Numbered from the stretch's first letter, positions 1-32,000 are shown. The stretch is DNA of 32,000 nt from Nostoc sp. PCC 7120 = FACHB-418 (GCF_000009705.1 NC_003272.1:1110001-1142000), one strand, 5' to 3'. Translations and numbers: made by a program. Notes: generated by a model from the letters alone, not told the origin.

Positions 1-686
1 GTAGCAGCAGAATCGTAGCGATAACCGTCGTCACGCATGAAGGTATGTTCTGCTTCATATAAAACTACTTTGTGAGGTACTTTAGCATCTTCAATGGCTT
101 TAATTAAAATTTGGCGATCGCTTTCTGGTATGTGAGGATCAAGTGTACCCAGTACTAGCAGCATTTCGCCTTTGATTTCCTTGACTCTGTGGATAGTATC
201 TGCTACCCCTTTACCCAACTTACCACTGGGAATCCCTGTAGGGTAGCAGCAGGCAGAGGCTTTAACTTCGTTTTCAAAAGCTGCGCGAAAGGCTAAGTGT
301 CCACCTATACAAAAACCAACAGTACCAATTTTATTGGCATTAACAGTGGTTTCCGCTTTGAGAAAATCAATTACAGCACGAGAATCTGCATCATATTCAG
401 CGATCGCTGTTCGTCGCGCATTGTCGTTACCTCGCATTCTCCCAAGATCATCCGGCTCAATTACTAGTCCAATTGGCTCAAGGCGATGAAAAATTTCTGG
501 TGCTGCTACTACATAACCAAATCCAGCTAAGTAGTTAGCAAGACGAATTATCGGGCTACCTAACTGATAAATATCACTATAAAATACAATACCTGGGTAA
601 ACTCCGACTGGTTTTGGAGATGCGACATAAACACGCATTAAGCTGTCATCTACTCTCAATTCCACATTGCGCTTAGTGATTTGCAC
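1..686 (-). CDS. Dienelactone hydrolase family protein (partial, C-terminus lies beyond the window start)
   Basis: My own minus-strand translation gives (V)QITKRNVELRVDDSLMRVYVASPKPVGVYPGIVFYSDIYQLGSPIIRLANYLAGFGYVVAAPEIFHR...IGTVGFCIGGHLAF...LDPHIP...HTFMRD. This is the typical DLH alpha/beta-hydrolase layout, with the nucleophile elbow GFCIGG. It is not in the ORF track because it runs off the edge. The start is either GTG at 684-686 or ATG at 636-638. Confidence 0.75.
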   Translation of the reverse strand, partial: MQITKRNVELRVDDSLMRVYVASPKPVGVYPGIVFYSDIYQLGSPIIRLANYLAGFGYVVAAPEIFHRLEPIGLVIEPDDLGRMRGNDNARRTAIAEYDADSRAVIDFLKAETTVNANKIGTVGFCIGGHLAFRAAFENEVKASACCYPTGIPSGKLGKGVADTIHRVKEIKGEMLLVLGTLDPHIPESDRQILIKAIEDAKVPHKVVLYEAEHTFMRDDGYRYDSAA

Positions 687-1275
687 TGTTTTAGCTCCGT
701 GTTATGTTTGCTCTCATTAGCTTTTACACCAGGGAATAATAAAATCTGGATTTCTGCATAACTTCCCATAACGTATGAGATAACTGTGATTACTCCACTC
801 CATAATCGGAGTTTTTGAATTTTAGCCAACGCATTTCCACAACTTGCACATTTTATTGTGTGTGAATAGTATCTTTCTAAGAGTTGTTCTTTAGGAATGG
901 CTGGCGAAAAACATTCTCCAGTAAATGGTTCAGCGTTGTAATTGTTCACCCACTGGCGCAGTTCAAACACAAAACTGTCAGCTTTCATCGGTAGGTAAAA
1001 CGCTTTTGTAAAGTTAGGATTACCCCCTTTGGCTTGGAGTTATCTTTCTTGATAATGGAGAAAAATTTGGTCGTCTTCTAAAACACCATTTTGTCCCAGG
1101 TGATAGTACCAACCTGGTCTTAATTTAATAAAAAACCCTGGTAGTTTAGCAAGAAACTTAAAAGGAAACCGAGCAAATAAACGGCACTCACCTTTACAAA
1201 TGGGTGTAGCATAGACAACAGTCAAGATGCGTCCTCTGATGTACTGGATAGGATATATACGCCAATATTGGCTGA
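656..1275 (-). pseudogene. Remnant of a PaO/Lls1-type Rieske oxygenase (C-terminal PaO domain only, with an in-frame stop)
   Basis: Track ORFs 1040-1225 and 656-988 are in the same frame. They are separated only by a TAA at 1040-1042 and read ...GVLEDDQIFLHYQER*LQAKGGNPNFTKAFYLPMKADSFVFELRQWV...HTIKCASCGNAL... The EDDxxxLHxQE and C-terminal CxxC motifs are characteristic of the pheophorbide a oxygenase family C-terminal region. The frame is closed by TAA near 1275, so no Rieske or catalytic N-terminal half is present. Confidence 0.5.
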
Positions 1276-1447
1276 ATTATAAAGAAAAAATTAATATTTG
1301 TTCATCAATGTGAGCGATCGCCTGAATCATTTCTAATTACACTGGCTTCTTCCTGGGGTGAGATATTTGGATAGCTAAGTTAAACTTTCATAACCGTAGC
1401 GATCGCTTTTTTGGGAAGATTTACTGCACAATGATGACAGTGATCAA

Positions 1448-1478
1448 TTGTCAGTTGTCATTGGTCATCGGTCATTAG
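1448..1478. repeat. STRR-like degenerate heptamer repeat (TTGTCAG/TTGGTCA type)
   Basis: The sequence ttgtcagttgtcattggtcatcggtcattag has 7-nt periodicity. TTGGTCA is the classical STRR2 heptamer of heterocystous cyanobacteria. Confidence 0.5.
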
Positions 1479-1859
1479 AGGCGTTGCACTGCAACTTCTG
1501 TCCATAGTTATTAGTTCTGCTCCCTCTCTTAACCTAAACCCTACAACCTGTTCCCATCTTCTAGCGTTAGTAAGTTCTCCTTTGAGTCCTATCCCTGCTT
1601 TACAGTACTTTCATCCTTTACAAGATGGACATTTATAGCAATTTTAAGCTAAAGTTGTAATGAGTTTGTTTTAGATTAAGGTGTGACGGAACAACCTATC
1701 AAGAAGCAAAAAAATTATTATCTCAAACTGTGATTACCGCAGCACGCACAAGCAACAACACAGTTAGAGGTAAGGCAGTGTTATTTAATATCCTCACATA
1801 TATACAACAGCAATAACCATCAAACTGGGAAAGATCCCCAATAGTAAATAGACATAAAT

Positions 1860-2309
1860 ATGCAGCAACAGGCAATATCGACAAAACCAATTCGTTCTCT
1901 AGAAGATGCTCTTGAGCGTTGTCAGCTGTTAGGTATGCGCGTCAGTCGCCAGCGCCGCTTTATTTTAGAACTGCTGTGGCAAGCAAATGAGCATCTTTCT
2001 GCTAGAGAAATTTATGATCGCCTCAACCAACAAGGCAAAGACATTGGTCATACATCTGTATATCAAAACTTAGAAGCATTATCAACTCAAGGCATTATTG
2101 AGAGTATCGAACGTTGTGATGGGCGTTTATACGGCAACATTAGTGACTCTCACAGTCATGTTAACTGCTTAGACACTAACCAAATTTTGGATGTGCATAT
2201 TCAACTTCCAGAGGCATTTATCCAAGAAGTTGAACAAAGAACAGGAGTGAAGATTACAGATTATAGTATCAACTTCTATGGATATCGGCATCCTCAAGAT
2301 GAAGAGTAG
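1860..2309 (+). CDS. furC: Fur family transcriptional regulator, FurC/PerR-like paralog
   Basis: This 149-aa ORF has an ATG start. It carries a winged-helix region (RQRRFILELLWQANEHLSAREIYDRL...GHTSVYQNLEALSTQGII) and a HSHVNC metal-site motif, but lacks the paired CxxC motifs of FurA/Zur. Size and sequence match my recollection of Anabaena FurC (alr0957). Confidence 0.85.
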   Translation: MQQQAISTKPIRSLEDALERCQLLGMRVSRQRRFILELLWQANEHLSAREIYDRLNQQGKDIGHTSVYQNLEALSTQGIIESIERCDGRLYGNISDSHSHVNCLDTNQILDVHIQLPEAFIQEVEQRTGVKITDYSINFYGYRHPQDEE

Positions 2310-2343
2310 AAAGGCTGGGAGTAGGGGAAGAAGAAAACTGTAC

Positions 2344-2363
2344 AGACGCGATTAATCGCGTCT
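2344..2363. terminator. Perfect 20-nt palindrome between convergent genes (possible bidirectional terminator)
   Basis: agacgcgattaatcgcgtct is its own reverse complement. It lies between the furC stop (2309) and the stop of the minus-strand pentapeptide ORF (2393). The flanking T-tracts are weak. Confidence 0.35.
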
Positions 2364-2392
2364 CTGACAACTGACTAAAAATCCAGCACTAC

Positions 2393-3934
2393 TCATAACT
2401 CACTTTTACCAAAAACCGTTTCATCATAGGTTTCGTGGTCTAGAATTGTAGGCATAATTACTTCACCTTCCAAGCTTTCAATCAAGCCGATATCGAGACT
2501 ATTTTGATTCCAAAACTTAGTTTTCTCTCTAGTGCTGGAAACACTAAAGTAAGATTGCTTGGATAACAAACTTTTCACTACTTGAAATTGTTCTAGAGAG
2601 AATAATGCACCGTGGAGTTGGGCAATTTCTCTTTCAGCCTCGGTGAGGATAACATCACATAAACAAGCATTAGTGAGATTGACAGTTTCCAAGCTGACAC
2701 CAGTGAGATTTGCGCCAGATAAGTTAGCACCAGCTAAATTTGCGTTATTTAAGTTAGCATCAGCTAAATTTGCATTCACCAATACAGCATCGCATAAATT
2801 TGCTTGTTCAAGATTTGCGCCAGTTAGGACGACTTGCGATAAAAATGCTCCTGAGAGGTTGATTTTAGCTAAAGATTGGGAGTAAATGCGCTTGATTAGA
2901 GCGTTACTTCCAGAAAAAGCGGCTTTAGCCAACAACATAATCATCGTTTCCGGGTAAAACTCACTGACATTGGCTGGATTACCACAAGGATAAAAAGAAA
3001 CGTGAATGTCCCGACTAATAGCGGCTAGTAATAAAAATACATTTATTCCCACATTCGTATTGACTTGCTCAACATTCACAAAATTTTGTAAGCTGTGAAA
3101 ATAAGGTAGTTCTTGATGGGCAATGCCTTCATCTAACCAACGTCCTTGACACCAACCGCGCCAAAACGATTCTAGTCGTTGTAACAAAATGGGCTTTTGT
3201 TGGGTTTGTAAAGCAGTTATGACTAATCCCTCAATTTCTGGCGTGATCATGCCGTAGCCTAGTAAATGGTAGAGATGCTGGGCAACACTGCTAGGAGCAT
3301 TCAAAATAAATGTTTCTGTTCCGTAAACATCTTCTTGGCACTGGGTGAGCATTTGCAGTTGGTTTGCTACAGCTTCAGCACAAAGATATTCGCCTATTTG
3401 TGAGTGGGAAAACTCTACTTTAATTGTTAATTGTGCTTTGTCAGTAGCTTGTGATGACTTACTGGTAAGACAATAACGGAAATATAAGGCCGGGAGAATG
3501 TTTGTATTTAATTCTTCAGTCAGGGTAACTTGATGACGATCGCCATGTAAAATTTTGAGAGCGATCGCCTGCATTTGTTCAATCAGGTCTTGAGGATGGT
3601 ATTCTCCTAGTAGATTGGTGATTGCTTCTGGTGTACGGTGAATATGAGCAGTTCCCGGACGTAATAGCATTGTCTTCATCCCCGCAGTCAACGGATACCC
3701 CAGCAACCATCGTTTTAAGCGAGAGTAAATTTCCCAATTTAGGGCAACCCTAGTATTTTTTTGCAATATCTCATCATCTAATAGTCCGTCGCGGTGGAAA
3801 ACCCCTAATACATATAGCATTAATGGTTGCCGTACTAAATGAGAGATTGCTGATAAGTGAGAGTTACTGGCAAATAATCCTGCTTGTTTTAGGAATGTAA
3901 AAAAAGTTTTGGGAAGTGGGTAAAGACTGGACAA
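2393..3934 (-). CDS. Pentapeptide-repeat C-terminal portion of a NACHT STAND protein (downstream fragment of a frameshifted gene)
   Basis: Residues about 350-430 form a long pentapeptide array (LSGAFLSQVVLTGANLEQANLCDAVLVNANLADANLNNANLAGANLSGANLTGVSLETVNLTNACLCDVIL). The ORF opens with TTG, not ATG, and overlaps the upstream NACHT ORF by 71 nt. Confidence 0.8.
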   Translation of the reverse strand: MSSLYPLPKTFFTFLKQAGLFASNSHLSAISHLVRQPLMLYVLGVFHRDGLLDDEILQKNTRVALNWEIYSRLKRWLLGYPLTAGMKTMLLRPGTAHIHRTPEAITNLLGEYHPQDLIEQMQAIALKILHGDRHQVTLTEELNTNILPALYFRYCLTSKSSQATDKAQLTIKVEFSHSQIGEYLCAEAVANQLQMLTQCQEDVYGTETFILNAPSSVAQHLYHLLGYGMITPEIEGLVITALQTQQKPILLQRLESFWRGWCQGRWLDEGIAHQELPYFHSLQNFVNVEQVNTNVGINVFLLLAAISRDIHVSFYPCGNPANVSEFYPETMIMLLAKAAFSGSNALIKRIYSQSLAKINLSGAFLSQVVLTGANLEQANLCDAVLVNANLADANLNNANLAGANLSGANLTGVSLETVNLTNACLCDVILTEAEREIAQLHGALFSLEQFQVVKSLLSKQSYFSVSSTREKTKFWNQNSLDIGLIESLEGEVIMPTILDHETYDETVFGKSEL

Positions 3935-5273
3935 ATGCCCATTGTTGAAACCATTGTTTTAGCTGGTTTATTTCTAAAGGTTGAATTTTAATGCGTCGCC
4001 ATTGTAGGGGGATTTCTGAAGTAATTTCCTCCACCGTTTGAGAGCGACTAGTCAACACAATTTTATGTTGTTCTTGGGACTGTAATTGTAGTAACTGTTG
4101 GATAAAAATTTTCTTAGCCCTATTTCCCTGATGAGAAGCAGGAAGTTCATCTAGCCCATCTAGTAATAAAACACACCGATTATTTGTTTGCTCTAACCAA
4201 GTAGACAAGTTGACATGAGCATTCAATGTAAAACCAGAGTTGAGAGTTTCTAGCAAACTTTTGCCATATTTAATATCCTGCAATCGAATCAGTATTGGCA
4301 TCCAATGAGGATAAAGTTTTAATGCTACTTCCGCCGCCCAAATCTGACAAAAACTGGATTTCCCATAACCAGGTTCTGACTCAATTACAGCAATAGTTTC
4401 TAAATCATTTAGTTGTTTCTCTACCCATGTTTTTAAATCAATTGACTGTTCACTATTAGGTTCTTGAGGTATACCAGATAAAGGAACATAAATATTTTTC
4501 AGGGCAAAATGTTCCATTAATAATGGTGTACTGAGAGTTTGTAGCAAACTAGCGCGATAATTCTCTTTATATAAGTCAATATTTAAGACATCTTCTGGAG
4601 TTCCTATACAGAAAAATTTTTGTAGTTGGGCTAAAGGTGCGGAATTTTGAGCAATGATTTTTAGCAGGTATCCAGGGAGGGAATTATCTAAACGCTGAGT
4701 TAATAATTTAGCTTCTAATTCTTCTGCACCATTAGCCATTAACCAAGCTACAGTAGCATGATTCATCTGTTGTACTAGTAAGGAATCGGCTACAGAAGAA
4801 AGTGCTTGTTCGGCTTGAGTATCAGTTAATTTACCAGGAGAGAGAGTTTTTAATAATCCTTGGAGTTGGGGATCTGAGATAATTATTGTGGCTTGTAAAG
4901 GTATTTTGGCACGATTTAACCAAGGTCTTTTTAACTGTTCTTCTTGGAGTAAAATCTGTTCTAACGCTAATAGGTAAGCAATTTGGAATGCTAACCAAGT
5001 ACCTTCATTGCGTTTGAGGGCTTTTTTTTGACTGAGGTTACGCAGAAGATGTTCGCTTAAGGAAGCAAGCACAGAAATTTCTTGTTCAGCCGTGCCTAAT
5101 GGTAATTGCAGTACTTCTGCTAACGTACAAATATCCAACGGCATCAGGCTTTTAAGTTCCATATCCTGAACAATACGATAGGCAATACCTGCCAGTTGCC
5201 CAGCAGCAAATGTTTTTATATGGCTGATTTCTATTTGGCGTTCTGCCAACCACTGCCTGAGACTGAGGTTCAT
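3864..5273 (-). CDS. NACHT-domain STAND NTPase, N-terminal helical domain plus P-loop module (upstream fragment of a frameshifted gene)
   Basis: The ORF starts with ATG at 5271-5273. Walker A is ESEPGYGKSSF (about 4355-4378) and Walker B is CVLLLDGLDEL, followed by KIVLTSRS. This is the typical NACHT order, preceded by about 280 aa of helical N-terminal region. Confidence 0.85.
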   Translation of the reverse strand: MNLSLRQWLAERQIEISHIKTFAAGQLAGIAYRIVQDMELKSLMPLDICTLAEVLQLPLGTAEQEISVLASLSEHLLRNLSQKKALKRNEGTWLAFQIAYLLALEQILLQEEQLKRPWLNRAKIPLQATIIISDPQLQGLLKTLSPGKLTDTQAEQALSSVADSLLVQQMNHATVAWLMANGAEELEAKLLTQRLDNSLPGYLLKIIAQNSAPLAQLQKFFCIGTPEDVLNIDLYKENYRASLLQTLSTPLLMEHFALKNIYVPLSGIPQEPNSEQSIDLKTWVEKQLNDLETIAVIESEPGYGKSSFCQIWAAEVALKLYPHWMPILIRLQDIKYGKSLLETLNSGFTLNAHVNLSTWLEQTNNRCVLLLDGLDELPASHQGNRAKKIFIQQLLQLQSQEQHKIVLTSRSQTVEEITSEIPLQWRRIKIQPLEINQLKQWFQQWAFVQSLPTSQNFFYIPKTSRIICQ

Positions 5274-5406
5274 TTAATCACATGAATAATTGATGCTTAT
5301 GGTAATTATCTTTCATTTATGAGTGGACGAAAACAGGTGACAATGAGGAGGGATTTTACTTTTTACGAGTTGCAGCCAAGACAGTGCTGGTGTATTTGAG
5401 CAGACT

Positions 5407-7173
5407 ATGAGCGATCGCCCTTTAAAATTATTATTAGTTGATCAAGACCCCATTTTCCGCCTGGGACTACGGGTAGCGTTGGAAGCCATGCCTAACATAG
5501 AGGTGGTATCGGAAGCACCAACAGATACAGCAGCTTTACAAATACTTGCGGAACTTGCCCAGATTAACCCCAATCAAGTGGACTTGGTAATTTTAGAATT
5601 AGGGAATAGTCGCTCAATTGATAGTCAACAGCAAGGATTACAACTCTGCCAGCAACTCAAAGCTACATACCCCACACTCCCAACTTTGCTCTTAAGTGCG
5701 GTTCCCGATGCAGGACTAATCATGGCAGCGAGGGCTGCTGGTGTGCGGGGTTACTGTCCTAAAGGCACTCCCATTTCCCAATTAGTTACCGTTATAGAAG
5801 CCGTTGCGGCTGGTAATTCTTACTGGTTGGCTGAAACAGTAAACCCAGAAATTACTCCCTCTGTTGCTGCGGTTGCGCCTCGTTTACCTTTGGCTAAGTG
5901 GCGGCAAAATTTACATTTATCAAGTGTGAATTATATTGATCATGCGCTGCAAGAAGTCACAGCACAATTACAAACTCCTGGTTTACCAATATTAGATCGA
6001 GCAGTTCTAGCCGGGAAGCGAAGAGAACTTTTAGCAAGTCGCTGGTTGCTCAATCAGGTACTAATTCTACCCCAAGAAAAACAACAGCCAACATTAACTT
6101 CCTCAGTTGCCAAATCTCTGCCTATAGTACCCCCACCAATACCCACAATTAACACCTCAGACTCACAACCAACATCCACATCGCCCCCGCTACTCAGTCC
6201 CAGAGCTTTACAAGCCAATTTATTTGCAGCTTGTATTAATAAACTACAATTTCCTTTAAATAATGTTTCAGATTCGGTTTTAGAGATTGATATATTTCGT
6301 GAAGATAAAAAACGAGAACTCCTATATCTAATTTTGCAAAAACTGGCTCAACAATTAGATGCTTTGCGTAATGCCCAAATTACAGCTAATCAGTTAGTAG
6401 AATTACAGCCTGTAATCTTACATGACTTATGGCAAGCAGTAATTACAGACTTTTTCGGTAAGTTTTCTAGAGTGCAAGTAGGCAAGCGTAATCTAGAAAT
6501 TGTCACCGTATTATTGCAGAATCCAGAAGTTGTACAAACAGCGATTCTGAATAAGATTCCTTTAGGATTAGAATTATTTTCTTATCTGTTATTGCAAACA
6601 GATTTAAGAGTAGAGCATCATACTTACCAAGCAGGTAGCTCTGAAGCCAACTTCCACGCAGAAATGTTACTAGAAAACTTGATAATTCAGGTAGCTAACA
6701 GCGTAGTCCAACCACTATTAAATTATTTGGCAGACATAGAAGAAATTAAACAAGATTTCTATGTTAAATCTTTAATGTCTACACGAGAACTGGAACGTTT
6801 TAGAAATGATTTATCATGGAAATATCGATTAAATAACTATGTGAACGAAGCCAAAGCAATTTTTGAAAGCCGCTACGAACTACTTGTGTTTGCGCCCCGT
6901 GGTATTGCCCAAATTTCAATTTATGCTCCCCGCAATGACGAACTAGCACAATTGTCTGGAGTACCTTTAGTAGTTACATTAGGTTTAGAATTTCGAGATG
7001 CGATCGCTCCTCGTTTACAATCGCTATTATCTGTCTTAGGTAGTGGCATTGTCTTTGTGCTAACCCAAATCATTGGTAGAGGTTTAGGCTTAATTGGTCG
7101 CGGAATTATTCAAGGTATTGGTAGCGTATCTTTTGACAAAAATTTTAAACGTGATAGTGAACGAACGAAGTAG
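5407..7173 (+). CDS. Response-regulator receiver domain protein with a long C-terminal DUF3685-like domain
   Basis: The N-terminus aligns by eye to NarL-type receivers (KLLLVDQDPIFRLGLRVALE...VDLVILEL...LLLSAV...GYCPKG). The C-terminal 400 aa or so has no enzymatic motif and ends in a Gly-rich hydrophobic segment. The receiver plus DUF3685 architecture is recalled from Pfam for cyanobacteria and plastids. Confidence 0.8.
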   Translation: MSDRPLKLLLVDQDPIFRLGLRVALEAMPNIEVVSEAPTDTAALQILAELAQINPNQVDLVILELGNSRSIDSQQQGLQLCQQLKATYPTLPTLLLSAVPDAGLIMAARAAGVRGYCPKGTPISQLVTVIEAVAAGNSYWLAETVNPEITPSVAAVAPRLPLAKWRQNLHLSSVNYIDHALQEVTAQLQTPGLPILDRAVLAGKRRELLASRWLLNQVLILPQEKQQPTLTSSVAKSLPIVPPPIPTINTSDSQPTSTSPPLLSPRALQANLFAACINKLQFPLNNVSDSVLEIDIFREDKKRELLYLILQKLAQQLDALRNAQITANQLVELQPVILHDLWQAVITDFFGKFSRVQVGKRNLEIVTVLLQNPEVVQTAILNKIPLGLELFSYLLLQTDLRVEHHTYQAGSSEANFHAEMLLENLIIQVANSVVQPLLNYLADIEEIKQDFYVKSLMSTRELERFRNDLSWKYRLNNYVNEAKAIFESRYELLVFAPRGIAQISIYAPRNDELAQLSGVPLVVTLGLEFRDAIAPRLQSLLSVLGSGIVFVLTQIIGRGLGLIGRGIIQGIGSVSFDKNFKRDSERTK

Positions 7174-7198
7174 TTAACGCGATGTGCGACTTATTCTT

Positions 7199-7335
7199 AA
7201 AACCCCTCTCCATAGCTTGCTTCCCGCAGGGTACCTCTCCCCTGCAAGGAGAGAGGCTTCAAAACCTTCATTTTTCTTTGAGCTTTCAAGATATTTAAGC
7301 CCCTCTCCGTGTCGGAGAGGGGTTTGGGGAGAGGT
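7199..7335. repeat. Cluster of small dispersed repeats and hairpins (CCCCTCTCC / GGAGAGGGG family) between convergent genes
   Basis: aaaacccctctccatagcttgct (7199-7221) recurs inverted at 13818-13840. cccctctccg-tgt-cggagagggg (7300-7322) is a perfect 10-bp stem with a 3-nt loop. cctctcc...ggagagg forms a second hairpin at about 7234-7256. These probably also act as terminators. Confidence 0.6.
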
Positions 7336-7918
7336 CATCAAACTCACCTTGAATTACAGCTAAATCTTCTGGTGTGTTGCAATTGAATAATATCTCTGGG
7401 GTTGGTAGAGATAAAACTTGTACAGAATGATGTTGTAGCCATTGCTGAAAAGATCGCCCACCTTGATGGATAAACTCTAATAATTGCGGTAAACAGCGAC
7501 GGCGATAGAAACCACATAAAGGTTCCCAGCCTTTGGCGTGATGGGGTAAAGCAGCAATAGCTTCCTCTGGTACACTATCAAGATTAGCAGCCCATTCTTG
7601 CAAAACCTCAACCCGTAATTTAGGTAAATCGCAAGCTAAAAGTAACACCCACTCAGATTTTACCTCTGCTAACCCTTGAGCAAAGCCAATCAAAGGCCCC
7701 TGAGTCGCCGCTTCTGGAAGAAATTTGCACCCTGGTAAAAATAAATGCTCATAGCGTTCCGGCCAAGGGGTGACAATATAAACAGTATCAGCACAACTGG
7801 CGGCAATGTTACAGACAAATTGCAACAACGGCACACCTTGAACAGTTATCAAAGCTTTATCCTGTCCCATGCGGGAACTTTGACCACCTGCAAGGACGAT
7901 AGCAGTTAAGTTATTCAT
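7295..7918 (-). CDS. mobA: Molybdenum cofactor guanylyltransferase
   Basis: This 207-aa ORF starts with ATG. The N-terminal motif is AIVLAGGQSSRMGQDKAL, and length and layout are typical of MobA. The last 12 codons or so lie inside a repeat element. Confidence 0.9.
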   Translation of the reverse strand: MNNLTAIVLAGGQSSRMGQDKALITVQGVPLLQFVCNIAASCADTVYIVTPWPERYEHLFLPGCKFLPEAATQGPLIGFAQGLAEVKSEWVLLLACDLPKLRVEVLQEWAANLDSVPEEAIAALPHHAKGWEPLCGFYRRRCLPQLLEFIHQGGRSFQQWLQHHSVQVLSLPTPEILFNCNTPEDLAVIQGEFDDLSPNPSPTRRGA

Positions 7919-7960
7919 GAATTGAGTCGTTTGTTAGTCAGGTTAATGCGCGCTATAGGC

Positions 7961-8004
7961 GTTGACTGTTGACTGTTGACTGTTGACTGTTGACTGTTGA
8001 CTGT
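7961..8004. repeat. STRR heptamer tandem repeat (GTTGACT)x6, equivalent to CAACAGT (STRR3) on the other strand
   Basis: There are six perfect 7-nt units, gttgact x6 plus gt. Confidence 0.9.
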
Positions 8005-8031
8005 AGGGTGGGCAATGCCCACCACAATCAT
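8003..8031. repeat. Copy 1 (half element) of the dispersed palindromic repeat GGTGGGCAATGCCCACC
   Basis: The sequence is gtagGGTGGGCAATGCCCACCacaatcat. Related copies lie at 16056-16110, 19044-19139 and 27761-27840. Confidence 0.8.
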
Positions 8032-8100
8032 AAAATATTAGTATTAGTTATCAAAAAAATAAAATTAGTGACGAAACTCATTTTTTTAATTATCAAACAC

Positions 8101-8409
8101 TCAGTTTCGTGACCAAATCAATTGCATTTGCCACCACACGATTCAGTTTCGTGACCAAATCAATTGCATTTGCCACCACACGATTCAGTTTCGTGACCAA
8201 ATCAATTGCATTCGTCACCACACGAATTAGTTTCGTGACCAAATCAATTGCATTCGTCACCACACGATTCAGTTTCGTGACCAAATCAATTGTATTTGCC
8301 ACCACACGATTCAGTTTCGTGACCAAATCAATTGCATTTGCCACCACACGAATTAGTTTCGTGACCAAATCAATTGCATTTGCCACCACACGAATTAGTT
8401 TCGTGACCA
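8101..8409. repeat. Tandem array of a 42-bp unit (7 full copies plus a 15-nt partial) in the mobA / TPR-CHAT divergent intergenic region
   Basis: Units start at 8101, 8143, 8185, 8227, 8269, 8311, 8353 and 8395. The consensus is TCAGTTTCGTGACCAAATCAATTGCATTTGCCACCACACGAT, with only 1-4 substitutions per unit. There are no spacers. Confidence 0.95.
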
Positions 8410-8410
8410 T

Positions 8411-8443
8411 TAATTTTGAATTTTGAATTTTTAATTTTGAATT
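8411..8443. repeat. AATTCAAA-type short tandem repeat
   Basis: taattttgaattttgaatttttaattttgaatt belongs to the same family as 25325-25370. Confidence 0.6.
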
Positions 8444-8526
8444 GGAGCGAAGCGACTTGACACTCAGCAAGAATCCTCATCTTTCCGTCATAATGGGATT
8501 GTGTTATGTGATACTTGCACCTGCTC

Positions 8527-11500
8527 ATGAACGAACAGCGTTTACAAGCTTATTATCAGCTAATTCAAACCCTGCTAGATTGCCCTAGTGGGGAAGAACC
8601 GGAGATATTAGCAGCGAATACAGAATTGCTAGATGCTGACTTTGTGCAGGTGGTAGGATTAGCAGCAGAGCATTTTGCCCAGCAGGGAGAGGAAAATAGA
8701 GCCGAGTGGTTGAGAAACTTAGCCGCATATCTCACCACCCCAGAAACTCCCGCCATTAGTGAAGCAGATATAGAGACTTACTTGCCATTTATTTTAGAGG
8801 TATTGCGAACAACCGCAGACAGCAACGGCGATGCTCAAGTAATTTACCCGTTGCTGAGAGCTAATACCGATAAACTGGATCGTATCTTTGCAGAATTATT
8901 GCGCCGATGGGCAACAAATACCCTAGAGAAAGCAAAACCAGATAGAGCAACATTCATCGCCGCAACTATTGGTAATTTTAGCAATCTGATTAACGATTTT
9001 CCTTTGGGTAGCAAAGCCAACAACATGGAAATTGGTATCGCTGGTTATGAAATCGCCCTCACTATATATACCCGCACTGATTTTCCTGAACAATGGGCAA
9101 CGACGCAAAATAATCTGGGGAATGCTTACTTATACAGAATATTAGGAAACAGAGGGGAGAATCTGGAGGCGGCGATCGCTGCTTATTCTGCGGCTCTGGA
9201 AGTCAGAACCCGCACTGATTTTCCTGTAGATTGGGCAATGACGCAAAATAATCTGGGGAATGCTCACTTATACAGAATATTAGGAAACAAAGGGGAGAAT
9301 CTGGAGGCGGCGATCGCTGCTTATTCTGCGGCTCTGGAAGTCAGAACCCGCACTGATTTTCCTGTAGATTGGGCAATGACGCAAAATAATCTGGCGACTG
9401 CTTACTTATACAGAATATTAGGAAACAGAGGGGAGAATCTGGAAAATGCTATCGCTGCTTTTTCTGCGGCTCTGGAAGTTTATACCCGCACTGATTTTCC
9501 TAAACAATGGGCTGGAACGCAAAATAATCTGGGAGAGGCTTACCGTAACAGAATATTAGGAAACAAAGGGGAGAATCTGGAGAAGGCGATCGCGGCTTAT
9601 TCTGCGGCTCTGGAAGTTTATACCCGCACTGATTTTCCTGAACAATGGGCTGGAACGCAAAATAATCTGGGAAATGCTTACTCTGAAAGAATATTAGGAA
9701 ACAGAGGGGAGAATCTGGAGGCGGCGATCGCTGCTTATTCTGCGGCTCTGGAAGTCAGAACCCGCACTGATTTTCCTGAACAATGGGCAACGACGCAAAA
9801 TAATCTGGGGACTGCTTACTCTGAAAGAATATTAGGAAACAGAGGGGAGAATCTGGAGGCGGCGATCGCTGCTTATTCTGCGGCTCTGGAAGTTTATACC
9901 CGCACTGATTTTCCTGTAGATTGGGCAATGACGCAAAATAATCTGGGGAATGCTTACGGTAACAGAATATTAGGAAACAGAGGGGAGAATCTGGAGGCGG
10001 CGATCGCTGCTTATTCTGCGGCTCTGGAAGTTTATACCCGCACTGATTTTCCTCAAAATCATGCAGAAACTTTGTTAAATCTCGGTATCTTATACCAAGA
10101 AGAGAAACAATTTAATTTAGCTTACGATACCTTTGCCCAAGCAATACCAACCGTCGAAGCTTTACGGGGTGAAATTAATGCAGGTGATAATTTAGGTGAA
10201 GAAGGCAAGCGCAAACAAGCAGAAGAATGGAATAAACTTTATAGACGCATGATAGAAGTTTGCCTAGCATTGGGCAAAGACACTGAAGCGATAGAATATA
10301 TTGAACGCAGCAAAACCCGCTATTTAGTAGAACTATTAAGCAAAGCAGACTCAATCAATCTAGAGAATCTACCTGAGATAGACAGCAATATCCGTTTTGC
10401 AGAAATTAAAAATCTTTTAGACGATGAAACAGTTATTATTCAATGGTATATATTTACTGATTGTTTTCGTGCCTTCATCATCAGCAAAAACCATCAACCA
10501 ATCATTTGGCAATCAGCCTCAGAAGATTTAGACAATTTAAAAAACTGGACTGATAATTATCTGCAAATCTACGGTGAAGATAAACAAAAGTGGCGATATC
10601 AGCTAAACGAGCAACTAACCCAACTAACTCAAACCCTCCACCTCAATCAGATAATTTCTCTCATTCCCTCCCAATACAAAAAACTGATTGTCATTCCCCA
10701 TCGTTATTTACATTTATTCCCACTCCATGCTGTACCCCTAGCTAATAACAACTCATCACAACCAGAATATTTATTTGATAGATTTCCTCATGGCGTAAGT
10801 TATGCACCAAGTAATCAACTTTTACGATTTACTCAACGGCGAGTGCGAAGATTAGCCAACTTAGAATTAAATCCCTTCAGTAACTTATTTGCCATTCAAA
10901 ACCCCACTAACGATTTAGCCTTCACCGATATCGAAGTCGAAACCATAGCCGCAGATTTTCAACCCCAACAAGTCCTGAAACATCACCAAGCCACCAAAGC
11001 CGCCTTAACAGCAACACCAACAGATGAAACCCTCAGCAATTCCCAATGGCTGCATTTCTCTTGTCACGGTTACTTTAACTTCCGTTTCCCCTTAAAATCT
11101 GGTTTACAGTTAGCCGATGCAGTAACCTCTACCATTCCCAGCACCATCAACTCATCACGCTACCTGAGAATTGACAACGAAAAAGCTATTGATTTAGATA
11201 AATGTCTCACCCTGGAAGATATCTTTCAATTAAATTTAAATAACTGTCGTCTCGTCTGTCTCTCCGCTTGCGAAACTGGTTTTATTGACTATACAAATAA
11301 CAGCGATGAATATATAGGTTTGGCAAGTGGTTTTATGCGTGCTGGTGGAACTAACATTATTAGTAGTTTATGGGCAGTTAGCGACTTTCACACAGCTTTA
11401 CTAATGATTAAATTTTATGAAAACTTACCACTTTATCAATATAATGTGTCCTTAGCCTTGAACCATACCCAAACATGGTTACGCCGAGCAACGCAATCAC

Positions 11501-11649
11501 AAATTATAGACTGGGTGCAAAGTAAAACCAATATGCAAAACACACAACAGCAAAAAATCATTGGCTTTTTACAACAATATAAACCTGAACAACAACCATT
11601 TAAAAGACCAGAATTTTGGGCTGCTTTTTCTGCTATTTCTCCAGTTTAG
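8527..11649 (+). CDS. TPR-repeat / CHAT-domain (caspase-like) protease
   Basis: The track ORF opens at TTG 8515, but ATG at 8527 gives MNEQRLQAYYQLIQTLLDCPSGEEPEIL, a typical N-terminus of cyanobacterial TPR-CHAT proteins. It has seven to eight 46-aa TPR-like repeats. The C-terminal CHAT domain carries a catalytic-type His in WLHFSCHGYF (11065-11067) and Cys in LVCLSACETG (11269-11271). Confidence 0.9.
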   Translation: MNEQRLQAYYQLIQTLLDCPSGEEPEILAANTELLDADFVQVVGLAAEHFAQQGEENRAEWLRNLAAYLTTPETPAISEADIETYLPFILEVLRTTADSNGDAQVIYPLLRANTDKLDRIFAELLRRWATNTLEKAKPDRATFIAATIGNFSNLINDFPLGSKANNMEIGIAGYEIALTIYTRTDFPEQWATTQNNLGNAYLYRILGNRGENLEAAIAAYSAALEVRTRTDFPVDWAMTQNNLGNAHLYRILGNKGENLEAAIAAYSAALEVRTRTDFPVDWAMTQNNLATAYLYRILGNRGENLENAIAAFSAALEVYTRTDFPKQWAGTQNNLGEAYRNRILGNKGENLEKAIAAYSAALEVYTRTDFPEQWAGTQNNLGNAYSERILGNRGENLEAAIAAYSAALEVRTRTDFPEQWATTQNNLGTAYSERILGNRGENLEAAIAAYSAALEVYTRTDFPVDWAMTQNNLGNAYGNRILGNRGENLEAAIAAYSAALEVYTRTDFPQNHAETLLNLGILYQEEKQFNLAYDTFAQAIPTVEALRGEINAGDNLGEEGKRKQAEEWNKLYRRMIEVCLALGKDTEAIEYIERSKTRYLVELLSKADSINLENLPEIDSNIRFAEIKNLLDDETVIIQWYIFTDCFRAFIISKNHQPIIWQSASEDLDNLKNWTDNYLQIYGEDKQKWRYQLNEQLTQLTQTLHLNQIISLIPSQYKKLIVIPHRYLHLFPLHAVPLANNNSSQPEYLFDRFPHGVSYAPSNQLLRFTQRRVRRLANLELNPFSNLFAIQNPTNDLAFTDIEVETIAADFQPQQVLKHHQATKAALTATPTDETLSNSQWLHFSCHGYFNFRFPLKSGLQLADAVTSTIPSTINSSRYLRIDNEKAIDLDKCLTLEDIFQLNLNNCRLVCLSACETGFIDYTNNSDEYIGLASGFMRAGGTNIISSLWAVSDFHTALLMIKFYENLPLYQYNVSLALNHTQTWLRRATQSQIIDWVQSKTNMQNTQQQKIIGFLQQYKPEQQPFKRPEFWAAFSAISPV
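9027..10080 (+). repeat. Intragenic tandem array of a 138-bp (46-codon) unit encoding the TPR-like repeats
   Basis: The anchor cccgcactgattttcct occurs at 9071, 9209, 9347, 9485, 9623, 9761, 9899 and 10037, exactly 138 bp apart. The units are near-identical at nucleotide level. Confidence 0.95.
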
Positions 11650-11695
11650 TTTTTATCTTCTCAATAGAATAAAGATTAAATTAGTACCAAATTAA

Positions 11696-11724
11696 ACGCA
11701 GATGAACGCAGATGGACGCAGATA
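11696..11724. repeat. Three tandem copies of a 10-nt unit (ACGCAGATGR)
   Basis: acgcagatga acgcagatgg acgcagata lies in the spacer after the CHAT gene. Confidence 0.7.
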
Positions 11725-11818
11725 AATTAATGGATTTTATAATTATGTGTAATTTCAGATAAAATTGAAATGAATTGTCAAGTATATTCAACAATTAACC
11801 AACTCAAAAACAAAAGCT

Positions 11819-12163
11819 ATGGAACCAGATAAACTCATTCAAGCATTTACCCAAGTTGTGAGAAACCAAGATTATGTTTTCTCGCCAGAAGCTATTGTAG
11901 CCATCCCCGAATTACTAAACGAACTTGCTCAATTAGAAACCCAACCACCAGATTTATTTGCAGAAGCCATTCGCCAATGGTATCTCGACTATGAAGATGT
12001 GAGAGACGCTGTATTAATTGAAGAAAGAGAAATTGAGAAAGTCAGCAAAAGTAAGCCAGAAATCCAAGAAAATACTCAAGAAAATCGCTATCGAGTAGTA
12101 CAAGATGAACTCAAAAGACTACAAGAAACAAAAACAAGCAACAACCAAACCAAGCAACCATGA
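11819..12163 (+). CDS. Hypothetical small acidic / coiled-coil protein (114 aa)
   Basis: The ORF starts with ATG, and its TGA overlaps the ATG of the next ORF (ATGA at 12160-12163). The N-terminal half is acidic and the C-terminal half is charged and helical-looking (EEREIEKVSKSKPEIQENTQENRYRVVQDELKRLQE). I recognise no family. Confidence 0.55.
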   Translation: MEPDKLIQAFTQVVRNQDYVFSPEAIVAIPELLNELAQLETQPPDLFAEAIRQWYLDYEDVRDAVLIEEREIEKVSKSKPEIQENTQENRYRVVQDELKRLQETKTSNNQTKQP

Positions 12164-13605
12164 AAATTTATGCACCAAACATTCATTTATTCGCTTTTCA
12201 ATTGTACAAAAGTGCTAGTAATGACATAAACAATTCATCGACAGATAAAGACTTCCTTTGGTATCAGGCTAACGCCATAGCTAGCGCAACTTTACACCAA
12301 AATCTACAACTCCATCAGCGTCTTGATGTCAATAAAAACCCAGATAACCCCCGTGTCGATTTACTAAAAGACTCAGAAGTAATCGATGATAACTATGCTG
12401 TCGATTTGCAGGGTAACATTTCTCTCAACCAAACCCAAGACTTATTAATTAAAGGCTTTGCTCATCCCTTAAGAATATATGATAGTTACAGTTTATGGCT
12501 AAATCTCCGTCGTCCAGAAAAGGAAAATAACAATCAGACAGATGATGTAGACATTACTTTTTTACGGCAATTAAATCAAAATAATTGTTTCACAGTTCCC
12601 GCAAATCCTTTATTTCTCGGTCAAACTCTGCTAATTACTGGCTGGTTAACAGGCGCAAAAGACAGACAAATTATCCAGCAAATAGCCAATGAGTGTTTAA
12701 AGTCTTTCTTTCCTGATAACTATCTCCTACCACCATTCAACCGCCAAGGCGAGTTATTTGGTAGCCCAATTTTTGAATACGGTTTATTTAGCCAATTAAA
12801 TAATTATCAACACGTTCTAATATGGTTATTTACTGACAAACAAGCAGACAGTAAATTTAATCAATGCTATCAAGAATTACTAGATTTATTTTTCTTCCGT
12901 ACCAAAGCAGTTAAAGCTTATAAAGATAGTCGTAAAATATATCAAGAACTAGATTCAGCCTATAGAAAAGTCGAAGATACAATTGATAAAGTTCCCAAAT
13001 TAGATGAGACCCAATATGATAATAAAATCAACTTAAGTAACTTAAAAAACCAGTTAAAAGCTTTACCCCAAATATCATTAACATACACCCGCCTACTACG
13101 AAACTTAGAAGAATATCAAAATACAATCGCTATCAATACTTATAATTACAACGAGAGACTACAACAAATTAAAAGCATCTTCGCCAATGAAGATATCAGC
13201 TTTCTAGAAATATTTAGCCAAAAAAACTGCGCTTATTTCCAACAACAAATTAATGGCGACTTGGGTTATTTTCGTCACGGCTCAGAATTGTTAGGTAAAG
13301 CCATAGACACAATTCGCGGTATTGTGGAAATAGAACAAGCAGAGCGCGATGTAGAACAAGCAAAACGCGATCGCACTCTAGAAACCACAATCCAAATAAT
13401 AGGTATCGGCTTTGGTGGTGGTGCAATAGCTTCCGGTGTCATCGTTTCCCACATCGACAAAATCAACCAACCCTTAGCCGCATTATCTCCTGATAACCAA
13501 CCCCATCCCTTTTTCGCCTCGTTAATTCTCAGTTTTCTCGCAGTCTTACTCTTTAGCGGCGTAGGCTGGTTCATAAGCTGGTTAATAACGAAATGGCGAA
13601 ACTAG
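12160..13605 (+). CDS. Hypothetical membrane-anchored protein (481 aa): unknown N-terminal domain, long coiled-coil-like region, C-terminal TM hairpin
   Basis: The ORF starts with ATG and is a long open frame in AT-rich DNA. It has two C-terminal hydrophobic helices: TIQIIGIGFGGGAIASGVIVSHI, and FFASLILSFLAVLLFSGVGWFISWLITKW. I recognise no family. Confidence 0.7.
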   Translation: MKIYAPNIHLFAFQLYKSASNDINNSSTDKDFLWYQANAIASATLHQNLQLHQRLDVNKNPDNPRVDLLKDSEVIDDNYAVDLQGNISLNQTQDLLIKGFAHPLRIYDSYSLWLNLRRPEKENNNQTDDVDITFLRQLNQNNCFTVPANPLFLGQTLLITGWLTGAKDRQIIQQIANECLKSFFPDNYLLPPFNRQGELFGSPIFEYGLFSQLNNYQHVLIWLFTDKQADSKFNQCYQELLDLFFFRTKAVKAYKDSRKIYQELDSAYRKVEDTIDKVPKLDETQYDNKINLSNLKNQLKALPQISLTYTRLLRNLEEYQNTIAINTYNYNERLQQIKSIFANEDISFLEIFSQKNCAYFQQQINGDLGYFRHGSELLGKAIDTIRGIVEIEQAERDVEQAKRDRTLETTIQIIGIGFGGGAIASGVIVSHIDKINQPLAALSPDNQPHPFFASLILSFLAVLLFSGVGWFISWLITKWRN

Positions 13606-13778
13606 TCATTTACACCCTTTCTCCCCTATCCCCTATTTTGGCTCTGTTGTACTTGTCGTAATAACATTTCCAAACTTGCAGCTGATGGCAGACACTTCAA
13701 ACCTTGGCAAACTAAACCTAAACTATAGTGGGGTAAATCAGTCTAAAGTCCAGAAAAGAGACTTAACGGGAAAAGTCA

Positions 13779-13840
13779 GGTACCCTACGGGTACTCCGGC
13801 GGAGAACTCGTAGAGTAGCAAGCTATGGAGAGGGGTTTTT
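13779..13840. repeat. Inverted copy of the small dispersed repeat seen at 7199-7236
   Basis: The reverse complement reads aaaaacccctctccatagcttgct...gggtacc. It shares the 23-nt core and the gggtacc end with 7199-7236, with an internal insertion. Confidence 0.65.
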
Positions 13841-13881
13841 CAGACTGTTTTAACAAAAACCTAATAAATATTCATACCGAC

Positions 13882-15951
13882 TTATTTATCTTGAGGCAAC
13901 TCTACAACCAACTGAGAATTACCATTTGGCGATAGTGGTGGGGTTGTAGTTGGTAGTGGTGCAACTTCACCTGTTTTATTAGTCTGATTCCACAAAATCA
14001 TCGACAGCAACCCATCAACTAAGCCATTAGTGCTGCCATTAGTACCACCAACCAGGATATCAGGAATTAAACGGACATTGCGATCGCCGATAATCTGCAT
14101 CATCTGCATTGCGGTATAGCCTTGTATACCCAATGCTTGCACACCATGACTGTAAGTTTCCGCTTTCGCGTTACCTGTTGCCCGGATACCTTCAGCTTCA
14201 GCCATTGCTCGAAGTTTTGTTCCCTCTGCTTCACCGTTCGCTTGCTTAATTTGGGCTTGGGCTTTTAGTTCAGCGATTTGCACACTCTGTTCTGATGTCA
14301 CCATTTCTCGTTGGATATCAGCCAGGGCTGTTTCCCGCACAAGCTGTTGACGTTGCGTTTGCGCCATCTGCTGAACTTCGTAGGTTTTGCGTTCTTCCTC
14401 AGCAATTTTCCGGTCTGTTTGTGTCTGCATCAACGACGCTGGCGGTTGAATATCCCCAATTAAGGTATCAATCGCTTGCACATCATAAGTCCGCAACGCT
14501 GCTTTGATATATTCCGATGCTTCTACTTGCCGTTCACTCCGGGCATTCAAGAAGTCCAGCACTGTGTAATCTTGCGCCGAGTTGCGGAAATAGTTGCCAA
14601 TACTTGGTTCTAAGACATTATCAACCAAATTTTGCATAGAACCAACACGAGAAATTACCTTAGGCGCATCCAAAGCCCCGACGTGGATGATTTGGGATAC
14701 TTCCAAATCAAAGGCAAACCCATCTTTAGAACGCACTGTCAAAGCTTCTAAATTTGCATCATATTTATGGCGTTCAGTCCGTCCTGACCAGTTCAAAACG
14801 ATGTTAGTAGTCGGCACTAACTCCACTTTCATGATGCGCGTGTTGAGTGGGTGCTTACCCGGATACAACGGCTCGACCCATACGCCCTTATGACCAGGAT
14901 TTACCAAGTTACCGTGGGTGAAAGCAGCACCGCTCACATCTTCTTGAGCTTTACCGACAAAAGAAATCACCACACCCACATAACCGATGGGAATTTCCGT
15001 CATTGGCACTTGCTCAACATTGACAAGCCAGGGATTGAGATTCCAAGAACCCGAAAGCAGAATTTGCTCTTGTAGACCCCGTCGCCCGCCCCCATCTAGA
15101 AACTTCTGACCATTTTGGAAATTATCATGTCCAGTAATCACTGCCCCAGCAATTTCACCCACAGTAATGGGTATCCCATCCAAGGTAGTAACAATACCTA
15201 CCTTGTCAGAGGCAACAGTATACACTTGTAACTGTTCGGGACTCATCCCATGGCTACTAGCATTTGCTGCCATGATGACTTTAAACAAGGCAGTATTTAT
15301 ACGGTAAGTACCTGCCGTGAGAAATCCCATTTGCCGTCCCTTTTCACCACCATTGATGAGGAATTTTCGGGCATCTTGGAAGTTATCACAATCTACGATT
15401 TTACCTAAAATCCTCTCTGGCGGGTTTGATGCACCATCAGCCGCCACAATAACGGCGATTTCACCTTGAGGCACAACAACTACAGATTCTTTGCGTACAG
15501 AATACTGCCAAGGCCAGTAACCCCAATGCCAACCAGGCGCGAGGGTATCTGCTTGTAAACCTGCTTCACCATTGAGAGCAATCAACTGCCCAGCCGGCAA
15601 ACCCTTTCCAGAAAACGTAAATTTTCTGACGACGACACCAACTTCACGCTCGCCAATAACAACTAAACCACCAAAAAACAGAGGGACAAATATCACCAGA
15701 CCGCCAACTAGCACAACGGGAATGAGTACAAAAGGATCAACCCCCGCAGCCTGATACTGAACAACAGAAGGTTTTGTCGGCTCTACTGGAACTGACGCTG
15801 AAGTAATTTCTGTAGCCGTGGATGTTTTTATGTTATTGGCATAAGCAGAATTAATCCCGCCAGCTAACGCCAGTGCAGCTATTAATGGAGTTGTAAAGCG
15901 AGCTAATTTATTTTTTTTAGTCTTACCAAAGAGAAATGAAAAGCTTTTCAT
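13882..15951 (-). CDS. Flotillin-like SPFH/Band 7 family protein
   Basis: The likely start is ATG at 15949-15951 (MKSFSFLFGK...), since the track start at 15972 is TTG. It has an N-terminal hydrophobic segment plus a TM helix (VLIPVVLVGGLVIFVPLFFGGLVVIG). An SPFH-type domain follows (EREVGVVVRKF...), then an Ala/Glu/Gln-rich flotillin coiled coil (QIAELKAQAQIKQANGEAEGTKLRAMAEAEGIRA). Confidence 0.9.
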   Translation of the reverse strand: MKSFSFLFGKTKKNKLARFTTPLIAALALAGGINSAYANNIKTSTATEITSASVPVEPTKPSVVQYQAAGVDPFVLIPVVLVGGLVIFVPLFFGGLVVIGEREVGVVVRKFTFSGKGLPAGQLIALNGEAGLQADTLAPGWHWGYWPWQYSVRKESVVVVPQGEIAVIVAADGASNPPERILGKIVDCDNFQDARKFLINGGEKGRQMGFLTAGTYRINTALFKVIMAANASSHGMSPEQLQVYTVASDKVGIVTTLDGIPITVGEIAGAVITGHDNFQNGQKFLDGGGRRGLQEQILLSGSWNLNPWLVNVEQVPMTEIPIGYVGVVISFVGKAQEDVSGAAFTHGNLVNPGHKGVWVEPLYPGKHPLNTRIMKVELVPTTNIVLNWSGRTERHKYDANLEALTVRSKDGFAFDLEVSQIIHVGALDAPKVISRVGSMQNLVDNVLEPSIGNYFRNSAQDYTVLDFLNARSERQVEASEYIKAALRTYDVQAIDTLIGDIQPPASLMQTQTDRKIAEEERKTYEVQQMAQTQRQQLVRETALADIQREMVTSEQSVQIAELKAQAQIKQANGEAEGTKLRAMAEAEGIRATGNAKAETYSHGVQALGIQGYTAMQMMQIIGDRNVRLIPDILVGGTNGSTNGLVDGLLSMILWNQTNKTGEVAPLPTTTPPLSPNGNSQLVVELPQDK

Positions 15952-16055
15952 AATTTGCGCCCTTCTGGGCAACTAATCATATACGCTATCACTTCAACTC
16001 TCTTAAGGCTGATTTCTTAAACTTGGTGTAATTTTTTCTAGTTGACAAGCAATCA

Positions 16056-16110
16056 GTAGGGTGGGCATTGCCCAGCAAAACCATGATACGGTGGGCAATG
16101 CCCACCCTAC
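16056..16110. repeat. Copy 2 (full) of the GGTGGGCAATGCCCACC palindromic dispersed repeat
   Basis: The sequence is gtagggtgggcattgcccagcaaaaccatgatacggtgggcaatgcccaccctac. The outer arms are inverted repeats, and each arm is itself palindromic. Confidence 0.85.
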
Positions 16111-16139
16111 TAAGTAAGTCAACCTCATTAAATATAAAA

Positions 16140-17627
16140 TCACGATGTCAACAAACTCTTACCACGTTGATAAATTTCACGGGCGTAATCAGTCCAAGCA
16201 CCTTGCCCCCAATAGCGGAAACAGCTTGTTTGTAACAAAAGATTGTATAACAGTGCTTGGCGATAATCAGCTTGTTTAGTAATAGATGAAGATGAATCAT
16301 TGAGTAATAGGTGATCAAATTTTTGATGAAATAAACTACTCAATTCATACATAGGAGATAAAACATTTTCGTATCCTTGTACCCAACTGATATGATTTGT
16401 CCAAGAAGCTCCTTCTAAGTGAAAGTTAGGATTAACTTGCTTGATTTCTTGAATGGCATTCTCCACAGCTTCCGGTTGTTTATTATCTGGTGGAACTCGC
16501 TGCCAGATTTGGTGTTGCCCCACTGGCTGGCAAGGAGGAAAGTCTTCAGTTTTCACACCAGCCGCCGCAATTAATTCTAAATATTCGGTGCCACACACCC
16601 CCACAATACCGGATTTTCCACCACCATGATTTACCATATCCCACCAAGCTTGTTTGAAGGCGCTGGGAAATTCATTCATCATTACGCCGCCATTCTCACC
16701 ATCACCAATTTGACTAACTATGGGGGGAATTTCTACATTACCTAATCGACGCTTTGATAAAGTTTTAGCTTCGTAGTATGGCTGCATTTGAGCAACTAAT
16801 TTAGTATCAGAACCTTGAGTTTTAATTAAAGCAATGATACTAATAGTTTCACCTTGGGAATTTCTGGCAATCAAACGATGGGGTAAATGTCTATCAGTTA
16901 AAGATTGTCCATCAATTGTTTCTACAGTATGTTCTTGGACAAGTAACCAGCGATAGCCGCATTCTTTAAGGGCTTTGACAAATTGAAATAATGTATCAGG
17001 GTGATTTGGGAGGTGCATTTCTGGCGGAGAAAAACCTTTAACTCTGGCTAATGCTTCCAGTCCAAAAATTGCCGCAAAGTGTTGTTGCCATGCCAAGATA
17101 TGTAATTTAATATCTTGAATTGGTGTAGAAGGAATGACAGCATGACCCCACATTGTACCCAACCATTCTACATAAGGTTGATATGTGCAATCGCAAGTGA
17201 TCCGCTTGAGACCATCTAAGACATCATTGCGCCCCATTTGCCGGAGTCCCCACAGGAGATTACCAGAGTAATCCAACATCACGCGGGGATTGCAACCTTG
17301 GCTGACAAGTTCGGGGATAAATTCTCCCATGCGGCTGTAACAATAGGCAAAAGCCCCGGCGTTGTGGTTGTCGCCTTGGTGGGGGTGTGCAAACATATAT
17401 TGCAGATTGCTGATCAGTTCACCACCATCACCTGCTGGTATAGTTGGTTGGTGCATATGTAGAGCGATCGCAAATACTGCATTCACATCTTCTAACTTAA
17501 TATTCGTTGTGGGTAAAAAGACTGGCGCATCATTGTTGACAACAGAGAGAACTTCAGCTTCCCAACCAGATATATTTGGTAAACCATCAATCATTTCTGG
17601 CAAGGGAGTATTTTGTAAGGACAGCAT
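16140..17627 (-). CDS. Glycoside hydrolase family 57 protein
   Basis: This 495-aa ORF starts with ATG. The N-terminal FAIALHMHQP motif and overall layout are typical of GH57 alpha-glucan-active enzymes. Confidence 0.85.
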   Translation of the reverse strand: MLSLQNTPLPEMIDGLPNISGWEAEVLSVVNNDAPVFLPTTNIKLEDVNAVFAIALHMHQPTIPAGDGGELISNLQYMFAHPHQGDNHNAGAFAYCYSRMGEFIPELVSQGCNPRVMLDYSGNLLWGLRQMGRNDVLDGLKRITCDCTYQPYVEWLGTMWGHAVIPSTPIQDIKLHILAWQQHFAAIFGLEALARVKGFSPPEMHLPNHPDTLFQFVKALKECGYRWLLVQEHTVETIDGQSLTDRHLPHRLIARNSQGETISIIALIKTQGSDTKLVAQMQPYYEAKTLSKRRLGNVEIPPIVSQIGDGENGGVMMNEFPSAFKQAWWDMVNHGGGKSGIVGVCGTEYLELIAAAGVKTEDFPPCQPVGQHQIWQRVPPDNKQPEAVENAIQEIKQVNPNFHLEGASWTNHISWVQGYENVLSPMYELSSLFHQKFDHLLLNDSSSSITKQADYRQALLYNLLLQTSCFRYWGQGAWTDYAREIYQRGKSLLTS

Positions 17628-17660
17628 TTTAGTTGCTCCGCAACAATGAGTATTGATTAT

Positions 17661-17710
17661 GGTAATTGGTAATGGGTAATTGGTAATGGGTAATTGGTAA
17701 TTCGTAATTA
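17661..17710. repeat. STRR-like heptamer tandem repeat (GGTAATK)x7
   Basis: The sequence is ggtaattggtaatgggtaattggtaatgggtaattggtaattcgtaatta. Confidence 0.85.
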
Positions 17711-17790
17711 ATTTTGCGTTGGTGTGATGTCACCAAAAAATTCCATCAGCTTGTAACTGAGGGAATTTGGGAACTAATTAGAGATTAACG

Positions 17791-18672
17791 TCAAGTTTTG
17801 CGGGCGAATACAAAGGGAAACTTGTTTCCCGAAAAGAAGAAATCACCGAAACGCTGTATTTTCGCCCAAAAGCTCAAGTTTTCATCAGATTTTTGTGGTC
17901 TAATAGCTGGTGGTGTGGCAATTGTTAAAACCAATTCCAGTAACCAAGGGGCTAAACGTTGACACCACACGGCTAAATGACTTTGCCATCCTACTAAAAT
18001 TTCTGGTGCATCTTTTTCTAGTCCAGCAATTAGCGCTTTGGCTACTTCCTGGGGTGTCATGGGAATCACCCAGCGAAATAGTTTTAAGTCACGCACCATA
18101 TCTGTGTCGGTGAGGGATGGTAATAACGCCTTCACCTGGATGTTGTACTCAGCGAGTTCACGGCGTAAGGCTTGAGTAAAGCCTAAGATAGCAAACTTTG
18201 TGGCTGAATAAGTCGCCATTGTCGGTGCAGCCACTTTCCCCATTAAGCTGGAAACATTGATAATAGTTCCTTGTCTTTGACTCGCCATACGTTTGGCGAT
18301 GAGGCTGGTGAGGGTATACATTCCCAGTAAGTTCACAGAAAGTTCCTCTTGTACTTGGGGAAGTTTTGATTGCAAGAATGAACTTTGGTATGCAACGCCG
18401 GCACAGTTAACAAGTAAGTGAATGGGGCCGTAATTCCGCCATAGTTGCGCTATGGCAATGTTTACTTCTGTCGCTTGCGTTAAATCAATTGCCAATGTTG
18501 TGGCTTCGACTCCCATCGCCTCAACTTCCTGGGCGACTTCTCTTAACTTTTGGCGATCGCGTGCCACTAAAATTAATCTGTGTATTCCTTGTTGTGCTAA
18601 TTCTAAAGCGATCGCTCGCCCAATTCCACGGGAAGCCCCAGTAACTAGGGCTACTTTACCTCGAATATTCAT
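17791..18672 (-). CDS. SDR family (short-chain dehydrogenase/reductase) oxidoreductase
   Basis: The ORF starts with ATG. It has the Rossmann motif VTGASRGIGRAIA and the catalytic YSATK (YxxxK). A hydrophobic C-terminal extension of about 60 aa follows. Confidence 0.9.
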   Translation of the reverse strand: MNIRGKVALVTGASRGIGRAIALELAQQGIHRLILVARDRQKLREVAQEVEAMGVEATTLAIDLTQATEVNIAIAQLWRNYGPIHLLVNCAGVAYQSSFLQSKLPQVQEELSVNLLGMYTLTSLIAKRMASQRQGTIINVSSLMGKVAAPTMATYSATKFAILGFTQALRRELAEYNIQVKALLPSLTDTDMVRDLKLFRWVIPMTPQEVAKALIAGLEKDAPEILVGWQSHLAVWCQRLAPWLLELVLTIATPPAIRPQKSDENLSFWAKIQRFGDFFFSGNKFPFVFARKT

Positions 18673-19043
18673 GGATTTTATCCTCCAGAGTCTGCGTTTT
18701 ACCTCAGTTCATCGTTAACTAATCACCATGAGGTAAAACAAATTTTTAGCTGCATTCAATGTCACAACAGCAATTAGCCTCCAGCAACGATATATATGGG
18801 CTAATCTGCATTGGTTGTAGTTCGCAGATTGCAATCAAGTTCTTACATATTTGGCTGAATGGATATGGCTCATAGGTTCTACCTCTTCTAATATCAGAGC
18901 GTTTATCAGCATCGTTGCCTCTACACACGTTAGCAATTAAATCAAGGACTTGCAATATTCTTTAATAAGTATTTCTTAATACTTGTTAACAATCAGATAT
19001 ACAAACAATCTATAGGACTAGTCTTTGATTTCTGGAATATTAT

Positions 19044-19139
19044 GTGGGGTGGGCATCGCCCACCACAACTATGATGCGGCAGGCAATGCCCACTCTACAG
19101 ATACTTAGATATTTTCAATAATCAAATCAGATTCCTATA
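19044..19139. repeat. Copy 3 (extended) of the palindromic dispersed repeat
   Basis: gtggggtgggcatcgcccaccacaactatgatgcggcaggcaatgcccactctacagatacttagatattttc...attcctata is colinear with 27761-27840. Confidence 0.8.
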
Positions 19140-19318
19140 TTTTTATATAAGTTTTTATGAATGCTTTGTGATAAATGTGGTGATCCCCTGACAATCAAAT
19201 AAAAGGTTTTGAATTAATAGAAACTTGTTATATGAAAGACACAAAGAAGACACAAAAAAGAGATATTTTTTAGGGATGATTTCAACTAGTTTGTCGTCAG
19301 CAATATTACTGAAATTGT

Positions 19319-19352
19319 TATTAGTCAGTTGTCAGTTGTTAGTTGTCATTAG
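19319..19352. repeat. STRR-like heptamer repeat (TTAGTCA/GTTGTCA)
   Basis: The sequence is tattagtcagttgtcagttgttagttgtcattag. Confidence 0.6.
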
Positions 19353-19407
19353 AAAATAAGTTGTATACAACATCTGTACATTAATTATTTCCCCCAATCC
19401 CCAATCC

Positions 19408-21039
19408 CTACTCCCTAGTTTCCATCAATTGTTCAGCAGTTAATGACTGCAAAATACTGAGATTTAGAGGAGCTTGGCTAATGGATTGAGCGTAAGGCGG
19501 CTGCAAATAAGAGCGATATTCAGGACTATTGAGTAGATTGGCTTTTAAAAAAGCCACACTTAAAGCCCTGAGATAGGAATAAGCCGCAGTTCTGTCAGGG
19601 CCAAGCAGTCCACTTGGTACAGGTAGGACATTATTCCCTTGGGGTGAATCGCCGATGAGAGTGAAGTGGGTAGCGTTATCAATTAAGACTAAATATTTAT
19701 AGGGGTTAGGAAGCCAAGTAAAAGGGCGAATTTGTTCGGGTACTGGTGGGGCGAAAATATCTTGGCTACCTGCTACCACCATCACAGGAAGTTTAATCTT
19801 ACTGATACCGCTTTCGCCAAAAATAGAGCTACTAATGGGATTAATGGCAATGACTGCTTTAATACGGCTGTCTTGCAACTGATAATCTTGTGGCAATAAT
19901 TGATTAGCTTCACACTGTAACAACAACGATATATTCAAACTAGAATTGTCGGGGTTACAGTCCTGGTTGAGTTGGTTAAAATTTATTTTTGCCCCACCCA
20001 AGGACAAAACCGTATAACCACCAAAAGATTGACCGATCGCCCCAATTTGTTGAAAATTAAGTTTACCCTGGAGCCTGGGATCAGACTTTTCCAAACGCTG
20101 GAGTTCATCTAGAAGCACCTTAATATCTAAAGGTCTGTCAATAAATTCTCTAGGTTCTGGCGGACTGGCCAAACCTGCAAAATATTGCTCGAAGCGTTTA
20201 GCGTTACTACCAGGATGTTCCAATACAGCAACAGCAAAACCGTAAGATGCTAGATGTTCAGCGAGGTAAATAAAACTATAGCGGTCTGAGGCAATACCGT
20301 GAGAAATCACAACCAGGGGGAAAGGTGGTTGTCCTTGAGTATCTGTATTTGCTTGTGGTAAATATAAATCTACTGGTAGACGGCGATTGCGTTGAGGATC
20401 ATTTAAAGTGAAATTGACTATTTGCCAACGAAACTTTCCAGGCGATCGTAAATCTGGCAATTGAGATAAATTTTGATTAGAAACAATAGCTTGAGCTACC
20501 GCGCTTTGTTGCAGAGAAGCAACGACTCTATCCCTATTTTTAGTCAATTGTGACAAGTCATCAACTATTCTCACACCCTCTGAGAAATTCAGCCGCAAAT
20601 TATCACTAGGAAAATTACGTAAAACATTAATAACTGAGAAACCCTGTGGTTTAGCTGCGGATAGAATCAATGCAGAACGCAAAGCATAAAAGCCATTGCG
20701 GCGGGAATCAGTTTGTACTATGTCTCCCAGGCGTTGCAAAACCTGTTCACCGATGGGTGAGTAAGTAATTTGAGATATGAAGGTAGGAGTTACATCAAAA
20801 CGTTGTTGTAGAAATTCTCGTAGTTGCGCCAACTGTGCGGGAGTTGCACGTTGAGCATAAAACTGTAAATCACTATCAATCTTCCCTTCCTTAGCAAAGG
20901 TTTCTAGCGAACTAACAGGTAAAGAAAATTCACCAAAAGGAGGGTAAAAAAGACTGATACGTTCAGCGCTTAAACCTGGTTTAGCAGCAAAACAAGTAGA
21001 CAATAAACCTAAACTCAGATACTTCAAAAACCTTTTCAT
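19408..21039 (-). CDS. Secreted alpha/beta hydrolase with an N-terminal DUF1400 domain
   Basis: The likely start is ATG at 21037-21039 (MKRFLKYLSLGLLSTCFAAKPGLSA, signal-peptide-like), since the track start at 21069 is TTG. The N-terminal ERISLFYPPFGEFSLPVSSLETFAKEG... matches the cyanobacteria-specific DUF1400 as I recall it. The C-terminal half has the nucleophile elbow GQSFGG. Confidence 0.8.
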   Translation of the reverse strand: MKRFLKYLSLGLLSTCFAAKPGLSAERISLFYPPFGEFSLPVSSLETFAKEGKIDSDLQFYAQRATPAQLAQLREFLQQRFDVTPTFISQITYSPIGEQVLQRLGDIVQTDSRRNGFYALRSALILSAAKPQGFSVINVLRNFPSDNLRLNFSEGVRIVDDLSQLTKNRDRVVASLQQSAVAQAIVSNQNLSQLPDLRSPGKFRWQIVNFTLNDPQRNRRLPVDLYLPQANTDTQGQPPFPLVVISHGIASDRYSFIYLAEHLASYGFAVAVLEHPGSNAKRFEQYFAGLASPPEPREFIDRPLDIKVLLDELQRLEKSDPRLQGKLNFQQIGAIGQSFGGYTVLSLGGAKINFNQLNQDCNPDNSSLNISLLLQCEANQLLPQDYQLQDSRIKAVIAINPISSSIFGESGISKIKLPVMVVAGSQDIFAPPVPEQIRPFTWLPNPYKYLVLIDNATHFTLIGDSPQGNNVLPVPSGLLGPDRTAAYSYLRALSVAFLKANLLNSPEYRSYLQPPYAQSISQAPLNLSILQSLTAEQLMETRE

Positions 21040-21534
21040 GAAAATAATCCGCTTGCCTACCTCGTCCAAACAAACTGTGTGTGTCAGTCGTTAGTTGCAG
21101 TCGTTCTTGATCTAGTTTAATGTGCCTTTCCTCCGAACCAAGGCTTAATTAGGGTTCCCAGACTTTTAGCAAGTGGCGCGGCGGTCTTAAATAATATTAA
21201 AACCACTCACCCCTAACCCAACAGTGGATAGAAATTGCCAATGGGTGATACATCACGAATATGCTATTTTCACCATAAAGCAAGTGCTTTCTTTCTTATT
21301 CTCTCATTTGCATTATCAACCATGCTAAATAGTCACATTAATCATTACGTCTCTTAATTACATCTATCCCAGGGAAGCTTATTTTGGGAGAACAAGTGAA
21401 GTAACAGGGAAAAATAAGCGGAAACTCTAGACCACTGAAAACCCACAATCAGTTTCAATTTCCGAAACAGAACTGGCACAATCTGTATACACAAGGTAGG
21501 TTAGTGTTTAAACAACAGCCGCACTCTAGCAGCT

Positions 21535-22485
21535 ATGGTAAAAGAATTAGCAATTCGTACCCGTGGATTAACTAAGCAATTTGAACGACACATTGCTGTC
21601 AATGACGTTGATTTAGAAATCCAAATGGGTGAAGTATATGGGTTAATTGGGCCGAATGGTGCGGGAAAAACAACTCTCATCCGAATGTTAGCAGCAGCTG
21701 AGGAACCAACTACGGGGGAGATTTATATTAATGGGGAACATCTCCGACTTGATAAAAGTAACCCTACTCTCAAGCGTCACCTTGGCTACCTACCTGACGA
21801 CTATCCTCTGTACGAAGATTTAACAGTCTGGGATTACTTAGATTATTTTGCGCGGCTGTATCGCTTACGAGAACCACGCCGCACTCAACGCCTACATGAA
21901 GTTTTAGAACTAATACAACTGGAAAATAAACGTAAAAGCCAAATTTCTACCCTATCGCGGGGGATGAAACAGCGTTTGAGTTTAGCGCGGACGATTATTC
22001 ACGAACCCATTTTACTACTATTAGATGAGCCTGTTTCTGGGCTTGATCCTATTGCGAGAATGCAGTTCCGGCAAATCATTAAAGCGTTGCAAGAAGCGGG
22101 GATGACAATAGTAATTTCTTCCCATGTTTTGAGTGACTTAGCCGAACTTTGTACATCTGTAGGGATTATGGAGTTAGGTTTTTTAGTAGAAAGCGCTTCA
22201 CTGCAAGCACTTTACCAACGACTTTCTCAGCAACAGATTATGTTATCTACATTGGGTAGTTTAGATTCTCTTATGAGTGAGTTAAAAAATTATCCATTGG
22301 TCGAGCAATGTGAGACAATACCGGGAAAAAACAGCATAAGGGTGAATTTTGCTGGTACACAAGATGATTGTGCAGAATTACTGCGATCGCTCATTATTTC
22401 TGGTATTCCCATAACTAACTTTCATTGTACACAAGAAGATTTAGAAAGTATCTTCTTAAAATTAGGACACAAACAAGCATCTTAA
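21535..22485 (+). CDS. ABC transporter ATP-binding protein (ABC-2 / DrrA-like subfamily)
   Basis: It carries Walker A GPNGAGKTT, signature LSRGMKQRLSLA and Walker B LLLDEP, plus a C-terminal extra domain of about 90 aa. Confidence 0.9.
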   Translation: MVKELAIRTRGLTKQFERHIAVNDVDLEIQMGEVYGLIGPNGAGKTTLIRMLAAAEEPTTGEIYINGEHLRLDKSNPTLKRHLGYLPDDYPLYEDLTVWDYLDYFARLYRLREPRRTQRLHEVLELIQLENKRKSQISTLSRGMKQRLSLARTIIHEPILLLLDEPVSGLDPIARMQFRQIIKALQEAGMTIVISSHVLSDLAELCTSVGIMELGFLVESASLQALYQRLSQQQIMLSTLGSLDSLMSELKNYPLVEQCETIPGKNSIRVNFAGTQDDCAELLRSLIISGIPITNFHCTQEDLESIFLKLGHKQAS

Positions 22486-22501
22486 TTAGTCAATATTACC
22501 A

Positions 22502-24214
22502 ATGCCTATTTTTGGAGTTCTTCCAATGATGCAAAATTTTATGTACAAACTAAGCGAATGGAATCCTCAACTGTTACGAGAAGTTAAAGGACGTTGGCAA
22601 CTTCGTAATATTTTATTGGCCGTTGCCGTATCTTTGCTAGGCCAATTCATACTCTTTATCTATTGCCAAACTCAACTACCACCAAACTATATCAATTCCT
22701 CCTATGAATATACCCATAAATATTGTACAGGAGCTACTCAGAACTTTAATTTACCACCATGTTTGTTAGATAAATATGATCGTGTCATTATTAACTGGCA
22801 ACTATGGAGTCAAGATGTCTTTATGTTGCTAAGTTTCACTGCTATCTTGGCTCTCTTGGTAGGAGGAGCTTACTTACTTATCAGCGATTTAGCAACAGAA
22901 GAACGGCGAGCTACACTCAATTTTATTCGACTAAGCCCCCAATCGCCTGAAAGCATTCTCTATGGCAAGATGTTAGGAGTTCCCATTCTCTTGTATTTTG
23001 GGTTATTACTAGCAGTTCCGTTTCATTTATCCTTAGGGATAAACGCGCAAATTCCCTTAATTCAGATTTTTTTCTTCTATGGAATTTTGATAGTATCTAG
23101 CATTTTCTATTATAGTGGAGCCTTATTATTTGGTTTAGTAGGTACTTGGTTAAGCGGCTTTCAATCTTGGTTAGGTAGTGGGTTAATTTTAGGGTTTCTC
23201 TTACTTGCTAAAGCAGCCTTGCGAGATGGCAGAACAGGTAATTATCCATTTACCATCTTTCAGTTATTTAGCCCTAATTATTTTCTAACCGATTATACTG
23301 GTGAATTTGAATTTACTAGGCTTCATTGGTTCGCTATACCCTTGGGAAGAAGTTTTCCTATTATGGTATGCTTCAATATCTTGGTTTATTTAATTGGAAT
23401 TTACTTTTTTTGGCAATCTCTAAACCGTTGCTATAGAGATAAAAATGCCACTATGTTGAGTAAAAAGCAAAGTTATTTATTAACCTCATGCTTTGTTATT
23501 TTTACTTTGGGACTCGCCAATTGGCAAACACAATTCCTAGATAAATCTCACTCTTATTTAGGATTAAAGGAAAATTTAGCTACCTTAATGTTTTTAGATT
23601 TGTGGCTATTTTTGTATCTGATTGCAGCACTTACTCCCAACCGCCAAACCCTACAAGATTGGTCACGTTATCGACATATGTATATGTCCCAGCAGCTAGG
23701 CAAAAGCAAATTAATCAGCGATTTAATTTGGGGTGAAAAAAGTCCGGGCATCTTAGCGATCGCCATCAATGCCATAATTGCTATTAGCTGTTTAATTTTC
23801 TTTACTTTAGTCGTACCAGGATCTACATCTGATAAGCTTATTGTCCTTCTATCTGTAGTTTTTGCAGGTAGTTTAGCCATCATTTATGCAGCCTTGGCTC
23901 AACTACTCCTCTTGATGAAAAATGAACAGAGGCTCTTTTGGGCTAATGGGATGGTAGGCACTGTTATTATTTTGCCACCAATCGTTTTAGCAATGTTGTT
24001 TTCTAACCCTAACTATCAAACTTTTCTGTGGTTATTGTCTGTGGCTGCACCAATAATTATTTTGTACCCATCAACTGGCTATATAACACCAATGACTGCT
24101 TTTTTAGCACTGTTGGGACATGGTGGAATTTTGGGTTTATTAATGTTTCAAATCACGCGTCAGTTGAAAAAGTCTGGAGAATCAGCAACAAAAGCACTGT
24201 TAGCCGGGAATTAA
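22502..24214 (+). CDS. Polytopic membrane protein, probable permease partner of the preceding ABC ATPase
   Basis: It starts 16 nt after the ATPase stop. The 570-aa product has at least 10 hydrophobic helices. I recognise no specific family. Confidence 0.7.
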   Translation: MPIFGVLPMMQNFMYKLSEWNPQLLREVKGRWQLRNILLAVAVSLLGQFILFIYCQTQLPPNYINSSYEYTHKYCTGATQNFNLPPCLLDKYDRVIINWQLWSQDVFMLLSFTAILALLVGGAYLLISDLATEERRATLNFIRLSPQSPESILYGKMLGVPILLYFGLLLAVPFHLSLGINAQIPLIQIFFFYGILIVSSIFYYSGALLFGLVGTWLSGFQSWLGSGLILGFLLLAKAALRDGRTGNYPFTIFQLFSPNYFLTDYTGEFEFTRLHWFAIPLGRSFPIMVCFNILVYLIGIYFFWQSLNRCYRDKNATMLSKKQSYLLTSCFVIFTLGLANWQTQFLDKSHSYLGLKENLATLMFLDLWLFLYLIAALTPNRQTLQDWSRYRHMYMSQQLGKSKLISDLIWGEKSPGILAIAINAIIAISCLIFFTLVVPGSTSDKLIVLLSVVFAGSLAIIYAALAQLLLLMKNEQRLFWANGMVGTVIILPPIVLAMLFSNPNYQTFLWLLSVAAPIIILYPSTGYITPMTAFLALLGHGGILGLLMFQITRQLKKSGESATKALLAGN

Positions 24215-24236
24215 CCAAATGATTTAGTGTGACAAG

Positions 24237-24275
24237 TAAAACCCTGGTTTATAAGGGAAACCAGGGTTTTTAGTT
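24237..24275 (+). terminator. Rho-independent terminator
   Basis: The stem aaaaccctggttt / aaaccagggtttt has a 7-nt loop and is followed by tttttag. It lies 23 nt after the stop at 24214. Confidence 0.7.
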
Positions 24276-24562
24276 TGCCGGAATGATTTTAAGTAAAGAG
24301 ACAAAATTATTTGTAGAATAATTAGAGCAATTATCTCTGACGAAGCGTAATCCATCGTTCTATATATAATTTTGTAAATTTTAGATTCATTTCTTCTATA
24401 CTGACTACATAAAAATCTATATACTTCTACTGTTTAGTTTTTGAATTACAGTAGTGTAAAAAATAGTTATCTTTTAAAATAATCAAATTTGATGCCTATG
24501 TTTACCTTAAGTAATTCATAATTTCTCGTTGAATCACGAACTACGAATTACAAATCAATCTC

Positions 24563-25318
24563 ATGCCGCAAACCAAATCAGCAACGATTGAATTCCGCGA
24601 TGTTACATTTAGCCGTAATCATCGTCCTCTCGTATCCCATCTCAACTTTTCTATCTACGAAGGAGAAGCACTAATATTACTTGGACGTAGTGGTAGTGGC
24701 AAAACTACCACCATGAAATTAATCAATCGCTTGTTCACGCCCACCCAAGGCGAAGTTTTATTTCAAGGAATACCTACAAATCAGTGGGATGAAATTAAAC
24801 TGCGGCGCAAGATTGGTTATGTAATTCAAGAAACTGGCTTATTTCCTCATTTCACCGTAGAACGCAACGTGGGTTTAGTACCAACTTTAGAAGGCTGGCT
24901 ACCCAAACAAATTAAAACGCGAGTTTATGAATTGCTACACTTGGTAGGCTTAGATCCAGCACACTTCGCTCAACGTTACCCTCATGAATTATCTGGAGGA
25001 CAGAGGCAAAGAGTCGGTGTGGCTAGAGCTTTAGCCGCAGACCCCCCAGTTTTATTAATGGATGAACCCTTTGGCGCACTTGATCCCATTACACGCCTAG
25101 AACTGCAACGAGAGTTTCGGCGATTACAACAGGAATTAGGTAAGACAGTAGTTTTCGTTACTCACGATATCCAAGAAGCCTTCGTTTTAGCGTCAAGAAT
25201 TGGGTTAATGTATGGAGGAGAGTTGGTAGTCTTAGGAACAAAAGATGAATTTATGGCTTCCCAGCATCCAGAAAGTCTTGCTTTTCTACAATGTCTACAT
25301 TCTCTACAAACTAGCTAA
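24563..25318 (+). CDS. Osmoprotectant (glycine betaine/choline-type) ABC transporter ATP-binding protein
   Basis: It carries Walker A GRSGSGKTT, signature LSGGQRQRVGVA and Walker B LLMDEP. The sequence is OpuCA/ProV-like but short, with no CBS tail. Confidence 0.85.
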   Translation: MPQTKSATIEFRDVTFSRNHRPLVSHLNFSIYEGEALILLGRSGSGKTTTMKLINRLFTPTQGEVLFQGIPTNQWDEIKLRRKIGYVIQETGLFPHFTVERNVGLVPTLEGWLPKQIKTRVYELLHLVGLDPAHFAQRYPHELSGGQRQRVGVARALAADPPVLLMDEPFGALDPITRLELQREFRRLQQELGKTVVFVTHDIQEAFVLASRIGLMYGGELVVLGTKDEFMASQHPESLAFLQCLHSLQTS

Positions 25319-25324
25319 TTGAAC

Positions 25325-25370
25325 AATTCAAAATTCAAAACTCAAAAAAAATTCAAAACTCAAAATTGAT
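25325..25370. repeat. AATTCAAA/ACTCAAAA short tandem repeat
   Basis: The sequence is aattcaaaattcaaaactcaaaaaaaattcaaaactcaaaattga. Confidence 0.6.
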
Positions 25371-25393
25371 AATAGCTCCCCAAACCCCAATTC

Positions 25394-26026
25394 ATGAAAG
25401 ATTTATTCTTAATTAAGTATGCTCCAGAAATCATACAACACACACTAGAACATTTATTTTTAGTAGGTATTGCTATTAGTATTTCCATTATTATTGGTAT
25501 TCCTTTAGGAATTTTAATCACGCGCCAAAAACAACTGCGGCAACCGATTTTAGGTATAGCTAATATTCTCCAAACTATTCCCAGTTTGGCATTATTTGGC
25601 TTACTCATCCCCGTCCCTGTAATTGGTGGTATTGGCGCGACCCCAGCAATTGTTGCCCTGGCTTTATATTCTCTACTGCCACTAATTCGTAATACTTATA
25701 CAGGGATTTCTGGAGTAGATCCGGCGATTAGAGAAGCTGGACGGGGAATGGGCATGACTGATAGACAATTGTTATTACAGGTAGAAATTCCCTTAGCAAT
25801 GTCAGTTATTTTGGCTGGGGTGCGAGTAGCGACAGTTATCTCTATTGGAATTGCAACTATTGCAGCTGCCATTGGTGCTGGTGGTTTGGGCGTGTTTATT
25901 TTTCGAGGAATTGCTGTGGTCAATGATCAATTAATTTTAGCTGGGGCAGTTCCTGCGGCTGCAATTGCTCTATTGGCTGACTTATTAATTGGATTTCTAG
26001 AGCAAAAATTAAAAGTTAATTCATAA
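25394..26026 (+). CDS. Osmoprotectant ABC transporter permease (OpuCB/ProW-like)
   Basis: The 210-aa product has about 5 TM helices and an EAA-type loop, AIREAGRGMGMTDRQLLLQVEIPLA. Confidence 0.9.
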   Translation: MKDLFLIKYAPEIIQHTLEHLFLVGIAISISIIIGIPLGILITRQKQLRQPILGIANILQTIPSLALFGLLIPVPVIGGIGATPAIVALALYSLLPLIRNTYTGISGVDPAIREAGRGMGMTDRQLLLQVEIPLAMSVILAGVRVATVISIGIATIAAAIGAGGLGVFIFRGIAVVNDQLILAGAVPAAAIALLADLLIGFLEQKLKVNS

Positions 26027-26070
26027 TTAAGTTTTAGAAAAAGTATTATCTTTGTTTAAGTTAATTTATT

Positions 26071-26979
26071 ATGAAAAAATTTTTAATATTTTTCTTATTA
26101 TCTTTGACTTTGGTGCTGGCGATCGCTAGTTGTAGTCCCAGCACGAATACAAATAATGGTGATATTATTGTAGCCTCTAAAGACTTTACAGAACAAGATA
26201 TACTAGGTGAAATTTTATCTCAACAAATTGAAGAAACTACTAACTTAAAAGTAGCTCGTCGTCCCCGACTAGGTGGCTCTTTTGTTTGTCATAATGCGAT
26301 TCTTGCTGGCAAGATAGATGCTTATATTGAATATACCGGCACAGCTTTTACTGGTATATTAAAACAACCAGTAATTAATAATCCTCAAGTAGTTTACGAG
26401 AAGCTAAAACAAGCTTATAATCAACAGTTTCAACTGGAGGTAATGCCTAGCTTAGGTTTTGAAAACACATTTGCCATCATTGTCCGTGGTGAAGATGCTA
26501 GGCGCTATAAAATCCAAACTCTCACAGATGCGGCTCAATATACACCCCAATGGCGCGGTGGCTTTGGCTATGAATTTTTAGAACGAGAGGATGGTTTTCC
26601 TGGGTTAGCAAAAACTTATGCTTTAAAGTTTACTAAACCACCGCAAATTATGGACTTGGGTTTAATATATCGTGCCTTAATGCAAAAACAAGTGGATATG
26701 GTAGCAGGTAACTCAACAGATGGACAAATTGCTCGTTTGGGTTTAGTAGTTCTCAAAGATGATCAACAATACTTTCCCCCTTACGAAGCAACACCAATTG
26801 TCAGACAAGAAACTTTAAGAAAATATCCCCAATTAAAAACAGCGATCGCTCAATTAACTGGTAGAATTTCTGCTGATGAAATGCGACAACTCAATTATTT
26901 AGTTGAAGGCGAATTACAGGACGTAAAAGAAGTAGCAAGGGAGTTCCGTAAATCTAAAGGACTCATCAAAAATCTCTAA
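26071..26979 (+). CDS. Glycine betaine/osmoprotectant ABC transporter substrate-binding lipoprotein (OpuAC/OpuCC family)
   Basis: It has a lipobox, LVLAIASCS. The body is OpuCC/OsmF-like (VASKDFTEQDILGEI...AYIEYTGTA...GFENTFA...YFPPYEA). Confidence 0.9.
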   Translation: MKKFLIFFLLSLTLVLAIASCSPSTNTNNGDIIVASKDFTEQDILGEILSQQIEETTNLKVARRPRLGGSFVCHNAILAGKIDAYIEYTGTAFTGILKQPVINNPQVVYEKLKQAYNQQFQLEVMPSLGFENTFAIIVRGEDARRYKIQTLTDAAQYTPQWRGGFGYEFLEREDGFPGLAKTYALKFTKPPQIMDLGLIYRALMQKQVDMVAGNSTDGQIARLGLVVLKDDQQYFPPYEATPIVRQETLRKYPQLKTAIAQLTGRISADEMRQLNYLVEGELQDVKEVAREFRKSKGLIKNL

Positions 26980-27000
26980 GCGAAATTTCAGCATCTTTGT

Positions 27001-27729
27001 GTGATAGTTATGAAACTCTTTATCCCAGTAACAGTTATCGGATTGTGCCTTTCTAGTAGCCAAGTTCTGGCTCAAACTTTGACACTTTCACCTAACTTAA
27101 TTGGCTTCAATTCCAATGAAGGAGAAAAATTATTACTTACAAGTCGCTCAAGAGAAGACTTTTTTCCTCTGAGTATGCAGTTTGTTACACAAGTTAATCA
27201 AGCTTACTGTGGTGTAGCTAGTATAATTATGGTGCTGAATAGCTTGGGAATTAATGCACCAGAAACAGCCCAATATTCTCCCTATCGTGTATTTACTCAA
27301 GACAACTTTTTCAGCAACGAAAAAACTAAAGCAGTAATCGCGCCCGAAGTAGTAGCTCGTCAAGGTATGACTCTCGACGAATTGGGAAGATTAATAGCTA
27401 GTTATGGTGTAAAAGTCAAAGTGAATCATGCTAGCGATACAAATATAGAAGATTTTAGAAAACAGGTAGCAGAAAATTTAAAGCAGGACGGAAACTTTGT
27501 CATAGTTAATTATTTACGTAAGGAAATTGGGCAAGAAAGGGGAGGACATATATCACCTTTAGCTGCATACAATGAGCAGACCGATAGATTTTTAATTATG
27601 GATGTTTCCCGTTATAAATACCCACCAGTTTGGGTAAAAACAACAGATTTATGGAAAGCGATGAATACAGTTGATTCAGTTTCTCAAAAAACTCGTGGTT
27701 TTGTATTCGTAAGTAAAACACAAGATTAG
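27001..27729 (+). CDS. Phytochelatin synthase-like papain-fold enzyme (NsPCS-like), with a signal peptide
   Basis: The 242-aa ORF starts from GTG at 27001, with an alternative ATG at 27010. The catalytic-Cys context is QAYCGVASIIMVLNSL. Length and sequence match my recollection of Nostoc PCC 7120 Alr0975. The N-terminal KLFIPVTVIGLCLSSSQVLAQ resembles a Sec signal. Confidence 0.85.
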   Translation: MIVMKLFIPVTVIGLCLSSSQVLAQTLTLSPNLIGFNSNEGEKLLLTSRSREDFFPLSMQFVTQVNQAYCGVASIIMVLNSLGINAPETAQYSPYRVFTQDNFFSNEKTKAVIAPEVVARQGMTLDELGRLIASYGVKVKVNHASDTNIEDFRKQVAENLKQDGNFVIVNYLRKEIGQERGGHISPLAAYNEQTDRFLIMDVSRYKYPPVWVKTTDLWKAMNTVDSVSQKTRGFVFVSKTQD

Positions 27730-27760
27730 TATTTGATTTTTGAAATAGGCTCAAGGATAA

Positions 27761-27840
27761 GCATCACCCACCAAAACTACAACACAGTGGGCAATGCTAC
27801 AGATACTTAGACTTTTTCCAGATTCAACTCTGATTCCTAA
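27761..27840. repeat. Copy 4 (degenerate, extended) of the palindromic dispersed repeat
   Basis: gcatcacccaccaaaactacaacacagtgggcaatgctacagatacttagactttttccagattcaactctgattcctaa is colinear with 19051-19139. Confidence 0.7.
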
Positions 27841-27869
27841 ATAAAATAGAGAGATTTTAAATTTTAAAT

Positions 27870-28697
27870 TTATCTGTCTACTCCCTGTTGATAAACTTGC
27901 AACGCAGTACGCCAAACCACATAACCTGCGGGGCTTAAGTGTAAGCCATCAGTGGTAAACTCTGAGCGTATATTTCCTTTTTGGTTAGTAAACAAGGGAT
28001 ACAAATCCAGATATTTAACACTTTGTTTAGTAGCTATACTTTGTAATTGCTGATTTAACTTCTGAATACGGCTGTTGGGAATAGCTAAAAGTTTTTCTCT
28101 TCCTTCCCAGGTTGCCTCCTCTGCCCCATGAGGCAAAATTGACTGGACAAAGATTTTAGTTTTGGGGTGAGTTTTTCGTAGGTAACGGAGAATTTGTCGC
28201 TGATTATCTAAAATGACTTCATCATTTACCCCACGAATTAGGTCATTAATGCCAATCATGACAAAAATCGTCTCTGGTTGAGTCTTGTCAAAAAGATTCA
28301 ATCTTTGTAATAGTCCACGACTGGTTTCGCCAGAAATTCCTTGATTGAGCCAGTTCCTATCTTCTGGTAATAATTCGACGGGAAACCACAGACTTAGAGA
28401 ATCCCCAGCCATTATGCTTAAGCGCTGGGGACGTTTTTCGGCAGCGACGTTGGCTTCTTGTTTAAGAATATCTACCCATTGTTGGTAATTGAGTTGGTGA
28501 CGGGGACCTAACTCTGGTGCAACAGCTTGGGGTTGACTAACTGGAACCGAGAGGGGCGCATTACTGGAAAGGATAGACAATTTCTGCTGTTGCCAAATTA
28601 GCAAGATGACAGCCAGCATCAGTATGCCGTTGGATACCAGTGAGAAAAAAGCCCAAGCCGGAAAGTGTTTTGCAGAAGTTGACACGACTAGCGACAT
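27870..28697 (-). CDS. SGNH/GDSL family hydrolase with an N-terminal membrane anchor
   Basis: The ORF starts with ATG. It has a TM helix (FFSLVSNGILMLAVILLIW), block I IMAGDSLS, block III GINDL and block V DGLHLSP. Confidence 0.85.
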   Translation of the reverse strand: MSLVVSTSAKHFPAWAFFSLVSNGILMLAVILLIWQQQKLSILSSNAPLSVPVSQPQAVAPELGPRHQLNYQQWVDILKQEANVAAEKRPQRLSIMAGDSLSLWFPVELLPEDRNWLNQGISGETSRGLLQRLNLFDKTQPETIFVMIGINDLIRGVNDEVILDNQRQILRYLRKTHPKTKIFVQSILPHGAEEATWEGREKLLAIPNSRIQKLNQQLQSIATKQSVKYLDLYPLFTNQKGNIRSEFTTDGLHLSPAGYVVWRTALQVYQQGVDR

Positions 28698-28730
28698 CTA
28701 CCAATGATTTGACTCAGATTTTAAATCGGT

Positions 28731-28765
28731 ATTAGTCATTAGTCATTAGTCAGTTGTTAGTTGTG
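28731..28765. repeat. STRR-like heptamer repeat (ATTAGTC / GTTGTTA)
   Basis: The sequence is attagtcattagtcattagtcagttgttagttgtg. Confidence 0.7.
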
Positions 28766-28791
28766 AGCCAGTGCGGTCTTCTCTCTTTGGG

Positions 28792-29022
28792 CTACGGTGT
28801 ACACACAAGTTTGCCCAGAGCGAGTTTCCACCCAAAAAAAGTAGATTCAAACTGCTCAAGACCGCGAACCCAAGTAGTAATGCCGGGAGGTTTTGGAGAC
28901 TTGTAACCAGACCAACCACCAAGCCCTTGCATAATCCAAGTAGCCGAAGGAAGATAGGAATTTTGTTGCAGTCGAGTTTTGCAAGGTAGGAGCAAGAGTA
29001 GATAAGCATTGCTGTTACTCAT
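28792..29022 (-). CDS. Possible 76-aa Trp/Gly-rich small protein, stop-start coupled to the histidine kinase
   Basis: ATG at 29020-29022 overlaps the kinase TGA at 29019-29021 (ATGA). The product is MSNSNAYLLLLLPCKTRLQQNSYLPSATWIMQGLGGWSGYKSPKPPGITTWVRGLEQFESTFFGWKLALGKLVCTP. I recognise no family, and two other ORFs overlap the same DNA. Confidence 0.25.
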   Translation of the reverse strand: MSNSNAYLLLLLPCKTRLQQNSYLPSATWIMQGLGGWSGYKSPKPPGITTWVRGLEQFESTFFGWKLALGKLVCTP

Positions 29023-32000
29023 GAAAAAAAGCAGGGGTGGAGTAGTTGGAAAATTGCCTGCACTAACTCCTCTGGTTCCACGGGTTTGGAAATATGTTGG
29101 TGAAATCCGGCGGCTAAGGCTTGTTGTTGGTTGATTTCCCCTGCATAAGCAGTTAGTGCGATCGCTGGTATTGTACCTCCTTCTTGTGGCAGCCATTGTC
29201 TAATTTGCCGCATTAGAGAATAGCCGTCCATTTCTGGCATACCGATATCGCATAACAGCAAATCGGGGATGAACTGGCTGAAAATATTTAACGCTTCTAC
29301 TGCTGAGGCGGCTGTTGTTACTTGTGCGCCAAATTGTATGAGGATAAATTCGGCTAATTCCCGCATATCTGCATCATCGTCCACAACTAATATATGGGTA
29401 CCTGTGAGGTCTGTCACATTTTTTAACTGCTCGTCATCAGCAGGTAACTCTTGCTCGACCAGATTTAAGGGTAGTCGGACGGTAAATGTTGCCCCTAAAT
29501 CCTGTCCCAGACTGCTTACCTGGACTGTTCCCCCATGCAGTTCGGTGAAATGGCGGACAATGGCCAGCCCTAACCCCAGCCCACCAAATTGTCTGGTTGT
29601 CGCCCCATCTTCTTGACGGAAATATTCAAATACATAAGGCAGAAACTCCCGTGCAATCCCTTTACCGCTATCTTTGACTTGAATTTGGGCATAAAGATTC
29701 ACCTGTTCCAGTTGCACCTCAATTTGTCCACCAGAGGGCGTGAATTTGACAGCATTAGAAAGGAGGTTCCAGACGACCTGTTGTAAGCGGTTTTGATCGC
29801 CCACAACGGTGGCAGAAATGGGTTTAAGTGTGGTCTGAATGTGAATGTTCTTGGCTTCTGCTGCCAATTGTACCGTTTCCAAGGCGGCTGCAATGGTGGC
29901 GGCTAGATTAACTGAGGCAACATTCAAGGTCATTTTTCCTTGGAGGATGCGGGAAACATCTAATAAATCCTCAATTAGTTGGGCTTGTAGCTTGGCGTTG
30001 CGTTCGATAGTTTCTAGGGCTTGTTCGACTTTTGTGGGGGATAGCTGCTTACTTCTGAGGATTCTTGACCAACCCAGAATGGGATTGAGAGGCGATCGCA
30101 ATTCGTGGGACAGTACAGCAAGAAATTCGTCTTTGATGCGGTTGGCTGCTTCTGCCTTGGTGCGATCGCTTTGAGCTAACCGATACAAGTGGGCATTATC
30201 AATTGCTAAGGAAGCACGGTAAGCCAATTCTTCTGCTAGCTGCATACTGCCTTGGTCATATTTATGACCAGATTCGGCGGAGATAAAGGAAATCACGCCG
30301 AGAGTCCGTGTTTGGGTTCTCAGTGGTACTGTCATTGCAGATTTAAACCCAACTCGCCGCAAAATTTCTAAGTGTTCTGGGTCACGGGCTGATTGCACAA
30401 GTAATTCATCAGAAATATCTATTAATAAATCTGATTGACCAGTTCGTAATGTTAATGCAGCGCCTCTGGGATCATTCAAGTTCAAAGGATATTTGCGTCG
30501 GATTTCCTCTGCCCACTCCAGTTTAGCCGGGTCAACATGAGCCACCGCAATCTGCTCAATCAAACCATCTTCTGCCATCATGTGGACTGTACACCAATCA
30601 GCTAACTCTGGCACTGCCAGTTGTGCCAAGCGTTCTAGGGTGGTTTGATAATCGAGAGAAGAAGCCAGAACTTTACTTGTTTCTGAAAGAAAGCGTTGAC
30701 CACGCTCTAATCTTATTTGCTCTGTCACATCCAACACGTAAACTAAAACATCCTCTACTTGATGATTTGAGTTGGTTGTGGGCAGATAGTAGACATTATA
30801 GTAACCAGGTTGGCGATCGCTGCGTCCGGGTACGTTGACAGCGAAACTAGGTGAGATGAAAGGCTCACCTGTAGTGTAAATGTCATGAAAGACTTGGACT
30901 AATTGGGGATCTGATTGACCAAAGAGTTCGGCAATTGAACGCCCCAAGTGTTGTTCACGGGTCAGTCCGTTGATTTGAGCTAAGGCTTGATTAATGGCAA
31001 CATATCGCTGCTGGCTATCTAACAGGGCAATTCCTACCGGCGAGGTTTCAAAAATTGTTGCTAGTTGTCGTTGTGCGGCTTGTGCTACCGTCAACGCTAG
31101 TCGTAAGCGTTCTTCATTGTCTCGTAGCGCCTGCTCGATTTGTTTGTAATCGGTAACATCACGAGCAACATTTATTAAAGTTGTCGCATAACCATCACTA
31201 GCAAATTCTGGGACGATAAGGGATTGATACCAGCGAAGACCTGTTGGGGTGGGAAAACTAAATTCCACAACTTGTTTTTCACCTGTGTCAAAGGCTCGCT
31301 GTAGATTTTCACACCAAAAATTGCAGATTTCCTCCGGCATTCCCAATTCTGTATTAGTTTTCCCAATAAATTCCTCTGGTGGAATACCTGTAGCTGCTTC
31401 TACAGCAGGGCTGACATAAAGATGACGAAATTCTCTATCAATGCGGCTAATAATATCGGGGGCATTTTCCGCCACCATCTTGAATTCTTGCTCACGCTGT
31501 TGCAGTTCTGATTCTAAGTGTTTACGTTCAGTAACATCCTGAAAAACGATCGCAGCTGCAGCAATTTGTCCCTGACTATCTAAAATAGGCGCGGAGTTAA
31601 CGCTGATGAAAATATGGCTGTTATCTTCCCAGCGTAACAGCATTTCCTCCTGAGAAATCACTTCACCAGTCAAAAGCGATCGCGGCAGTGGATACTCATA
31701 AGGATCGTATGGCTGTCCATCACAGCGAAAGGCTGCAAAGGGAGTCACTGGTGCATATTCTTTTAGCTCTAATGAATCTTCAAATTGGTACCTCAGAATC
31801 TGTTTGGCTTGTTCATTAGTAAGAACTAACTTACCAGAAGCCGCATCAGCAATCATCACCCCAGCAGGCATTTGTCGCAAAACCGCTTCAAACCGAGCGC
31901 GTTCAGTTTCCAGTTCATGGAGTAACCTTTCTCTCTCCGCTTCAGCTTGTTTGCGTTCTGTGATATCGCGGAAATAAACCGCCACACCCTGAGAAAAAGG
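29019..32000 (-). CDS. Hybrid sensor histidine kinase (multiple PAS, GAF, HisKA, HATPase_c, C-terminal receiver); N-terminus lies beyond the window end
   Basis: It has the H-box FLAVLSHELRSPLNPI, the N box VVWNLLSNAVKFT and the G boxes DSGKGI and GGLGLGLAI. The receiver carries LLLCDIGMPEMDG and KP. Repeated PAS-like segments are separated by coiled-coil linkers (DVTERK, DVTDYK, DVTEQ). The frame stays open to position 32000, so the track start at 31985 is an internal GTG. Confidence 0.9.
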   Translation of the reverse strand, partial: PFSQGVAVYFRDITERKQAEAERERLLHELETERARFEAVLRQMPAGVMIADAASGKLVLTNEQAKQILRYQFEDSLELKEYAPVTPFAAFRCDGQPYDPYEYPLPRSLLTGEVISQEEMLLRWEDNSHIFISVNSAPILDSQGQIAAAAIVFQDVTERKHLESELQQREQEFKMVAENAPDIISRIDREFRHLYVSPAVEAATGIPPEEFIGKTNTELGMPEEICNFWCENLQRAFDTGEKQVVEFSFPTPTGLRWYQSLIVPEFASDGYATTLINVARDVTDYKQIEQALRDNEERLRLALTVAQAAQRQLATIFETSPVGIALLDSQQRYVAINQALAQINGLTREQHLGRSIAELFGQSDPQLVQVFHDIYTTGEPFISPSFAVNVPGRSDRQPGYYNVYYLPTTNSNHQVEDVLVYVLDVTEQIRLERGQRFLSETSKVLASSLDYQTTLERLAQLAVPELADWCTVHMMAEDGLIEQIAVAHVDPAKLEWAEEIRRKYPLNLNDPRGAALTLRTGQSDLLIDISDELLVQSARDPEHLEILRRVGFKSAMTVPLRTQTRTLGVISFISAESGHKYDQGSMQLAEELAYRASLAIDNAHLYRLAQSDRTKAEAANRIKDEFLAVLSHELRSPLNPILGWSRILRSKQLSPTKVEQALETIERNAKLQAQLIEDLLDVSRILQGKMTLNVASVNLAATIAAALETVQLAAEAKNIHIQTTLKPISATVVGDQNRLQQVVWNLLSNAVKFTPSGGQIEVQLEQVNLYAQIQVKDSGKGIAREFLPYVFEYFRQEDGATTRQFGGLGLGLAIVRHFTELHGGTVQVSSLGQDLGATFTVRLPLNLVEQELPADDEQLKNVTDLTGTHILVVDDDADMRELAEFILIQFGAQVTTAASAVEALNIFSQFIPDLLLCDIGMPEMDGYSLMRQIRQWLPQEGGTIPAIALTAYAGEINQQQALAAGFHQHISKPVEPEELVQAIFQLLHPCFFS

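Follow-up and report, generated by a model that had tools for sequence, protein, structure and literature searches.

A candidate protease-controlled module with a CorA-like membrane protein in filamentous cyanobacteria

Three adjacent genes, encoding a caspase-like CHAT protease with TPR-like repeats, a small acidic protein of 114 aa and a predicted CorA-like membrane protein of 481 aa, are on sequence grounds a strong candidate for a new module of cell suicide or immunity under the control of a protease. They have this status because filamentous cyanobacteria carry them together, as a single cassette. The cassette lies within the window, that is, the whole 32-kb stretch of DNA that was analysed (Table 1). 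The module would be a three-gene conflict system of filamentous cyanobacteria, acting by abortive infection or programmed cell death.

A previous interpretation made from the DNA alone (the sequence-only reading) had described the three ORFs, the array of 46-aa repeats, the His/Cys dyad, the ATGA overlap and a C-terminal membrane hairpin, all of which were recovered. It had also suggested a protease-gated membrane effector. This is partly supported: the linkage to caspase-type proteases, the distinction from gasdermins and the CorA-like membrane architecture agree with it, whereas coupling of the two downstream genes does not hold as a general rule. Neither partner of the protease is represented in Pfam, NCBIfam or PADLOC, and the modelled CorA-like architecture of the 481-aa protein is new here.

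Table 1. Position of the cassette and of its parts in the window
Feature	Coordinates	Strand	Description
Tandem array	8101..8409		42-bp unit, 7.4 copies, 95% matches (TRF)
TPR-CHAT caspase-like protease gene	8527..11649	+	1040 aa, BAB72920 (ORF scan, Pfam)
N-terminal helical region of protease	8527..9036	+	aa 1-170; conserved in proteases of the cassette
Array of 46-aa TPR-like repeats	9067..10053	+	138-bp unit, 7.2 copies, 90% matches (TRF)
CHAT (caspase-like) domain	10615..11634	+	aa 697-1036 (Pfam)
Codon of His847	11065-11067		CAC, in WLHFSCHGYF
Codon of Cys915	11269-11271		TGC, in LSACETG
Spacer between protease and small gene	11650-11818		169 bp
Weak promoter-like match in spacer	11736-11765		9/12 positions
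Gene for 114-aa acidic helical protein	11819..12163	+	BAB72921 (ORF scan)
ATGA	12160-12163
Gene for 481-aa CorA-like membrane protein	12160..13605	+	BAB72922 (ORF scan)
Cytoplasmic alpha/beta domain of 481-aa protein	12160-12834	+	aa 1-225 (AF2 model)
Long helices of 481-aa protein, last continuing into TM1	12838-13386	+	aa 227-409 (AF2 model)
TM1 of 481-aa protein	13387-13455	+	aa 410-432
TM2 of 481-aa protein	13507-13593	+	aa 450-478; short loop before, basic C-terminus after

Conservation of the cassette

The proposed association with protease genes held in a survey of gene neighbourhoods. Homologs of the 114-aa and 481-aa proteins overwhelmingly adjoin caspase-type proteases: the order CHAT, small protein, 481-aa homolog on one strand was observed at 62 of the 76 informative loci of species-representative genomes, and CHAT remnants were found at five further loci. 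The outer neighbours in the window (response regulator, MobA, Band 7 and a 495-aa ORF) occur in none of 80 loci. The outer flanks are not conserved, and synteny does not account for the linkage. Across loci, the identities to the window proteins are correlated (Spearman 0.93 for the 481-aa vs the 114-aa protein, 0.86 for the 481-aa protein vs the CHAT domain), and in paralogous cassettes of the same genome, observed in Scytonema and Brasilonema, all three genes diverge together. The three genes are inherited as a unit across filamentous cyanobacteria.

The protease ORF is open from 8515/8527 to 11649 (+), and the ATG at 8527 gives the 1040-aa form, whose exact sequence is deposited as BAB72920 under the name 'CHAT domain-containing protein'. 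Downstream, ATGA makes the stop codon of the 114-aa gene overlap the start codon of the 481-aa gene. Translational coupling with fixed stoichiometry had been proposed from this overlap. The overlap exists at the window locus, but as a general rule coupling is weakened, because the 4-nt overlap is not family-wide: it was found in 25/67 loci, and elsewhere the two genes are separated by gaps of at most a few hundred nt, except at one locus, where the gap is ~1.2 kb.

Eight loci contain an intact 481-aa homolog without the protease and the small protein. At one of them (L049) there is an IS upstream of the solo gene. The others (L064, L066, L073-L076, L080) belong to Microcoleus, Oscillatoria, Halomicronema and one unclassified cyanobacterium, and the solo genes of L064 and L073-L075 have a conserved housekeeping neighbourhood. 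One distant metagenomic family member is likewise solo. Therefore the 481-aa protein can persist without a protease in cis, and its obligate dependence on the protease is weakened by these ~8 loci, mainly from Oscillatoriales. The pair itself belongs to no known housekeeping family. The 481-aa family comprises 961 clusters at 50% identity, whose representatives carry no taxonomy; in the taxonomically labelled sets (named homologs, genome loci, plasmids) it is confined to cyanobacteria, mostly filamentous.

The association extends to distant relatives and to plasmids. The family member P0360 (profile E ~1e-66) still has a TPR-CHAT protein of 1481 aa together with proteins of 119 aa and 511 aa. 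Plasmid copies with 23-37% identity adjoin CHAT genes in Nostoc C052, where IS elements were found on the flanks, in Planktothrix, and in Pseudanabaena, where the gene order is permuted. On one Tolypothrix plasmid the pair adjoins a caspase (Peptidase_C14)-nSTAND1-WD40 protein, and on another its neighbours are a Peptidase_C14-nSTAND1-trypsin protein and a CHAT-TPR protein. Some cassettes have defence genes, known or candidate, as neighbours: genes of PDC-M31 (AriA/AbiLi-like), AbiLi/PDC-M38 and PDC-S49 adjoin other copies, and HigB adjoins another one. In the window, a NACHT-pentapeptide gene lies 3 kb upstream of the cassette, and most of the genes that directly adjoin the cassette serve ordinary metabolism and transport. 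A search for phage homologs of the pair found none, and no paper in the literature mentions the likely locus tags of the cassette.

The encoded proteins

The 1040-aa protein has strong Pfam matches to CHAT (PF12770; 152.6 bits vs a cut-off of 24, E 2e-44) and to TPR_12 (E 8.8e-24). The protease looks active with an intact catalytic dyad, since both His and Cys are kept in the alignment of all 34 full-length cassette proteases (34/34). The N-terminal helical region, used as a query in tblastn and jackhmmer, recovers the N-termini of partner CHAT proteins; no relation of this region to the 114-aa protein was detectable with hhalign (probability 1.2%). The repeat copy number is variable: the partner proteases are 731 to 1481 aa long, and the protein cluster of BAB72920 includes a 948-aa form. 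Many draft contigs end ~2-3 kb upstream of the 481-aa gene, within the repeat-rich protease gene.

The gene for the 114-aa protein, the constant small partner, directly precedes that of the membrane protein, and a homologous small ORF is present 5' of even distant 481-aa family members. The 114-aa protein is acidic (23 D/E vs 14 K/R, counted by hand on the translation), contains no long hydrophobic stretch as read from the sequence, and is modelled by AF2 as an all-helical, soluble-type protein with five helices (pLDDT 79.5). The linker at aa 77-86 has low confidence in the model and leads into a nearly invariant motif ENTxENRYR at aa 84-92. None of its 92 homologs is named, and a fold search with the model gave no match.

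The two-helix hairpin that had been read from the C-terminus of the 481-aa protein is borne out by hydropathy, with hydrophobic stretches at aa ~410-432 and 447-478, and by the AF2 model (pLDDT 83.7, pTM 0.76), where these stretches form a helical hairpin. In a Foldseek search of PDB with this model, ranks 1-13 were occupied by CorA of T. maritima and C. jejuni and human MRS2, aligned end to end; Vibrio ZntB and the E. coli CorA cytosolic domain were found at ranks 18-32. The matches to the CorA family have E down to 1.7e-4 and probability 0.69-1.0, with low TM-scores (0.13-0.39). The 481-aa protein is thus predicted, by a confident model and with no significant sequence match to CorA, to have a CorA/MRS2/ZntB-like architecture. 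Pfam CorA (PF01544) matches neither the window protein nor any of 71 family members, and hhalign against a shallow CorA alignment gave a co-linear alignment with probability 8.5-18%. TM1 is glycine-rich (GIGFGGGAIASG). The GMN motif is absent from the protein, in which TM1 is followed by ...ASGVIVSHIDKINQPL, and from the family consensus. The idea of a membrane effector gains weight because of this modelled channel-like architecture.

Similarity to known systems

The CorA/MRS2/ZntB proteins (MIT superfamily) share with the modelled 481-aa protein an alpha/beta N-domain, long helices, a stalk helix that runs on into TM1, a short loop on the outside, TM2 and a basic C-terminus. However, the 481-aa protein is ~130-160 residues longer than CorA, lacks GMN, is not matched by PF01544, has a glycine-rich TM1, and occurs in a protease-linked rather than a housekeeping context. 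In type III-B CRISPR systems, a divergent CorA whose N-terminal domain is unusual, and for which a pentameric channel has been modelled, already serves as an antiviral effector at the membrane, with experimental support (Chi et al., PMC10600005). The 481-aa protein is likewise predicted to be a divergent CorA-like membrane protein with an unusual N-terminal domain, but the CRISPR-associated CorA is activated by SAM-AMP from Cas10 and partnered with NrN or a SAM-AMP lyase (PMC10600005), and no sequence relationship between the two has been established.

Bacterial gasdermins are also a constant partner beside interchangeable caspase-type, repeat-bearing proteases (Johnson et al.; bioRxiv 10.1101/2021.06.07.447441), and the pattern observed here is analogous. 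In both cases a constant partner that acts, or may act, on the membrane stands beside CHAT or Peptidase C14 proteases, often fused to TPR, WD40 or NACHT/STAND modules, and the proposed logic is the same: proteolysis would free a membrane-permeabilising activity. However, the partner here is predicted to be an integral CorA-like protein with two TM segments, whereas a gasdermin is a soluble lipid-inserting beta-sheet former, and the cassette has a second constant small protein. The 481-aa protein has no Pfam match to gasdermin, and its top Foldseek matches are from the CorA family, with none to a gasdermin; the original statement that it is not a gasdermin holds. The adjacency to proteases shows a likeness in logic to gasdermin systems, not membership.

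The protease is similar to Csx29, the only solved structure detected for it by sequence (E 0.0016). In the type III-E Craspase, Csx29, also a TPR-CHAT protein, cleaves Csx30, which is encoded next to it; the 114-aa and 481-aa proteins are candidate substrates in the same position. The protease falls short of the Csx29 model: its only meaningful NCBIfam match, to NF041237, is partial and has 71.5 bits vs a cut-off of 300. The repeat array differs from that of Csx29 and has a 46-aa unit. No cas genes, Cas7-11/gRAMP, Csx30, Csx31 or sigma factor of type III-E were found in the window, nor was a CRISPR-like array found by TRF in 7900-13900, the part scanned for repeats, in agreement with the initial observation that no CRISPR or cas genes are nearby.

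Another related arrangement is that of the EACC1-caspase systems, enriched in multicellular bacteria, in which a caspase-superfamily protein bearing variable extra domains occurs with a constant component that is associated with the membrane; this component, EACC1, is small, has a single TM segment, and its gene lies 5' of the caspase gene, for the most part in actinobacteria (Kaur et al. 2020, PMC7159879). A constant membrane component with a caspase-superfamily protein is common to both, but here the small protein has no TM stretch, the protease gene is first, and the membrane component is the 481-aa protein with two TM segments, 3' of the protease. The 114-aa protein is thereby set apart from EACC1 as published. 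The cassette does not correspond to any known or candidate defence system of PADLOC-DB v2: the 114-aa and 481-aa proteins gave no matches, and the CHAT protein gave a weak match of 18.9 bits.

Proposed mechanism and alternatives

The protease would be cytoplasmic, with its fast-varying TPR-like array serving as sensor or scaffold. The constant pair would consist of the small helical protein and an inner-membrane CorA-family-like channel protein, in which a cytoplasmic alpha/beta domain is followed by a long stalk helix running into the glycine-rich TM1, and by TM2, without the Mg-selective GMN. In the resting state, the oligomeric channel would be held shut by the small protein, by the N-terminal domain or by both. 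On a trigger sensed by the repeat array, CHAT would cut either the small partner or, in a cytoplasmic loop, the channel protein. Possible places for the cut would be a conserved disordered linker in the small protein (aa 77-92) and a loop in the channel protein (aa 277-291). Opening of the channel would cause ion leak and depolarisation, and the affected cell of the filament would stop growing or die. That the protease controls the CorA-like channel and its small partner, leading to membrane depolarisation in the manner of gasdermins and their proteases, is the most probable of the readings considered here, and we regard it as about as likely as not.

The wiring may be the reverse: the CorA-like protein and its small partner would then be a membrane sensor or anchor that recruits or activates TPR-CHAT, the true effector, upon, for example, envelope damage, ion flux or phage DNA entry, and the protease would cut cellular or viral proteins. 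We consider this unlikely. The linkage data are the same for both readings and give no direction. The N-terminal domains of CorA are ligand- or ion-sensing gates, which counts for a sensory role of the pair, and SAM-AMP is bound by the CRISPR-associated CorA (PMC10600005). The same logic, with the constant membrane component sensing and the caspase executing, was proposed for the EACC1-caspase pairs (Kaur et al. 2020, PMC7159879), and caspase-like proteases are reported to be able to act as broad-specificity immune effectors themselves (bioRxiv 10.1101/2024.10.24.620036). On the other hand, the proteases of the cassette bear their own large fast-varying repeats (TPR, WD40), some with STAND NTPase modules. 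In NLR-like systems such arrays and modules are the sensing parts. Moreover, a constant pair with variable proteases fits gasdermin systems, in which execution falls to the constant partner, and the solo 481-aa genes would be sensors without output. Another possibility, which seems quite improbable, is that the pair is a regulated cation channel that serves the physiology or development of the filament (for example cell death under stress or in development, necridia or hormogonium release, or ion homeostasis), with CHAT as its post-translational regulator. CorA-family proteins are normally ion transporters, the family is restricted to mostly filamentous cyanobacteria in the labelled sets, the window copy lies among ordinary genes, and a clade of Oscillatoriales keeps the 481-aa gene alone in a stable housekeeping neighbourhood. 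However, the distribution is patchy and multi-copy, with several paralogous cassettes per genome and with decayed and IS-disrupted copies; some copies reside on conjugative or mobilizable plasmids or adjoin candidate defence genes; the protease types are swapped, including STAND-NTPase fusions; and the GMN selectivity motif is absent. Such features typify conflict systems, not core physiology.

The 481-aa protein would also be a membrane-permeabilising effector if it were an alpha-helical pore-forming toxin of the ClyA/Hbl/Nhe type instead of a CorA-like channel, with a helical hairpin that inserts by a conformational change. Its residues 306-404 are matched by NCBIfam NheC (E 3e-5), single family members weakly match Bacillus_HBL (E 0.012) and T3SS SipB (E 0.019), and the ClyA pore 6mrt is in the Foldseek list of the model (E 0.32). 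However, these matches are far below the thresholds (NheC 23.4 bits vs a cut-off of 420). The toxins of the ClyA family are all-alpha and have the hydrophobic element in the middle of the sequence, whereas in the 481-aa model an alpha/beta domain stands at the N-terminus and a TM hairpin at the C-terminus, and the model's end-to-end alignments with the top 13 Foldseek structures are to CorA and MRS2. This alternative is thus very unlikely. Finally, the promoter-like match in the spacer would suit three genes that are mere neighbours in Nostocaceae without a functional link, but the retention of their order without conserved flanks, the co-divergence of paralogs and the recurrence of the association on plasmids and with other caspase-type proteases make this hardly credible; indeed, the neighbourhood survey already contradicts it.

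The tandem array upstream of the CHAT gene (Table 1) ends 118 bp before the start codon and may tentatively be considered a regulatory or leader element of the cassette. Arrays with a 21/42-bp period are not consistently coding, and Rfam gave no match for the upstream arrays. Such arrays, unrelated in sequence, are strongly enriched shortly before the CHAT gene: they were observed at most 1.3 kb upstream of CHAT at 21 of the 38 loci with a visible CHAT 5' end. These 21, of 30 found in 1.19 Mb, sit in 3.9% of the sequence (binomial p 3e-23).

Linkage of the three genes

The cassette consists of a gene for a TPR-CHAT caspase-like protease, a gene for a 114-aa protein and a gene for a 481-aa membrane protein. 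The window is Nostoc/Anabaena sp. PCC 7120-type DNA. Its three products have identical counterparts in BAB72920, BAB72921 and BAB72922 and in database entries of Anabaena FACHB-709 and Trichormus variabilis. All ORFs, the 46-aa repeats, the His/Cys dyad, the ATGA overlap and the membrane hairpin described in the sequence-only reading were confirmed, and its statement that no CRISPR or cas genes are nearby agrees with the 32-kb window, where no cas gene was found. The 169-bp spacer between the protease and 114-aa genes contains no terminator and just a weak promoter-like site in a consensus scan.

Features of the window and of three fetched loci (L080, L082, L091); coordinates refer to the locus named
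Locus	Feature	Coordinates	Strand	Remarks
Window	NNH3-NACHT-pentapeptide (NLR-like) gene, two overlapping ORFs	2393-3934; 3864-5273	-	
Window	GTTGACT x6.3	7961-8004		flanks the 42-bp array
Window	42-bp unit x7.4	8101-8409		between mobA and the protease gene; TRF
Window	AATTTTG x4.6	8412-8443		flanks the 42-bp array
Window	TPR-CHAT protease gene	8527-11649	+	1040 aa; in-frame TTG at 8515
Window	138-bp (46-aa) unit x7.2, TPR-like array	9067-10053		
Window	His codon	11065-11067		within WLHFSCHGYF
Window	Cys codon	11269-11271		within LSACETG
Window	AACGCAGATG x2.9	11695-11723		short tandem repeat in the spacer between the CHAT and 114-aa genes
Window	114-aa protein gene	11819-12163	+	ORF
Window	ATGA overlap	12160-12163		114/481 genes
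Window	481-aa protein gene	12160-13605	+	ORF
Window	SPFH/Band 7 (flotillin-like) gene	13882-15972	-	696-aa membrane protein; converges on the cassette
L080	TPS-CHAT gene	9479-14911	-	1811 aa; Microcoleus
L082	TPR-like array	7073-9490		
L091	DUF2887-fusion gene	3567-4715		382 aa

We surveyed 80 loci encoding relatives of the 481-aa protein, taken from species-representative genomes and queried with the window proteins by tblastn and by an iterated profile search of all ORFs. Four loci were too short to judge. In 62 of the 76 informative loci a CHAT protease, a homolog of the small protein and the 481-aa homolog follow each other in this order on one strand, which bears out the proposed association of the membrane protein with the other two. 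Decayed CHAT or TPR remnants were observed in five further loci (L040, L052, L063, L072, L077). Many draft contigs stop 2-3 kb upstream of the 481-aa gene, within the repeat-rich protease gene, consistent with assembly breaks at repeats. The outer neighbours in the window, namely the DUF3685 response regulator, MobA, the Band 7 protein and a 495-aa ORF, occur in none of the 80 loci, and thus ordinary synteny does not explain the linkage. The SPFH/Band 7 gene was considered as a further member of the cassette and ruled out, since it is conserved with the cassette in no other locus.

Identity to the window proteins is correlated across loci (Spearman 0.93 for the 481-aa and 114-aa proteins, 0.86 for the 481-aa protein and the CHAT domain). 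In genomes with two or three cassettes (Scytonema HK-05, Scytonema PCC 10023, Brasilonema CT11 and Brasilonema UFV-L1), the three genes are equally diverged within each cassette. Together, these observations indicate that the cassette is duplicated and travels as one block. The original finding holds and has gained much strength. Comparative genomics could hardly make a better case for the linkage, and very probably the three genes belong to a single functional module, whatever its kind. The ATGA overlap, taken earlier as a sign of translational coupling, is present in the window but is not a general rule, as the 4-nt overlap of the 114-aa and 481-aa genes is seen in just 25 of 67 loci.

No fusion of the 114-aa to the 481-aa protein was found among 147 family representatives. 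The only fusion seen, in L091, joins DUF2887 to a C-terminal 114-like domain and also contains a weak sigma-70 region 4-like segment; its gene sits between the TPR-CHAT and membrane genes. The 481-family representative P0317 (672 aa) has a 120-aa N-terminal extension ahead of the conserved YAPN start. This extension is unrelated to the 114-aa protein and may reflect a true fusion or a wrongly called start.

Proteins of the cassette

The protease matches Pfam CHAT at 152.6 bits and also TPR_12. None of the 34 full-length cassette proteases lacks His847 or Cys915, and judging from its sequence the enzyme is apparently active. Cassette proteases vary from 731 to 1481 aa because the number of repeats varies. 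The copy number in the TPR-like array differs even among near-identical strains or assemblies, with forms of 1040, 948 and 805 aa; this could be true variation or assembly collapse. The nearest solved relative by sequence is Csx29, at a marginal E of 0.0016, and the protease reaches 71.5 with the NCBIfam Csx29 model, whose cut-off is 300. The protein is a CHAT protease and not a Csx29 ortholog. A domain common to the protease N-terminus and the 114-aa protein was rejected (hhalign probability 1.2%).

The 114-aa and 481-aa proteins fall below every Pfam, NCBIfam and PADLOC threshold, and the 114-aa protein is unrelated to the 481-aa family (hhalign 0.3%). The small protein is acidic and is modelled by AlphaFold2 as five helices (pLDDT 79.5), with a low-confidence linker at aa 77-86 leading into the nearly invariant motif ENTxENRYR (aa 84-92). 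In the AlphaFold2 model of the 481-aa protein (pLDDT 83.7, pTM 0.76, from a 37-sequence alignment), an alpha/beta domain (aa 1-225) is followed by two long helices (227-276, 292-340) and by an 86-residue helix (347-432) that continues without a break into TM1; after a short loop come TM2 (450-480) and a basic C-terminus. The two C-terminal hydrophobic helices are at about 410-432 and 450-478.

Foldseek comparison, which the sequence-only reading had suggested for both downstream proteins, placed the larger one among CorA/MRS2 structures and left the smaller one with no PDB match below E 1; nor did the latter have a PDB sequence match. Ranks 1-13 for the 481-aa model are all Mg-channel structures (T. 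maritima CorA, C. jejuni CorA, human MRS2), and Vibrio ZntB and the E. coli CorA cytosolic domain are found at ranks 18-32. The CorA-type matches are whole-chain alignments with E down to 1.7e-4 and probability 0.69-1.0. Their TM-scores of 0.13-0.39 are low, which a different splay of the long helices in a monomer model would lead one to expect.

Proof of CorA homology was also sought at the sequence level and was not obtained. Pfam CorA is matched by no member of the 481-aa family, and hhalign gives probabilities of 8.5-18% when the family is compared with E. coli CorA or with a shallow CorA alignment; the homology search with E. coli CorA yielded only hits at least 87% identical, unfit for a diverse profile. 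The low-probability hhalign alignment is co-linear over 270 columns, matching IRGIVEIEQAE to CorA GFINIEQNR where the stalk ends, and TM1 and TM2 each to its CorA counterpart. The GMN selectivity motif is absent from the 481-aa protein. Its TM1 is glycine-rich (GIGFGGGAIASG), with invariant G415 and G419. As the fold match lacks confirmation in sequence and GMN is absent, we call the protein CorA-like in its predicted architecture; on the model it is probably a remote CorA relative, not a demonstrated member. A ClyA/Nhe-type protein is a minor alternative, to which a weak NheC match (23 bits, cut-off 420) and a distant Foldseek match to the ClyA fold (E 0.32) point. A relation to the LemA helical bundle was rejected; this marginal match (E 0.005), the only one from a PDB profile search of the 481-aa family, was taken as coiled-coil similarity.

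Other copies, solo genes and upstream arrays

A profile search of 1.84 billion representatives found 961 clusters (50% identity) of the 481-aa family at a cut-off of E 0.001, of which 442 reach E 1e-30 or lower. All taxonomically labelled members seen are cyanobacterial. No phage homologs were found by tblastn, and BFVD gave no significant fold match. Among distant metagenomic or MAG loci, that of the representative P0360 (profile E about 1e-66) encodes TPR-CHAT (1481 aa), 119-aa and 511-aa proteins, and another has TPR-CHAT, a DUF2887 protein with a 114-like C-terminus, and the membrane gene. Other members have a small ORF and the membrane gene only, one of them beside a HigB toxin, and one is solo. 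The small upstream proteins of distant loci are homologous to the 114-aa protein at most loci (profile E 4e-13 to 1e-3); the remainder have a common layout of helical head, Pro/charged linker and terminal helix.

Further copies, at 23-37% identity, are found on cyanobacterial plasmids. The order is IS630, CHAT-111-507, IS110 in Nostoc C052 and CHAT-130-471 on Planktothrix p4; in Pseudanabaena the 114-481 pair, with the same 4-nt overlap, is followed by two CHAT genes. Tolypothrix PCC 7712 has two such plasmids. On the first, the pair lies between a Peptidase_C14-nSTAND1-trypsin protein and a CHAT-TPR protein, with a further caspase-family gene beyond; on the second, it is divergent beside a caspase-nSTAND1-WD40 protein, whose caspase domain is based on the record annotation and a PADLOC 'caspase' match. 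Taken as a whole, the two-gene partner stays constant, and the caspase-type proteases that accompany it, fused to repeats or STAND NTPases, are interchangeable.

Eight loci (L049, L064, L066, L073-L076, L080) contain an intact 481-aa homolog without protease or small partner. Four of them, from Microcoleus and Oscillatoria (L064, L073, L074, L075), have a common conserved housekeeping neighbourhood, in which a RecR-like gene lies upstream of the homolog and a RecQ-like helicase downstream of it. In L049 an IS element lies upstream, and L066, L076 and L080 have other contexts. The same neighbourhood as in the four loci was found in L072, counted as a remnant locus, together with a truncated CHAT N-terminal fragment upstream, which suggests that the solo genes once had a protease and lost it secondarily. 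In L080 a two-partner-secretion (TPS) and CHAT protein is encoded downstream of the solo gene; this is a different CHAT architecture, and its closeness is probably coincidental.

The protease gene of the window is preceded by a 42-bp tandem array flanked by heptamers, which resemble the heptamer repeats known from heterocystous cyanobacteria. TRF analysis of all fetched DNA (1.19 Mb) found 30 arrays with a period of 21 or 42 bp and a length of at least 84 bp. Twenty-one of these 30 lie at most 1.3 kb upstream of a cassette protease start, a zone making up 3.9% of the DNA (binomial p 3e-23), and 21 of 38 loci with a visible protease 5' end have one (the window and L002, L006, L009, L014, L017, L018, L020, L021, L024, L027, L038, L043-L045, L047, L053, L056, L058, L063, L070). 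Since a few also occur elsewhere, these arrays are a general cyanobacterial repeat class strongly enriched at the cassette.

The period is fixed, and the unit sequences are unrelated between clades. Many units are dyad-symmetric, e.g. CGAGT-N7-ACTCG and CTCATTAATGAG. The arrays matched no Rfam family, and the RNA-fold z-score of -5.8 is inflated by the repetition itself. A coding gene does not account consistently for the arrays and was rejected on that ground: in some of them every frame is closed, while in others both strands are open and the peptides are unrelated. Candidate roles are an operator array, a phase-preserving promoter spacer or a structured leader.

Possible mode of action

Protease-triggered membrane killing in bacteria is known mainly from gasdermins. 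To our knowledge, effectors of the CorA type have been described only in type III CRISPR, as nucleotide-gated accessories. In the cassette, a trigger would be sensed by the repeat array, or by the STAND module in other versions, and the protease would then cut the small protein, a cytoplasmic loop of the channel protein, or both. Candidate cut sites are, in the 114-aa protein, the conserved disordered linker and, in the 481-aa protein, the low-confidence loop at aa 277-291. The channel would open and the cell would be depolarised. We give this protease-gated effector reading about an even chance. A precedent for the CorA fold as executioner is the divergent CorA that acts as a SAM-AMP-gated antiviral membrane effector in type III CRISPR (PMC10600005).

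The main rival is the reverse wiring, in which a membrane sensor activates a protease effector. Such logic was proposed for EACC1-caspase pairs (PMC7159879); for the cassette we consider it unlikely. A physiological, non-conflict role is in line with the eight loci keeping an intact 481-aa gene without protease or small partner, and seems slightly less likely again. Returning to protease gating, a more specific version is that a CorA-derived channel that has lost the Mg-selectivity motif is kept shut by its small partner until a caspase-like protease with a fused sensor (CHAT or C14-STAND) opens it. Multicellular cyanobacteria would then have a counterpart of pyroptosis that does without gasdermins, and caspase-like immunity or programmed cell death in prokaryotes would have an executioner of an undescribed type; the upstream 21/42-bp array would be a fourth conserved element, controlling expression or sensing. 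We offer this version tentatively, the odds being somewhat against it.

The combination of a constant partner with interchangeable caspase-type proteases matches the pattern of bacterial gasdermins (bioRxiv 10.1101/2021.06.07.447441). The cassette may work like gasdermin-protease systems but is not a member of them; it has the effector idea in common with type III CRISPR CorA effectors but does not belong to them, and it is not a Craspase. We rate it as a putative protease-coupled membrane effector with a new effector family. No description of it was found in conflict-system surveys: the 2020 survey (PMC7159879) contains neither 'CorA' nor 'CHAT', the accessible portion of a 2021 survey has nothing matching, and it goes unmentioned in a survey of defence-associated STAND proteins from 2026 (PMC13581612). 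The probable locus tags alr0961-0965 are mentioned in no paper found. The family is missing from Pfam, NCBIfam and PADLOC v2, and is thus overlooked by current defence-system annotators.

If the protease-gated reading is true, caspase-type immunity gains another executioner of unrelated structure, recruitment to a role as death effectors under protease control is possible for ion channels, and Anabaena/Nostoc PCC 7120 becomes a genetically tractable model of cell-autonomous suicide in a multicellular filament. The family that ties caspase-like, NLR-like proteases to a CorA-like channel is large.

Several copies adjoin known or candidate defence genes. A PDC-M31 pair (AriA/AbiLi-like) lies immediately upstream of the Coleofasciculus copy, AbiLi/PDC-M38 adjoins a Microcoleus copy and PDC-S49 the Planktothrix plasmid copy, and in the window itself the cassette has a NACHT-pentapeptide gene 3 kb upstream. 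The latter gene is likewise split in the PCC 7120 = FACHB-418 assembly and is a single 959-aa ORF in NIES-23 (locus L083); it is probably a frameshift pseudogene or a strain polymorphism of a conflict-type gene.
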